Shown here piece after piece: positions 1 to 64,000 of a stretch of 64,000 nucleotides of DNA. This DNA comes from Gemmatimonadales bacterium (lineage in GTDB: Bacteria > Gemmatimonadota > Gemmatimonadetes > Gemmatimonadales > GWC2-71-9), in assembly GCA_041615815.1 (NCBI GenBank), contig JBFJCP010000015.1:1-64000 (forward strand). The letters run 5' to 3'. The first letter of the stretch is position 1, and every line of letters begins with the position of its first letter. The position numbers and the translations under genes are program-made. The notes under the pieces were generated by a model, which saw only the letters and a list, made by a program, of their open reading frames with translations, had not been told where the DNA came from and made no database searches.

Positions 1-241
1 ACGGGAAGCCGCACCGTCCAGAATGGGTTCGGGCAATGCACCTGGCACGCCACCTCATGGTGCAGGAGTGATACCAGCGCGGCAGAAGAACCTAACACTC
101 AGAAACACAACAGCTTCCCCCGCGACACGCCGGTGGTCGGGAATCTGTCAACACCGCAGAACGCAAAAACTTGGGCAGCCGGGAGCGGACTGACCGCCTC
201 GCCGAGGGGGGCGCTAGCGAGGAACCGCCATGCACGGAATC

Positions 242-257
242 TGTGATCCAGATCACA
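242..257. promoter_or_regulatory. CRP/FNR-family binding site (TGTGA-N6-TCACA)
   Basis: TGTGATCCAGATCACA is an exact match to the CRP-type palindrome, in an AT-richer intergenic stretch. Confidence 0.6.
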
Positions 258-531
258 ATCTGGATGTGATGCATTATACAAACAGTCAGTGACCGATGGG
301 CGGGCTGCTGCAACACTTCGCCAGTCACATGTCTCACGATTACCACAATTTCACACGGTAAAGTCGGCTTCGCTCCACAAGTCCTGACCCAGCATGGGGA
401 CACGGTCGTGGGGGCCAGGCATCAACCTTGCCCCTACAGCGAACCGTCAGCGGTTCCCGCGCGGCGTCCATGCTACAGGCGTCGTGATCGGGTTTCACAC
501 TTGCGGTTGAGCGTTGCTCCGGGAGGGATTG

Positions 532-1845
532 GTGACGCTCCAGCATATTGGGACGAATCTCCGGCGGGCGAGTCGGAGCAAAACCATCAGCGTTTTCTGC
601 TTTACGGCCACGGCCTTCGCGTGTTCGGACGGCGCCCTCGGACCCGTGGGGCCCGAGACGGATCCACCGCTTGCATCACCGAGAATCCAGGTGATCAACG
701 ATGCGGCGGACCTGGCCCATCGGGTGCGGGTGGTCGAGGGGAGATCTCTTCCGATCCTGGCGGTTCCGGGGACCGTTTCTCAGATGCCCGGTGCGCCGTC
801 GCGGATGCCGGAAGCCCCACCCAGCCTAACGCTGGTCCTCCGTGCCGAAGTGGATCCACCGGACTTGGGTGGGTTGACGATCCAGGCGACCGAAGTCGAT
901 CTCGATCGAGGTATCGCCTACGTCTCTTACAATGTGCAGGGTCCGGTGTATCGCGGTGGCGTGGATGCCTTTGACGTCAGACACGTCGCGACCCCACTGC
1001 TCCTTTCGCAGGCGCTCTTCGAGGATACCGACGTCTCCTCGTTGGATCAGCACGGTGGATACCTTTACTTGGCCACCGCCACCGGGGATCCGGCCTTTAC
1101 ATCGCCAGCCGTCCTGGAAGCCGTCGCGCTGGACGGCATTCGCCTGACGGCTATCTCCCGCCGCGTCGATCTTCCAAGCTACGCCGCGACGGGAGTTACG
1201 GTCGTGGGAGACCAGGTCTTGGTGACTTCGGGCAACACGGACGAGGGTGGCCTTTCGATTCTCGATCGTGGATCACTCGAGCGCGAGACGCTCATACCCT
1301 TTCGCGACGCCCGGGACGTCGTCGTCCAGGGCAACATCGCCATCGCGATGAAGGGCACGCCAGCCGAGCTGTATGTCGTGGAGCGAACGGCGGGAACGGT
1401 GCTCCGATTCTACTCTCCGGGCGGAGCCAACATCCCCGAGTCCAAGTCCACGATCAAGATCTTTCGAAATTTCGTGTTCGTTGCCGCCGGCGACGAAGGA
1501 ACGAAGCTCGTGCGCTTGAGCGATGGTGCTGTCGTGGCCACCCTGCCGACGCCGCAGGTGGAAGGGCTCCCGCCGGAATACGCAGTCACCAATGCCGTGA
1601 GCGCGCACGGCAACCTGCTGTTCATGGCCAACGGCGGTGCAGGCCTCTACGTCGCACAAATTGTCGTGAACGAGACCGGTACGGATGCGGCGTTGGAGCT
1701 GGTGGGTCGGGTCGATTTCGGGGATGACAGCTCTGCCAATTACGTAGCGGCCAAAGGCAATGTTCTCTTCGTCGCGTCGGGTCTCGGAGGGCTCAAAATC
1801 GTGGAGATCGCCAACGGCGCGCCTACGATCGTCGAGGAAGAATAG
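532..1845 (+). CDS. Lipoprotein with LVIVD-like beta-propeller repeats
   Basis: GGGAGG RBS before GTG at 532; lipobox-like AFAC; repeated motifs such as FVFVAAGDEGTKLV, LLFMANGGAGLYV and VLFVASGLGGLKIVE. Confidence 0.7.
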   Translation: MTLQHIGTNLRRASRSKTISVFCFTATAFACSDGALGPVGPETDPPLASPRIQVINDAADLAHRVRVVEGRSLPILAVPGTVSQMPGAPSRMPEAPPSLTLVLRAEVDPPDLGGLTIQATEVDLDRGIAYVSYNVQGPVYRGGVDAFDVRHVATPLLLSQALFEDTDVSSLDQHGGYLYLATATGDPAFTSPAVLEAVALDGIRLTAISRRVDLPSYAATGVTVVGDQVLVTSGNTDEGGLSILDRGSLERETLIPFRDARDVVVQGNIAIAMKGTPAELYVVERTAGTVLRFYSPGGANIPESKSTIKIFRNFVFVAAGDEGTKLVRLSDGAVVATLPTPQVEGLPPEYAVTNAVSAHGNLLFMANGGAGLYVAQIVVNETGTDAALELVGRVDFGDDSSANYVAAKGNVLFVASGLGGLKIVEIANGAPTIVEEE

Positions 1846-1966
1846 ACCCGACGAAGCGCACAGCACAATCGTCATGCTCGGCCGTCACCTCAACCATGCG
1901 GCTCGATGGTCTCTCCCCCGAGGTGGCGGCCGATCTTCTGGGTGTGTCCACCCACGACCGGCAGTC

Positions 1967-2539
1967 TCACCCGCCGGTCATGGCCCGCTCCTGCACCATC
2001 TCCACGATCAGTTGCTCGAGGGTTCCACGGGAAGCACATGGGAGCGCGCTACCGCTGACCGTCCTGGGCTTGGCCGTCGCTTCGAGCTCAGTCAGCAACA
2101 CCGATTCACCATTCCCCGCGGCACGTAGGCTGGTGAGCAGGGAGAGGGTGACCGCGTACTGATCGGCGTAGGGAACCGCAGTGACCCCCTCGCCGCAATC
2201 GAGATACCGGGAGAGACGCTCGTTGCCCAGCCGGCGCGGCTGGAATCCCAGGTTTCCGATCCGGTAGGTCAGCGAATCGTACACGGAGACCGGAATCTCG
2301 AGCTCCGCATACACGTCGACGAGCGCCGGCCACGCCCGATCGATGGCAACCCCAAGGCCACGCGTATCCGCATCGGTCTCATGCGAAACGCCCACGCGAT
2401 ATCCGGGATTGGTGACCTGGGTGATGGTTTCGCGGCTTGGAGGGGTGGTGGTGGTATCGGCCTGGGAGGCGCCGCAGGACGTGAGCATCCACAGCCCGGG
2501 CATCGAGAAGATCGCAGCCATGATCCGAAGCGTTGTCAT
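1967..2539 (-). CDS. Hypothetical lipoprotein
   Basis: ATG at 2539 with purine-rich RBS; LTSC lipobox; two further Cys; C-terminal 190 aa of the 329-aa ORF. Confidence 0.7.
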   Translation of the reverse strand: MTTLRIMAAIFSMPGLWMLTSCGASQADTTTTPPSRETITQVTNPGYRVGVSHETDADTRGLGVAIDRAWPALVDVYAELEIPVSVYDSLTYRIGNLGFQPRRLGNERLSRYLDCGEGVTAVPYADQYAVTLSLLTSLRAAGNGESVLLTELEATAKPRTVSGSALPCASRGTLEQLIVEMVQERAMTGG

Positions 2540-2568
2540 CCTCGTTTCCTTTCGAGATGCCGGCGTGG

Positions 2569-2925
2569 TCAATCGACGCCTGCTTGCTTGCCCGAGTCGC
2601 GCACGGCCTTGTCCGCCCGATCGATACCGGTGTGAATCAGGCCCACGACTTCGCGCATGGACCCGAGGCGGGCCTGAAAGCTCCCGGGTCGTTTGATCAC
2701 GGTCTTGAGCTGATCCGTGGCATCCGCCAGCTCTTTGAATCCATCGCCCTCGAGCAATCGCTGAACGTCCTGGGCGGCGCGTTGACATTGTCGCAGAAAC
2801 ACCTCCCGTGTTCCTGCATTGGTGGCAGCCTGCTCGACGAGCGCATGGACCCGTTCCCACTTCCGCTTGGCCTCCTTCAAGACAGCCAGCCTGCGGAGCG
2901 CGTTTGCGCTCAGCTTCGGGACCAT
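2569..2925 (-). CDS. Hypothetical alpha-helical protein
   Basis: GGAGG RBS before ATG at 2925; amphipathic helical pattern; co-oriented with the downstream lipoprotein. Confidence 0.6.
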   Translation of the reverse strand: MVPKLSANALRRLAVLKEAKRKWERVHALVEQAATNAGTREVFLRQCQRAAQDVQRLLEGDGFKELADATDQLKTVIKRPGSFQARLGSMREVVGLIHTGIDRADKAVRDSGKQAGVD

Positions 2926-3099
2926 GGCCCCTCCGTGTGTGGCGGCACCCCGGCAAGATGTCCTGAGGACACGGATTTGTGCCAGCGGAGAGGACACCGA
3001 AAACGTGAAGGAAGGCTCATGCTGCCTTGTTTCTCAGCAGACGCGCCCCTGGGTACTGATGGTTCGCACACATTTCACCCACATTCGGAGATACCGCCC

Positions 3100-4023
3100 G
3101 TGAGACTCGAAACGATCATCGCCGGGGTGGATGGTTCCCGGCAATCTCTCCATGCCGCAACGTTGGCGTACCGCCTCGCCGAGGCACTCGGCGGAACCTA
3201 TCACCTGGTGCACGCAGCCGCTGAGGTGCGGGCACCAACGGACATCTTGGGAATCGCGGCCGGCGAACCCACGCCGACTCAGCATATTAAGCACGAAGCC
3301 CGTCGCAAGATCCGAACGAAACTGCGGGGAGTGATTCCGGCCGACCAGCTGGACCGTCTGCAGGTCGAGGTTGGTCGCGCACCCAAAGTACTGGCGGACG
3401 CCGTGCGCCGTCGCGAGGCGGACCTCGTCATCGTGGGCGCCAAGCGGCGCTCTACCCTGACCCGTGCCGTCGTGGGCAGCGTGGTTCCCTACTTGCTCCG
3501 CTCGCTCGACGTACCGGTCCTGTTAGCAACGCCCGCAGATGAGGTTCCCAAACGGATTCTCGTCTCGGTAGACTTGTCCGGCGTCACGCACGCCACGCTC
3601 GAATACGCGGTTCAGCTGGCACGATTGCTCGGTGCCACAGTGCGTGCCGTGCACGTTGTCGAGCCGGATGTGCTTCCACCGGCGTTGCCCGTAACCATCG
3701 AACCCGAAGAGTTTTCCCGCCGGTCTCGCGATGTGTTCGTCGAGCGCCTCAAGGAATTCGAAGCGCAGGGACGAATCGAACGCGCGGTGCGGCACGGGAA
3801 GGCCGCGGAGGAGATCGCCGACGAGGCGTTGGCATGGGGTGCCGACCTCATCGTCATGGGCTCGCACGGGAAGGGACTGGTGGACAGGCTCCTGCTAGGG
3901 AGCACGACGATCCGCTTGGCCAACCTGCTCCCGACGGCCATCGTCGTCGTGCCAGTGGCGGAGGCGGTGGTCCCCTACTCTCGGCCCGCAATAGCCGCAG
4001 CAGCGTCCGCGCGTACGGGCTAG
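3100..4023 (+). CDS. Universal stress protein (tandem UspA domains)
   Basis: IIAGVDGS...ADLVIVG and ILVSVDLS...ADLIVMGSHGKG...LLGSTT motifs; GGAG RBS before GTG at 3100. Confidence 0.92.
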   Translation: MRLETIIAGVDGSRQSLHAATLAYRLAEALGGTYHLVHAAAEVRAPTDILGIAAGEPTPTQHIKHEARRKIRTKLRGVIPADQLDRLQVEVGRAPKVLADAVRRREADLVIVGAKRRSTLTRAVVGSVVPYLLRSLDVPVLLATPADEVPKRILVSVDLSGVTHATLEYAVQLARLLGATVRAVHVVEPDVLPPALPVTIEPEEFSRRSRDVFVERLKEFEAQGRIERAVRHGKAAEEIADEALAWGADLIVMGSHGKGLVDRLLLGSTTIRLANLLPTAIVVVPVAEAVVPYSRPAIAAAASARTG

Positions 4024-4216
4024 GCTCCGTTGGGGCGGGCGTACCCCCTCGGAGCTACCACAACGGAACGCGATTCACGGTCCGCCATGGACCGTGGCAT
4101 CGATCCGCTGGGGTTTCCAGCTGCGCTGGTCCTCCCGATGATCGCGCCGATGACTACCCGCCGGGCAGCGCCAGCTCGCACCGGGTTGCGGCCGGGTGAA
4201 CGACCGGCGCGCGATC

Positions 4217-5257
4217 CTATGGTGTGGGTCGCGGCGTCCCGGCTCCATTGGGCGGCAGCATCGGATAGGCGATCTCCGGCTGCCGGCCCGTCAGCGAGAA
4301 GAGGAACGCGACGATCTTATCTACCTCTTGATCGTTGAGTGCGGTGCCCAATTGTGAGGCTCCCATGACCGCTACCGCTTGCCGGAGATCCCACGCCTTG
4401 CCGGAATGAAAGTACGGCGCGGTCAACACGACATTGCGGAGACTGGGGACCTTGAAGACGTACTCATCGCTCACCGTACCCGTCACCTCGAAGCGGCCCT
4501 TGTCCTCCCGGGGGAGGAGTTCCGCTCCCGGAATCTCCATCACGCCAAACGGCGCATAGCGGTTTCCGCCCACGTTGATCCCGTTGTGGCATTCGACGCA
4601 TTGCTTGTCCATGAACAACCGGAGCCCCTCCTTTTCCTGCGCGGTCATGGCGTCTTCGTCGCCAAGGAGATACCGGTCGAACGGCGCGTCGGGCGTGATC
4701 AAGGTGGCCTCGAACACGGCGATGAGCAGCCGGACGTTCTGGAAGGTGACGGGGTCGTCCTGCCCGGGGAACGCCTCGCGAAATCGGGCTACATACCCGG
4801 GAATCGCTTTGAGCTGCTCGACGACGTGATCCGGAGTGCTGCCCATCTCGAGGGGGTTGACCAGGGGCGTGGCCGCCTGCTTCTCCAAGTCCGGAGCCCG
4901 CCCATCCCAAAACTGGGCCGTATTGAATACCGCGTTGAACACGGTCGGGGCGTTCCGCCCACCACGCTGCCATCGGTGACCGATGGAAGTCTCGAGCGCA
5001 TCGACCCCCGCCAGGCCCACGTTGTGACACGTGTTGCAGCTGATGGTGTGGCTCCGCGAGAGGCGCGGCTCGAAGTAGAGCATCTTGCCAAGCTCCACCC
5101 TGGCAGTCGTCGGCTCGATCCCCTCCACCGCCGGCGGTTCGAGGGGGATGGGCCGGAAGGCAACACGCGCCCGCTCGAGCACGCTCTCCTGAGCGAGTGC
5201 AGAGCCCGAGAGACCCCAAGTCAGCAAGAAACCAAATAGCGCGACGCGCCGAATCAT
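4217..5257 (-). CDS. ccpA: Di-heme cytochrome c peroxidase
   Basis: Two CXXCH motifs (CNTCH, CVECH); FWDGRA and FKVPSLRNV...PYFH motifs; signal peptide; GAGGAGG RBS. Confidence 0.93.
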   Translation of the reverse strand: MIRRVALFGFLLTWGLSGSALAQESVLERARVAFRPIPLEPPAVEGIEPTTARVELGKMLYFEPRLSRSHTISCNTCHNVGLAGVDALETSIGHRWQRGGRNAPTVFNAVFNTAQFWDGRAPDLEKQAATPLVNPLEMGSTPDHVVEQLKAIPGYVARFREAFPGQDDPVTFQNVRLLIAVFEATLITPDAPFDRYLLGDEDAMTAQEKEGLRLFMDKQCVECHNGINVGGNRYAPFGVMEIPGAELLPREDKGRFEVTGTVSDEYVFKVPSLRNVVLTAPYFHSGKAWDLRQAVAVMGASQLGTALNDQEVDKIVAFLFSLTGRQPEIAYPMLPPNGAGTPRPTP

Positions 5258-5543
5258 ACCGTACCTCCTCACAGCTCCGATTGGTCTCCGCCCGTCCCGT
5301 GGCGAGCAGGTGGGTTCCAGGCCCTCAGGGTCGTCGCCGGGACGGGTGGCCGCGTGTCTATGGGTGCGCTGGAACGTGTGAAGAAATAGTGAAGTGTCAA
5401 GGAGGGTCCCACCCGGACCGTTATCTTCCTTGGGAGTCGACCCTCACGTCCGATTCATGGGGTCTTCACTCACCCCGTCCGAGAGGTAGGCAACCTGCGC
5501 CCTCCTCTCAAATGCGCAGCGCTGAAGGCGAGGTTGCTTGCTC

Positions 5544-6188
5544 ATGATTGACCCCACCGATGTCCTGCGTTTGATCAAGGGCCGCCGCACAGTGCGGCGA
5601 TTCGATCGCGATCGCCCCGTGGCACGGGCCAGTCTCGAACGCATTCTCGAAGCAGGAACATGGGCCCCATATGCCCCATACCATCCACAGGGTTGGAAGC
5701 TGGTTGCCCTGCTTGGCGAGGAGCGGGATCGAGCCGTCGCGACGGTGTGCAAGACGCAGACGGTCCTTAAGCATATTCGCAAGATGTACGAAGAGTCGCC
5801 CCTCGGCGGGGAACAGCAGGGGGACGAAGAACACCGTTGGAAGGAACTCGCACGCGATTTCGCGCAGCACCTGGGACACGCACCCATCCTCATCGTCGGA
5901 TTGGTCCCCCGTGCGATCAATCCAACGATCCGACTCCACGACGTCGGCTCGGTATGGGCCGCCGCGCAGAACATGATGCTCCAGGCACATGCGGAACGCC
6001 TCGCCGCCGGCGTCGTGACGTTTCAGTCATCCAAAGTCGAGCAGGAGCTCCTGCAACTCCTCAGCCTCGAGGAGAGCGAATGGCAGGTGGCATTTCTCCT
6101 GAACGTGGGGCATCCGCTCGAAACCCCCGTCGCCCCGCCACGCCGCGGCGGGTTGATCGAGATTCGGGAGGGCGAACCCGAGGACTAG
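5544..6188 (+). CDS. Nitroreductase family protein
   Basis: IKGRRTVRRF FMN-binding motif; AP...QGWK; AAAQNMMLQAH; terminal VGHP. Confidence 0.85.
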   Translation: MIDPTDVLRLIKGRRTVRRFDRDRPVARASLERILEAGTWAPYAPYHPQGWKLVALLGEERDRAVATVCKTQTVLKHIRKMYEESPLGGEQQGDEEHRWKELARDFAQHLGHAPILIVGLVPRAINPTIRLHDVGSVWAAAQNMMLQAHAERLAAGVVTFQSSKVEQELLQLLSLEESEWQVAFLLNVGHPLETPVAPPRRGGLIEIREGEPED

Positions 6189-7063
6189 AGCCGGCCAGCG
6201 AGCTCCACGATCGCCTCGACACCACCACGAACACCAAACGCGATCGTACCATCGGCGGTAACAATGTAGGCAAGCGCAGGATGCGTGACGTCGCCCGTCA
6301 GCGGGTCTCGCTGCCGGGGGACCCCCCACCCATCGAGCACCGCTTCCACATCGTCGACTGCCCCACTGACGATGAACTCGTCGGTACCGAGCTCCCATTT
6401 GCTGGCTAGATATGGCAACCGACTGGGAATGTCGCGCCAGGGATCCAGCGTCACGACGATCGCGTTCACCGCCCGGGTGGTGGCAAGACGACGGCGCGCC
6501 ACGAGCACATCTCGCACAATTGCCGGACAGATCGTCTGGCAGTGTCCAAAGGCGAATGTCACCAGCGTGACCTCACCGCGTAACTGCCCCAGACGCAGCG
6601 TATCGCCATGCTGATCCACGAGTGCCATGGCGGGAGCCGCCCGATCGAGCCGCGGATAGGTCTCGGGGAACACCACGGGCGCCTCGAGCCATGGCACCCC
6701 GGCGGCGGACGCGCTCCCCACCCTCCAAGTCGCGGCCGAGACGGCTACCAGGACCACGAGCATGGCCCCGGCAAGGACCGCGCGACCCGCTGGTCGATGG
6801 CGCAGACGCATGAAGGCCCTCGCGAGGGATCGACCCCAGATCACCCACACCGTGCCCAGCATGAGGATGGGCTGGAGGATCAGCGCGGTCCAACCGGCTG
6901 CGTCGGGCAGACCGTTGGGTCTGGTACCGAAACACACGTAGCGTGTGCGTTCCAGCCACACGGGGGCATCACTCACCGGCCAGAGCGCGAGGGCCCACCA
7001 CACCATCGTGATCGCGATCACGGTGGCAAGCACGACGAGACTGGTGACCCCCCGCTCTCGCAT
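6185..7063 (-). CDS. SCO family copper chaperone with N-terminal 3-TM domain
   Basis: FGHCQTICP (CxxxC), TLDP and a distal His (VTHP); lies downstream of the CuA enzyme genes. Confidence 0.88.
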   Translation of the reverse strand: MRERGVTSLVVLATVIAITMVWWALALWPVSDAPVWLERTRYVCFGTRPNGLPDAAGWTALILQPILMLGTVWVIWGRSLARAFMRLRHRPAGRAVLAGAMLVVLVAVSAATWRVGSASAAGVPWLEAPVVFPETYPRLDRAAPAMALVDQHGDTLRLGQLRGEVTLVTFAFGHCQTICPAIVRDVLVARRRLATTRAVNAIVVTLDPWRDIPSRLPYLASKWELGTDEFIVSGAVDDVEAVLDGWGVPRQRDPLTGDVTHPALAYIVTADGTIAFGVRGGVEAIVELAGRL

Positions 7064-7070
7064 AGCCGAT

Positions 7071-7268
7071 CTACCCAATCCGCCAAACGAACGACAGCAG
7101 CTTCCAATTCACGAAATAGTAGAGCACAAACGCCAGAAGAAAGACGAAAACCAGGATGACCGTTCCCGGGGTCCTTCCCCCGATCCCGTGCTCGGCATCC
7201 GCGTCGTCACCCGCCGGGGCTGGCCTCGGCGGTGTCACGATACCTTGGGGAACGCCGTAGAGTGGCAT
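7071..7268 (-). CDS. Single-TM subunit IIa-like (CoxIIa/CbaD-like) protein of the heme-copper enzyme
   Basis: ATG overlaps the subunit I stop (TAATG) and has its own GGAGG; PGTVILVFVFLLAFVLYYFVNW helix resembles ba3 subunit IIa. Confidence 0.65.
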   Translation of the reverse strand: MPLYGVPQGIVTPPRPAPAGDDADAEHGIGGRTPGTVILVFVFLLAFVLYYFVNWKLLSFVWRIG

Positions 7269-8788
7269 TATGCCTCCGATCCAGCTGGCATGGGACGGCC
7301 AAGAAAGACCGACCACACGGTGACGACGATGTAGATGGCCCCACCCACCGCAGCAATGAGCCCACCGACCGCCATGACCCCGATCACGAGATCCACGGCC
7401 GGCGAAAACTGCACGTCGAACGGCGCCTGGGAGAACGTCATGTCCCAGTGACGCCGAGGCGCCCCGAACGTACCGGCAAACGTCATGGCAACGGAGAAGA
7501 TCAGCATCCCCACCGCAAACAGATACGGCTGGATCTTGGCAAGCGGCCAGAACGCGATCTGCTTTCGGAAAATGAGGGGAATCACATAGTACGTGACGCC
7601 CATGAACGCCAGCGCCGTTCCCGCCACGACCGTCGCGTGGAAGTGACCGGGAATCCGGAGCGTATTGTGCGCGATGATGTTGATCTGCTCGGTCCCGAAC
7701 GTGACCCCAGTGATGCCCCCAACAAAGCCGAAGATGATGACCGAGAAGATGAGCGACGAAAAGCCCGGATCACCCCAGGGAGCTTTGCGCAGCCATTCGA
7801 ACAGACCCTTGGTGAGACCGCGCACCCGCTGGCCCAGCTCGACCCCCGCTGGCACCGTGAAGCCGTGGATCATGCTGGCGAGCACCGCCAGATACATGGC
7901 GTAGCTCGTATTCCAGACCTTCCACGTGGGACCCATTCCGGGATCCACCAGCAGGTGGTGCGCTGAGGCCATGGAGATGAACAAGACGTACAGCACGAAG
8001 GCCGCTCGGCTGATCTTCTCGTTGAGAACCACGGCACCCACGGTGAAGGCGCCCAGCAGATACCAGACCGACACCATCGCCGCCACATTGATCTGCTGCG
8101 ACGAGTGCCCCAGCCCCCACCACACGAGCCGATACACTTGGGCATCGACGTTCATGAGGCCCAGGGACCAGAGGAACGTCGGGATGTAGATCGCTGCCCC
8201 GTGCCCCAACGTGATCACGGCGATGATGGCGGCCGTCGCGGCCCCGAAGGTCACCAGCGGCACGGACCCTGTGTACGTTTTCTCGCGACGAGCGACGACC
8301 AAGGTCGCGAAGAAGATGCACACCACCAGGAGCGCGCCGACCGCGAACAAGATCACGCCCAGGTAGTACCACGGGGTGGCCTTGAGAGGCACGTAGGACG
8401 TAAACAGCACATCCGCCTTGCCGGCGAACATGGTCCATTCCACGATGAGGGTGCCGAGGACCATGAGCCCAAACGACCCCCATGCGAGACGCGGCGCGGC
8501 GACACGACTGTTGAGCAGCACCGCACTCGCGAAATACAGCACCGCCATCTCGAAGAACAGGATGAAGAAGATGAGCATGTTCATCCCGTGGATCGTGAGC
8601 ATGCGGTAGAACCACTCTGCGGAAAGCAGATGAACCGCCTGCCAGCGCGTGAGCATCACCAGCACGGCGGCGATCCCACCGATGAGCAGCGTCACGGTGG
8701 CCACGACGGCATTGGCCTTGATGAGGCCGTCGGCCTGCGCGTGCACTTTGAGCCCCGTCGTGGGGCACGTGCGGAAGCTCCCGTTCAT
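7268..8788 (-). CDS. Heme-copper oxidase superfamily subunit I, B-family-derived; probable eNOR-type nitric oxide reductase
   Basis: Six His ligands (TIHG, GHSSQQ, AHHL, GHFH); the H+4 cross-link Tyr position is Gln; about 12 TM helices. Confidence 0.85.
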   Translation of the reverse strand: MNGSFRTCPTTGLKVHAQADGLIKANAVVATVTLLIGGIAAVLVMLTRWQAVHLLSAEWFYRMLTIHGMNMLIFFILFFEMAVLYFASAVLLNSRVAAPRLAWGSFGLMVLGTLIVEWTMFAGKADVLFTSYVPLKATPWYYLGVILFAVGALLVVCIFFATLVVARREKTYTGSVPLVTFGAATAAIIAVITLGHGAAIYIPTFLWSLGLMNVDAQVYRLVWWGLGHSSQQINVAAMVSVWYLLGAFTVGAVVLNEKISRAAFVLYVLFISMASAHHLLVDPGMGPTWKVWNTSYAMYLAVLASMIHGFTVPAGVELGQRVRGLTKGLFEWLRKAPWGDPGFSSLIFSVIIFGFVGGITGVTFGTEQINIIAHNTLRIPGHFHATVVAGTALAFMGVTYYVIPLIFRKQIAFWPLAKIQPYLFAVGMLIFSVAMTFAGTFGAPRRHWDMTFSQAPFDVQFSPAVDLVIGVMAVGGLIAAVGGAIYIVVTVWSVFLGRPMPAGSEA

Positions 8789-9354
8789 GGCGCCCCTCCC
8801 GCGCTGGCCGTGCTTTGGGTGTCGTCCACCACGACGATCCGACCCACCATGAGGTGATGGCCGATCCCGCAGAACTCGTTACAGATGATGCGGAAGTCGC
8901 CGGCCTCGGTGGGAGTCACCCGAAGACCGTAGTCGTATCCCGGCACGACCTGGAAATTCACGTTGATGGGATAAAGGTTGAAACCATGATTGACGTCGAG
9001 CGAGGAGATGTGGAGGATGTACTCCGCATCCTTCTTGAGCCTCAGCGTGGGTCGCCAGCTCCACATGAGACCCACCAGATAGATGTCGCTGCCCGGTGGT
9101 GGCTCCACGATGGGGATGCCGTTTTCCTCCCCCACCTGATAGGCGTTGATGAATTCCTGGGTACGCGCCATGAAGGCTTCCGGCTCGACCTTGTGGCGAA
9201 TCCCAGAGGGATTCTGGCCCCCTTTGAAGTGCCAGAGCGGCATCATGGCGAACAGAACGAGGCACCAGGCGAACGCCACGATCACCCAAAACCGCTCGGC
9301 ACGGTGAGCGGGTTTCCACCAGATGCCCTGCGGTGACTCGATTCCGGTGTTCAT
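8785..9354 (-). CDS. Subunit II with CuA centre
   Basis: DVNHGF...CNEFCGIGHHLM CuA motif; single N-terminal TM helix; ATGA overlap with subunit I. Confidence 0.92.
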   Translation of the reverse strand: MNTGIESPQGIWWKPAHRAERFWVIVAFAWCLVLFAMMPLWHFKGGQNPSGIRHKVEPEAFMARTQEFINAYQVGEENGIPIVEPPPGSDIYLVGLMWSWRPTLRLKKDAEYILHISSLDVNHGFNLYPINVNFQVVPGYDYGLRVTPTEAGDFRIICNEFCGIGHHLMVGRIVVVDDTQSTASAGGAP

Positions 9355-9369
9355 TCCCTCGCTCCTGGT

Positions 9370-9516
9370 TTAGGGCAGCGGGGCCGGTGGCAACGACAAC
9401 ACCTCCCACAACCCCCAGGCGGTGTAGAACACACCCATCACGAGGATCCCAGCGAGGAGGAGCAGGAACCAGTTGTCGAAGATCCGTTGGCCGAGCGGAG
9501 GTTTGGAGTTGGCCAT
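9370..9516 (-). CDS. Small single-TM protein (probable accessory subunit)
   Basis: AGGAGG RBS; 48 aa, PLGQRIFDNWFLLL...WGLWE; lies between rrf2 and subunit II. Confidence 0.7.
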   Translation of the reverse strand: MANSKPPLGQRIFDNWFLLLLAGILVMGVFYTAWGLWEVLSLPPAPLP

Positions 9517-9539
9517 GAAAATCCTCCTTGCCTGCCAGA

Positions 9540-9953
9540 TCAGGCCGCGATGGCCGTACCGGTCATGAGGTCGGCCACGGTGGTCTCCCGGAAAAACGTC
9601 GAGACCTGTTCCGACACCGCCTTCCAACGCCAGTGAGCCGCGCAGGCATGACGGTCACTGCATTGGGGGCGACCGAGGAGACAGCTTCGTTCCTCGGCGA
9701 TGCGATCGAACCGTTGGACAACGGTGAGCAGCGAGAGCTCCTCCGGCGGGTGCGCGAGCTGAAAGCCGCCGTGTTTTCCCCTGGAGGACGAGAGCACACC
9801 GTCGCGGGCCAGCTCATGCAGGATTTTGGACAGGTAGTTTCTGGGAATGCCGAGGGCCTCGGCCACGTCGCCAACCCGGACCGGCTGCTCCTCAGCATGG
9901 TTCGCCAGGTAGAGGACCGCCTTCAGGGCGTATTCGGCGGTGCTGGACAACAC
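9540..9953 (-). CDS. Rrf2 family transcriptional regulator with Fe-S Cys motif
   Basis: LSSTAEYALKA, YLSKILHEL and SSRGKHGGFQL motifs; C-x6-C-x5-C-x2-H; GGAGG RBS before GTG at 9953. Confidence 0.92.
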   Translation of the reverse strand: MLSSTAEYALKAVLYLANHAEEQPVRVGDVAEALGIPRNYLSKILHELARDGVLSSSRGKHGGFQLAHPPEELSLLTVVQRFDRIAEERSCLLGRPQCSDRHACAAHWRWKAVSEQVSTFFRETTVADLMTGTAIAA

Positions 9954-9996
9954 CTGGAACCTCCTTCCCGGGGCACCTGCTGGCATTCTTGTTATT

Positions 9997-10012
9997 ATCA
10001 TGTTAATATGAT
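9997..10012. promoter_or_regulatory. Candidate Rrf2 operator in the divergent promoter
   Basis: ATCATGTTAATATGAT, a 16-bp palindrome with 7 of 8 pairs, in the AT-rich patch between the divergent operons. Confidence 0.55.
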
Positions 10013-10060
10013 CTTTAAGCGTGCGCAAGACCACGACTCCGTTCCCCCTCGAGGAGCGCG

Positions 10061-11632
10061 ATGCCGCCATTGACCAACCGACTCACCCGCTGGGGCCGTT
10101 CCGTGCTCACCCCGACGGACGCGTTTATGAACCGCCTCTACGGGTGGCGCTTCAATCCCTTGTACCACAGCGGCGCCCTCACGGTGGCCCTGCTGGTGGT
10201 GGTGCTCGTTACCGGCGTCTATCTCCTGCTCTTCTATCGGCTGGGATCCCCCTACGCGTCGGTCGCCAACCTGAGTGCGCAGACGTGGTCCGGGAGTTGG
10301 GTCCGCTCGCTCCACCGCTATGCCTCCGACGCCGCCGTGGTCGCGGTCGTCGTCCACGCGTTTCGCATGTTCGTCCAGGGTCGCTCCTGGGGGCCGCGGG
10401 CTCTCGCGTGGGTGACCGGACTCATCCTCTTGTTCGTGCTGATGGTCTGTGGGTGGACGGGCTACGTGATGGTGTGGGACACGCAGGGACTCGTCCTCGC
10501 GCGCGAGGGTGCACGGTTTCTCGATGCCCTTCCCCTCTTCGCCGAGCCCATCAGCCGAACCTTCGTGGGCGAACGTCCCATCCCCAATGCATTCTTCTTT
10601 CTCAACCTCTTCCTGCACGTCGCACTTCCCGTGGGCATGGGCGTGATCCTCTGGTTGCATGTGTCGCGCGTGGCCCGCGCAGCACTCTGGCCGCCGCGGG
10701 GACTCACGTGGGGCACGCTTGGCCTGTTGATGGCGCTCTCCGTGCTGTGGCCCGCGAGTATCGGACCCGAGGCGGACCTGTTTCGCATCGCCGAGCACGC
10801 GCCCTTCGATGTCTTCTACTCGTTCTGGCTCCCGCTCGCGAGACCGCTGCCGGCCGGCGCAGTATGGGCGGTCGTGTTGGGGGCATGCGTGGTGGTCCTG
10901 TGCGTTCCACTTTGGGCCCGGCCGTCCTCGCACGTCACGCCTTCGCCCTCGGTGGTCGACGAACGGCTCTGCACGGGCTGTCGACAGTGTTACCTCGACT
11001 GCCCCTACGAAGCGATCGCGATGGTGCCGCGCACGGATGGGCGGGCCGAGGTCGTCGCGCGGATCGATCCGGATCTCTGCGTGAGTTGCGGGATCTGCGC
11101 AGGATCGTGCGCGCCCATGGGTGTGGGACCTCCACAGCGCACCGGCCGCGACCAACTGGGCGCCGTCAAAGCGTTCGTGGCTACGCGCCAACCCGGTCCG
11201 CGGGATGTCGTCGTGGTCGCCTGCAACCGGGGAGCGGGCGGCGCGGCCGCGGGACCCAGCCTGGACAGCTCGCCCGTCTTCGGATGGAATTGCGCCGGCA
11301 GCGTCCACACGTCCGTGGTCGAGTACCTGGTGCGCTGGGGTGTGGCCGGCGTGTTGATCCTGGCGTGCCCAGCCCGCGACTGCTGGAATCGCGAGGGTCC
11401 CAAGTGGTTGGAGCAACGGTTGTATCACGATCGAGAAGCTGAGCTCAAGGAGCGGGTGGACCGCCAACGGGTGCGGCTGCGATACGCGAGTGAGGGCGAG
11501 CGCGACACCGTGCGTGCGGAGCTTCGGGCCTTTCGAGAAGACCTCGCCGCGCTGGAAGGACCCACGCCCGAGCGTGAGATCGATCTGGATCTCGAGTGCG
11601 ACCCCGTGCCTGACGAGGAGGCGGTGGCATGA
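10061..11632 (+). CDS. Cytochrome b + 2x[4Fe-4S] ferredoxin + MvhD/FlpD-like [2Fe-2S] fusion protein
   Basis: Two His pairs 14 apart (LHRY...VH, LHV...LH) and GWTGY; CTGCRQCYLDCP and CVSCGICAGSC; VAC...NCAG...LACPARDC. Confidence 0.88.
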   Translation: MPPLTNRLTRWGRSVLTPTDAFMNRLYGWRFNPLYHSGALTVALLVVVLVTGVYLLLFYRLGSPYASVANLSAQTWSGSWVRSLHRYASDAAVVAVVVHAFRMFVQGRSWGPRALAWVTGLILLFVLMVCGWTGYVMVWDTQGLVLAREGARFLDALPLFAEPISRTFVGERPIPNAFFFLNLFLHVALPVGMGVILWLHVSRVARAALWPPRGLTWGTLGLLMALSVLWPASIGPEADLFRIAEHAPFDVFYSFWLPLARPLPAGAVWAVVLGACVVVLCVPLWARPSSHVTPSPSVVDERLCTGCRQCYLDCPYEAIAMVPRTDGRAEVVARIDPDLCVSCGICAGSCAPMGVGPPQRTGRDQLGAVKAFVATRQPGPRDVVVVACNRGAGGAAAGPSLDSSPVFGWNCAGSVHTSVVEYLVRWGVAGVLILACPARDCWNREGPKWLEQRLYHDREAELKERVDRQRVRLRYASEGERDTVRAELRAFREDLAALEGPTPEREIDLDLECDPVPDEEAVA

Positions 11633-12192
11633 ATCGAAGCGGTCTTCGCATCCTCGGTGCCACGACCGCCGTCGTGCTGACCGTCGCGATCGGCGCCTTG
11701 TCGCAGGTACCCTACGAGTCCGATCCGGGAGACCATGCGCTGATCCGGCTCGCCTGGAGGGTCCGCGGCACCCGGGTAGAGGAATGCCGTCGGCTCACGG
11801 AAGAGGAGCTGGCGAGGATACCTGTACACATGCGGCAGGAGGAGGAATGCGTCGGCCGGATCCTGCCGTATCGCCTGCAGGTGCTGCTGGACGATTCAGC
11901 CGTCGTGGATCAATTGGTGCGGCCGGCGGGCGCGCGTGAGGATCGCCCCCTCTACGTCTTTCACGAACGAAGTGTGACACCAGGCGCCCACGAGCTGATC
12001 GTGCGGTTTGAGCTCGATCGCGGAAGCGGGCCGGCGCGTGCTCCGGATACCACCGCCACCCGCGGGAGCGACACGACCCCGTCCGTACTGGAGCTTCGCA
12101 CGCGGCTTGACATGCGCTCCAAGGAGGTGGCGCTCGTCACCTACGATAACGAGCGGCGACAGCTCGTCGTGCAAGGCTACGGCACGCCGTGA
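11629..12192 (+). CDS. Membrane-anchored hypothetical protein with C-x(n)-HM-x(n)-C motif
   Basis: ATGA overlap with the upstream gene; N-terminal hydrophobic helix; ECRRLTEEELARIPVHMRQEEEC. Confidence 0.78.
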   Translation: MNRSGLRILGATTAVVLTVAIGALSQVPYESDPGDHALIRLAWRVRGTRVEECRRLTEEELARIPVHMRQEEECVGRILPYRLQVLLDDSAVVDQLVRPAGAREDRPLYVFHERSVTPGAHELIVRFELDRGSGPARAPDTTATRGSDTTPSVLELRTRLDMRSKEVALVTYDNERRQLVVQGYGTP

Positions 12193-13481
12193 CCGTGACC
12201 TCCCCACCGCTTCGCACCGCGGCTGCACCCCGGCCAGCGGATATCATGCCCCCACTGGTGCTTCCGGCCCAACATTTCGCCGCGGCGCTCGTCTGGCTGG
12301 CCCTCGGTGCAGCTGGTTTGATCATCATCGCGCCGGATCTCGCGCGGGGAGCGTTCCTCACACCTCGCGTCATCGCCGTGACGCACTGTTTCACGCTCGG
12401 CTGGATCACCACCTCGATCTTCGGCGCGCTCTACCAGCTGTACCCGGTGGCGCTCGGCGTGCCGGCCCGAAGCATCCGGGTGGCCCATGTGACGTTCTGG
12501 GCCCTGCTGAGCGGTACCGCGCTCCTCGTTGTCGGTTCGTGGCTGTGGTCCCCGGCAGCCCTCGCCGCCGGATGGCTCGTCATGTTCGGCGCGGTCGGCG
12601 GGCAGTCCTGGAATGTCGTGGCCGGCCGACGACGTGCCACCCGAGGGAAGACCATCGGTCTCTACGTGTCCGCGGGGCACATGGGCTTGGGTCTGGCCAT
12701 GTTCGTCGTCGCCGTCCGGATCGGGGCGGCGTTCGACTGGTGGTCGGTGGATCGCCTCGGCGTGCTAAGCGCCCACGCGCACCTCGCCGTCGTTGGCTTC
12801 GCGACGCTGACCGTGGTCGGCGTCGGGAGCAAACTGTTCCCGATGTTCCTGCTCTCCCGAGGATACCCCGAGTGGCCACTCCGCTGGATTGGACCACTGA
12901 TCTTCGGTGGACTCGTGCTGTTCACACCCGGCGAGCTCATGCACGTTCGGTGGCTGGTGGTGGGAGGCGGTGGCGCAATGGCGCTCGGGGTGGTGCTCTA
13001 TCTGGCGCTGGTGTCGCGATACGTCCGAACCAAGACGAAGGCGACGCTCGAGCCGGCGCTCGCCCATGGCATCCTGGCGCTCGCCTTCCTCGCCGTCGCC
13101 CTGATGCTCGGTGTCACCGTGCTCCTGCGGCCATGGTCCGCCCGCGTCATCACGGCGTACGCGGCCGCAGGCATTCTCGGGTGGCTCTCCATCTTGATTG
13201 TGGGGATGTACTACAAGATCGTGCCGTTTCTCACCTGGCTGCATTGGTTCAGTCCCAAGGTCGGTCAGCCAGGGCTGCCCAAGGTGGCCGACCTCGTTTG
13301 GACGAGGGCGATCTGGGCCACCCTCGCGCTCCTCGGCGCCGGGATCGCAACACTGCTCATGGGTGTCCTCCTCGGATCGGGCAATGCGGCGACCGCAGGT
13401 GCTGCGGCCTACGCGGCCGGGGTAGGGCTCGTCGTCGCCCAGTACGTTCGGCTGGCCGCACACCGACCGGCCCAACCATGA
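12189..13481 (+). CDS. Polytopic (about 12 TM) His-containing membrane protein, NnrS/HCO-subunit-I-like
   Basis: Three pseudo-repeats (THCFTLGW...LYQLYP; HAHLAVVGF...KLFPMF; AYAAAGILGW...YKIVPF); GTGA overlap with the upstream gene. Confidence 0.75.
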   Translation: MTVTSPPLRTAAAPRPADIMPPLVLPAQHFAAALVWLALGAAGLIIIAPDLARGAFLTPRVIAVTHCFTLGWITTSIFGALYQLYPVALGVPARSIRVAHVTFWALLSGTALLVVGSWLWSPAALAAGWLVMFGAVGGQSWNVVAGRRRATRGKTIGLYVSAGHMGLGLAMFVVAVRIGAAFDWWSVDRLGVLSAHAHLAVVGFATLTVVGVGSKLFPMFLLSRGYPEWPLRWIGPLIFGGLVLFTPGELMHVRWLVVGGGGAMALGVVLYLALVSRYVRTKTKATLEPALAHGILALAFLAVALMLGVTVLLRPWSARVITAYAAAGILGWLSILIVGMYYKIVPFLTWLHWFSPKVGQPGLPKVADLVWTRAIWATLALLGAGIATLLMGVLLGSGNAATAGAAAYAAGVGLVVAQYVRLAAHRPAQP

Positions 13482-13765
13482 ACCCCGCAACACTCGAAGC
13501 CCGCCAACAAGCTGTCTATCACCAGCTGCGCCGCGTGATGGATCCCGAGTTGGGAATGAGCATCGTCAAGCTCGGCTTGGTCTATGACATCGATGTACAA
13601 CAAGGTGCGGCCGTGGTCACGATGACACTCACGACTCCAGGGTGCCCCTTGGAAGACGCCATCACGCAAGGGGTCGAGCGTGTGGTAGGGGAGCTACCGT
13701 GGGTGGAGCGCGTGGATGTAAAGCTCGTGTGGCACCCGCCATGGCACCCCGGAATGATACGCTGA
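13478..13765 (+). CDS. DUF59/SufT-like metal-sulfur cluster assembly factor
   Basis: DPELGMSIVKLGLVY, TLTTPGCP and WHPPW motifs; ATGA overlap with the upstream gene. Confidence 0.9.
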   Translation: MNPATLEARQQAVYHQLRRVMDPELGMSIVKLGLVYDIDVQQGAAVVTMTLTTPGCPLEDAITQGVERVVGELPWVERVDVKLVWHPPWHPGMIR

Positions 13766-13777
13766 AAGGAACCCATC

Positions 13778-14221
13778 ATGGAATCGACGACAAATCCCCA
13801 ACCCATCGCTCTCGACGTCCGTCCCGTCCTGGCTGCGGGCGAAGAGCCCTTCGACATGATCATGCAGGCAGCGGTGCGTGTACCCGCGGGCGGAGCGCTC
13901 GAGATCACGGCACCCTTCGAACCCATTCCACTGTACCGCGTGCTGTCGCTGCGCGGCTTTGGCCATCGCACCGAGCAGCGGGACGCAGACGAATTCGTGG
14001 TGCATTTCACGAGAACCAGCATTACGACCGACGCCCGTGTGGGAGAGATCTACGAGCGGTATCCGGCTACCGGAGCGGTCCTCGCCAACTACAACGTCGA
14101 TCTCTGCTGCGGCGGCGAACTCAGCCTGACGGTGGTTGCGCAGGCCAATGGCGTGACCGTGGAAGCGTTGCTGGAGTCGCTGCAGCAGTCTGTCGTCGAG
14201 GCGCTCAGAACCCAACGTTGA
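13778..14221 (+). CDS. DUF2249 + DUF542/ScdA_N two-domain protein
   Basis: LDVR...GEEPF...APFEPIPLY (DUF2249) followed by VGEI...YP...VDLCCGG (RIC N-terminal domain). Confidence 0.82.
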   Translation: MESTTNPQPIALDVRPVLAAGEEPFDMIMQAAVRVPAGGALEITAPFEPIPLYRVLSLRGFGHRTEQRDADEFVVHFTRTSITTDARVGEIYERYPATGAVLANYNVDLCCGGELSLTVVAQANGVTVEALLESLQQSVVEALRTQR

Positions 14222-14307
14222 AACAGCCGTCCGCGGCCAATGAGGATCTCGCTCGAAACCATATCGCTCGATTTTCGTAGAGAGCGGTACCACAGCCCGG
14301 AGCTGCG

Positions 14308-14754
14308 ATGCCTGTCTACGAAGAAAGCGTGTTCATCGAGCGCCCCGTGGAAGACGTCTTCACGTATATGGACGACGTCGCCCGCGAATCGGAATGGCAA
14401 CCCAACATCAGAAAAGCCGAGCTGATTCCCGCCGATCGCGCACCGGGTGTCGGGTCGAAGAAGCGCTACCAGAGCGAATTCCTGGGTCGCACGCTCGAAA
14501 ACACCTACGTCATCCGGACGTACGAGCCGAATCGGAAGATCGTGTACGAGAGCACACCGGACTCGGCCGTCACTGCTCGGGCGGAGATTGACTTCGAAGC
14601 CCAAGATGGCGGAACACGGGTCACCATGGCGTTCCAGGGCAAGACGGGCGGTCTGCTGCGCCTCGTGCCATCAGCGGTCATCGAGAGTGTCTTGCGGGGG
14701 GAATTGCGGGCGAGTCTTGCCCGCCTGAAGACGCTGCTGGAACGGGGGAGCTAG
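14308..14754 (+). CDS. SRPBCC (polyketide cyclase/dehydrase-like) family protein
   Basis: SVFIERPVEDVFTY...EW, YEPNRKI and GGTRVT motifs; terminal helix LARLKTLLE. Confidence 0.85.
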   Translation: MPVYEESVFIERPVEDVFTYMDDVARESEWQPNIRKAELIPADRAPGVGSKKRYQSEFLGRTLENTYVIRTYEPNRKIVYESTPDSAVTARAEIDFEAQDGGTRVTMAFQGKTGGLLRLVPSAVIESVLRGELRASLARLKTLLERGS

Positions 14755-14892
14755 CGCTCTAGCTCGTCATCCATTCGTCGTCCAGCTGTCCCACAGCTCG
14801 GTTCACACCATTCTCACCCTTGCTTCACCGCCGGTGTACTATGAGGCCAAGCTGGACGCTCTGGAATTCGCCAGTTGGTAAGGAGAGGGATC

Positions 14893-15489
14893 ATGCCGTG
14901 TACCGTCCATCGCCTATTCCTGGTCATCCCCGCCTTGACGCTCGCCACCCCCGTATGCGCCCAGGATTGGCAACTCTACCAATTCCGGCCCCACGAGCAC
15001 TTCCGCTATCAGGTCTCCCAGGTGGAGAGGGGGGAGAAATCGACAGGATACTATACGCTGAACGTAACTCCCGCAGACCAAGGCCGGCTCAGAATCGCGG
15101 TGGAGGGCTCGCTCGGTGACATGGAATGCTCGGCATCGGTCACGGCAGAATCGAGCCAGGCCCTGCCGCAATTGATGATGGTGCACTGCATGATGATCGC
15201 ACCGGTGACCGTTGCCCTGTTTGCCCCCACGTGGGCCTGGTTCCTTGGCCGGTCATGGGCACCCGGAGATCACTGGAGCATGCGCCAGGGTGGAGAGTCC
15301 ATCTCATTCGGTATCGAGGGCGACTGCCGGTACGCCGGTCAACGCGGCGTTTTCGGCGTCATGAAACAGAATGGCCACGTACGGCTCCAATCGTGTGTAG
15401 CAACCGATATCGGCCTGCCGCTCGCTGCCATGTGGAAGGAACCCGACGGCGACGGCATCGAGATGACGTTGATCGAGTACCGCCGTTAG
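14893..15489 (+). CDS. Hypothetical secreted protein
   Basis: AGGAG RBS; signal peptide ending VCA-Q; several Cys. Confidence 0.65.
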   Translation: MPCTVHRLFLVIPALTLATPVCAQDWQLYQFRPHEHFRYQVSQVERGEKSTGYYTLNVTPADQGRLRIAVEGSLGDMECSASVTAESSQALPQLMMVHCMMIAPVTVALFAPTWAWFLGRSWAPGDHWSMRQGGESISFGIEGDCRYAGQRGVFGVMKQNGHVRLQSCVATDIGLPLAAMWKEPDGDGIEMTLIEYRR

Positions 15490-15670
15490 CACATGAGTTT
15501 GGTAGGAGCCTCCGGAGGAGCAGCGGCAACTGCACGCAGGTGTCCGTTATGCGGACCGCAGCCCGGAGAGCTGTGCCACATTGCGCTTCCGATGCGCGAG
15601 GGATGAAGAGCGCTTCTCGAACGCCTGCGGGGGCGGGTGCCGGCTCCCAAAGCCGCGGAGAGCGGGCGCC

Positions 15671-17167
15671 TCAGCGCGCGGCGCGTACGCTCAGTGACGT
15701 GCCGCGGTACTGCGTAGGATCGACGTTGGCGACCGTGACAATCTCCCGTTCGCCATTGCGAAGCAGGGTGACCTCGACTCGCACCACGCCAACGCCGTCC
15801 GGGATCCCAAAATGCACGGGCGTTGCCCCCTGGGAGCAATAGCCTCCGCCCGTATCCACTAGCCGGCTTCCCACCAGCCGTCCGGACGCCTGGTCGTAGA
15901 CGCGGACTTCGGAACCGGCGAGCGTCCACCGTCCCCGCTCATCCCGCACATCTATCTGTAATGACGAACGCGCCACGCCTGCAGCCAGCTGATTGCGATA
16001 CAGTGGATGACCTCCCGCGGCGTTGTTGTTGGCCAACGCCAGATCCAGATCTCCGTCGCCGTCGAAATCTGCCCAGGCCATACCGTGACTAGCACCTCGC
16101 TCGAGCACCACGCTTGGTGTCACGTCCACAAACTGACCATCAACGTTGCGGAACAGGTGATCCGGAACTTCGGCGACGTCGCGGAGATACGATGCGACCA
16201 CGAGATCCATCCATCCATCGTTGTCGTAGTCCCCCCACACGGCGGTCGTCGAGTGGTAATCCTGCCCAAGTGCCGTCCCGGGTGCGACGTTCTGAAACGT
16301 GCCGTCGCCCAGATTCTGCCAGAGGACATCCGGGCCGTACGTCGCAATGAAGAGGTCCAGATCTCCATCGTTGTCGTAGTCGGTGACGGCCGGACCCACG
16401 CTACCGAACTCGTCGCCACGATCGGGCCAATCCATTCCGAGCGCAGGTGCCACATCGACAAATCGGTTCCCGTCGTACCGGTAGAACGCATCGGGATCGC
16501 CATTCTGGTTTGCCACGAACAGGTCGAGATCTCCGTCTTCATCCATGTCGAACCACACGACCCCCACCGTACGATAGGGATTGTCGATGCCGAGTGTCTG
16601 CGACACATCGACGAAGGTCGTGCCGTCGTTGCGGAACAGCCGATTCACCTTGTCACGAAAGGCGACGAACAGATCCACGTCGCCGTCCTGGTCGTAGTCC
16701 ACCCACGACGGCTGGCGGGTGGTGCCCTCGACGTCGACGCCATAGCGAGAAGCAACGTTGGTGAACCGTACGCCATTCCCCGCATTTCGATACAGGCGAT
16801 TGCGCATTCCGCTGGAGGCCGGATACCCAATGTACAGATCGAGATGACCATCGCCGTCAAAATCCCCCCACGATGCCGCGCGGGTGTCCGTCGTGTCGGC
16901 GAGGCCGACACTGGCCGCCACGTCGGTGAATACCCCACTATCGTTTCTGTACAACCGGTTTGCGGCTCCGCGGAAGCCAACAAAGAGATCGAGATCGCCA
17001 TCGTTGTCGTAGTCGGCCCACGCGTTGGGCTGTGCGCCAGGGGCGCCGAAGAGTGCCGGTTGGACCGCGTCGAATCGCGGCTCCGGGTCCGACGGGCGCT
17101 CGGTTTCGGATCCCGCCGTGCACGCGATCGCAATGACGGTCAGGACGCACCCCGCGTGCCCTCTCAT
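15671..17167 (-). CDS. FG-GAP repeat / CRTAC1-like lipoprotein with ASPIC-UnbV C-terminus
   Basis: Seven (W)xD(Y/F)DxDGDxDL repeats; GGGYCSQ...HFG motif. Confidence 0.9.
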   Translation of the reverse strand: MRGHAGCVLTVIAIACTAGSETERPSDPEPRFDAVQPALFGAPGAQPNAWADYDNDGDLDLFVGFRGAANRLYRNDSGVFTDVAASVGLADTTDTRAASWGDFDGDGHLDLYIGYPASSGMRNRLYRNAGNGVRFTNVASRYGVDVEGTTRQPSWVDYDQDGDVDLFVAFRDKVNRLFRNDGTTFVDVSQTLGIDNPYRTVGVVWFDMDEDGDLDLFVANQNGDPDAFYRYDGNRFVDVAPALGMDWPDRGDEFGSVGPAVTDYDNDGDLDLFIATYGPDVLWQNLGDGTFQNVAPGTALGQDYHSTTAVWGDYDNDGWMDLVVASYLRDVAEVPDHLFRNVDGQFVDVTPSVVLERGASHGMAWADFDGDGDLDLALANNNAAGGHPLYRNQLAAGVARSSLQIDVRDERGRWTLAGSEVRVYDQASGRLVGSRLVDTGGGYCSQGATPVHFGIPDGVGVVRVEVTLLRNGEREIVTVANVDPTQYRGTSLSVRAAR

Positions 17168-18831
17168 CGACCGCCCCGCTTGATGGGACGTCCGGCGCGG
17201 ACGGCGGTTGGTTTCCCGTCTCGAAAAGCGAACACGCCATTCACCAACACGTGCACCGTTCCCTCTGCGTATTGATGCGGATCCTCGAACGTTGCCCGAT
17301 CGCGAATCCTTGCCTCGTCGAAGATCGCAATATCCGCGTAGAACCCTTGCTTGATGAGACCACGGCCTGGGATACCCAGAAAGCCGGCTCCCAACGACGT
17401 CATGCCCCGAATGGCGAATGGCAGGCTGATGACGGAATCCTCGTAGACGAACAACCGAAGCTTCCGTGTGAAGGCGCCGTAGGGCCGCGGGTGGACGATC
17501 CCCCTCCCGTCAGCTGGCGGCGTTCGGCCGTCGGTACAAGTCATCATCCAGTCCCGCCGTGCCAGCAGGCGAGTGTTGTCGATGTCATAGAGATCGAGAT
17601 TCATGACCGAAGCGTTGGCGTCCGTCATGATGCGCCGCACGGTCTCGGGAATCGGGAGACTCCAATCCCGAGCCACCTCGGCGAGCGTCTTTCCGTTGAG
17701 GGCGGGACGCTGGTCTGCGAACAAGATCTTCTCGGGACCACCCCGCAGGTCCAGCATCTCCATGGTTTCCCTGTCGAGCCGCGCCACGGTCTGGGGCTCA
17801 CGGAATCGCGCGAGCATCGCCTCCCGACCGCCCGCGGATGCCCAGCGTGGAACGGCGTACGCCCGCAGACTGCTCTGGGTCGCCGTGTAGACATGTTGCG
17901 CCGCCATCACATCGACACCGCGAGCGCGAGCCTCGTCGATCAGCTTCGCACCCACATGCGCCCGCCCATAGTTCCTTCGTCCCTGAGGATTGAAATGACT
18001 GAAGATCAATGGTGTGCCGGCGCGCTCAGCGATCTCGATGGCCTCTTGGACCGATGCGTCATAGCCAATCCCCTGATACGCGGCGCCGAGGTCCCGGTCG
18101 TGCGTGTCATAGATTCCACCATAGGCGGCTGCCACTTTGTTGAGCTCCACCACTTCATCCGTGGTGGCATACGAACCGGGCGCATAGAACAGTCCACTCG
18201 ACAGGCCAAGGGCCCCCGCTTCCATTCCCCTCCCGACGTACGCCTTCATGGCCTCAAGCTCACCCCGTGTGGGGGCACGAGCGTCCATCCCCATCACCGC
18301 GCGGCGGGCCGCATTGTGCCCCACGTAGTGGAGGGCATTGACGGCGATTCCCTCCCGTCGATACGCGGCAAAGATTCCATCGATATCGTTCTCGCCAGCG
18401 CCGTCTACGCCGAGCACGACGGCGGTAATCCCCTGGTACAAGAAGGGGAGCGCCCCCTTGCCGTGTGGTGTGTCCAACTCCGCGTGACTGTGCATGTCCC
18501 AAAAACCCGGCGTCACTAAGAGGCCGGACACATCGAGTGTATCTCGCGCGACGATCCGTCGATCCGTCGCGTCCCCCACGAACGTGATGCGGTCTCCCGT
18601 CACACCGATGTCCCGGATCGACCAAGGGTTTCCGGCGCCGTCCAGCACCCGACCGCCGGTCAACAAGAGATCGACGGCGTCCGACGACGGGTCCTGTCCG
18701 AAGAGACCTTGGGGAACGATCGTGAAAAGCAATACGACGAGCGCTCGCCCGGCGGGCGACCGGCGGGCGGCGCGACCGCCGGTGAGGTGGCGAGCGCTGC
18801 CGAGCGGACGGTGAAGATGGCGGTGGAACAC
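17164..18831 (-). CDS. N-acyl-D-amino-acid deacylase family amidohydrolase
   Basis: PGFWDMHSH, GLSSGLFYAPG, HPRPYG and ADIAIFD motifs; start codon uncertain. Confidence 0.88.
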   Translation of the reverse strand: MFHRHLHRPLGSARHLTGGRAARRSPAGRALVVLLFTIVPQGLFGQDPSSDAVDLLLTGGRVLDGAGNPWSIRDIGVTGDRITFVGDATDRRIVARDTLDVSGLLVTPGFWDMHSHAELDTPHGKGALPFLYQGITAVVLGVDGAGENDIDGIFAAYRREGIAVNALHYVGHNAARRAVMGMDARAPTRGELEAMKAYVGRGMEAGALGLSSGLFYAPGSYATTDEVVELNKVAAAYGGIYDTHDRDLGAAYQGIGYDASVQEAIEIAERAGTPLIFSHFNPQGRRNYGRAHVGAKLIDEARARGVDVMAAQHVYTATQSSLRAYAVPRWASAGGREAMLARFREPQTVARLDRETMEMLDLRGGPEKILFADQRPALNGKTLAEVARDWSLPIPETVRRIMTDANASVMNLDLYDIDNTRLLARRDWMMTCTDGRTPPADGRGIVHPRPYGAFTRKLRLFVYEDSVISLPFAIRGMTSLGAGFLGIPGRGLIKQGFYADIAIFDEARIRDRATFEDPHQYAEGTVHVLVNGVFAFRDGKPTAVRAGRPIKRGGR

Positions 18832-19150
18832 GAGTATGTACCGGCGTCTGGGCCCATACTAGGATAGGGCCCGCCGCTCTCCGTTGCCAGACGGTCGGCG
18901 ACTCCCCAACTATCTTCGCCTCGAGCCATTACGCGTGTCGGAGCCATCTCGCGCGCCGCCCGAGTATTCCGAGAATCGAAATGGGGCGTTCGGCTGACGA
19001 GTTAGAGAGGCTTTGCACGGGTCGGCCCACACGATCCGCCCGGCCCGCCCCAGCTCCCCTCTGAGTTCACGAGCGACACCGACCTCGATCTGCACACGGA
19101 CGGAGCGCTGCGCATACACGAGCGGCCACGCGACGCGTGGGCCACGCCCG

Positions 19151-19795
19151 CTAAGAAGTACCGCCCAGCACTCCGTCCAGCACGGAGCGAACAAAGGAGA
19201 GTTCGTCCCGATTCACGAGATGACCCATCCCGCTGTAGATGCGCTTCGTGACCTCGGCACCCATTCGGGCGAAAACGGCAGCGCTCTCCTCGACCCTGTC
19301 TTTCGGAACGTGCGCATCCACATCGCTGCAACCGAGGAACACGGGGGTCCCCGCAAAATCCCCGCCGTACTCCCACGCCGTGCCCGGGGGACCAATGAGA
19401 CCACCGCTGAGCACGATGACGCCACCGAATCGGCCGGCGTTCCGCGCCGCAAACTCGGCGGTCAGACATGCGCCTTGCGAGAAACCCAGCAGGACGATGT
19501 GCTCCTTCGCAATGCCACGCGCCATCAGAGTGTCGACGAGTCCGGCGAGGACGCCGAGCCCCGAGGTGAGTCCCGGCTCGTTCTGCTCCCGTTGGGCCAT
19601 GAAGCTGTACGGATACCACGTGCTGTTGGCCGCGGCGGGGGCGACGAACGCCAGACCCGGCCGCTCGAAGTGGGGAACGAGATCCAAGATGTTCTGCGGT
19701 CCCGCATTGCGACCATGCACCATGATCATCGCGGCCCGGCTCGCCTCGAACGGCGTGCCCGCAGTGACGACGGGCTGTCCGCCGTGGGGCTTCAC
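19151..19795 (-). CDS. Phospholipase/carboxylesterase (MhqD-like alpha/beta hydrolase)
   Basis: MVHGR, GFSQG nucleophile elbow, DAHVP and MGH; follows a ring-cleaving dioxygenase. Confidence 0.9.
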   Translation of the reverse strand: MKPHGGQPVVTAGTPFEASRAAMIMVHGRNAGPQNILDLVPHFERPGLAFVAPAAANSTWYPYSFMAQREQNEPGLTSGLGVLAGLVDTLMARGIAKEHIVLLGFSQGACLTAEFAARNAGRFGGVIVLSGGLIGPPGTAWEYGGDFAGTPVFLGCSDVDAHVPKDRVEESAAVFARMGAEVTKRIYSGMGHLVNRDELSFVRSVLDGVLGGTS

Positions 19796-19806
19796 GGCGC
19801 GGGTAC

Positions 19807-20751
19807 CTACCGCGTGTCGACCGACGGTAAGCCGGCCTCGATGGCCGGCCGGTGTGGCTCTTCCCAGGGCGGGAGCTTCAAATCTCGGCCAAGACACGGT
19901 AGCTCCTCGTCCACGGTGAAGCCGGGCTGCACCGTCGCGATCTCGAACAAGACCCCGCCGGGAACGCGAAAATAGATGGAGCGGAAGTACTGACGATCCA
20001 TGACCGGAGTCACCTGGAGACCGAGTCCCAGCAGCTCCTGGCGCATGCGTTGTTGCTGGTCGTCGTCGGAAACGGCGAGGGCAACGTGATGAACCGTGCC
20101 GAGCCCGTTGCGAGCGGGCGGCGCTTCGGGATCGTGGAGGATCTCGAGCGTCTGGCCCGGTTCGTCGCTGCCCACGGAGAGGCGGATCCGACCGCTGTCC
20201 TCGTTCACCGTTTCGAACCCCAAGATGTCGGTGAGAAGCTGGAGCGTCTCTGCAGGCGATCGAATGACCATGGTGACGCTGTGGAGCCCTCGAATGGCTA
20301 CTGTGGCATCGACATCGTCCGTCACCCACGGTGTACGTTGGTCCCGGTCACTCGCCACTAGTTCGACGACCAGGCCGGAAGCATCGGCGCAGATGAGCGA
20401 CTCGCTCCCGAATCGTGGTACTGCGTCTTCGACCGGGACCCCACGGTCCTTCAGTCTCCTTCTCCAGAAATCCAAGGATCCGCCCGGCACGGAAAACGCC
20501 GTGACGGTTATCTGACCCGCGCCCTTGGTGCCCACGGGTACGCCGTGTCCTCGATAGGGAAACGTGGTCCAGACGGTGCTCGGCGTGCCCCGCTCGTCCC
20601 CGTAGTAGAAATGATAGACGTGGTGATTGTCGAAGTTGACGGTCTTCTTGACGAGCCGGAGCCCCAGCAAATCGGCGTAGAAGTCGAGATCTTCTTGCGC
20701 ACCGTCCACCGTGGCCGTGACGTGGTGCAGGCTCTTGATCACGTTTTCCAT
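19807..20751 (-). CDS. Ring-cleaving dioxygenase (MhqO/PcpA/LinE-like VOC family)
   Basis: LHHVTA, LVKKTVNFD, VHHVA and DRQYFRSIYF...GGVLFEIAT motifs. Confidence 0.92.
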   Translation of the reverse strand: MENVIKSLHHVTATVDGAQEDLDFYADLLGLRLVKKTVNFDNHHVYHFYYGDERGTPSTVWTTFPYRGHGVPVGTKGAGQITVTAFSVPGGSLDFWRRRLKDRGVPVEDAVPRFGSESLICADASGLVVELVASDRDQRTPWVTDDVDATVAIRGLHSVTMVIRSPAETLQLLTDILGFETVNEDSGRIRLSVGSDEPGQTLEILHDPEAPPARNGLGTVHHVALAVSDDDQQQRMRQELLGLGLQVTPVMDRQYFRSIYFRVPGGVLFEIATVQPGFTVDEELPCLGRDLKLPPWEEPHRPAIEAGLPSVDTR

Positions 20752-20812
20752 CGCGTCACGCCTCGTACCTTGCCAGATGCCACCCGAATGCGGAGCGTGG
20801 CTCCGCGCTGCC

Positions 20813-22390
20813 TCACTCTCCGAACGACAGTCCCTGCGCCAAAGGCAGGTCCGTGCTCCAATTGACCGTATTGGTCTGGCGCCGCATGTACACCTTCCAG
20901 GCGTCGGACCCCGATTCGCGCCCGCCACCCGTCTCCTTTTCACCACCAAACGCGCCACCAATCTCGGCACCGCTCGTACCGATGTTCACGTTGGCGATCC
21001 CGCAATCGCTACCGCGGTGCGACAAGAAATACTCGGCCTCACGAAGGTTCTCCGTGAAGATCGCCGACGACAGCCCCTGAGGAACGCCGTTGTGCAACGC
21101 CACCGCCTGTTCGATCTCCGCAACGGCCGCTCGAGCCGTTGACTTCTTCGAGCCGTAGCCGATGATGTAGAGGATGGGTGCGAAGGTCTCCTCCTGCACG
21201 ATGGCAAACTCGTTCCGGGCGGCTGCGATGCAAGGCGTGACGTAGTGACCGCCCGGGTATGCCGGCCCATCGAGCAGCTCTCCACCATACGCGATCTCAC
21301 CGCCCTCCTGCTCGATGCGCTCGATGGCCTTCTGCATGTCCTCCACCGCCTGATGCGTGACCAACGGACCCATGAGCGTCTCGTCTTTGCGAGGATCCCC
21401 AATCGTGATCGTCTCGTAGGCAGTCACGAGCCGGCGCACCAGCTCGTCTCGAATGGACTCGTGAACGATGATCCGACGCGTGCTCGTGCAACGTTGCCCC
21501 GCCGTGCCGACGGCGCCGAACAGAATGGCCCGAAGCGCCAGATCGAGATTCGCACTCGGCGTCACGATGATGGCGTTGTTGCCGCCGAGCTCCAGGATCG
21601 TGCGACCCAATCGCTTTCCCACGACTTGGGCCACCCGGTAGCCCATCGCGCAGCTGCCGGTTGCGGAGACCAGAGGCACACGCCGATCGTGCAGCAGGCG
21701 GTCACCCACCGTCGAGCCCTTGCCAACTACGAGAGAGAAGATCGCCGGATCCACATCATTCTCACGGCACACCTGCTCGGCGATCTTGGTGCAGGCGATC
21801 GCCGTGAGCGGAGTACCACTCGCCGGCTTCCACAAGACGCTGTCGCCACACACCGAAGCAATGGCTGCATTCCAGCTCCACACGGCCACCGGAAAGTTGA
21901 ACGCACTGATCACACCAACCACGCCAAGCGGGTGCCACTGCTCGTACATGCGATGGTCAGGCCGCTCCGAATGCATGGTCAGCCCGTAGAGTTGCCGTGA
22001 CAACCCCGTCGCGAAGTCACAGATGTCGATCATCTCCTGGACCTCGCCCTCACCCTCCGCCAAGATCTTTCCCATCTCGAGCGTCACCAGGGCACCGAGC
22101 TCGCGTTTGACCTCGCGAAGCCGATTCCCGAGCTGACGGACGAGGTCCCCGCGCTTGGGGGCCGGGACGCGACGCCACGAGAGAAACGCCTCGTGGGCAC
22201 GATCCACGATGGCGTCGTATTCCTCCTCGGTGACCTGCTGCACGGTGGCGATTCGGGATCCATCGATGGGCGTGATCACTTCGAGCGCCGGTCCAGAGCC
22301 GATCCAGTCGCCGCCAAACCCACCGGAATTCACGTCTGCGATGCCGAGGGTCTTGAGAAAACCGCTGGTTGGGACTGCTGTGGTGGCCAT
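20813..22390 (-). CDS. Aldehyde dehydrogenase family 7 (antiquitin / piperideine-6-carboxylate dehydrogenase-like)
   Basis: LELGGNNA, GTAGQRCT, EETFAPILY and GGEKETGGGRESGSDAWK motifs. Confidence 0.93.
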   Translation of the reverse strand: MATTAVPTSGFLKTLGIADVNSGGFGGDWIGSGPALEVITPIDGSRIATVQQVTEEEYDAIVDRAHEAFLSWRRVPAPKRGDLVRQLGNRLREVKRELGALVTLEMGKILAEGEGEVQEMIDICDFATGLSRQLYGLTMHSERPDHRMYEQWHPLGVVGVISAFNFPVAVWSWNAAIASVCGDSVLWKPASGTPLTAIACTKIAEQVCRENDVDPAIFSLVVGKGSTVGDRLLHDRRVPLVSATGSCAMGYRVAQVVGKRLGRTILELGGNNAIIVTPSANLDLALRAILFGAVGTAGQRCTSTRRIIVHESIRDELVRRLVTAYETITIGDPRKDETLMGPLVTHQAVEDMQKAIERIEQEGGEIAYGGELLDGPAYPGGHYVTPCIAAARNEFAIVQEETFAPILYIIGYGSKKSTARAAVAEIEQAVALHNGVPQGLSSAIFTENLREAEYFLSHRGSDCGIANVNIGTSGAEIGGAFGGEKETGGGRESGSDAWKVYMRRQTNTVNWSTDLPLAQGLSFGE

Positions 22391-22560
22391 GGTGTTCCTT
22401 CTGACTTTCAGGATGTCTCTTCACCCTTGGGGGTCTGGATTTGCGCTGCCCGACCACGGATTGTACCCGATTTCCATGCGCCGGGCCACGGGGCTGATTC
22501 GCCGCTAGCACTCCCGTAGCGAGCACTGCAACTTGGACACGACCCTGCGAGGAGACCGTC

Positions 22561-24177
22561 TTGCCTCGGTGTGCGCGCCCGTGGTCGTGCATCGCATCCC
22601 TGCTCCGTGCCGCACTTGCGGCGCTCGTACTGGCGGCCTGTGACTCCCAACAGCCGTCCGCCACGGGGACCGCGCAACAACGCGCGGCGCTGTTCGACTA
22701 TATCATCGATCGCACGGCGGAACGGGAAGCCTTCTCGCCCGTCAAGAACCGCGTGCTCGGTTTTGATCCCCTGGACGCCATGCGGGCACATCGCGGCGAT
22801 GTCGTGTCCGCCACCTCCGCGGCGGAGCTCTTCTATGCGCTGGTGCGCACCAGCAACGCCCGACGGGACCGCCACCTCAGCGTGGCGCTGGTACCCGGTG
22901 GGCTCCAGCTGGCCGATTCGACCGGACTCGAGGTCCTGGGCTCCGACGCCGTCGTGCCCACCCGCCACGCGCCCGTCAAATTCCTTCCGGATTACACCGA
23001 CGGAAGCGGGTACGACATCTTCGTCTCCGATGTCGCGAGGGATTGGTCCGATCGCATCCGGCTGGGCGACCGCCTGCTCGCCGTGAACGGCGAAACGGTG
23101 GCGCAGTTTCGCGAGCGGGTCGAGCCGTACCTCCGCTACTCGTCGATTCCCAATTTGTCCTGGAACTTCGCCGCGCAGATCCCTCAGCGATCTGCCGTGT
23201 TGCCGACGGCGTTGTACCGGGATCGCCTCCACGTGGAACTCGAGCACGGGAAGGAGCGATATGCCGTATCGCTCCCATACTTACCGGCCGATTCCCTCGC
23301 CTGGACGGACACCGCCGAGCCCACGTACGACGGTTTTGCGCTGACGCTCCAGACCGGGACGTATGACCTGCACGTGTCCGAGCGTGGGCTCCCAGTGATC
23401 GTGCTTCGGTGGCACGGATTCCGGGCGAGCCTCGTGGAGGACGTCGATAGTCTCATGGCGATAGCGGTACGACGGCGCTGGCTGGACCACGCGGTGATCG
23501 TCGATGCCACCAGAAGTCGAGGAGGATCAAAGGGCGCCTACGCCGTCCAACGATTGGTGTCACGGCCCTTCAAGACCACCTTTGGCAACCTGCGCATGAG
23601 CGACGTCATTCCGCCGTTCATAGCGGCCAAGCGGGCCGAGTACGAGGCGGGTCGGATCACGGACGGTGACGTTCGCGAAACCCTCGACGACGGGCGATGG
23701 CTGCTCGATTGGCTCGAGACGGACGTCGTGGCCGCCTATGAAGGCGGTGCCGCGTATTCCAATGACGTCCCCTTCAAACTCGCCCACGCTCCCCGTACGT
23801 CGGACGGCATTCTCAAGCCGGCACCCGTGCACTTCCGCGGCCCCCTCATCGTCTTCTCCGGACCGCGTGGCGGATCGCATCTCGATCAATTCGTTGCCAT
23901 CATCGTCGACAACGACCTTGGGCACGTGATCGGGATACCCGCAGGCGGCTACAGCAATACCTGGGAATGGGAGGAAACGCTCGTCTACCCCGGGACGGAG
24001 CAGCCGGTCGTGCAATTCATGTGGTCAATCGGGCACACCATTCGGCCGAATGGTGAGATCCTGGAGGGCAACCCGGCCCCAGTGCAGGAGCCGGTGCCTC
24101 TGACCCGCGCGAACTTTCAGGAGTACTACGACCTCCTGATGCAGCGCGCACTCACCAAGCTCGGACTCGAAATGTGA
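22561..24177 (+). CDS. Lipoprotein, divergent S41-peptidase-like with PDZ-like segment
   Basis: LAAC lipobox; RRDRHL; GDRLLAVNG (PDZ-like); VIVDATRSRGG; GGSHLDQF; VIGIPAGG; ILEG. Confidence 0.6.
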   Translation: MPRCARPWSCIASLLRAALAALVLAACDSQQPSATGTAQQRAALFDYIIDRTAEREAFSPVKNRVLGFDPLDAMRAHRGDVVSATSAAELFYALVRTSNARRDRHLSVALVPGGLQLADSTGLEVLGSDAVVPTRHAPVKFLPDYTDGSGYDIFVSDVARDWSDRIRLGDRLLAVNGETVAQFRERVEPYLRYSSIPNLSWNFAAQIPQRSAVLPTALYRDRLHVELEHGKERYAVSLPYLPADSLAWTDTAEPTYDGFALTLQTGTYDLHVSERGLPVIVLRWHGFRASLVEDVDSLMAIAVRRRWLDHAVIVDATRSRGGSKGAYAVQRLVSRPFKTTFGNLRMSDVIPPFIAAKRAEYEAGRITDGDVRETLDDGRWLLDWLETDVVAAYEGGAAYSNDVPFKLAHAPRTSDGILKPAPVHFRGPLIVFSGPRGGSHLDQFVAIIVDNDLGHVIGIPAGGYSNTWEWEETLVYPGTEQPVVQFMWSIGHTIRPNGEILEGNPAPVQEPVPLTRANFQEYYDLLMQRALTKLGLEM

Positions 24178-24187
24178 GAGCCAGGAC

Positions 24188-25297
24188 CTAGGCCGCTTCG
24201 CGATTGACCGCGCGGCCGTTTCGCGCAAAGTACCCTCTGGCCACACGCCACGCGGCCGCGACCGGCCGACTCGGTGATGCCAACAACTCGCCGAGCATGG
24301 CATTGGTGAGCCAGGGCGGCGCGAGCGAACGCTCGGCAGGTGATCGCTGCATCACGCGGCGTCCTACACGATCGAGAATCCTATGGCCCACTCGAGGCCG
24401 CAGCCGATCCTCGAGCGTGGCCAGCACCGTCTCGGGACATGCAGCCCCCACCAGTGCGTGGGCCCACGCCAGTGCGAAAAAGACGTGCTGGGACGCACCA
24501 GCCGCCGTCGCAACGCTCACCAGACGATTCCAGTCCAGCTCCTCACCAAATCGATCGATGACGGCAGCGATGTCACACAGAGTGCGCAGTCCGCCCACGA
24601 ACTCTCGAGAGAGGGCATGGTGGGTGCAGACGTGAAACAAGAGATCTTCCGGTGCGAAGACGAACGCCTGCGTGGACCCGATCTGGGTCGGACGGACCCT
24701 CGCCCATAGCTCGTCCACCGCCAACTCGACGCGAGTGGCTGGCGGTACGATGTGGCGATGTAACTCGATGACGACGCTTCCATCCGGAGAAACCAGGGGC
24801 GCTAGGTGGTGTGAATGCATCCGGTACCACGCGGCGCGCCGGTACCACTCCAGAGGACGGTAACCGCGAACTTCGAGGATCGCATTGGCCCGCTCCACGT
24901 CCCGCGTATGGAGAAGCAAGTCCAAGTCTTCCATGGGGCGTAACGCGATGTCCCCGTACACAGGCTCCGCCAACGCTGCGCCCTTGAGGACCACCGCATC
25001 GATACCTGCGTCGGCCAACCTCACGAGCGTGTGCTCGAGCTGGTTGTACAACCTGGCGTTCCGACTGCCGACCTCGTAGTAGCGCTCCATGAGAAACCGC
25101 AACGCCATTTCGGGAATGTCTTCGGAGCCCGCAAGGCGCCGGATCCGCGCGTAAAGCATCGGTCCAAGCCCCAGATCGTCCGCCCGAAGACAGAGTTCCG
25201 ACCACCGGAGCGGGCCATTGACGAGTCTGCGGAGCAGGCCGTGATCGGGGTGGGCCCGGCACGCAGTCAGGAGGAGCTGGGCTTCCAGACGTCTCAC
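24188..25297 (-). CDS. Nucleotidyltransferase (NTP_transf_5-type, as in lasso-peptide clusters)
   Basis: VVLKGAAL...Y...RPMEDLDLL, IELH and LCDIA motifs; GTG overlaps the kinase stop (GTGA). Confidence 0.88.
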   Translation of the reverse strand: MRRLEAQLLLTACRAHPDHGLLRRLVNGPLRWSELCLRADDLGLGPMLYARIRRLAGSEDIPEMALRFLMERYYEVGSRNARLYNQLEHTLVRLADAGIDAVVLKGAALAEPVYGDIALRPMEDLDLLLHTRDVERANAILEVRGYRPLEWYRRAAWYRMHSHHLAPLVSPDGSVVIELHRHIVPPATRVELAVDELWARVRPTQIGSTQAFVFAPEDLLFHVCTHHALSREFVGGLRTLCDIAAVIDRFGEELDWNRLVSVATAAGASQHVFFALAWAHALVGAACPETVLATLEDRLRPRVGHRILDRVGRRVMQRSPAERSLAPPWLTNAMLGELLASPSRPVAAAWRVARGYFARNGRAVNREAA

Positions 25298-26127
25298 GCC
25301 CGTACCCTCCCCCGCTCCACCTTCAAGGCGTCCGCCACACAACGTCCGCCGATCACCCCATCGCTATACGTGATCCGATACGCCGGCACTCGCACCGCGA
25401 GTTCGCTCACATGCTGCAAGGCGTGCTCCTGGTGCTCGTGAAAATTCCAGCAGCTCGCAAGAAGCTCGAGGGCGGCAGGTGCCGGAGTCAGACCCACCAC
25501 GGCGTCGTCCGCGCCCGGCTGATAGTGGGGGAACACAATCGCGGCGATGGGCCGGGGACTTCGGACGATCCGAGTCCCCGGAAGACGAACATCACGTTTC
25601 CGTGTGGTCCACAGCCACTCTTGCGGCATTTCGGTGCCCGGATGGGTGCGTACCGCCGGCGTCTGAGGAAACGGGAACACCTGCCCCGAGCTGGGATCGA
25701 CCGGCAAGACGTCGTCGGACAGGTAGCCCCATCCATCGGCACAGAGCGTGGTGACGAGCGTGCTCTTTCCACGGCCTCGCTCGCCGGGAAACACCACCGC
25801 GTCTCCGTCCTTCCCGGCGGCGGCGGCTCCCCCGTGGAACCAGATCAAATCGGGCCGAGCATCGAGGAACAAACGGATGGTGGAATAACGAATGCAACGA
25901 AGCATCGCGGACACCGAACGGTCGCCCGGGGAGCTGTCGGGACTCCCGTGCATCAGGTAGCCGGCACCGTGCGGAACCACGACGAGCTCGCCCAAGAGAT
26001 GCCGAGCCGGCGGGCCGAGCATCCACCGGAAAATGTCACGGGTACCGGCGACGATCGCCCGCGCCTGGGAGGTGACGGCGACGCTCTGATCGCCAAACGA
26101 AACGTACAGGGTCTCAGCGACGTTCAA
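25294..26127 (-). CDS. HPr-kinase-like peptide kinase
   Basis: WFHGG; P-loop GERGRGKST; YLSDD; TTG overlaps the PqqD stop (TTGA). Confidence 0.82.
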   Translation of the reverse strand: MNVAETLYVSFGDQSVAVTSQARAIVAGTRDIFRWMLGPPARHLLGELVVVPHGAGYLMHGSPDSSPGDRSVSAMLRCIRYSTIRLFLDARPDLIWFHGGAAAAGKDGDAVVFPGERGRGKSTLVTTLCADGWGYLSDDVLPVDPSSGQVFPFPQTPAVRTHPGTEMPQEWLWTTRKRDVRLPGTRIVRSPRPIAAIVFPHYQPGADDAVVGLTPAPAALELLASCWNFHEHQEHALQHVSELAVRVPAYRITYSDGVIGGRCVADALKVERGRVRA

Positions 26128-26435
26128 GAGGCGTGCAGCAGCCCGAGGGCTGTGAGTTGGGAGATCCCATGCTTCACGTCCGCCAGCAGTTCGGCGGCGG
26201 GTCGATCGACCCACCGACCGAGTTCCTCGGCAATTTGCCAGACGCTGCGCGAGCCGTCGCTCAGCTCCCAAATCGCCATGGCTGGCGCGTTGACTGCATG
26301 CGCCGTTTGCGATGCCGGCGCATAGAGAAGGGTCTCATCACCCAGCCGATAGGCTCGGACCCCTCGGGAACGCGTTGGACGCACGTGATCGGAGAGGACC
26401 ATGCGACTTGAGCGCGTGGCCGAGTCACGGGACAC
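26124..26435 (-). CDS. PqqD-family RiPP recognition element (RRE)
   Basis: ETLLY...AHAVNAPAMAIWELSDGSRSVWQIAEEL...DV...L...GLL is the typical PqqD pattern. Confidence 0.88.
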   Translation of the reverse strand: MSRDSATRSSRMVLSDHVRPTRSRGVRAYRLGDETLLYAPASQTAHAVNAPAMAIWELSDGSRSVWQIAEELGRWVDRPAAELLADVKHGISQLTALGLLHAS

Positions 26436-26481
26436 GGTTCGATTCCTCGATGTGTGCGGTTGCGCTGGTGACTGTGCCGAT

Positions 26482-26513
26482 CGCGTCAGGGCCGCGGGAC
26501 GGCCCGCGACGCG
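26482..26513 (-). terminator. GC-rich hairpin directly after the precursor stop (mRNA stabiliser or partial terminator)
   Basis: CGCGTC/GACGCG plus GGGCCG/CGGCCC stems; no U-tract. Confidence 0.5.
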
Positions 26514-26690
26514 TCAGAGGATTGGGCCGCCGTTCCCGCCGTTGTTCGCGTACTGCGCGAACGCCCTGGTGGGCAATGCGACGGATGCGAGGACCACAGG
26601 GAGCGCCCACCCGGCTCGGATGAGTGCGCGCCTGCTCACGGCTTTGGGATCCCGCTCCGGATCGTCAGGACGGGGGAGCGTTTCCGACAT
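26514..26690 (-). CDS. Putative RiPP precursor peptide with twin-arginine-like leader (58 aa)
   Basis: GGAGG RBS; SRRALIR, WALPVV and AFA-QYANNGGNGGPIL; first gene of the RRE-kinase-NTase operon. Confidence 0.72.
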   Translation of the reverse strand: MSETLPRPDDPERDPKAVSRRALIRAGWALPVVLASVALPTRAFAQYANNGGNGGPIL

Positions 26691-26932
26691 CAAGCCCTCC
26701 TGGCTGAGGTCTTCCGGGCTGGAGCGCCGCAAGAACTGCACCCCCGATAGGCACTACGTAACCGCTTTATCCTGCACCAATTAGCGCTTCGGTGAGCGAC
26801 CCCAAAACGGCAGTACCCGCGCAACACGGGCCGAGCCGGCTCGGCACCTAAGGCCGGTGTCGTGACGGTGAGCTACCCGGAGCGCCGCGCCCGCACCACT
26901 CGGAGATCGCTGGCGCGCCCTCGACAACCCCC

Positions 26933-27517
26933 CTAGTCCAACGTGGGGTAACACGCGAGGGTGAATCGAAATGTCTCGTCGGCGGCCACGGGATCGCCCC
27001 CGAGAGCCCCGTAGCGACGGGCCAAGTCTTCGAATGTGGCCTTGAGCTCTCCGAGGAAGGCGGCACGCCGTTCCACGCTCGGGAGCGCCACGTCGACCGC
27101 CAGGGACAGCGACGGAACGTGCCCATCGTCGACGCTCCGCTCGCCGAGCCGGGCCACATCTTCGAGCATCGCTTCTGCGTGGCCAGCGAGCATCCTGAGA
27201 CTCGTTTGATCGCGCACCGCGCGCGCCCCACCCAGGCTCCAAACGAGACGGGGTGACAGCCAGTAGGACAGCGCCCGGGCGCGGTAGAAGCCCTCGACGA
27301 TGCCGTTGACGATGCGTTCACCCGAACGCTCGACCAGCCGGGCTCGCTCCATGGTCTTCACGTGGTAGTAGATCTTTTGTGGCGTCTCGCCAAGACGATC
27401 CGCCAACTCGGGACACGTGCGGGGCTCACCCATTTCGCGGAGCAAGGCAATCCTGAGTGGCTTGAGCAGAATCGCTGCCTGATCGACGGATTCCACCAAG
27501 AGAACGTCGTGCGTCAT
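26933..27517 (-). CDS. ArsR-like winged-helix transcriptional regulator
   Basis: LLKPLRIALL...TCPELADRLGETPQKIYYHVKTME...LV...EGFYRA. Confidence 0.85.
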   Translation of the reverse strand: MTHDVLLVESVDQAAILLKPLRIALLREMGEPRTCPELADRLGETPQKIYYHVKTMERARLVERSGERIVNGIVEGFYRARALSYWLSPRLVWSLGGARAVRDQTSLRMLAGHAEAMLEDVARLGERSVDDGHVPSLSLAVDVALPSVERRAAFLGELKATFEDLARRYGALGGDPVAADETFRFTLACYPTLD

Positions 27518-27546
27518 GCGGAGCGTGCCTCGAAAGAGGTTGAATG

Positions 27547-27574
27547 ACGTACAAGAAAATTTGTACGTTGTCAA
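27547..27574 (-). promoter_or_regulatory. Sigma70 -35 box with adjacent inverted-repeat operator
   Basis: TTGACA (27569-27574, minus strand) abutting ACGTACAA-N6-TTGTACGT with perfect 8-bp arms. Confidence 0.65.
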
Positions 27575-27864
27575 TCTAACGCCATCTTCACGGATGCGAA
27601 GCGTAGAGCCCCAGATTCTAGCCGTCACCCGGGGCGACGTGACTGGGCGAACTTCGTCGAGACGGACCTCGTCGGCCACACCCCCTCCCAGCGCGTAGGT
27701 CGTGCCGGGTGCTGCAGTGTGGAGCTTGGCAAACGTCTGGATCCTGACTGCATGAAGGCTTTGCTGATCCTCTTCTAAGCAAGACTTCAGAAACAGCCCT
27801 CTATCTTCGCCAGTATGAGGCCCCGTGGCGCCGCCTCTTGAGCCGCGGATGAGTAGGAGGTTTC

Positions 27865-29373
27865 GTGACACGCTTTCCCATCGTGGCCCACCACCGCGCC
27901 GCACCGCCCAGGAAGCTCCTCGATCGGGCGACGTCGCTGGCGCAGGAGCTTCAGGCTCAGCAGCCCGAACTGGTTCCGCGTGACGTGTTCCGCCCGCTCG
28001 TTGCCACCTCCCTCGACGACGCCCCCGCTCTGCATCTCGACGATCTCAGCACCATCGTGCAACTCGACCGGTTCTACGACGTGAGCTTTCTCCAAGACCG
28101 AGCCCGGTTCCGCGCAGCGGACGGAGACTTCGTGGCGACCTGCGGGCCACCCTCGCCGGAGTTCGAGAGCTACTGCGAGGAGCGCCTCGGGCTGGGCACC
28201 GTCACCTGGCTCCGGCCTCGCCCACGAGCGAACCCGCTGGGCGTGGCGGCGGCGTGCTGGACGGATCGGGAAGTCCGTCGATCCCTGGTCCGAGCCTGCC
28301 AACACAGTCGCCTGCGATATCTGCACCCGCACATGGGGAATTTTCCTGCGTGGGCAACCGCGCTGTTGCTGCAACGGGCTAGCCGCCGTCCACTGAGCGT
28401 CATCGCCCCACATCCGGGGCTCACCAAGCGGGTCAACAACAAGCTCTGGTTCGCCGATGTGGCGCGCCGCCTCTTTGGTGCGCGAGCCATCCCTCCCACC
28501 GCTGCCGCCTACAATCTCGCCACCGCCGCGCACCTGGTGCAGCAACTCACCCCCCGCTCCCGATCGATCGTGTTCAAGCTGCCAGCATCAGCTGGCGGTG
28601 CCGGGAACCTAGTGATCGAATCCAGACGACTGCGGGGACGCGCGCTGGGGGGCCTCCGAACAGAGCTCCGAGCCCGGTTGGCCGGATTGGGATGGACGGG
28701 CGAAGACCCCCTCCTGGTGGGGAGTTGGCAAACCGACGTGCTGGCCGCTCCCTCGACGCAGCTATGGATCCCTCCCGAAGATCACGGACGGCCCATCGTC
28801 GAAGGCGTCTTCCAGCAACTGCTCGAGGAATCCCAGGGAATCTTCCTCGGAAGCCGTGCCGCCGATCTTCCACTTGAGATCACTCGGGAACTCGTGGATC
28901 GGAGTTGGGTGCTCGGTAGGCTGTTTCAGCTACTCGGGTATGTGGGGCGTTGCTCTTTCGATCTCCTCCTCGTGGGCGACCGGCTCTCGGATTGCCGCGT
29001 GGAGTTCATCGAGTGCAACGGCCGCTGGGGGGGGACATCCCTGCCGATGAGCCTCATGAACCGCCTGTTTGGTGACTGGGCCCGTCAACCCTACGCGACC
29101 AATGAATGCATCGTGCCCGGCCTACAACGCATTAGCTACGGGGATATCTTGGAGTACTTCGCCAGCGAGCTCTACGATGCCCGGACTGGACGTGGCAGCT
29201 TGATCTTCTACAACCCCGGTGGGCTGGCCTTCAGGCCGGGGATTGATGTCCTCGTGATCGCTGAGAGTTGGGATGCCGCCGGTCATCGGGCGCAGGTCGA
29301 GATCCCACGCCGGTTGCGAGACCTGGCGTGGAGCGCGGGAGTCCCGACCACGGGATGGGCTCAGATCCGGTGA
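27865..29373 (+). CDS. preATP-grasp/ATP-grasp amide ligase-like protein
   Basis: NNKLWF, VFKLPASAGGAGN, PSTQ, GYVGRCSFD and FIECNGRWGG motifs; AGGAGG RBS. Confidence 0.8.
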   Translation: MTRFPIVAHHRAAPPRKLLDRATSLAQELQAQQPELVPRDVFRPLVATSLDDAPALHLDDLSTIVQLDRFYDVSFLQDRARFRAADGDFVATCGPPSPEFESYCEERLGLGTVTWLRPRPRANPLGVAAACWTDREVRRSLVRACQHSRLRYLHPHMGNFPAWATALLLQRASRRPLSVIAPHPGLTKRVNNKLWFADVARRLFGARAIPPTAAAYNLATAAHLVQQLTPRSRSIVFKLPASAGGAGNLVIESRRLRGRALGGLRTELRARLAGLGWTGEDPLLVGSWQTDVLAAPSTQLWIPPEDHGRPIVEGVFQQLLEESQGIFLGSRAADLPLEITRELVDRSWVLGRLFQLLGYVGRCSFDLLLVGDRLSDCRVEFIECNGRWGGTSLPMSLMNRLFGDWARQPYATNECIVPGLQRISYGDILEYFASELYDARTGRGSLIFYNPGGLAFRPGIDVLVIAESWDAAGHRAQVEIPRRLRDLAWSAGVPTTGWAQIR

Positions 29374-30194
29374 GTCGTCGCCCTCACGTCCCGCTCCACA
29401 CAGAGGACGGCACCGTCCGGAAGCTCCTCCCATGACTCGTCCGAGATCGGTTCCGAGGCCACCACCACAGCACGGTACGGCGCCCCGCTCTTGTGCTTCA
29501 CGTGGGGGATCCCGCAGATCTCGCAGTCGTGGACTCCGTACCGCGGCACCCAATAGAGGGAGTTCCGCCAGCGCGAGGCACACAGAATGTGCCCGTCGGT
29601 GAGGATGAAGTTGAGCTGTGCGGGTTTCTCCGATCGTGCGGCAACGCAGCGGGATTCCAGCGTGCAAACCGCCTTGCCCATGACCGTGGCGACTCGATGA
29701 CACCCGATATCCGCGTCGAGGTCGAGACCTGCCCGTTCCATCAGCGCGAGTAACCAATAGAAGACCAGCTCACTGTCGGTGCTTCCACGGCGGTGGGCGA
29801 GCAGCCTGGCCGGGATCTCCCCCTCGAGTTGGGGCGCGACCTCGGGAAACGCTCGCACCGTGCCATTGTGAATGAAGCTCCAGCGCCCATAGACAAACGG
29901 GTGGGTATTGGTCAGCGATGCTCCGCCGACGGTCGCCCGACGCACATGGGCGACCACCGTCCGCGCGTAGGTCCGCTCCGCCGCGGTGCTGAAATGAAGG
30001 TCGGCATAAGCCGCGGTATCGCGCCGCTCGATACGCGGCTGCCCGTCATCGTAGTGTGCAACACCCCACCCGTCGGGATGTGACTCGCCGCGGAGATCCG
30101 CTCGACTCTGGCTCATCAGGGCGTTCTGGGCGTAGGCGAGGCTGCACTCGACCTTGGTGAGCTCGTTGGCCCGGAACCCATAGAGCCGGCACAT
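29361..30194 (-). CDS. Class II glutamine amidotransferase / Ntn hydrolase (EgtC/YafJ-like)
   Basis: N-terminal MCR; HPDGWG, AHVRRAT, NTHPF, HNG, GSTDSE and VASEP motifs. Confidence 0.92.
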   Translation of the reverse strand: MCRLYGFRANELTKVECSLAYAQNALMSQSRADLRGESHPDGWGVAHYDDGQPRIERRDTAAYADLHFSTAAERTYARTVVAHVRRATVGGASLTNTHPFVYGRWSFIHNGTVRAFPEVAPQLEGEIPARLLAHRRGSTDSELVFYWLLALMERAGLDLDADIGCHRVATVMGKAVCTLESRCVAARSEKPAQLNFILTDGHILCASRWRNSLYWVPRYGVHDCEICGIPHVKHKSGAPYRAVVVASEPISDESWEELPDGAVLCVERDVRATTHRI

Positions 30195-30209
30195 GGTGAC
30201 GAGCCGACC

Positions 30210-30704
30210 TTACGAATCAGGCTGAGCGGTGGGTGAGCCGAGCGCGGTCCAGCGCCGTCCCCGCCGGCGCAGCTCCAGCAGCCGCTCCAACATCTCTTGT
30301 TTCGCCGGAGCCTCGAGGACATCCACATGACTGAGCAGCGTGCCGCAACTCAGCGCGTGCTCGAGCGCGGTCTCCACGTGCTCGACGAGTGCCTGTCGCT
30401 CGTGATCGGCGAATGGGTGGTCCGGTTCGCGGTTGAGCACCGTGCGGACGGCATCTTGCCCCTCGGCGTGCTCGTGATACAGCTGATCCACAAACGCCGA
30501 TCCGAGGATGCGGTCCAGCGTCGGATAGAACACCTGTTCTTCGAACGCCATGTGGGGGCCCGCGTCCTGATCCAGCCGATCGGCCTCCCGACGGGCCGCG
30601 ACGAGGTCGTTCTCCTTCAGCGCATCGAGGAGACGAAGGAGTCCGCGGGTGAGCTTCCGGTGATCCTCGAGAAACGCCTCGCGGAGTGGTGACGCCTTGG
30701 TCAT
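30210..30704 (-). CDS. Hemerythrin/HHE domain protein
   Basis: EDH...HMAFEEQVFYP...EH...H pattern. Confidence 0.78.
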   Translation of the reverse strand: MTKASPLREAFLEDHRKLTRGLLRLLDALKENDLVAARREADRLDQDAGPHMAFEEQVFYPTLDRILGSAFVDQLYHEHAEGQDAVRTVLNREPDHPFADHERQALVEHVETALEHALSCGTLLSHVDVLEAPAKQEMLERLLELRRRGRRWTALGSPTAQPDS

Positions 30705-30835
30705 CTGTCCTCCCCATCGGTCCCAGACGCAAACCTCAGTTCCTCGGATTGAAGTGCGGTTAAGGAACCGTTGAATCAGTCTTCACGCGCGCGCCTTCAT
30801 GTTGGCGGCACGTGGGCAAGAGCGAGCGGGTGAGA

Positions 30836-31732
30836 ATGGTCAACGTCTTGAGACCCATTGTGGCCGGTGTCGACGCGTCCGAGGACGGCGCGTGGGCCGG
30901 GGCGGTGGCGTGGCGGATCGCCGAACGGGCAGGCGCGCAGTGTCTGCTGGTGCACGCGGTGCGGCCGGTCGTCATTCCCCCAGGCGGCGTGCCCGGGATG
31001 GCAGACGAAGGTCGGATCGCGACGCACATGCTCCGCGTGGCACGCGAACAGATTCTCGAGTATCTCCGCGGAAATGTCCCGGAAGACAGCCTGGCAACGG
31101 TCGATGTCCGCTTCGGTGCCCCCGCCCGCGTGCTGGCGGAGACAGCGGCAGAGTGCGACGCGGGTCTTCTGGTCGTGGGTGGGAAGAAGCACCGGGCCCT
31201 AGGTCGATGGCTCGGGGGCAGCACAGCCCACGCGACCGTGCGAACTGCCTCCATCCCCGTCTTGATCAGCGTGGGCCCCCAGGCTGACATCGCCCGCGTG
31301 CTGGCGGCCGTGGACTTATCGCCCGCCGCGCGCGCGACCATTGAAACCGCCCAGCGCTGGGCGGAGGTGTTCGGCGCCGAGCTGCGGATCATGCACGCCA
31401 TCGAGGACCGGACCTTCGCCGTCGAGTACCCGACCTTTCTCGATCCCCACGCCCTCGAGCAACGTGTCTCGGAGGTCCTCGAAGAGCGCATCTGGCCGGC
31501 GATCACCCTCACGGACGCGGAGCGCGTCGTACGCCACGGCGAGCCGGCGCACGCCATCGCGAGCGAAGTGGAGGAGTGGGACGCGCACTTGGTGGTGTTG
31601 GGGTCGCACGGGCGAAGCTGGGTAGACCGCCTCATCCTCGGAAGTGTGACCGAACGGCTCTTGGGATGGCTCCCGACTTCGCTCCTCGTCGTCCCGGTGC
31701 GGCCCGATTCACCCCCCGCCGATCACGGATGA
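30836..31732 (+). CDS. Universal stress protein (tandem UspA domains)
   Basis: IVAGVDAS, VLAAVDLS and LVVLGSHG...ILGSVTE motifs. Confidence 0.92.
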   Translation: MVNVLRPIVAGVDASEDGAWAGAVAWRIAERAGAQCLLVHAVRPVVIPPGGVPGMADEGRIATHMLRVAREQILEYLRGNVPEDSLATVDVRFGAPARVLAETAAECDAGLLVVGGKKHRALGRWLGGSTAHATVRTASIPVLISVGPQADIARVLAAVDLSPAARATIETAQRWAEVFGAELRIMHAIEDRTFAVEYPTFLDPHALEQRVSEVLEERIWPAITLTDAERVVRHGEPAHAIASEVEEWDAHLVVLGSHGRSWVDRLILGSVTERLLGWLPTSLLVVPVRPDSPPADHG

Positions 31733-34219
31733 GTGGCCGGGTCGCCAGAGGATTCGGCTGACGAGCTCGGCAAACCCCCAGGTTGCGACGACACTCGCAC
31801 CCACCCAGACCCACGTTTCGATCGAGAGCGGCACCGTGTCGAACGCCGCCATCAGAACCGGCGCCCAGACCACGAGAATCTGCGCGAGAAAGCTGACGAT
31901 CACGGCCGCGTGCACTGTGAGATTCGGCGGGGGGCGCAGGTCCGTATGCCGGGCGGGATACGCAAAGAGCAGCTGCCCAGCCGCGAGAAACAGGAACGCC
32001 GCGGTCCGCGTGGCGTCGATCGAGGCACCGAGGATGCCGGGGAGCAACCCCAGGATGGCGAACGCCATCAGCGCCTTCAGGCTCCCGGAAAGCAGGATGA
32101 ACCGCAGGGACAGCTGGTCGAGCAGCGGTGCGGCGGGGTCTCGAGGAGGGCGCTCCATCACCCCAGGATTACGATCGAGCCCGAGGGCAAGCGCCGGGGC
32201 GCCGTCGGTGACGAGATTGATCCACAGCAGTTGCGCGGCCGTGAGCGGCAGCAACAGGTTACCCGCTTCGTCCCGCAAGCCCAGCAGGAACGACGCAAAG
32301 ACGCCGATAGTGACGACGAGCACCTCGGACAGGTTGGTCGAGAAGAGGAACCTGATGAATTTCTGGATATTCTCGTAGATGCTGCGACCCTCTTCGATGG
32401 CAGCCACGATCGTCGCGAAATTGTCGTCCAACAAAACGATGTCCGCGACCTCGCGGGTGACGTCACTCCCCCGCTCCCCCATCGCGACCCCCACGTCCGC
32501 GCGTTTGAGGGCCGGAGCATCGTTGACGCCGTCGCCGGTGAGGGCCACGATCTCGCCCTCCTGTTTCAGCGCCTCCACGATGCGAAGCTTGTGCTCGGGG
32601 CTGACCCGCGCAAAGACATGCGCCTCCCGCACGATGCGACGCAACTCGGGCTCGGACAGCGTGTCGAGGTCGGCACCGCTCACCACCTTCACGTCGTTGA
32701 TCCCAACGTTGCGTGCCACCGTCAATGCGGTCGCCGGGTGATCGCCAGTGATCATCAATACCCGAATGCCGGCGGCGCGCGCACGGCGCACCGCATCCGG
32801 CACTTCCGGCCGAGGTGGATCCCATAACAGAACGAGTCCGAGCCAGTGAAGCCCGGTCTCCGCATGCCCCTCCGCCCATGCGAGAGACAGGAGCCGGTAT
32901 CCCTCCGCCGCATACGCGTCGATCTTCTCCCGCCAGGCTACCCGAGCGGCCGGAGACATCTCGCAGCGTTCCAGAAGGACTTCTGGTGCCCCCTTCACAT
33001 AACTGACGCTGCGTCCACCCTCGTATCCCGACACGCCCATGAACTTCCAGGCCGAATCAAACGGCCGGCTGGAGGTCCGCTCGAAGTCGTCGCGGAGGGC
33101 TCGAGGCTCTCGTTCGTGACGCTGCGCGTACGCGAGGAGGGCGATCTCTAGGGGGTCACCGGCGGCGCCGTCGGTTTCAGCGTCGTTGGCCAGCACCATG
33201 GCGCGAAACGCTCGGTCGAGTTCCGGCGTGTCGATCGCTCGCACCTCGAGGCGATTCTCCGTGATCGTTCCCGTCTTGTCGGTCGCGATCACGGTGACAG
33301 AGCCCAGGGCTTCGACGGCCGCCAACCGTCGCACGACGGCCTTGCGCTTGGCCATCCGCTCGACGCCGAGCGCCAACGTCACGGTGAGCACCGCTGGCAG
33401 CCCCTCCGGGACGGCCGCAACCGCCAACGCCACCGCGAAAAGCAGCACGTGCCCGATACGACTCATCCCCTCCACCAGCACGCCACCCACGGCGATCAGG
33501 ACCGCCAGTGCGAGGATCCACCGCGCCACGCGATGCCCAAAGGCTTCGAGGCGCCGCTCCAACGGCGTGCGCTCGGCCGTGACCTCGCCGAGCATGGTGG
33601 CGAGACGGCCCATCGCGCTCGTGGGCCCGGTGCGCTGGACCTCGAGGTAGGCCTTGCCGCGCACCACCAGCGTGCCCGACAACGCCTCGTCCCCGACGTG
33701 CTTTTCCACCGGCAGGGACTCTCCGGTGAGCACCGATTCGTCCGCCGCCAGGTTTTCCGCCGTTCGGAGCGCCGCATCCGCCGGCACGCGGTCTCCGGCC
33801 TGCAGCCGAATGACGTCGCCCGGAACCAACGCGCGGCTCGGGAGATGGACGAGCGTGCCGTCGCGGAGCGTCCAGACCATGGGCGCAGCCAGCGCACGCA
33901 GCTTCTCGAGGGCGCTCTCGGCCTTGTGTTCCTGCCAGACACCGAGCGCTGCATTGAAGAGCAAGATCAGCCCGATGGCCACCGCCTCGAGCGGAAGCCC
34001 TTCACCCCGTTCGCCCACCCACACCGCGAGATCAACGGCCAGCGCAAACAGCAGAATGTAGATGAGGGGACTCTGGAACTGTCTTGCGAACCGACGCCAC
34101 AGCCGTTCGGGTGGCGTCTCGGGAAGCGCGTTGGGTCCAACTTGCTCCAGGGATCGTCGAGCCTCCTCAGTAGAAAGTCCCCGCGGCGAGCTCAGCGATT
34201 CGACTGGCATCGAGCGCAC
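31709..34219 (-). CDS. P-type cation (Ca2+-type, P-IIA) ATPase
   Basis: TGES, PEGL, DKTGT, KGAPE, TGDH, GDGVND and WINLVTD motifs. Confidence 0.95.
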   Translation of the reverse strand: MRSMPVESLSSPRGLSTEEARRSLEQVGPNALPETPPERLWRRFARQFQSPLIYILLFALAVDLAVWVGERGEGLPLEAVAIGLILLFNAALGVWQEHKAESALEKLRALAAPMVWTLRDGTLVHLPSRALVPGDVIRLQAGDRVPADAALRTAENLAADESVLTGESLPVEKHVGDEALSGTLVVRGKAYLEVQRTGPTSAMGRLATMLGEVTAERTPLERRLEAFGHRVARWILALAVLIAVGGVLVEGMSRIGHVLLFAVALAVAAVPEGLPAVLTVTLALGVERMAKRKAVVRRLAAVEALGSVTVIATDKTGTITENRLEVRAIDTPELDRAFRAMVLANDAETDGAAGDPLEIALLAYAQRHEREPRALRDDFERTSSRPFDSAWKFMGVSGYEGGRSVSYVKGAPEVLLERCEMSPAARVAWREKIDAYAAEGYRLLSLAWAEGHAETGLHWLGLVLLWDPPRPEVPDAVRRARAAGIRVLMITGDHPATALTVARNVGINDVKVVSGADLDTLSEPELRRIVREAHVFARVSPEHKLRIVEALKQEGEIVALTGDGVNDAPALKRADVGVAMGERGSDVTREVADIVLLDDNFATIVAAIEEGRSIYENIQKFIRFLFSTNLSEVLVVTIGVFASFLLGLRDEAGNLLLPLTAAQLLWINLVTDGAPALALGLDRNPGVMERPPRDPAAPLLDQLSLRFILLSGSLKALMAFAILGLLPGILGASIDATRTAAFLFLAAGQLLFAYPARHTDLRPPPNLTVHAAVIVSFLAQILVVWAPVLMAAFDTVPLSIETWVWVGASVVATWGFAELVSRILWRPGHSSVIGGG

Positions 34220-34223
34220 ATCC

Positions 34224-35219
34224 TCATGGACTGGTGAGGCGGTAGGTCGCGTACAACCCGGCGAGATACGTGAAGACCATGAACGCCGGCCCGGGTTCGA
34301 GGATCCAAATCCGGCGCTCCGATTTGTTCATGACGTCCAGCATGGCGAGCGTCATCAAGAGCGTACCGAACAGACCACCCACGGCGAGGCCCGGGTCGAC
34401 CTCGGCCAGCATTGAACCGGCTCCATGGACCAGGTCGAGCGGCACTAGCGCTGCCATGTTGAAGCAGTTGCTCCCCAGGAGATTGCCCACGGCCAGGTTG
34501 TAGGAGCCCGCCCTCACACTCCTGAACGAGACCGCTGCCTCCGGCAGCGATGTGGTGATCGCGAGTAAGAGCATCCCAGCGAAGCCCTGCGCGACGCCGA
34601 GTTGGTCAGCGAGACGCGCCGTCGAAGCAGCCAGCGAGGGTGCGGCCACCAGAATCACGAGCGCCGCCAAGGCGAACCAGACGAAGGCACGCTGGAGCGC
34701 GCGGGGGTGCGCCTTCCGTTGCTCGACTTCCGCGGGTGTCCGAAACGGTGGCTCCTCACGATTGCGATGGAGCAAACGCATACCGACGATGTACACGAAC
34801 CCTACCACCGCCGTAGACCAGCCGAAGGGAACGCTTCGCGGTCCCGCACCGGCGAGCACACCCAAGACGGCAAGCACGGTCAGAAGCACGCCGAGGGTAC
34901 CCACCAGCACCTGATTCATGGCAACGCGGGTGAGCAGCCGGGGCTGCCTCGTGGTCAGATCTGCCACGGCGAGGACGAACATGTTGGCCATACTCGAGCC
35001 AAACAGATCGCCCACGGCCAGCGAGACATTCTGTTGCAGCACGGCGTTGATGTCGGTGACGAGCTCGGGGAGCGACGTGGCCGCCGCCACGAGAATCGCG
35101 CCCACCCACATGCCCCCGAGCCCCGTGCCGCTGGCGATGGTGTCACCGTCTTTCGCCAGCCGCATACCGGCGCCGGCCACGGCGGCACCGCTCAGGAGAA
35201 AAGTGAGCCATATAGGCAT
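34224..35219 (-). CDS. Sodium:calcium antiporter (CaCA family)
   Basis: Two alpha repeats: ATSLPE...GDLFGSS and TTSLPE...GNLLGSN. Confidence 0.92.
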   Translation of the reverse strand: MPIWLTFLLSGAAVAGAGMRLAKDGDTIASGTGLGGMWVGAILVAAATSLPELVTDINAVLQQNVSLAVGDLFGSSMANMFVLAVADLTTRQPRLLTRVAMNQVLVGTLGVLLTVLAVLGVLAGAGPRSVPFGWSTAVVGFVYIVGMRLLHRNREEPPFRTPAEVEQRKAHPRALQRAFVWFALAALVILVAAPSLAASTARLADQLGVAQGFAGMLLLAITTSLPEAAVSFRSVRAGSYNLAVGNLLGSNCFNMAALVPLDLVHGAGSMLAEVDPGLAVGGLFGTLLMTLAMLDVMNKSERRIWILEPGPAFMVFTYLAGLYATYRLTSP

Positions 35220-35538
35220 CGCGGGCACGCTCCTTCGCGCGCTGTGCACTGGAGCAAGAGTGCCGGATCACCGAGAGGCACTACCGGAAGCCCCGCTCTC
35301 GCGACGGGCGAGTCCGCGCTGCGGGGTACGCGCGAGCATGGACGGCTACCACGGCCAAGCTCGGTGCGTTCGGATGAAGGAAGTGTGAAACGGTGTTCAG
35401 CGAGCGGTCAAGCGGCACGCCACGCCGCGCGGGGAGAATGCGAGATGCGCGTACCCTGCGGCCGGTCAGGACCTAGACCCTCAGGCGGCCGCGGCGACCT
35501 CCGAGATTGCGAATCCCCGGCCTAGGGCGTGACCGGGA

Positions 35539-35760
35539 TTATCCTTTGTAGCGGTAGGTGATACGGCCGCGGCTGAGATCGTAGGGCGAGAGAGCCACGG
35601 TGACCCGGTCACCGGCGAGCACGCGAATCCTGAAGCGGCGCATCTTCCCGGCGAGGGTACAGAGCACCGTATGCGAGTTCTCGAGCAGCACGCGGAACAT
35701 GGCGTTGGGCAGCACCTCGGTGACCGTGCCTTCCAGCTCGATCGCATCAGTTTTTGCCAT
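35539..35760 (-). CDS. infA: Translation initiation factor IF-1
   Basis: [24 protein letters not shown]...GKMR...IRVLAGDRV...[13 protein letters not shown]. Confidence 0.96.
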
Positions 35761-35771
35761 CGGGAGCCGTT

Positions 35772-35966
35772 CTAGGATCGGCGCTGGCGGAAGCGGCGAC
35801 GTCGACGTGCGGCAGCCTGCGCTTTCTTGCGCTTGGCCTCGCTGGGCTTCACGTAATAGCGCTTCTGCCTGAGGTCTTTGAGAATCCCCGAACGCTGCAC
35901 TTTGCGTCGAAAGGCCTTGATGGCCCATTCGACTCGATCGTCATCCCCGAGAATGATCTCGGTCAT
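35772..35966 (-). CDS. rpsU: 30S ribosomal protein S21
   Basis: AIKAFRRKV...GILKDL...YYVKPSE...RR pattern; AAAGGAG RBS. Confidence 0.92.
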
Positions 35967-35998
35967 CGAAACTCCTTTCGTTCCACCAACTGGAATTG

Positions 35999-36034
35999 AA
36001 ACGGGGCCACCCCCATCGGAGTGGACCCCGTTTT
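35999..36034. terminator. Hairpin (possibly bidirectional terminator) between csp and rpsU
   Basis: AAACGGGG.CCAC...GTGG.CCCCGTTTT. Confidence 0.6.
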
Positions 36035-36062
36035 GACTCAATCACGCAACAACAGAATGGAC

Positions 36063-36275
36063 TCAGTCGCCGACTGGGCTAACGTTCTGCGCCGCAGGTC
36101 CCTTCTGCCCCTGGACCACGTCGAACTCCACCTGCTGTCCCTCGCGGAGGGACTTGAAGCCCGTGCCGTTGATCGCCGAGTGATGGACGAATACGTCCTT
36201 CTCTCCGTTCTCGGGCGTGATGAAACCAAAGCCTTTTGCGTCGTTGAACCACTTCACGGTTCCTCGGGTACGCAT
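36063..36275 (-). CDS. csp: Cold-shock protein (CspA family)
   Basis: [15 protein letters not shown] (RNP1), DVFVHHS (RNP2) and KGPAAQNV. Confidence 0.97.
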
Positions 36276-36402
36276 GCCGTACTCCTCTTGTTCTGTCGAT
36301 GTTCGTCGGAGTCCGGTCGTACCGTACTAGCCGAGCGTCCATCTTTTTCCGCGCGGCGCTGTCGCCCCCGCGCTGGGCTGCCGCGTTCGCGGCACGGACA
36401 AC

Positions 36403-36434
36403 AAAAACGAGGACTGGCGTCCTGCCGGTCCTCG
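36403..36434 (-). terminator. Intrinsic terminator upstream of csp
   Basis: Minus strand CGAGGACCGGC-AGGAC-GCCAGTCCTCG followed by TTTTTGTTG. Confidence 0.7.
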
Positions 36435-36554
36435 AGCATGTCACTCGTATGGTCGCACCCCCCAGAGGGGCGCTTGTGACGCCAGCACAATGTAATGACT
36501 GGGCCCCTCCAGTGCCAGGGCAGACGGCCTGGAGCTCCGGGGGCCCTGCGCCCA

Positions 36555-37769
36555 CTACCGCCTCCGGGCCCTCCCCCGTCTGTGCCCCAGGGAAGGGCCG
36601 GTCGGCCGGGGCCGGGAAGCGCGTTCGTCGGGCTGGAGCGGCGTGACGGCGGGCTCGAAACCCGGCAGAATTTGCCGCTCAAACGTGCGACCCATCAGCT
36701 TCTCGACATCGCGCATCATGAGCCACTCATCGGGAGACATGAGCGTGAGAGCCAGCCCCTCCGCGCCCGCCCGAGCCGTACGCCCCACCCGATGCACGTA
36801 CACTTCCGGATCATTGGGGACGTCGAAGTTGACCACGAGAGCAATATCGTCGACGTCGATGCCGCGGGCCGCCACATCGGTGGCTACCAGGATCCGGGTT
36901 TTCCCCTCCCGGAATCGGTCGAGCGCCCGGTTGCGCAATATCTGGGTCTTGCCGCCGTGGAGCGCCATCACGTCGTTGCCCTCGCGGCGCAGGTGGTGGG
37001 CCAACTTCTCCGCCCCGAACTTGGTCCGGGTGAAGACCAGGGTCTTCGCGGCTGGGAGCTCAAGGAGCATTTTGGCGAGGACACGCCGCTTGGCCGCCTT
37101 GTCCACGGCCACCAGGATGTGCTCCACGCCGTCGGCCGCTTCGGCCCGCTTCCCGATCTCCACGGCCGCATGGCCGTTTAGCGCCCGCTGGGCCAGTCGG
37201 TCCACATCCCCCGAGATGGTGGCCGAGAAGAGCATCGTCTGGCGCTCAGCCGGCAACGAGTCGAGGATCCGATTGACGTCTCTCGCGAACCCCATGTCCA
37301 GCATCCGGTCCGCTTCATCGAGCACGAGCACTTCGAGGCGCGAGCTGTCTACGTGGCCACGACCCATGTGATCGAGCAGCCGACCCGGTGTCGCCACTAC
37401 GATATCGACGCCTCCCTTCAGCGCCCGCGTCTGCGGATGCATCGCCACCCCGCCGTACACGGCGACTGCCTGCATACGGCTGTGTCGGCCGTAGGCGCGG
37501 GCACTGTTCACCACCTGCTCGGCGAGCTCGCGCGTGGGCACGAGCACCAATGCCCTCAGTGTTCGTCGCTGCCCACCCTGCAACCGCTGCAGGATGGGAA
37601 GCAGGAAGGCAGCGGTCTTCCCAGTACCCGTTTGCGCCGAGCCCACCAGGTCGCGACCCTCCAATCCCAACGGAATGGCCTCCCGCTGAATGGGCGTGGG
37701 CTCGGTGTAACCCTCGTCTTCGACTGCCTGTAACAATTCGGGCGCAAGGCCCAGAGACGCAAAAGTCAT
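36555..37769 (-). CDS. DEAD-box RNA helicase (RhlE-like)
   Basis: Q motif, AQTGTGKT, PTRELA, TPGR, DEAD, SAT, ARGID and HRVGRTAR. Confidence 0.95.
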   Translation of the reverse strand: MTFASLGLAPELLQAVEDEGYTEPTPIQREAIPLGLEGRDLVGSAQTGTGKTAAFLLPILQRLQGGQRRTLRALVLVPTRELAEQVVNSARAYGRHSRMQAVAVYGGVAMHPQTRALKGGVDIVVATPGRLLDHMGRGHVDSSRLEVLVLDEADRMLDMGFARDVNRILDSLPAERQTMLFSATISGDVDRLAQRALNGHAAVEIGKRAEAADGVEHILVAVDKAAKRRVLAKMLLELPAAKTLVFTRTKFGAEKLAHHLRREGNDVMALHGGKTQILRNRALDRFREGKTRILVATDVAARGIDVDDIALVVNFDVPNDPEVYVHRVGRTARAGAEGLALTLMSPDEWLMMRDVEKLMGRTFERQILPGFEPAVTPLQPDERASRPRPTGPSLGHRRGRARRR

Positions 37770-38004
37770 TTGTTCCGTACCAATCCTCGTACCGGTGTAC
37801 GCACGCATGCCGACGACGCTCCAGTCATCGGAGACACGTGCCGTTGTGAATGTGAACCTGAGGAGGTCAGCGACGAGACTCGACGCGCGTCGGTACCCCT
37901 GAGCCGGGGACCATTCTACAGGAGAGAAGATGCCAGCTCGCGGTTCTTCCTACAGCATGCAAGCTAACGGGTTATGGCCCAGCGTGGTACCCGGGGCTCG
38001 AAAC

Positions 38005-39171
38005 TCAGAACTCGATGGAAACTAGCCGGAATCCAAGACCGGGGCGGCGGCCCACGCTGCCGTCACGGTTCAGCCTGGGGATGGTCACGGGTACTGGCAG
38101 TGGCACCCCGAAGCGATCACCGCTCCCCCGCTCGAAGAGGGCGGCGGCCCCCAACCCCCCTGGGGCTGGCTCGTCCGATCGGCCCTTCCCAAGGGTAGCC
38201 GCCGCACCGATCACCAACCCGACGATGGAGCCGACGGCAGGAATCGCGACAGCGACTTTCTCGTCATCCGGTTCTGCGATGAGGTCAATCCCCAACCCGG
38301 CCAGACCCCCGGCGACACCGGCAATGGAGACAAGACGCACCTGGCTCACGCTCGGCCGCCACCTCCGGGCGGCCGGAATCCCCGTAAGCAACAAGCCGTT
38401 CCCCCCCAACAACCCATAAGTCAGGAGGGCGTCGTGCTCCGCACCGGCCAATACGCCCGCCACGAAGCCAAACCACGTACCCCATAAGGCGGCGTCATTC
38501 ACGAGCGCGGCATCCCCGGCCGGAATGTTTCGTCCGGCGAGGAAGCCCCCGACGGCCATCCCGCTCAACCCTCCCACGAGCGCAGCCACCCATGGAGCCT
38601 CGTCCGTGGTATCCTCGAAACAGAACTCCCCACCATTCGTGAAGCAGATTTCGTTTTCCCCGAGATCCAGCACCTCCCGCCACCCGAGCGCCTGCCAGGA
38701 GCCCCACGTGAAGCTGAAGCCATAGGCGCGAGCTTGACCCGAGCTGATCCCGTGCCGGCGGGTGAGGGCGAGCGAGCTCAACAATCCCGCAGTGGGGCCG
38801 ACGAGCAATCCCGCCCCGTAGGGCGGTGACTCGTCCGCTCCGAGGGCCGCGGGTACCACGACCCCGAGCCACGCGCCGATCAGTGTATTCGTCACGACGA
38901 ATTCCGTGCGACCCCCACCCGCCACGCGCGCACGATCGATCGTGTCCAGCAGGGCGGCTGCATCAGCGGCCACCGGCGTGGTGCGGTACCAGCGAAGCAC
39001 GTAGCGCAGCAACTCGACGGCGAGGTCGCGCTCCCCTTCGGCAGCAAGTCGATGGGCCGTCTCGACGAGCACTGCGGCGGAGTCGTTAGGCGTCATTTGG
39101 GCACGGACGGGCGGCGAGGAGACGCCCATGCCGAGGGCAGCGAGAATGAGTCCGAGAACGGCGGCGCGCAT
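38005..39171 (-). CDS. Gly-rich multi-helix membrane/envelope protein
   Basis: Signal peptide (VRA-Q); TPR-like N-terminal helices; repeated Gly-zipper hydrophobic segments. Confidence 0.7.
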   Translation of the reverse strand: MRAAVLGLILAALGMGVSSPPVRAQMTPNDSAAVLVETAHRLAAEGERDLAVELLRYVLRWYRTTPVAADAAALLDTIDRARVAGGGRTEFVVTNTLIGAWLGVVVPAALGADESPPYGAGLLVGPTAGLLSSLALTRRHGISSGQARAYGFSFTWGSWQALGWREVLDLGENEICFTNGGEFCFEDTTDEAPWVAALVGGLSGMAVGGFLAGRNIPAGDAALVNDAALWGTWFGFVAGVLAGAEHDALLTYGLLGGNGLLLTGIPAARRWRPSVSQVRLVSIAGVAGGLAGLGIDLIAEPDDEKVAVAIPAVGSIVGLVIGAAATLGKGRSDEPAPGGLGAAALFERGSGDRFGVPLPVPVTIPRLNRDGSVGRRPGLGFRLVSIEF

Positions 39172-39595
39172 GGCTCGGTCCACACTGGAGTCTGTGATGG
39201 TACCCCGCGGGCAGAGGTGAGTTCGAGCGCGCATCCCGAACCTCGCTTGGCGTCGATTCCAGGCCCCATCCATCCACCAATCGCTCGAGCCTTCTAGCCT
39301 GACTCGACCCCGCTCGCTATCCTCTTTATATCGATCCGGATATGCAATCCGTGATCCGACCAGTTCCTCGCCCCCGAGGGAGCATGACGGTCGGAGCCGG
39401 ATCGAGCCGGAGGCTGGCCGTGATGGGGCGGCCGGTCGGCTATATTGCCAAGAGCCGCGACCAGCGCTTGCGCGCAGCGAAGGCCACGGGGGGATGTGGC
39501 CGCTCTCGCGAGGTTGCACTCGTAACTTCACATCCTTCACCACTCAATCGTAACGCGCAGCGGCGTGTTCTGGACGCTGTGTTTGTTCGTGGAGC

Positions 39596-40735
39596 ATGAA
39601 TTCCTTAGGCGTCTTACAATTGACCGACCGCGGCTCCGGGTTCATTCGACGGCGCGAGGCGAATTATCTTCCGTCGTCCCGCGACATCTTCGTGCCACCG
39701 GGCGTCGTGCGGCGTTTCGAGCTCCGCACCGGTGACGAGATTGCTGGCGACGTCGGCAAGTCTCCGGGCCGTGGGAAGAAACCACCACTGAAGAAGGTCA
39801 CCGAGATCAACGGGCGACCGCCGGCTGACGTGAAGGGACGGCTCGAGTTCACGCGGCGGAGCGCCATCCATCCCGATGAGCAGCTCGTGCTCGAGTGCGG
39901 GCTCGAGCGCTACGGCCAGCCCGACTATACCAATCGCGTCATCGATCTCTTATGCCCCTTTGGACTTGGTCAGCGCGCGCTCATCGTGGCGCCAGCCAAG
40001 GCGGGAAAGACCATGGTGCTGCAAGCCGTGGCCCAGGGCATCGTGCAAAATCGCCCCGATTCGCAGCTCCTCATTCTCCTGGTGGATGAACGTCCGGAGG
40101 AGGTAACGGAGATGGAATCGTGTGGCTTTGGGGAGGTCGTGGCATCGAGCTTCGACTTTCCGCCGGATCGGCACATCGCGTTGGCGCAGCTGACCCTCGA
40201 GCGCGCCCGGCGGCGCGTCGAGTTGGGGGAAGATGTCGTGATCATCTTGGATTCGATCACCCGACTCGCGCGTACCTTCAACGCCGTCGAGCGTGGCAGT
40301 GGAAAGACACTCTCCGGGGGGCTCGACGCCACGTCCCTGGAGGAGCCCAAACGGTTCCTCGGCAGCGCGCGCAACATCAACCGCGCCCAGGGGGGTGGCT
40401 CGCTCACCATCATCGGGACAGCCCTGATCGATACGGGATCCAAGATGGATCAGGTGATCTACGAGGAATTCAAGGGAACCGGCAATAGCGAGCTAGTGTT
40501 GAGCCGTGAGCTCGCCGAACGCAGGATCTTCCCGGCCTTTGATCTCACCGCTTCGGCAACACGACGAGAAGAGCTCTTGCTTTCCGAGGAGGTGCTCCGA
40601 GCCTCGCAGTTGCTGCGCAAGCGGCTGGCCAACGTCCCACCGGTGGACGCGATGAACGAGCTCTTGTCGCTGATGAAAGGGACGAAGACGAATGCCGAGT
40701 TCGTGCAGAAGATCGTAAGCGCAGACCAGCGCTGA
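39596..40735 (+). CDS. rho: Transcription termination factor Rho (short form)
   Basis: OB-fold GSGFIR...DIFV...LRTGD; APAKAGKT; LLVDERPEEVT; DSITRLAR; EEFKGTGNSE. Confidence 0.93.
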   Translation: MNSLGVLQLTDRGSGFIRRREANYLPSSRDIFVPPGVVRRFELRTGDEIAGDVGKSPGRGKKPPLKKVTEINGRPPADVKGRLEFTRRSAIHPDEQLVLECGLERYGQPDYTNRVIDLLCPFGLGQRALIVAPAKAGKTMVLQAVAQGIVQNRPDSQLLILLVDERPEEVTEMESCGFGEVVASSFDFPPDRHIALAQLTLERARRRVELGEDVVIILDSITRLARTFNAVERGSGKTLSGGLDATSLEEPKRFLGSARNINRAQGGGSLTIIGTALIDTGSKMDQVIYEEFKGTGNSELVLSRELAERRIFPAFDLTASATRREELLLSEEVLRASQLLRKRLANVPPVDAMNELLSLMKGTKTNAEFVQKIVSADQR

Positions 40736-40893
40736 GTGAGTGCGCTCGGAACCGTAAGACCTCCTGACATCCCCTCTTGACGTGTCCCGAGTGCCCGGTG
40801 CCTTTTTTGTTTGGTATGTGTCGCAGTCGGCCCTGGCTGTTGGCCGACGGCACGGCCCCTCCACCGAGAGCCAGCCGGCTCTAAGGGGGTTTC

Positions 40894-43500
<2,607 letters not shown>

Positions 43501-43719
43501 ATCGGGCATCCGCCAGATCGAAGATCGGAAGAGGCTCGGCAGGCAGCGCCTGCCGGGCCTCGCTATATCGACGGCGAAAATAGTCGGCCACGGCATGAAG
43601 CGAGCCGTGGGGCCGCTCACCTGCCGACACCCACCGCCGCGTGTCTCGCGCCCGCCGACCCCGCCGACTACCTTATCGCGACCCCGACCTGTAGTCACTT
43701 GCCGGAGGACCGCACGTCC

Positions 43720-46700
43720 ATGAATACGTTCCCGGGCTCTGCCCTCACCACGCTCTCGTTCGCACTGACCTGCCTCGTGGCACCCACACTGCTGGCGCAA
43801 CAGGTCACTCCGGAGACCGTTCATGGCCTCCAGTTCCGTAATATCGGTCCAGCCACTATGAGTGGTCGGGTGGTGGATCTCGCCGTCATCGATGCCAACC
43901 CGTCCACCTTCTATATCGCAGCAGCCACTGCCGGCGTGTGGAAGACGGTGAACAATGGCATCACCTTCGAGCCGGTGTTCGCGCACGAAGGCAGCCATTC
44001 CATTGGCGACATTGCCGTGAGTCAGACGGATACCAACATCGTGTGGGTGGGAACCGGAGAGCGAGCCAACCGTCAATCCAGTGGATGGGGAGACGGAGTC
44101 TACAAGTCCACCGATGGCGGGAAGACATGGCAACACATGGGACTTCGCGACAGTCACCACATTGGACGAATCGCGATTCACCCCCGAGACCCCAACGTCG
44201 TGCTCGTCGCCGCCATGGGACACCTCTGGGGCTCCAACGACGAACGCGGACTCTACCGCACCACCGACGGTGGTGCCACGTGGGAACGGGTCATCCGTGT
44301 CGATACGCTCACGGGAGTCGTGGATGTGGCCATCGACCCCGAGGAACCGAACGTCATGTACGCGGCGTCGTACCAGCGGATGCGGAGACCGTACGGCTTC
44401 GATGGCGGCGGCCCTGGAAGCGCGCTCTGGAAATCCACAAACGGCGGCAGCACGTGGCATACGCTCACGGCGGGACTCCCGAGCGGTGAGAAAGGCCGCA
44501 TGGGCATCTCGATCTATCGCAAGGATCCGCGGATCGTGTACGCCTCCGTGGAGCAGGGATATCGCTACAACGCATCCACGCAGTACACCGAGCGGGCGGC
44601 CGGCGTCTATCGCTCGGAGGACAAGGGCGAGACCTGGCAACACATGAGTGATTGGAACCCTCGGCCCATGTATGCCAGCCAACCGCTCGTAGACCCCAAT
44701 GACGACCAGCGGATCTACATGCAGAACTCGTTTTCATATTCGGACGACGGGGGGAAGACGTTTACACGAGCCCGTCAATCGCTCCATGGTGACGATCGGA
44801 TCCTGTGGGTGAACCCCCACGATTCGCGTCACGTGATCAAGGGAGACGACGGCGGCCTCGGTATCTCCTACGACCGCGCCAAGACCTGGTTGTACCAAAC
44901 GGCGCTACCCATCAGCCAGTTCTATCGGGTCTCGGTGGACAATCGACAGCCGTATTGGGTCTATGGCGGACTCCAGGACAACGGTACGTGGATGGGCCCG
45001 TCGGCCACATATTTGAACGCCGGGATTCGCTTCGAGGACTGGTTTCGATTGGGTGGCGGCGACGGCTTTCAAGCAAGACCAGACACCGTGGACAACCGGA
45101 CCGTCTACGTCGAATCACAGTACCTGGGGCTCGCCCGCGTGGATCTCGAGACCCGCGAGCGCAAAGACATTCGGCCGGGTGACCCTCGCGGCGCGATAGC
45201 GGCACGCCGCAATTGGGATGCGTGGGGACCGGGCACCCCGGAGCCTGAGCTTGGCAATGCGATGGCGCCGGCCAACTGGGACGGGCCATACATCATCTCT
45301 CCGCACGACCACCGCACCCTGTACGCGGGGACCAATCAGCTCTGGAAGAGCACCGATCGTGGCGACACCTGGGTCTCGCTCGGTGATCTCACGACCAAAG
45401 TGAATCGACGTGAGCTTCGGATCATGGGCCGGCGTGCCCGGGATTCGACGCCCTCGCTCGACGATGGCATTCCTTATTATCCCACCCTGACGGCCATTGC
45501 AGAGTCACCCCTCGTCCGGGGTGTCCTGTACGTCGGCACCGACGACGGCAACCTCCAGGTGTCACGCGACGACGGAAAAACCTGGCAAAACGTAATCGAT
45601 CGCGTGCCGGGAGCCCCTCGATCCCCCTGGATCAACGGACTCGAGCCCTCACGCCACGCGGCGGGCACGGTGTACCTGACGATCGACAATCATCGAAACG
45701 ACGACTACGGAAACCATGTGTATCGATCCACGGACTACGGCCAATCGTGGATCTCCATCGCCGGCGATTTGCCACCTCGGCGGGCAACGCGAACGCTTAG
45801 GGAAGATCTCCGGAATCCCACCGTGCTCTATTTGGGGACGGAGCTCGGACTTTTTTATACGAACGACGGCGGGCGACACTGGGTGGAGCTCAGGGGTAAC
45901 ATGCCGACGGCCGCGTTCAACGATCTGGTGATCCACCCACGGGAGAACGATCTCGTTCTTGGCACGCACGGACGCGGGATCTGGATCCTGGACAAGATCA
46001 ATGCCCTCCAAGAGCTGACGCCCCAGGTCCTGTCCTCGCCGGCACACCTATTTACGCTCGAGCCCGCCCACCAAATCCGCTACTCTCGCGAAACCGGACA
46101 CACGGGCGACATGATCTTCCGTGGCCCAAACCCACCGTCCGGCGCCATTATCGACTACCACCTGCTTTCGGCCGAGCCCAAGAACCGCGTATCCATCACG
46201 ATTGTCGGGGCCAACGGACGCGAAGTGAACCGCATCGACCCCGACACCACCGCTGGGCTCAACCGGGTCATTTGGAACCTCCGGTATGCCGATATTGTGG
46301 TGCCCGATGAGGATGACGAGGAGGAGTCGGGTTTCGGACCACCCCGCCGCATCCGCGGTCCGTGGGTTCTCCCCGGCACCTATTCAGTGCAGCTGACCGT
46401 GGGAGACATGGTGCAAGAGCAACGGCTGGCTGTCCGACAAGACCCCAGACACGACGTGCGGCAAAGCGATTTGGTGGCCTGGCACGACACGATGACGGTG
46501 CTGGCCGGGCTCATCGGCCCGTTCTCACCGATGGTGGACAGCGTTCGGCAGGTACAGGCGACCATCGATAGCCTCCCGGAGGACCAGAGGCGGCGTCACC
46601 AGCAAGCGAAACAGCTCGCGGATTCGATCGCTCCGATGCTCATCGAGCTTCGAAGCCGTCTCTTCCGCTTGTACGGCGAGATCGATGGCTGGACGGGGCG

Positions 46701-46797
46701 CCCCACCGCCGATCAGTACGCGCAGCTCGCGTACTATCGGGGCTGGATCGATCGCCTCACACCGCAGGCGCGGCGACTCCTGCGAATGCCGCTCTAA
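43720..46797 (+). CDS. VPS10/sortilin-like BNR-repeat (glycosyl hydrolase-like) protein
   Basis: FRNIGP...SGRVVD; many SxDGGxTW repeats; GGLQDNG; GTHGRG. Confidence 0.9.
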   Translation: MNTFPGSALTTLSFALTCLVAPTLLAQQVTPETVHGLQFRNIGPATMSGRVVDLAVIDANPSTFYIAAATAGVWKTVNNGITFEPVFAHEGSHSIGDIAVSQTDTNIVWVGTGERANRQSSGWGDGVYKSTDGGKTWQHMGLRDSHHIGRIAIHPRDPNVVLVAAMGHLWGSNDERGLYRTTDGGATWERVIRVDTLTGVVDVAIDPEEPNVMYAASYQRMRRPYGFDGGGPGSALWKSTNGGSTWHTLTAGLPSGEKGRMGISIYRKDPRIVYASVEQGYRYNASTQYTERAAGVYRSEDKGETWQHMSDWNPRPMYASQPLVDPNDDQRIYMQNSFSYSDDGGKTFTRARQSLHGDDRILWVNPHDSRHVIKGDDGGLGISYDRAKTWLYQTALPISQFYRVSVDNRQPYWVYGGLQDNGTWMGPSATYLNAGIRFEDWFRLGGGDGFQARPDTVDNRTVYVESQYLGLARVDLETRERKDIRPGDPRGAIAARRNWDAWGPGTPEPELGNAMAPANWDGPYIISPHDHRTLYAGTNQLWKSTDRGDTWVSLGDLTTKVNRRELRIMGRRARDSTPSLDDGIPYYPTLTAIAESPLVRGVLYVGTDDGNLQVSRDDGKTWQNVIDRVPGAPRSPWINGLEPSRHAAGTVYLTIDNHRNDDYGNHVYRSTDYGQSWISIAGDLPPRRATRTLREDLRNPTVLYLGTELGLFYTNDGGRHWVELRGNMPTAAFNDLVIHPRENDLVLGTHGRGIWILDKINALQELTPQVLSSPAHLFTLEPAHQIRYSRETGHTGDMIFRGPNPPSGAIIDYHLLSAEPKNRVSITIVGANGREVNRIDPDTTAGLNRVIWNLRYADIVVPDEDDEEESGFGPPRRIRGPWVLPGTYSVQLTVGDMVQEQRLAVRQDPRHDVRQSDLVAWHDTMTVLAGLIGPFSPMVDSVRQVQATIDSLPEDQRRRHQQAKQLADSIAPMLIELRSRLFRLYGEIDGWTGRPTADQYAQLAYYRGWIDRLTPQARRLLRMPL

Positions 46798-47363
46798 GCA
46801 CTCACCCCGGGAGCGAGCCCGAGGCTAGTCAGAATCTCCTCCGCACGTGCCCGGAGTCCCGCGGCAGCGTGCACGGCGTCCAACAGCTTCCCATCGGCGG
46901 CGGCTTTGGACGCCTCCCGCAAGCCTTCCGCGATTTCCTGGGCGGCCGTCTTCGCACTGGCGAGTTGCTCCCCGGTGATGGTCCCGCTCCCGGGACCTCG
47001 CGCCACCCGCTCTTCGATGGCCTTCACCATGGTGGATACGCTGTCGCGAACCGCGGCCCAACTCGTTTCCAGCTCTTTTCGGTTGGCGGTCGCCGCCCTA
47101 CCCACCTGGGCAGCCAGCTCCACGGCACGTTCCGCACTCCGGACCGCTCCACGATAGTTCTCTTGTGCAAGATGCTCGCGCGCCGCGCTGTACTCGTCCA
47201 TCACCACCTTGAACTCATCTGGGGCGTAGCGAATCGCATACGCGTGCACATCGGTGATCGCCCGCTCGGCCTGAGCGATCGCTGCACGGGCCGCGTCGGA
47301 CGAAGATCCCCCACACGCGATGAGTAGTCCGGCCGCCACCGCGGCCATCCAGCCTGTCTTCAT
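46794..47363 (-). CDS. Ala-rich helical lipoprotein
   Basis: LIAC lipobox; coiled-coil-like A/E/K-rich sequence. Confidence 0.7.
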   Translation of the reverse strand: MKTGWMAAVAAGLLIACGGSSSDAARAAIAQAERAITDVHAYAIRYAPDEFKVVMDEYSAAREHLAQENYRGAVRSAERAVELAAQVGRAATANRKELETSWAAVRDSVSTMVKAIEERVARGPGSGTITGEQLASAKTAAQEIAEGLREASKAAADGKLLDAVHAAAGLRARAEEILTSLGLAPGVSA

Positions 47364-47475
47364 GATTGTCACCTTGTCCAATGGCGACCGCATGGTACTA
47401 CGGCACTCACACGGAGCGCTAGGGCAGTTCCAGTTCCAGGGGGTCGCAACCACCAGCACTGCATCGAGGGTTGCC

Positions 47476-47504
47476 GAAACTCGGACGTTCCCCCCACCGT
47501 AGAC
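47476..47504 (+). promoter_or_regulatory. ECF-sigma-type promoter
   Basis: GAAACT-N16-CGTAGAC about 30 nt before the permease start; the same motif precedes the second permease. Confidence 0.6.
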
Positions 47505-47532
47505 ATTGATAGACCTTGCCCGCGAGGAAGCG

Positions 47533-49929
47533 ATGGACACCCTCCGCCAGGATCTCCGGTTCGCCGTTCGTTCCCTGCGATCCCGCCCTGGCCTCACGCT
47601 GCTGGCCGTGATTTGCCTGGGCATCGGGATCGGCGCCAACACGGCCATCTTCTCGCCCGTCGACGTCTTCATGCTCCGGTCTCTGCCCTATGAAGACGCA
47701 CATCGGCTCGTCGTCACGTGGAACACCAACGAGGAACGGGGCTGGACCGAGGTCAGTCTCTCGGCGCCGGACTTTCTCGACTACCGGGCCCAAAGCCAGA
47801 CCGTGGACCTAGCAGCGTACACGGGACGGAGCTTCAACCTCTCGGGTGATGGCGCTCCGGAGCGCCTGGTGGGCGATGCCGTCTCGCACAATTTCCTTCG
47901 CGTGCTGTCCACCAGACCGTTCCTCGGACGAGGGTTCACCCCCGAGGACGAACGGCCGGACGCTGCTCCCGTGGCGGTATTGAGCAATCGGCTGTGGCAG
48001 CGCCGCTTCGGGGGTGAGGAGACGGTGATCGGCACGCCACTGCGATTAGACGGCAAGATGTTCACCATCGTGGGCGTGCTGCCCGCGGGCTTCGATTTTC
48101 CCAGCACCCAGACGGACCTCTTCACTCCGCTCACGTTCGACGGCGCGGAGGTGCGGAACAGCCACTACCTCGAGGCCATCGGTCGTCTCGCGCCGGGCAC
48201 GACGCTCGACGAGGCGCGGGCGGAGCTGTCCGCGCTCGCGAGTCGACTCGCTATTGCCTATCCCGAAACCAACACGGGGAACGGCATCCGGGTCTTGTCG
48301 CTGCGAGACCAGCTGTTCGGCCCCGAGTTCCGGGAGGCGACGACTATCGCTACCATCGCGGTGGCGCTCTTGCTGCTCATCGCAGCCGCCAACGTGGCCA
48401 ATCTCCTCCTGGCACAGACCGCCGTTCGGGAACGGGAGATCGCGGTTCGCGCCGCGCTTGGAGCAGGCCGGGGACGCATCGTGCGCCAGCTCTTGACGGA
48501 GAGCATGATCCTCGGACTCCTAGGTGGTACGCTGGGTCTCGCACTCGCCTACCCTGGCGTCAAAGGCCTCGTCGCAATCATGCCAGATTGGTTCCCTCGC
48601 GTGGAGGAGATCGGTATCGATGCCCGCGTGGTCGCCTACGGATTTGGGATCACCTTATTGACCAGCCTGCTCGCCGGTCTCGCACCCGCACTGCAGACTG
48701 CGCGCCAGGACCTCCGATCGTCGCTTCACGAGAGCGGCCGCAGCGCCGCCTTCGGCCGGCGGGGGACCCGCCTACGGAACGTCTTCGTTACCGGGCAATT
48801 GGCCCTGGCGGTGACGCTGTTAGTGACATCGGGTCTCCTGATCAAGGGGTTCCGGCAGCTGAGCCAGGTGGACCTCGGCTATGACCCGACGGGGGTCTTG
48901 ACGTTCCGCACCACGATGCCGGAGACGAAATATCCCGAAGGCCCCGATCAGTGGCGCTTCACCCGGCTGTTGGTCGAGCGTCTGGCCGCCGTTCCCGGTG
49001 CTCAAGTAGTTGCAGCGACGAGTCGGCTGCCCATGACGGGAACCTCGGGAACGTATTACCAAGTGGAAGGCGAGGACGTGCCGGAAGGCCAACGCCCAGT
49101 GGTTGGGTTTCGCTCCGTGACTCCCGAGTACTTCGATGCGTTGGGTATCGGTATCCTGCGAGGACGAAATCTCCGATACGCCGACGACGATCAGGCGCCG
49201 TTGGTCATCCTGGTCAACGAGGCCCTGGTGCGCCGTCATTGGCCCGAGGCCGATGCCCTTGGCAAACGCCTCGAATTCTATAGTGGAACGCGGGAGATCG
49301 TCGGTGTGGTGCCGGATATTCGCGAGTCCGGCCTCGAGCAAGATGCTCCGGGACCCATGGTCTATTTCCCAGGCGCCCAGTCGCCGTTTCGATTCGCGGG
49401 GTTCCTCGTGCGCGCCACCGGTGAGCCGCTCGCCCTGGTGAGCGAGGTACGGAGCGCTGTGACCGGCACGGACCCAGACCAACCCATTTACGACATCCAG
49501 ACGTTGGAGCGCCGCATGCGCGAAGACATCCGCGCGAACGGAGTGCTGTCCCAGGTCATGCTGGTGCTGGGTGCGATCGCCCTCTTGCTGGCGGTGATCG
49601 GTGTATACGGCGTCATGTCCTACGCCGTGAGTCAGCGCAGACAGGAAATCGGGGTGCGGATGGCACTCGGCGCCCGCGCCCGCGATGTCGTGGGAATGGT
49701 CGTGCGTCAAGGAGGCCGAACGGCAATCATCGGGGCCGCGATCGGGCTCCTGCTTGCCGTGGGCGTGAGTCGAGCGATGAGCATTTTCCTGTTTGGCGTG
49801 CGCCCGCTGGATCCGGTGACGTTTGGCGGCGCAGCGCTCATTCTGGCCGTGGCCACGGTCCTGGCAAGCTATCTCCCGGCGCGGCGGGCGGCGCGGGTGG
49901 ATCCGCTCATTGCGTTGCGGGCGGACTGA
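47533..49929 (+). CDS. ABC transporter permease, ADOP family (duplicated MacB/FtsX)
   Basis: QDLRFAVRSL, GIGANTAIFS, ANVANLLLA, REIAVRAALGA and VDPLIALRAD motifs. Confidence 0.93.
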   Translation: MDTLRQDLRFAVRSLRSRPGLTLLAVICLGIGIGANTAIFSPVDVFMLRSLPYEDAHRLVVTWNTNEERGWTEVSLSAPDFLDYRAQSQTVDLAAYTGRSFNLSGDGAPERLVGDAVSHNFLRVLSTRPFLGRGFTPEDERPDAAPVAVLSNRLWQRRFGGEETVIGTPLRLDGKMFTIVGVLPAGFDFPSTQTDLFTPLTFDGAEVRNSHYLEAIGRLAPGTTLDEARAELSALASRLAIAYPETNTGNGIRVLSLRDQLFGPEFREATTIATIAVALLLLIAAANVANLLLAQTAVREREIAVRAALGAGRGRIVRQLLTESMILGLLGGTLGLALAYPGVKGLVAIMPDWFPRVEEIGIDARVVAYGFGITLLTSLLAGLAPALQTARQDLRSSLHESGRSAAFGRRGTRLRNVFVTGQLALAVTLLVTSGLLIKGFRQLSQVDLGYDPTGVLTFRTTMPETKYPEGPDQWRFTRLLVERLAAVPGAQVVAATSRLPMTGTSGTYYQVEGEDVPEGQRPVVGFRSVTPEYFDALGIGILRGRNLRYADDDQAPLVILVNEALVRRHWPEADALGKRLEFYSGTREIVGVVPDIRESGLEQDAPGPMVYFPGAQSPFRFAGFLVRATGEPLALVSEVRSAVTGTDPDQPIYDIQTLERRMREDIRANGVLSQVMLVLGAIALLLAVIGVYGVMSYAVSQRRQEIGVRMALGARARDVVGMVVRQGGRTAIIGAAIGLLLAVGVSRAMSIFLFGVRPLDPVTFGGAALILAVATVLASYLPARRAARVDPLIALRAD

Positions 49930-49938
49930 CCGCGATTC

Positions 49939-50427
49939 CTACCGCTTCATTCGCCAGGAGCCGTTCCACGAGATGACCAGTCGCCCGTCAGGATACTGGG
50001 ATTGCACCGCGGTCGTGCCACCGCCTTCGATACCCGCGTACTTCCCACGACCGCCCATGAACCCCCAAGTGTTCTCCGTCGGGCTGTTCTTCCACCAGAT
50101 CCACCACATATCGCCGTCCCGATCGGTCCCTTCACAGTAGCCGTAGCCGGAGATCACTTGGCCCTCGGCGGACACGATGCTGGAACCGGGGCAGTCCTGC
50201 GCGCTCAGGTGGAACGGCACGCTGGGATCACTCGCGAGCACCACCCCCCTGAGATACGAGCGCTGCAGCATCGTTCCATCCGAGAGCTCGACCATTTCCA
50301 TGGCATCGGGGACGTAGGTCACCGTTCCCGAGCCCCGCATCGCTTGTCCATGCAGCTCAGAGGACGATAGGCCGATCAAGGTGAAGACCAGGAATGAAAT
50401 ACCGATGAGGGTGCCGAAACGCATCAC
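49939..50427 (-). CDS. Hypothetical secreted beta-rich protein
   Basis: AAGGAG RBS; signal peptide; C...GYC..TDRDGD...GGRGKYAGIEG. Confidence 0.7.
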   Translation of the reverse strand: MMRFGTLIGISFLVFTLIGLSSSELHGQAMRGSGTVTYVPDAMEMVELSDGTMLQRSYLRGVVLASDPSVPFHLSAQDCPGSSIVSAEGQVISGYGYCEGTDRDGDMWWIWWKNSPTENTWGFMGGRGKYAGIEGGGTTAVQSQYPDGRLVISWNGSWRMKR

Positions 50428-50535
50428 CAGCTCCTTGTGGGCAAGGGCGAACCCGACGCTCGCGGCCGGCTAATATGGTGGCGAGACCGACAACGGCAAG
50501 GTCAGCGGACCAAGAGGCCGGGCTCGCCGTCCTGT

Positions 50536-51480
50536 CTATTGGATTCCTTTGGAGGTCGCCGATGGTGCGAGCTCCATCTGCGCTTCTGGTTCTTCCGCGT
50601 TCTCCGGCCCCTCTGCCGCCCTCGCTGCCCCCGCCGCCTTTCGATAGAACCGCTCACACTCATTCTCCCGCCCACGCACGATGCGCTTTCCTTCGAGCGG
50701 GCCCCAGCGGGACGTGATCACAGTGTTCGTGTGCTCTCCGTGACCGCCGTCGTGATAGAGCACCACCCAATCATGAGTCCGGCCGAGCCGGTGGGCGCGG
50801 GCCGTATTCGAGAACAGGGCCGTGTATTCGCGGTTCCCGCGCTGGGTGTGCAAGATCGGCAACCATGCTTCCCGTGCGGGATTGAATCGATGCGGGGCAA
50901 TGCGTCGAAGCCCACCCGCCTCGGCCTGGGCGCGGTACTCGGCATCCACATCCAGCAGTTCGGAAACGGGGGGACGGTCCTCGACGGGCCGTGGTGCTGC
51001 GTCTCGGACTCGCCCGAGGCGAGTGGCGAGGCTATCGCGGATGCCGGTCAGACGCTTGTCACCGATCCCGCCGATGTCTCTAAGCCGCCCGTCATGCGCG
51101 GCCATTTCCAGTTCCTCGAGGGAATCGATACCCAGATCCTCGTGCAGGCGATGCGCGAATCGCTCGCCGATGCCGGGAACGGTCATGAGCAGCGCAATGG
51201 GATCGTGCTCGCCCCGCAGCCGGTCGAGCATCGGGATGCGACCCAGCACGATGAGGTCGCGAATGGCGCCGGCAATGCTGCGCCCAATGCCCGGGAGTGC
51301 CTCGAGCCCAGCCACACCCTCTTCGCGATAGATCCCGACGACCGATCGGTGTTCGTGCCGCAGCGTATTGGCGGCGCGATGATACGCCTGGACACGAAAC
51401 GGATTCGCCCCCTGCTCCTCGAGCAGGAGCGCGACCTCGTCCAGCCGACTCGCGATGGTCGCATTCTGGATCTTCGGCAT
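50536..51480 (-). CDS. Helix-hairpin-helix protein (PolX N-terminal-like) with unrelated C-terminal domain
   Basis: NATIASRLDE...ANPFRVQAYHRAA; LPGIG, VPGIG and IGGIG HhH motifs. Confidence 0.85.
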   Translation of the reverse strand: MPKIQNATIASRLDEVALLLEEQGANPFRVQAYHRAANTLRHEHRSVVGIYREEGVAGLEALPGIGRSIAGAIRDLIVLGRIPMLDRLRGEHDPIALLMTVPGIGERFAHRLHEDLGIDSLEELEMAAHDGRLRDIGGIGDKRLTGIRDSLATRLGRVRDAAPRPVEDRPPVSELLDVDAEYRAQAEAGGLRRIAPHRFNPAREAWLPILHTQRGNREYTALFSNTARAHRLGRTHDWVVLYHDGGHGEHTNTVITSRWGPLEGKRIVRGRENECERFYRKAAGAARAAEGPENAEEPEAQMELAPSATSKGIQ

Positions 51481-51662
51481 GACACAGCTCCGGCAATGCC
51501 CGAAGCAAACGTCGGTGCTGCAGCGTGAATGAATGGTTAAGGGGATTGCAATGAGTCTTGGTGACGAGGGAAGAAGTGGAAGCGGAGGTACATCGGTTCG
51601 TGAAGGCGAAGGAGCCGAACTGGATCCCTGGCCTCCCCCCGCTTCTTCCACCCTTGCGACCC

Positions 51663-54128
51663 TTATTCGTCCCGCAGCACCGCGAGCGGCTCGACCCGGG
51701 TGGCTCTCCCTGCAGGCAGCAGACACGCAGCGGCCGCCACCGCGCTCAGCAGCACGGCCACACCACCGTAGGTCACGGGGTCGGCAGGGCTCACGCCATA
51801 CAGCAGGGCGGTGAGGAGACGGCTCAGCCCGAATGCCGCCAACAGACCGACACCCACGCCGATCAGGGTCAGCAGCATGCCCTGGCGAAACACCAGGAAG
51901 CGCACATTCTGCCGGCTGGCGCCGAGTGCCATCCGCACGCCGATCTCGTGGGTCCGTTGGCCCACAGAGTACGAAATCACACCGTAAATCCCCACGGTCG
52001 CGAGAAGCAACGCGATACCGGCGAACGTGACGAGCAACAGGAGATTGAACCGTGGTTGAGCCACTGCGCTCCCGACCCTGTCGCGCATTGTCTGAACATC
52101 CGAAACGGGCTGGTCCGAATCGAGCGCCCATACCTCGCCACGGATGCTGCTCGTGAGTGCCACCGGATCGCTCGCGGTGCGCACGGCGAGATACATCGTC
52201 CCCACGGGGAATTGCGGATGCGGGAAGTAGACCTGTTCGCGACCAACGGTACTGAGGTCGTAGTGCTTCGAGTGGCGCACAACCCCGATGACCTCGCGCC
52301 AGATCAACTCTCCTTCGTCGTTACGGTTGATGGCCACCCGCTTGCCAATCGGCTCTTCCGTGGGCCAGAACCGCCGGACGAACTCCTCGTCGACCATAGC
52401 CACCAACGGCGCTTCCGACCCGTCGAACGCGTTGAACGTTCGCCCCTGCAAGAGCTGCACTCCCATGGTCTCGAAGTACTCAGGCGTGACCCACCGTCGG
52501 TCCGCCTCGATGAACGGATGCTGCGCCCCATGCACTGGCGTGACGGTACGCGATTCATTCACCCGTGTGGTCCCGGACGTGTACGATCCGCTGAGTGGGA
52601 GATGGGAGATGGCACCCGCTTGGGATACCCCCGGCAAGGCCCGCACGCGCTCGAGTAGCTGACTGTAGAACGCTTGCTGCGCCGGCCCGTCGTACCGGCT
52701 CGACGGCAGCGCGATCCGCATGGTGAGTAAGTTGTCCGTGCGATACCCCGGATTGGCGCGAAGCAGGTTGTCGAGGCTTCGAATCATGAGTCCCGCACCA
52801 ACCAACAAGACGAGCGCCAGCGCCACCTCCGCCACCACGAGCGCAGTCCGAACCCTCCGTCCGCCCACACCACTCGTGGCCCCTCGACCCCCTTCTTTGA
52901 GTGACCCCACGATCGACTGACGCATTCCATAGACCACCGGGGCGAGCCCAAAGAGCACGCCGGTCACCAACGCAATGGCGAGCGTGTACCACAGGACCGA
53001 TCCATCGACCCCCACCACGTCCCGGAGCGGCAGATCCGAGGGCGCCACCGCCATCACGACCCGAATGAGACCAAACGCCAGGACGAGACCCAAGAGCCCA
53101 CCCACCAACGCGAGCACAACACTCTCGGTCAGGAGCTGTCGGACGAGTCTGGTGCGATCCGCCCCAATGGCGGTCCGCACCGCGATCTCGCGTTCACGTC
53201 CCGCGGCACGGGTCAGCTGCAGGTTGGCGACATTCACGCACGCAATCAGGAGCACGAATCCCACAGCGCCGAGCAGAATGAGCAGTGCGGGTCTCACATC
53301 CTCGACGAGATCCGCGTGCAGAGACAGGACCGTGACACCCCACCCGGGGAAATCGTAGTAGTCGGGCGACTGCTCTTGAATCTGCAGCGCCACGCGGTCC
53401 ATGTCGGTCTGAGCCTGCTCCAGCGATACGTCGTCGGCGAGCCGCCCGAAGGCCCGAAGGAAATGGCTTCCGCGGTTCAATTCGGGATACGTCGTCCCAA
53501 ACACCGGCACCATGGGCACCCACACATCGATCGCATCGGGGAACTGCGCATCGGGATGGCGGACCGCAAAGCCAGGCGGTAGCACCCCAATTACGGTGTA
53601 GGTCGTGCCGTTCGCGGTGATCGTCTGGCCCACCATCGCGGGATCCGCGCCAAACCGACGTCGCCAGAATCCATGACCCAGGACCGCCACGGGATTGGAG
53701 GCCGGAGTGTCGTCGTCTGGTCCAATGAGCCGTCCGTAGAGCGGACGCACGCGCATCACCCGAAAAAACGTCCCCGAGGCGGCAGCGGCATCGATCTGTT
53801 CTGGCTCACCCAAGCCGGTGAAGCTCACCGTCGTCGGAGCAACCACCGCAATGGCATCGAACAGCGTGGCAAATTCCTGCATCTCGGCATACTCGGGACC
53901 CGAGACCCAGTTCTGTGGGAGGTCGGCGCCGAAATTGGTCCAAATCAACGCCAGACGATCGGGATCCTCGTAGGGAAGCGGCCGGAGCAGCACACCGTTC
54001 ACCACGCTGAAGACTGCCGTGTTGGCACCGATCCCCAACGCAAGCGTGAGCGCAGCGACGCTCACAAAGACGGGATTGTGCTTGAACGATCGAAATGTGT
54101 AGCGGAGATCCTGAAGCAGCGCTTCCAC
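51663..54128 (-). CDS. ABC transporter permease, ADOP family
   Basis: QDLRYTFRSF, LALGIGANTAVFS, IACVNVANL, EIGVRMALGA and VEPLAVLRDE motifs. Confidence 0.93.
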   Translation of the reverse strand: MEALLQDLRYTFRSFKHNPVFVSVAALTLALGIGANTAVFSVVNGVLLRPLPYEDPDRLALIWTNFGADLPQNWVSGPEYAEMQEFATLFDAIAVVAPTTVSFTGLGEPEQIDAAAASGTFFRVMRVRPLYGRLIGPDDDTPASNPVAVLGHGFWRRRFGADPAMVGQTITANGTTYTVIGVLPPGFAVRHPDAQFPDAIDVWVPMVPVFGTTYPELNRGSHFLRAFGRLADDVSLEQAQTDMDRVALQIQEQSPDYYDFPGWGVTVLSLHADLVEDVRPALLILLGAVGFVLLIACVNVANLQLTRAAGREREIAVRTAIGADRTRLVRQLLTESVVLALVGGLLGLVLAFGLIRVVMAVAPSDLPLRDVVGVDGSVLWYTLAIALVTGVLFGLAPVVYGMRQSIVGSLKEGGRGATSGVGGRRVRTALVVAEVALALVLLVGAGLMIRSLDNLLRANPGYRTDNLLTMRIALPSSRYDGPAQQAFYSQLLERVRALPGVSQAGAISHLPLSGSYTSGTTRVNESRTVTPVHGAQHPFIEADRRWVTPEYFETMGVQLLQGRTFNAFDGSEAPLVAMVDEEFVRRFWPTEEPIGKRVAINRNDEGELIWREVIGVVRHSKHYDLSTVGREQVYFPHPQFPVGTMYLAVRTASDPVALTSSIRGEVWALDSDQPVSDVQTMRDRVGSAVAQPRFNLLLLVTFAGIALLLATVGIYGVISYSVGQRTHEIGVRMALGASRQNVRFLVFRQGMLLTLIGVGVGLLAAFGLSRLLTALLYGVSPADPVTYGGVAVLLSAVAAAACLLPAGRATRVEPLAVLRDE

Positions 54129-54199
54129 GGCCGACTCCCGCAGTGAGGGCTCAGGTTGGAACGGCTCACTGGAGGTTGGACACACTCAACCCCGAGAAG

Positions 54200-54228
54200 G
54201 TTTACGTGACCGCACCCGAAGGAGTTTC
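54200..54228 (-). promoter_or_regulatory. ECF-sigma-type promoter
   Basis: Minus strand GAAACT-N16-CGTAAAC upstream of the permease. Confidence 0.6.
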
Positions 54229-54237
54229 GCGCTCTCT

Positions 54238-55749
54238 CTACGACGCTCCCGCCAGTTCGACGAGCATCGCCGTGTACATCTCGAGGTTCAACAGAAGTTG
54301 CGCCCGTGTCATGAACTCGTGTTCGCTGTGCCCGGTGTATGGCTCGCCCGGCATCGCCGGTCCAAAGTTCACCCCGAACGGAAGCAGCCGGGCATTGGTG
54401 CCACCACCGATGGCAATGGGTTGGGCGTCCTCCATGCCGGAATAGAATCGGAAAATGTCGAGCAACACCGGCACTTGCGGCGCGTCGTCGATGTAGTACG
54501 GCTCACCGATGAGTGTCGAAATCCCCGCGTCGATCCCCGTCTCCCGCTTCCAGGATTCCACCGCTTCATCAATCGCGCGCTCGAGCGCTTCCCCGCTCAT
54601 GCCCACCGGACTGCGGATGTTGATGCCGGCAACGAGTGTATCGGCATCACCCGGGCCCAGCATCGTGAGGGAGAGGGTGAGGGGACCCATGAAGTCGTGC
54701 TCGTAGGCTACTTTGCCGAAGCGTTCGCCGTAGTCGCCGGTGCCAACGAGATCATTCACCATACGAACCATCCGACCGGCTTGCGTCGATGGCCAATCAT
54801 GCACGCCCAGGAGAGCAGCGAGGTGGGTGATGGCGTTTCGGCCTTGCCACGGCTTGGACGAGTGAGCCGCGAGACCTCGAGCCGCGACATTCAGTGTGTC
54901 CCCCACCCGCTCGAACGTGAATTGCGCGAGACTGTCGCTGGCCGCGGCCTCGCGCAACGCGTGCTCCAGCTCCAACGAAGGCCCCATGATCGTGGCCTTG
55001 GCATCCTCCGGAATCTGGGACAGGAATTCGCCACCCGTGAAAGCCGCGAGCCGGGGACCCGGACCGGCTGTCCGATCCGGAGGGATCTTGAGAAAGACGC
55101 CGTTCCAGGCTTTCTCCGCGATCACCACGGGATATTCGGAATCCAACGCCACGTTGATGCCCGGAGGATCCCACTGCGCCACGAACTCCCGAATCGGTCC
55201 CCAGTCCGACTCCTCCGTATAGGTGATGACAAGCTCGATACGGCGCTCGAGCGGGACGCCGCGATCACGCACGGCACGCATCGCATAGAGCGCGGCGGCA
55301 ATGGGGCCCTTGTCGTCCTCGACCCCCCGGCCAATGAGCCGCCCATGCTCACTGTGCGCATCCAACTGGAAGGGGTCCTCCATCCATTTGGCCGGATCCG
55401 CCGGCTGGACGTCGGCGTGAGCCAGCACACCGAGGCGCTCATCGGCATCGCCGAGCCCAATGATGATCACGGCGCCGTGATCGACGAAATCGAGTCCGAG
55501 GTCGGCGGCGAGCTGGGCCAGATACGCGGTCAACGCCCGAAACTCGGGATGCTCGGCGTTGGGAATCCCGTCCTGTGCCACCGTTCGGAACGCGATCAAT
55601 TCACCGAGCCGCCGTTCGACGGAGTCCCCATAGGTCTCGACGGCGTAGCTCGCCACGTCTCGAGCTAGCGCAGAGGGAGTGGGCGCTCGCTCGCCGCACG
55701 CGACCAGGAACGCTAGTCCCACGAGCAGGCCAAGACCGTGAGGTCTCAC
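54238..55749 (-). CDS. M20 family metallo-dipeptidase (PepV/Sapep-like) lipoprotein
   Basis: LVAC lipobox; LAHADV, GRGVEDDKGP, TEE, AAHSS, GGGTNAR and HSEHE motifs. Confidence 0.9.
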   Translation of the reverse strand: MRPHGLGLLVGLAFLVACGERAPTPSALARDVASYAVETYGDSVERRLGELIAFRTVAQDGIPNAEHPEFRALTAYLAQLAADLGLDFVDHGAVIIIGLGDADERLGVLAHADVQPADPAKWMEDPFQLDAHSEHGRLIGRGVEDDKGPIAAALYAMRAVRDRGVPLERRIELVITYTEESDWGPIREFVAQWDPPGINVALDSEYPVVIAEKAWNGVFLKIPPDRTAGPGPRLAAFTGGEFLSQIPEDAKATIMGPSLELEHALREAAASDSLAQFTFERVGDTLNVAARGLAAHSSKPWQGRNAITHLAALLGVHDWPSTQAGRMVRMVNDLVGTGDYGERFGKVAYEHDFMGPLTLSLTMLGPGDADTLVAGINIRSPVGMSGEALERAIDEAVESWKRETGIDAGISTLIGEPYYIDDAPQVPVLLDIFRFYSGMEDAQPIAIGGGTNARLLPFGVNFGPAMPGEPYTGHSEHEFMTRAQLLLNLEMYTAMLVELAGAS

Positions 55750-55991
55750 GCCGGTGTCGGCCCCTGGGCTTCGAGGACGACCTTGCCGCCCGGCATATAG
55801 GCGCGGATATCATCGGTCGACCCCCGGCGGACTTCGCTGGTCCCATAAATGTTGCCTTCGGTGGCGTACAGCTCGAAGTAGGTACCGTCGGTAAACACCA
55901 GAAACACCTGACTCTGCGGCGTCCGGGTACGCTCCTTGACCAGTACGGCCCGGATCGTCTTACCGACGACGTGTTTGAGGCCGTGTTTCAT
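55746..55991 (-). CDS. Small hypothetical protein
   Basis: GGAGGA RBS; GTGA overlap with the peptidase start; QVFLVFTDGTYFELY. Confidence 0.7.
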   Translation of the reverse strand: MKHGLKHVVGKTIRAVLVKERTRTPQSQVFLVFTDGTYFELYATEGNIYGTSEVRRGSTDDIRAYMPGGKVVLEAQGPTPA

Positions 55992-56177
55992 TTGGCAGTC
56001 CTCCAACGAGTGGGGCCCTCAAGATTGGCATGGCGATACCGCTGGAGGCAATGGGGTTGGGGACGGGAGCGGCTGCCGCGGCTCGATCCCATCCCTCCCA
56101 TCCGAGTGACACTCATCACGGCCACCTCGCAGTGGCGGGACTAGGTTAGCCTCACCTCTCCTCCCTCGAGAAACTCG

Positions 56178-58565
56178 ATGTTCTCACGAAGCTTCGGCGC
56201 GCCACTCGTGCTGTTGGCAACCATCGCGACCGGCTGTCTGGTAGACGGACCGCAAGTCCCCGCCTCGATCGTGTTGGACGCCGGCACGGTCACGTTCGAT
56301 GCCATTGGCGCCACCCAGCAACTGACGGCCACGGTGCTGGATCAGGACGGAAGCCCCATCGCCGATGCCACCGTGCATTGGTCCACGGGGGATGATCAGG
56401 TGGCGATCGTGAACGCCAATGGCTTGGTCACGGCCATGGGCAACGGCGGCACGCAGATCACGGCGACCGTCGACCTGGTGACGGGTCAGACCACCGTCAC
56501 GGTCCAACAAACGCCGGCCCAGGCCACGGCGGCGTCCGGCAACGCGCAGATGGGAACAGCCGGCAGCGCGCTGGGCGATCCCGTTGTCGTGAGAATCACC
56601 GACCGACTCGACCAACCGATCCAAGGGGTTGCCGTCACCTTCGCGGTCACCGGAGGCGGCGGCAGCGTGGATCCCACGGCGGACACGACAGGGGTCACGG
56701 GTGAGGCCGCGGCGACCTGGACGCTGGGACCAGCCGTGGGGAGCAACACCCTCGAAGTCACGATTGGCGGCATTGCCCCGGTCAGCTTCACAGCCACGGC
56801 CATGACTGGCCCACCGGCAACCGTGGCCGCGGCGGGAGGGGACGGGCAAACCGCAACGGTCGATACGCCGGTCTCCACCGCCCCTTCCGTGATCGTCACC
56901 GACGCCGGCGGTCGCGCCGTGGAAGGCGTGACCGTCACCTTCCAAGTGGCCACGGGAGGCGGAAGCGTCACGGGAGGCACCCAGACCACGGATGCCACCG
57001 GAACCGCCACGGTGGGCGCGTGGCGGTTGGGCCAGACTGCCGGGCAAAACACACTCACCGCAACGGTCTCCGGGCTGCCGGCGGTCCCGTTCGCGGCCAC
57101 TGGGGAGGCAGGGCCCGCCACCAATCTCGCGATCGCTGACGGGGACGGCCAATCGGCATCGGTGAATACCGACGTGGCGGTTCCTCCGGCGGTGCTCGTG
57201 ACGGACGCCTTCGCCAACCCGGTGGCAGGCGAGAGTGTGGCGTTCGTCGTGACGGTCGGGGGTGGCATGGTCAGCGGATCCCCGGCGCTAAGCGGAAGCG
57301 ACGGCATCGCGCAGGTGACCGCCTGGACCCTGGGCCCGGCCGAAGGCGCCAACGCGCTGGAAGCGGCGGCGGCCGCGACCGGCCCCGTGACCTTCAACGC
57401 TACGGGGACGGCGGGGACGTCGCCGGGCTCGGTGATGATCGCGGACGGTGATGGGCAGACCGGGCTAGTGAGTACCCCTGTGAATTTTGCCCCTGCCGTG
57501 CAACTGCTGGACGCGGGCGGCAATCCGGTGGCCGGTGTCGAGGTGGTGTTTGCACCGACGAGTGGCGGGGGAAGCGTGACCGGCGGAACGATCATGACTG
57601 ACACCAACGGAAGGGCGGCTGTGGGAGGCTGGACGCTCGGCCCGTCCGCTGGCACTCACACGCTCACCGCCACGGTGACCGGGAGTGGTATCACAAACAA
57701 CCCGATCACGTTTACGGCTACGGCGGTCACAGCGGCGTTCGACATCGAGGTTCGGCACGTGGCGTCACCCACCGCCTCACAACAGGCGGCGTTCGACAAC
57801 GCCGTGGCTCGGTGGGAGCAGCTTTTGATCGGGGACCTGACAGATGTCGATTTCACGTCCAGCCCGGTGGCGGCCGGTGCGTGCGGCGTCGATCATCCCC
57901 AAATCAACGAGGTAGTGGACGACCTGATCATCTACGCCGAGCTGGAGCCGATCGATGGCCCGGGATCGGTCTTGGGATCGGCCGGGCCCTGCATCGTACG
58001 GTCGGGCGGCGGGCTCACGATCGTGGGCATCATGCGCTTCGATACGGACGATCTCGACGGCCTCGAATCGTCGGGTCAACTCGAGGCCGTGATCCTCCAC
58101 GAGATGGGGCACGTCCTGGGGCTGGGCACGTTGTGGGGTGGCTTCCTGCAAAACCCCTCGCTCCCCAACAGTCCGGGTGTGGATACACACTTCGACGGCG
58201 CCACGGCGATCAAGGCGTTCGACCTCGCGGGTGGCACCGACTACGGCGGCGGCGCCAAGGTACCGGTCGAGAACGAGCAGGGCGGACAGGGAACCCGGGA
58301 CGCGCACTGGCGGGAATCGGTGTTCGATACGGAACTCATGACCGGGTTCCTCGACAGCGGGGCCAATCAGCTTTCCATCGTGACCGTCGGCTCGTTTGGT
58401 GACATCGGGTATCTATTCAGTTTTGCTGGGACGGACGAATATGCCACACCGGCCCCGATGGCTGCGGCCGTAGCCGGCGGCCATATCGAGTTGGTGGATG
58501 ACCTCTGGTTTGGGCCGCTGTGGATGGTGGACGCGGTGGGGAGGGTGACCCGCTCGGTGCGGTGA
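56178..58565 (+). CDS. Ig-like repeat lipoprotein with C-terminal leishmanolysin-like (M8) zinc metalloprotease
   Basis: ATGC lipobox; one Big_2-like plus four Big_1-like repeats (GDGQ...P...V.F....GGG...W.LG); HEMGH, HWRE and ELMTG Met-turn. Confidence 0.88.
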   Translation: MFSRSFGAPLVLLATIATGCLVDGPQVPASIVLDAGTVTFDAIGATQQLTATVLDQDGSPIADATVHWSTGDDQVAIVNANGLVTAMGNGGTQITATVDLVTGQTTVTVQQTPAQATAASGNAQMGTAGSALGDPVVVRITDRLDQPIQGVAVTFAVTGGGGSVDPTADTTGVTGEAAATWTLGPAVGSNTLEVTIGGIAPVSFTATAMTGPPATVAAAGGDGQTATVDTPVSTAPSVIVTDAGGRAVEGVTVTFQVATGGGSVTGGTQTTDATGTATVGAWRLGQTAGQNTLTATVSGLPAVPFAATGEAGPATNLAIADGDGQSASVNTDVAVPPAVLVTDAFANPVAGESVAFVVTVGGGMVSGSPALSGSDGIAQVTAWTLGPAEGANALEAAAAATGPVTFNATGTAGTSPGSVMIADGDGQTGLVSTPVNFAPAVQLLDAGGNPVAGVEVVFAPTSGGGSVTGGTIMTDTNGRAAVGGWTLGPSAGTHTLTATVTGSGITNNPITFTATAVTAAFDIEVRHVASPTASQQAAFDNAVARWEQLLIGDLTDVDFTSSPVAAGACGVDHPQINEVVDDLIIYAELEPIDGPGSVLGSAGPCIVRSGGGLTIVGIMRFDTDDLDGLESSGQLEAVILHEMGHVLGLGTLWGGFLQNPSLPNSPGVDTHFDGATAIKAFDLAGGTDYGGGAKVPVENEQGGQGTRDAHWRESVFDTELMTGFLDSGANQLSIVTVGSFGDIGYLFSFAGTDEYATPAPMAAAVAGGHIELVDDLWFGPLWMVDAVGRVTRSVR

Positions 58566-58646
58566 CCGGGGCGGGGAGCCGACCCTCCTCAGGCCGTCAT
58601 GGAGCCTGGGGCACCGGGTCGTCGCCCGCCAGGACACCCGGCTCGT

Positions 58647-59837
58647 CTACGCCGCGCTCGGAGACGGCTCCAACAGCTCCGTGGCGATCGCCTCGAGCAT
58701 GAGCTCACGCGCGCGAGCCACGATTTCGTCGAGCGAGGGTGTGGTCGCGAAGACCTTCCGGGCCCGTTCACGTAGTTGGTCCACGGTTGGCACGTGCGGC
58801 AAGTGCATCTCGCTGAGCATGGCCACCGCATCGGCGCGGGCGGTGCGCGCCCGAGCACGCAGCTCCTCGAGCGTGGGCGTGTGTGCCCATGCCTCCCGCA
58901 GTTGGGCGCCCATCCGCTCGACCGACAACGTCGCCGCGAGCTGCCGCGCCACCTTCTCGACCGTACGGCGACCCAGCTTCCGCTCGTTGCGTACGAGAGC
59001 CCTGGGCGGCTCGTTGAGATCCCACACGATGCGTGCCCACGACAGCAGCTTGAGGGCATAATACGTGGGATCGAACTCCCACCACCGAAATCCCTGACGG
59101 GTGGACGCCATGTAGGCGTGGTGATTGTTGTGCCACCCCTCGCCCAGGGTGATGAGTGCCAGCCACCAGTTGTTCCGCGAATCGTCGCCGGTCACATACC
59201 GCTGCTTCCCATAGACATGCGCCAGCGAGTTGATGCTGAATGAGCCGTGGTACAGAAGCACCGTGCTCCAAAAAAAGCCAACCACCAGCCCCGGCCAGCC
59301 AGCCAAAAGCCACGTTCCCACCCCCAGCAGCGTGGCCGGCACGTAGGGGTGCCGGTCCAGCCAGACCAGTTCGGGAAATCGTGTGAGGTCGGGAACCGCC
59401 GAGTAGTCCGTCTCCGTCTGGCGCGGCACGAAGATCCAGCCCACGTGCGCATACCAGAATCCCCGCTGCCCTGGGGAGTGGACATCCAATTCGGAATCGG
59501 AGTGCTTGTGGTGGTGCCGGTGTTTCGCGGCCCACCACAGAATCCCGCGCTGGGCCGAGCTCTGGGCGAGCGCCGCGAGGACGAACTGGCCAACCCGGCT
59601 CGTCCTGAAGGCCCGGTGCGAAAAGTAGCGGTGATAGCCCGCCGTCACCGCAAACATGCGCATGAAATAGAGGACGACGCCGATCGCCAGCGCCTCAAGA
59701 GTGACCCCAGTCCAGAACGCGGCCAGACAGACCAGATGCACGAGCACGAACGGGATCGGCCCGGGATAGATGATGTCGTCGTGCGGTTGGGGCTGGGGCG
59801 CTTGCCAGCCACGGGAAATGGTGCCCTTCGACGCCAT
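58647..59837 (-). CDS. Acyl-CoA (delta-9-type) desaturase
   Basis: His boxes HRYFSH, HRHHH and HNNHH; GGAGG RBS. Confidence 0.92.
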   Translation of the reverse strand: MASKGTISRGWQAPQPQPHDDIIYPGPIPFVLVHLVCLAAFWTGVTLEALAIGVVLYFMRMFAVTAGYHRYFSHRAFRTSRVGQFVLAALAQSSAQRGILWWAAKHRHHHKHSDSELDVHSPGQRGFWYAHVGWIFVPRQTETDYSAVPDLTRFPELVWLDRHPYVPATLLGVGTWLLAGWPGLVVGFFWSTVLLYHGSFSINSLAHVYGKQRYVTGDDSRNNWWLALITLGEGWHNNHHAYMASTRQGFRWWEFDPTYYALKLLSWARIVWDLNEPPRALVRNERKLGRRTVEKVARQLAATLSVERMGAQLREAWAHTPTLEELRARARTARADAVAMLSEMHLPHVPTVDQLRERARKVFATTPSLDEIVARARELMLEAIATELLEPSPSAA

Positions 59838-60021
59838 GCGCATCCTCCGGATGGTGGAATGATCCAACGACGGACTGAACCGAGGAGTGCATCGCGGTGG
59901 GCGCAGCACCAGCGTTCGAGCCACCCCAAAAGGGGGCGGCGGCTGGGGAAGATACCGGCTCTGCGGTTCTTGTCGGCAGCTGCAAGCTAACGGAAGACCG
60001 TGTCCGACACCAGCCTACGCC

Positions 60022-60050
60022 TTTTCAGAATGCCCTCAACCCGCTATAAT
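60022..60050 (+). promoter_or_regulatory. Sigma70-type promoter
   Basis: TTTTCA-N17-TATAAT. Confidence 0.5.
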
Positions 60051-60228
60051 TCGAGGGCGGAGAATTAGCCATCGAACTCCGTCTTTCCGATGTTTCGCTT
60101 CCTCCTGGAGTCGCGATCGTTCATTCAGTGTCGCATTGGTCCACGCTCCCGTCTGTGACGTTCGGTCGCTTTCGGGTCCTCATCGGGCCGGGAGCGCCCG
60201 GCACCTTAGCTCGCGATGGCGTTGCGGC

Positions 60229-60441
60229 ATGACGGAGATCCCCACGCGGTACTTCAGATTCAAAAAGAACCGCTGCCCCCGTTCGGTGAAATGGCTTGAC
60301 CGCGACGGGATTTATGAAGGCAAGTTGATGTCGATGACGAAACGGGTCGTTCGCCTGTATGCTCCGGAGGGAACACCCGACGACCCGCATGTCGATGTCT
60401 CCTACGATTGGCTCATTCCGGTGCAAGGAGGCCCGCATTGA
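60229..60441 (+). CDS. Small basic hypothetical protein
   Basis: 70-aa ORF whose stop overlaps the next start (TTGA). Confidence 0.55.
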   Translation: MTEIPTRYFRFKKNRCPRSVKWLDRDGIYEGKLMSMTKRVVRLYAPEGTPDDPHVDVSYDWLIPVQGGPH

Positions 60442-61124
60442 AGTTGTCACCCCCGCTGAAAAAGCCCGTGAAGGTGGGAGAACTGTTGCGTCGACGCTTG
60501 AAAGAGACCGAGCGCACGCCGGAGGAGTTGGCCGAGGCGGCGCAGGTACCACCGGAGTACATCGACGACCTGCTCGCCGGTCGGCGACGTCCTCCGCGTC
60601 CCGGACGTACGGATCTCTACCAGAAGATGACGGCCTTTCTCCGGCTCAGTCGGAACGATCTCGCGTTGTGCGCTCGGGCCGAGCGAGAGGAGAGCGCGCC
60701 GAAGCGGGCTGCCGGTCCCAAGCCCAAGGTCCGGCGCTTGCTGCTCGAGTTGTGCGAGCCGACGACGGCCGAGGAGCTCGAGCGCCGGCGAACCAAAGAC
60801 GGGGGGGCTGAATTCGTCGACCTCATCCAGCGCCTACTCGACGTGGCTCAGGGGGCGGTGCGCAAGGTGTTGGACGACCAAATCGGGCTCCGGATTGCGG
60901 CCGAGCGAAGCGGCGGGAGTTACGTCGCCGCCCGCTTCAGCGTCTTGGAGTTTCTGGACGCAACGCCGGACAGCCTCACGGTCGATCACCTCACACGGTT
61001 TCTGCGGCCTCGCGTGGCCATGTGGGACGTCGACTTGGAAACCGGCGTCCTGCGCGTCGTGCTGCGCGGTCAGGAGCCTCAAGATCGGTATCGACGCAAG
61101 CCAAGCCGCAAGGCGGCCTTCTAG
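60438..61124 (+). CDS. XRE/Cro-like HTH domain protein
   Basis: AGGAGG RBS before TTG; VGELLRRRL...TPEELAEAAQVPPEYIDDLLAGRRRP. Confidence 0.72.
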   Translation: MKLSPPLKKPVKVGELLRRRLKETERTPEELAEAAQVPPEYIDDLLAGRRRPPRPGRTDLYQKMTAFLRLSRNDLALCARAEREESAPKRAAGPKPKVRRLLLELCEPTTAEELERRRTKDGGAEFVDLIQRLLDVAQGAVRKVLDDQIGLRIAAERSGGSYVAARFSVLEFLDATPDSLTVDHLTRFLRPRVAMWDVDLETGVLRVVLRGQEPQDRYRRKPSRKAAF

Positions 61125-61452
61125 CAGGAGGCCGTCCACGCCCGGCGTCCACAGCCGGGATCCACCGCTCGCAGCATACATCCGCCGAGCCTTCGCACCA
61201 TCAAATGGACGGAGGCTCGGCGTTTCACTGCAGCCCTCGCAGCGGTCTCGATCGGCGGAGCCGGCTCACAACCACTCACGGTGCGGGCCACCCCTGTACC
61301 CGCCCTGCAACCAACTTCACTAATTCCTCATCGATGGCGCCCCATGCTTCAACGGTATCCCTCGGTGCACTTGTCAGTGACGGCGAGGTGCCGTGGGAAT
61401 GTTGGGACTGAAGGAGTTTCTCCTTGTTTCCTACGGGTGTTGGGAGGGCGTT

Positions 61453-61626
61453 ATGAAACCCACGATGGAAAGGGATCGAATCCAAGCCCTCGAAGACCGA
61501 CTGGCGAGCCTGGAGGAGCAGTACCGGCACCTGAACCGTCGGACCGCGGAGCTCGACCGGTTGGCCGAAGAGGTCGCGAATCTCAAGATCGAGATCGAAG
61601 AACGCACCGTGTTTGGGGAAGGATGA
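61453..61626 (+). CDS. Small coiled-coil protein
   Basis: GGGAGG RBS; heptad pattern IQALEDRLASLEEQY. Confidence 0.6.
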   Translation: MKPTMERDRIQALEDRLASLEEQYRHLNRRTAELDRLAEEVANLKIEIEERTVFGEG

Positions 61627-61635
61627 GGTAACGCG

Positions 61636-62181
61636 ATGACGGCGGTACGGGATCTCATGTCGACGGATCTGACGGCCGTGAGTTCCGAGCTCACGCTGCG
61701 GGACCTCGTCACTCTCTTGGATGACCGTCACATCAGCGGCGCCCCGGTGGTGGCAGGTGGAAAGGTGTTGGGGGTGATCACGGCGAGTGATGTGTTGGGA
61801 TTTGAAGCAATGACGCCGGCCGTTCCGCGTGGCCGCGGCGACGAGCCGGACTGGGAACTGGAGCGAGCCCCGGAATGGGAAGAGGGGAGCGAAGCACCGG
61901 GAGCCTTTTTCAGCGACTGGTGGGCGGAGACCGGTGCCGATCTCGTGGCACGGTTTGAGAACGTCGCCACGCCCGAGTGGGATATGCTCGCCGAGCATAC
62001 GGTCGGTGAAGCCATGACCCGATCGGTCTGCTCCATCCAACCCGGCACCACCATCAACGAAGCAGCGGCATACATGATCCGAGCCGGCATCCACCGGTTG
62101 CTGGTCCTGGAGGACGGGAAACTCGTGGGATTGATCACGACCACGGATATCGTCCGCGCACTCGCCGAGGGACGGTTCTAG
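61636..62181 (+). CDS. CBS-domain pair protein
   Basis: VRDLMS...ISGAPVV...GVITASD and VGEAMT...IHRLLV...GLITTTD. Confidence 0.9.
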   Translation: MTAVRDLMSTDLTAVSSELTLRDLVTLLDDRHISGAPVVAGGKVLGVITASDVLGFEAMTPAVPRGRGDEPDWELERAPEWEEGSEAPGAFFSDWWAETGADLVARFENVATPEWDMLAEHTVGEAMTRSVCSIQPGTTINEAAAYMIRAGIHRLLVLEDGKLVGLITTTDIVRALAEGRF

Positions 62182-62405
62182 TGGCCCGTGCAAGACAGCG
62201 CTGGATGTTCGGGGCCGTGGGGATGGGTGCCCTGTGGCTCCTACCCCTCCTCGTGTGGTGGGTGGTGCGGTGGAGTATGGACTATCAGGTAACGGCCGGG
62301 GCATTCGTCGTCGCGATCGGCTTATCGCTCATCCCGCCGGTCGTGCTGACGTGGGCATGGCTCTACCGTCTGACGAGCCGTGGTTCGGCGGGCCCCGAAG
62401 ACTGA
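62181..62405 (+). CDS. Small two-TM membrane protein
   Basis: Start overlaps the CBS stop; two hydrophobic helices. Confidence 0.5.
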   Translation: MARARQRWMFGAVGMGALWLLPLLVWWVVRWSMDYQVTAGAFVVAIGLSLIPPVVLTWAWLYRLTSRGSAGPED

Positions 62406-62406
62406 G

Positions 62407-64000
62407 TTAGCGCGGCGGCGCGGGTGCATCACCCGCGCTGCCTTCGGATCTCGATCGCGTCTCGAGTGTCTCGATCACTCCCGCACCGACGCTGTCACCC
62501 CAGACGTTCACGGTGGTGCGAAACCGGTCGAGGAGCCAGTCCACGGCCAGGATGAGTGCGATGCCCTCAATGGGGAGCCCCACGGCGCGTAGCACGATCA
62601 CCATAGTCACCAATCCAGCTTCGGGAATGCCCGCAGCACCGATCGCGGCCAGCGTCGCCGTCACGAAGATCAACGCCTGCATGCCGGGACTGAGTGAGAT
62701 TCCGTAGACCTGGGCGATGAACATCGCCGCCACCGCCTCATAGAGTGCGGTCCCATCCATGTTGATCGTGGCACCCAGCGGCAGCACGAACCCCGCGGTC
62801 CGGTTCGACACCCCGTTCCGTTGCTCCACACCTTGAATCGTGAGCGGGAGCGTGGCCGAGCTGGACGACGTGGACAGGGCGTTGAGCAAGGCGGCCCCCA
62901 TGCCTTTGACATACGTCCACGGATCTCGTTTGCCCACTAGCTTGAGAATCAACGGTAGTACGACCAGTCCGTGGACGGCCAGCCCCAACACCACGGCGCC
63001 GAAGTACTTGCCCAAGGCAAACAGCTCTGGCAAGAAGCCGACGAAACCGCCGGCCCGACCAATCCGCGGCGCCACCAGACCGAAGATCCCGACTGGCGCG
63101 ATGACCATCACCCAGGCCACGAGACGCATCACGGCATCGTTGAGGCTGGTGAGCACTTCGATCGTCGTGCGCACGCGCGGGCCGAGCAGCGACAATGCGA
63201 TGCCGATCAGGATCGAAAAAATGATCAGCGGCAGGATCTCCATCTGTGCCATGGCGGCGAACACGTTTCGCGGGATCAGACCCTGCGTGCCACGTTCCTC
63301 GTTGCCCAAGAGCACCTCGTGTAGTGCACCGCCGATGCTCTGGGCTTCCACATCGCGCAGCTCGGGCGTCACCGGGAGTGTGATACCGATCCCGGTCCCC
63401 GTGTCCGCCACGGTCGGCTCGGTCGACACCAACTCGCCTTCCACCCGCCGAAACGGCAACCGGGTGCCGTCGTCGGCCGTGATGTAGAAGAGGTCTCCAG
63501 TCTCGACCTTCTCCCAGAGCCGGACCGTGACGGTGCTGTCCGCGATCGACTCGATCCTACCTTGCACGTCCTGGTCGAGGAGCACCACGACGTACTTGTC
63601 GGAGTAGCCCGTACGATCCCATGAGGCGCCCCCGAGCGTGACCGTGTGATTTGCCGGTCCGGTCACCGTGTAGGCGCGGTCCGGATGAGACTCTCCCGGG
63701 GCGACACCCTCCCCTGGCCGAACGATGTTGACCACCGCGAGTCCCGCGGTCACCGCCAACGCCGTGGTCGCCGTGTAATAAAGGATTGTTCGCCAGCCCA
63801 AGGATCCGACGTTGCGGATGTCGCCGAGCGCCGTGATCCCCGTAATCATCGAGAGCATCACGAGCGGGATCACGAGCATCATGAGGAGGTTGAGAAATAC
63901 GTCGCCGAGGATGGCGAACCGGACAGCCAGACGCGGCAGGAACCCTCCCATCACCGTCCCCAGGATGATGGCGACGATGATGCCGAGCACGATGTGATCG
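62407..64000 (-). CDS. Dicarboxylate/amino acid:cation symporter (DAACS/SLC1); 5-prime end probably outside the window
   Basis: STSSSSATLP, PLGATINMDGTALYE and AVDWLLDRFRTTVNVWGD motifs. Confidence 0.93.
   Translation of the reverse strand, partial: DHIVLGIIVAIILGTVMGGFLPRLAVRFAILGDVFLNLLMMLVIPLVMLSMITGITALGDIRNVGSLGWRTILYYTATTALAVTAGLAVVNIVRPGEGVAPGESHPDRAYTVTGPANHTVTLGGASWDRTGYSDKYVVVLLDQDVQGRIESIADSTVTVRLWEKVETGDLFYITADDGTRLPFRRVEGELVSTEPTVADTGTGIGITLPVTPELRDVEAQSIGGALHEVLLGNEERGTQGLIPRNVFAAMAQMEILPLIIFSILIGIALSLLGPRVRTTIEVLTSLNDAVMRLVAWVMVIAPVGIFGLVAPRIGRAGGFVGFLPELFALGKYFGAVVLGLAVHGLVVLPLILKLVGKRDPWTYVKGMGAALLNALSTSSSSATLPLTIQGVEQRNGVSNRTAGFVLPLGATINMDGTALYEAVAAMFIAQVYGISLSPGMQALIFVTATLAAIGAAGIPEAGLVTMVIVLRAVGLPIEGIALILAVDWLLDRFRTTVNVWGDSVGAGVIETLETRSRSEGSAGDAPAPPR

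Follow-up and report, generated by a model that had tools for sequence, protein, structure and literature searches.

A Rieske-less cytochrome b–iron–sulphur module tied to eNOR: a possible electron wire from the cytoplasm

Gene organisation of the locus

We analysed a window of 64,000 nucleotides (positions 1 to 64,000 of contig JBFJCP010000015.1, assembly GCA_041615815.1) from a Gemmatimonadales bacterium; the features around the gene of interest, here called the module, are presented in Table 1. The module and the eNOR operon share a divergent promoter, as the first-pass annotation of this DNA had proposed, the directly divergent gene being the Rrf2-family regulator. Gemmatimonadota typically show this arrangement, whereas most other phyla have the module within the eNOR operon; the gene order across phyla is subunit II–subunit I–(cyoE)–sco–module. 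Near the module loci, cyoE is found in 92, a degenerate COX1-like protein in 73 and hemerythrin in 50. The coupled downstream genes were rejected as core parts: of 80 related loci, only 10, 2 and 10 respectively have them.

Table 1. Features of the module locus and the divergent eNOR operon (positions in the window)
Feature	Position	Strand	Remarks
Sco1/SenC copper chaperone with N-terminal membrane domain	6185..7078	-	
Split-off last helix of subunit I	7071..7268	-	fused to subunit I in other phyla
eNOR subunit I	7268..8788	-	His228, Gln232, Tyr243, Ser305, His308
eNOR subunit II	8785..9354	-	CuA type; Glu20
Single-helix protein, 48 aa	9370..9516	-	conserved ahead of eNOR subunit II
Rrf2-family regulator	9540..9953	-	three Cys and one His; first gene of eNOR operon
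Candidate Rrf2 operator, conserved palindrome TTATCAT-N6-ATGATAA	9995..10014	.	2 mismatches here; divergent promoter
Cytochrome b-2x[4Fe-4S]-MvhD fusion	10061..11632	+	523 aa ORF
Six-helix di-haem cytochrome b domain	10061..10933	+	His85, 99, 186, 200; remodelled Qo loop with Asp250
2x[4Fe-4S] ferredoxin domain	10952..11113	+	Cys304-314, Cys340-350; HdrA C-terminal ferredoxin homologue
MvhD/FlpD domain	11207..11554	+	Cys388, 411, 436, 441; putative [2Fe-2S]
Split C-terminal partner	11629..12192	+	187 aa; one membrane helix and periplasm-facing beta-sandwich (Cys53/Cys74)
430-aa membrane protein, SufT-like protein, DUF2249/ScdA_N protein	12189..14221	+	coupled downstream genes

The neighbouring subunit I has Gln232 in place of the cross-linked Tyr (with His228), and the K-channel Tyr243, Ser305 and His308, together with Glu20 of subunit II, are found at the published spacings of eNOR. 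These residues point to NO reduction by the module-linked eNOR type; NO reduction, haem As and the lack of O2 reduction are demonstrated for the R. marinus eNOR alone (Murali et al. 2024, PMC11214002).

Pfam models were scanned over the window ORFs up to about 24 kb. On the module contig (C15) no match was found to Rieske (searched as PF00355), NiFe-hydrogenase or a second FlpD, in agreement with the earlier statement that neither a Rieske nor a hydrogenase gene is present in the window. A hydrogenase partner was rejected, as the NiFe hydrogenase genes of the genome stand in another operon, which includes a b-type subunit of their own. An Hdr partner was also rejected: the Fe–S tail has no paralogue in the genome (a search finds only itself), and searches by FlpD and by the tail revealed no HdrA flavoprotein and a single FlpD match in the genome, which is 95.7% complete.

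Conserved domains and ligands

The 523-aa protein contains three Pfam domains above the cut-off: Cytochrome_B (residues 32–202), Fer4 (298–350) and FlpD (409–498). Conservation was assessed in 136 homologues of at least 480 aa, 14 shorter ones having been dropped from the 150 listed. The haem ligands His85/99/186/200 are kept in all 136 of these, the eight ferredoxin Cys in 135–136, C388/C411/C436 of the MvhD domain in 134 and C441 in 111. In the cytochrome b region the AlphaFold model (pLDDT 80.3) has six membrane-length helices; a plain hydropathy scan gives four only there. All this agrees with the first-pass annotation, which had read four haem-b His, about six TM helices, a degenerate PEWY motif and two [4Fe-4S] motifs followed by a four-Cys MvhD-like domain. 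Because there are six helices and no export signal, the Fe–S domains probably face the cytoplasm, the side on which they had originally been placed.

Concerning the Qo site, the degenerate PEWY loop reads P248-F-D250-V-F-Y. Across the 136 listed homologues the equivalent of PDWF has Asp in 128, Trp in 49 and Phe in 85, and its first position seldom has Pro; the proteobacterial copies have xDWF. Trp139 and Asp140 are kept in 133–134 of the same homologues. The small Gly/Ala position of the Qo pocket, located by alignment with b6 and which we take to be G143 in the usual numbering, is Val/Leu/Ile in 123 of the 136. The Qo site is therefore not intact, having neither a PEWY-type motif nor a small residue at that position. 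In the betaproteobacterial MvhD copies, however, the pocket position is a small Ser in 12/17; since Asp250, Trp139 and Asp140 are also kept, a quinone site may survive. A further motif of this cytochrome b family, LPxFxEPIxRxF, spans residues 157–168 and is a predicted eNOR contact.

By fold, the module cytochrome b can be matched to that of bc1 along about 290 columns, and it shares with bc1 cytochrome b, and with cytochrome b6 plus subunit IV of b6f, the four-helix di-haem core, the four His, helices E/F and the ef loop. It differs from them in lacking a nearby Rieske gene, apparently also a c1 gene, the haem-ci Cys (His36 instead) and an intact PEWY, in its bulky pocket residue, and in continuing into Fe–S domains after helix F. 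The tail (residues 290–498) aligns in one piece with HdrA2 565–771 (E 2.8e-18), at the end of HdrA2-type fusions, which have the same C-terminal ferredoxin domain and MvhD; the module, in contrast, has no FAD domain or HdrBC. The tail also gives a fold match to 5odc_D.

The ORFs of the module and the 187-aa partner overlap by ATGA, and, of 109 long homologues, 104 have the partner fused to the module. The partner matches no Pfam family, Foldseek found nothing at E 0.001, and an Atlas search returned unnamed clusters only; its best fold match (Z 7.9, 97 residues, rmsd 3.6) is within background. No metal site is conserved universally among its homologues. A redox centre in it was rejected, as the Cys pair is absent in Opitutae and the His-Met is Asn-Met in many proteobacteria.

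Relation to described proteins

The architecture is already in print, as is its place in the eNOR operon of one genus; the function is biochemically uncharacterised, so that the label ‘uncharacterised’ given in the first pass holds for the biochemistry but not for the architecture. Kao & Hunte 2014 (PMC4122944) described a ‘PDWF-FeS’ cytochrome b clade with three examples, to which the available part of that paper assigns no function or eNOR link. The members from Magnetospirillum magneticum and Turneriella parva are cytochrome b–4Fe-4S–MvhD fusions like the present one, the Alicycliphilus member combines cytochrome b, ferredoxin and a flavin oxidoreductase, and the clusters, as here, have no Rieske gene (PMC4122944). 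Our protein differs from the literal PDWF in having F249-D-V-F252, and it is provisionally assigned to the clade from its architecture and from the related taxa in which homologues occur. The pairing of PDWF with cytochrome b was found only in Kao & Hunte, and nothing was found that combines MvhD, a cytochrome b fusion and heme-copper, most subscription papers lying outside the search.

Becker et al. 2026 (bioRxiv 10.64898/2026.01.22.701106) report two cytochrome b–FeS genes in the eNOR operon of Ferrigenium straubiae, call them ‘rather unusual’, and propose them as Ferrigenium markers, as a quinol:NAD+ oxidoreductase and as part of a supercomplex with eNOR; both proteins were seen in the proteome. 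The family is the same, one protein under the name F. straubiae having 76% identity to the reductase-type copy in L209. Compared with that study, the present analysis finds the family near-universal in the larger eNOR group, identifies MvhD and the periplasmic partner, and favours the opposite electron direction.

SoxABCD of Sulfolobales also joins a cytochrome b homologue (SoxC) to a haem-copper enzyme; unlike the module, SoxC has no Fe–S tail, and its model scores 61 against the module (cut-off 740). The models of NosR, NapH and CcoG did not match the module either. NosR, NapH/NosH and CcoG are membrane proteins with cytoplasmic 2x[4Fe-4S] that serve one terminal reductase, and are, like SoxABCD, functional analogues.

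Distribution with eNOR and exchange of the tail

Paired searches for module and eNOR were made in 776 genomes of five groups; four of the five were centred on a genome picked for having the module, and kin are not independent. The module was found in 58/251, 8/121, 6/22, 3/201 and 22/181 genomes, eNOR in 58, 14, 6, 3 and 22, and both in 57, 8, 6, 3 and 22. In total, 96 of the 97 module-bearing genomes contain eNOR, which bears out the pairing suggested at the outset, and 96 of the 103 eNOR-bearing genomes contain the module. Among the 180 loci whose flanks are long enough, the two adjoin in 177 (the locus sets overlap). A link to nosZ, suggested as a check in the first pass, was rejected as loose (32/58 module genomes vs 63/193 others): the module is tied to eNOR, not to nosZ.

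The eNORs of the seven genomes without the module form their own branch in a quick tree, in which long branches meet and no single origin of the module-less type is shown. Sco is also absent beside these seven, and 11 of 12 eNOR-bearing plasmids lack the module. The module-less branch seems to include the sole biochemically characterised eNOR, whose published residue numbering fits this type; eNOR can therefore presumably work without the module.

The same cytochrome b occurs with one of two tails across 21 betaproteobacterial loci: Fer4–MvhD in 17 copies, and a [2Fe-2S]–FAD–NAD(P)H reductase in 20. Of 22 betaproteobacterial genomes, 19 have two copies with different donor tails, two have the reductase type alone and one the MvhD type alone. 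Also, a NuoF-like gene is coupled to the module in two Nitrospirota loci. Flavin reductase and NuoF-like domains normally oxidise NAD(P)H. Neighbour clustering of module loci revealed no donor gene conserved beside the MvhD type.

Predicted complex with subunit I

The complex was modelled from three protein chains alone, the cytochrome b domain, the 187-aa partner and eNOR subunit I. The model score is 0.79, and the best of 3 controls scored 0.19; the mark for such scores, reached by 116/157 solved complexes and 2/215 mismatched pairs, is roughly applicable here (own alignments, three chains). Between runs at least 93% of the contacts are shared, and the partner has a pLDDT of at least 83. The cytochrome b domain and the partner are thus predicted to dock on subunit I, with cytochrome b 154–184 (beside His186) against subunit I 50–61, 123–138 and 437–474. 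The nearest solved structures to eNOR are ba3 oxidases. Contact residues P158, F160, P163, R166 and F184 of cytochrome b are kept in 76–90 of 91 rows. Interface residues are lost at 8/15 in module-less eNORs vs 66/261 (Fisher p 0.03), a weak statistic because 7 of the 9 sequences are one clade.

Direction of electron flow

Our preferred reading, to which we give an even chance, is that the module is an electron wire from the cytoplasm that feeds the neighbouring eNOR. The 523-aa and 187-aa proteins would form one membrane module bound to subunit I. The MvhD cluster would be reduced by a cytoplasmic donor, a ferredoxin/flavodoxin or an NAD(P)H-oxidising flavoprotein, and electrons would pass through the two [4Fe-4S] clusters to haem bH, across the membrane to haem bL, and to eNOR at its low-spin haem side. 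Such a route would reduce NO without a Rieske protein or soluble cytochrome c and conserve little energy; it may serve to remove NO or to hold eNOR in a reduced state. The domains, the conserved ligands, the gene linkage and the exchange of tails are observed and the docking is modelled, whereas cofactor loading, topology, the donor, the direction of flow and transfer from haem to haem are inferred. The complex model supports the wire-like role put forward in the first-pass annotation; not every eNOR needs the module. Counted against the wire are its absence from 7/103 eNOR-bearing genomes and 11/12 plasmids, the kept CuA ligands of subunit II, by which cytochrome c input remains open to the enzyme, the possible quinone site, and the MvhD type without a conserved donor gene. 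A further point against it is that in Hdr complexes MvhD receives its electrons from the HdrA clusters, the reverse of the proposed order (PMC12350162).

The module could instead be a maturation reductase, sending cytoplasmic electrons outward to copper, to Sco/CuA thiols or to a haem/iron centre during eNOR assembly, with subunit I bound as by an assembly factor. The conserved gene order, the cyoE, hemerythrin and COX1-like neighbours and the missing Sco beside module-less eNORs all fit, and the complex model is compatible too. Yet the modelled contact is at the low-spin haem side, beside the bL ligand and not at Sco (the model contains no Sco), two copies with different tails seem many for an occasional task, and the Ferrigenium proteome contains both (bioRxiv 10.64898/2026.01.22.701106); we consider this reading unlikely. 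A Rieske-less quinol dehydrogenase, in which a remodelled Qo site oxidises quinol and bL passes electrons to eNOR, the Fe–S arm being a secondary input or relay, is a somewhat more doubtful proposition. The conserved Asp250, Trp139 and Asp140, the bc1-like fold and the counting of PDWF as a Qo motif by Kao & Hunte (PMC4122944) speak for it; the lost motif Pro, the infrequent Trp and the bulky pocket residue speak against it, as do the Fe–S ligands, which vary no more than those of the haems, a constancy unneeded in a secondary arm.

The direction proposed by Becker et al. 2026, an NO-driven reverse flow in which quinol electrons are split, one going to eNOR and the other through bL, bH and the Fe–S chain to NAD+/ferredoxin, agrees with the outward ferredoxin-to-MvhD order in Hdr (PMC12350162). 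The Qo-loop acid is kept, and eNOR, modelled at the cd2 face, could replace the absent Rieske acceptor. The b haems usually lie well above NAD+ and 2x[4Fe-4S] ferredoxins in potential. The flow would then be uphill, with the membrane potential opposing the step too; the Qo pocket looks narrowed, and the module is common in lineages without known lithoautotrophy, all of which makes this direction improbable. That the module is an ordinary bc complex subunit borrowing a Rieske protein from elsewhere is very improbable. The source genome has eight Rieske matches, all on other contigs, but one is already paired with its own PEWY-cytochrome b on contig C20, no Rieske gene is found in the 60 biggest clusters of genes neighbouring the module (only some of them annotated), and the distribution of the module tracks eNOR almost exactly.

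Implications for eNOR

Murali et al. 2024 (PMC11214002) list eNOR in 547 GTDB genomes (Table 1 of that paper). The enzyme characterised there was prepared with two subunits, TMPD/ascorbate serving in the assay, and the accessible text does not identify a natural electron donor. eNOR is a widespread N2O source, and a near-obligate partner that has a predicted binding surface opens the question of its donor to testing. The split between module-linked and module-less types means that the sole characterised eNOR may not represent the majority. Tentatively, and with some doubt, we suggest that most eNORs may be larger complexes and not two-subunit cytochrome c:NO reductases, a docked Rieske-less cytochrome b feeding subunit I haem-to-haem from cytoplasmic NAD(P)H/ferredoxin and bypassing CuA; in the boldest form, a surviving quinone site would split electrons, with NO reduction driving that of NAD+/ferredoxin. 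If true, a captured bc-type cytochrome b would feed a haem-copper enzyme straight from the cytoplasm, which would be an unusual arrangement in respiration.

Architecture of the module

The 523-aa protein contains, above the Pfam cut-offs, a cytochrome b domain (residues 32-202), two [4Fe-4S] motifs (298-350) and an FlpD/MvhD domain (409-498). A word search found 3402 relatives among 8000 candidates, those named belonging to Gemmatimonadota, and a profile run against representatives clustered at 50% identity gave 551 matches at E <=1e-30. In the 136 homologues of at least 480 aa among the 150 profile matches listed, the four haem histidines are invariant, the eight ferredoxin cysteines are kept in 135-136, three MvhD cysteines in 134 and the fourth in 111. 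AlphaFold (pLDDT 80.3, pTM 0.79) gives six membrane-length helices followed by two Fe-S domains; in Foldseek bc1 cytochrome b is matched over about 290 columns and the tail matches MvhD (5odc_D). The haem ligands, cluster motifs and roughly six helices described in the first-pass annotation are thus borne out, as is its degenerate PEWY motif: in the same 136 homologues the Qo region is remodelled, with Pro lost, Trp in 49, Asp250 in 128, and a bulky Val, Leu or Ile in 123 at the position aligned to the small pocket residue of b6 (presumably yeast G143). The haem-ci Cys is absent from the module cytochrome b.

Under the cytochrome b topology the chain emerges from helix F into the cytoplasm, where the Fe-S domains would then lie. 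Residues 290-498 align in a single piece to positions 565-771 of the 777 in the HdrA2 model, at its end, and among solved structures the ferredoxin part is matched best by HdrA C-terminal domains; the tail therefore resembles the terminal part of an HdrA-MvhD fusion minus the flavin domain. Frames of 760-940 aa in three other genomes (genome:contig G387:C78, G388:C5 and G327:C42) share only the Fer4-MvhD tail with the module and are probably HdrA-MvhD fusions of alphaproteobacteria and Rhodothermia.

Among the 150 listed matches, the 187-aa profile matches 104 of the 109 representatives of at least 600 aa (one by a short internal piece only) and none of the 41 shorter ones, which by sequence identifies the 187-aa protein as the C-terminus missing from the 523-aa protein. 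Its predicted fold (pLDDT 90.4) is one membrane helix and a beta-sandwich; the structural search gave no convincing relative, and no metal motif is kept across all clades compared.

Positions of the module genes and neighbouring features in the window
Feature	Position	Strand	Remark
Module ORF, 523 aa	10061-11632	+	ORF call
Partner ORF, 187 aa	11629-12192	+	coupled to the 523-aa ORF through ATGA overlap
Palindrome TTATCAT-N6-ATGATAA	9995-10014		divergent promoter
430-aa membrane protein cassette	12189-14221		no Pfam/NCBIfam match; coupled to SufT-like and DUF2249/ScdA_N genes
Di-haem cytochrome c peroxidase	4217-5272	-	just downstream of sco
Nitroreductase-like gene	5538-6188	+	just downstream of sco

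The eNOR operon and the source genome

The neighbouring operon contains, in order, rrf2, a gene for a 48-aa protein, subunit II, subunit I, a split last helix and sco. Subunit I residues His228, Gln232, Tyr243, Ser305 and His308 and subunit II Glu20 are spaced as in the eNOR of Murali 2024 (Dataset S1, PMC11214002), and these residues identify the oxidase as eNOR. The palindrome is the sole match in the genome at up to two mismatches. Allowing up to three, it occurs in 60 of the 90 divergent loci that have rrf2 and in 7 of the 18 that lack it, against about 0.3 for shuffles, which are a weak null where patches are AT-rich; the loci counted include some duplicates. The palindrome may serve as operator for the adjacent Rrf2 protein.

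The source genome contains nosZ, a nirK-like gene, three further haem-copper subunits I and a NiFe hydrogenase in a separate operon; no second MvhD was found in this 95.7% complete assembly. At L084 (G000:C20:76000-86000, same genome) several multihaem cytochrome genes flank the Rieske/cytochrome b pair, in place of a cytochrome c1 gene. The cassette downstream of the partner appears to be related to metals or nitrosative stress and is found in 10 of 80 related loci; the peroxidase and nitroreductase-like genes are not conserved among the 80.

Distribution of the module and eNOR

Loci were gathered with four queries; by their record titles they represent Gemmatimonadota, Bdellovibrionota, Methylomirabilota, Myxococcota, Nitrospirota, Pseudomonadota, Verrucomicrobiota, Rhodothermia, Calditrichota, Spirochaetota and Planctomycetota. 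Counting only loci with 5 kb or more of upstream and 3 kb or more of downstream sequence, an HxSQQ-type subunit I is found in 41/43, 50/50, 38/39 and 48/48 loci (the first two sets have contigs in common). Five exceptional loci examined further come from four genomes with a full eNOR elsewhere and one with a 95-residue fragment alone.

Genomes were also searched in both directions, in five sets of which four include a centre genome picked for the module and in which kin are not independent: eNOR is present in 96 of 97 module genomes and the module in 96 of 103 eNOR genomes. In Gemmatimonadota the module is found in 58 of 251 genomes and eNOR of at least 70% identity in 57, each with the module (another 20, at 32-36%, were excluded as other B-family enzymes, with the motif check in the source genome, G000, only); genome G125 has a broken module without eNOR and G188 a 48% eNOR without module. 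In the class of G251, eNOR is found in 14 of 121 genomes and the full module in eight of those 14, three partial module matches being excluded. Both are present in 6 of 22 genomes in the order of G252 (11 with partial weak matches excluded), 3 of 201 in the class of G253 and 22 of 181 in the order of G254. The proposed pairing with eNOR is supported; a link to nos is not, as nosZ (32/58 module genomes vs 63/193 others) fails to track the module. At locus L090 (G125) eNOR is gone and only fragments of module, sco and rrf2 are left, and at L068 the module is intact and subunit I ends after about 99 residues; both are decaying or misassembled.

The seven module-less exceptions share the sequence type YWIIGHG[ST]QQINL, have no sco adjoining and cluster with SH-aLRT 100% in a quick tree. 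Four of these, from Rhodothermia, match exactly the numbering of the characterised eNOR (Q245, Y256, S318, H321, subunit II E21; Murali 2024, PMC11214002), which a module-linked eNOR of the same class does not. Since the characterised enzyme has the numbering of the module-less type, eNOR can apparently work without the module; NO reduction by the module-linked majority is predicted from its motifs. The Thermus and Thermomicrobium plasmid eNORs have no module on the plasmid, and their long branches are placed unsurely. The second type, without module or adjacent sco, is seen at loci L343-L348, L089, L327 and L328; in the six Rhodothermia loci the gene after subunit I encodes 256-296 aa and belongs to no NCBIfam family.

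A degenerate COX1-fold protein lies near eNOR in 73 loci (e.g. L209:7260-8582, L276:3865-5304, L246:4009-5607), with no copy found in the source genome; it is probably the 'scaffold' of Becker 2026. A bacteriohemerythrin gene lies right after or within the module genes at L239:11059-11454 and 49 other proteobacterial loci.

Predicted complex with subunit I

A joint model was built of the cytochrome b domain (residues 1-291), the 187-aa partner and eNOR subunit I, all alignments being drawn from one set of 90 loci. The score is 0.79 vs 0.19 for the best control; among 157 solved complexes 116 attain the mark used, as do 2 of 215 mismatched pairs, a rough guide for three chains with custom alignments. 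Runs share at least 93% of contacts, with partner pLDDT at least 83. As a prediction, the model supports binding to subunit I. Predicted contacts comprise cytochrome b 154-184, a family-wide motif adjoining His186, partner 44-49, 63-68 and 100-107, and subunit I 50-61, 123-138 and 437-474, which we take from the general fold to surround the low-spin haem on its outer side. No eNOR was found among the solved structures searched. At the conserved contact positions of subunit I, changes are more frequent in module-less enzymes (8 of 15 vs 66 of 261), a weak difference.

Direction of electron flow

Two module copies are found in 19 of 22 betaproteobacterial genomes. In 21 betaproteobacterial loci, 20 copies carry a terminal [2Fe-2S]-FAD-NAD(P)H reductase (BenC/MmoC kind), 17 carry Fer4-MvhD and one was unassigned; among genomes with a sole copy, two have the reductase type and one has the MvhD type, always at the same place in the operon, ahead of the 187-aa partner. 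In two Nitrospirota loci a NuoF-like gene is coupled to the module. This NADH-binding subunit is seen at L179:5053-6363, there between two full module copies, and L180:1-1221. As such reductase and NuoF-like domains normally oxidise NAD(P)H, they point to the cytoplasmic end as electron input. Two observations count against this: the HdrA clusters of Hdr complexes hand electrons on to the MvhD-type cluster (PMC12350162), and no conserved donor gene lies beside the MvhD-type module in the loci compared.

The module is real, conserved and uncharacterised, and belongs to a family already in print. Kao & Hunte 2014 (PMC4122944) place the same architecture from Magnetospirillum magneticum and Turneriella parva, and a flavin type from Alicycliphilus, in a PDWF-FeS clade; all three taxa bear eNOR in the Murali 2024 material (PMC11214002), a link not drawn in the parts available. 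The gene goes unmentioned in the available parts of PMC6431628, PMC8879329 and PMC10734462. Becker et al. 2026 (10.64898/2026.01.22.701106) note that the eNOR operon of Ferrigenium carries two such cytochrome b-FeS genes, term them unusual and propose a quinol:NAD+ oxidoreductase.

Of the wire to NOR or its maturation first proposed, the eNOR pairing is retained and cytoplasmic electron supply is favoured, with about an even chance: electrons would pass from a cytoplasmic donor through the module, an input unit on subunit I, to eNOR. A reductase for maturation, as that proposal also allowed, is unlikely, and a quinol dehydrogenase, with this remodelled Qo region, somewhat more so. Reverse electron flow driven by NO, a flow that would run in the Hdr direction, is improbable. 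An ordinary bc subunit is very improbable; the source genome has its own Rieske and PEWY-cytochrome b cluster apart from the module. Cytoplasmic input to subunit I remains the reading we favour, and the linkage, two eNOR types, tail swap and predicted interface would permit direct tests of the electron source for most eNORs.
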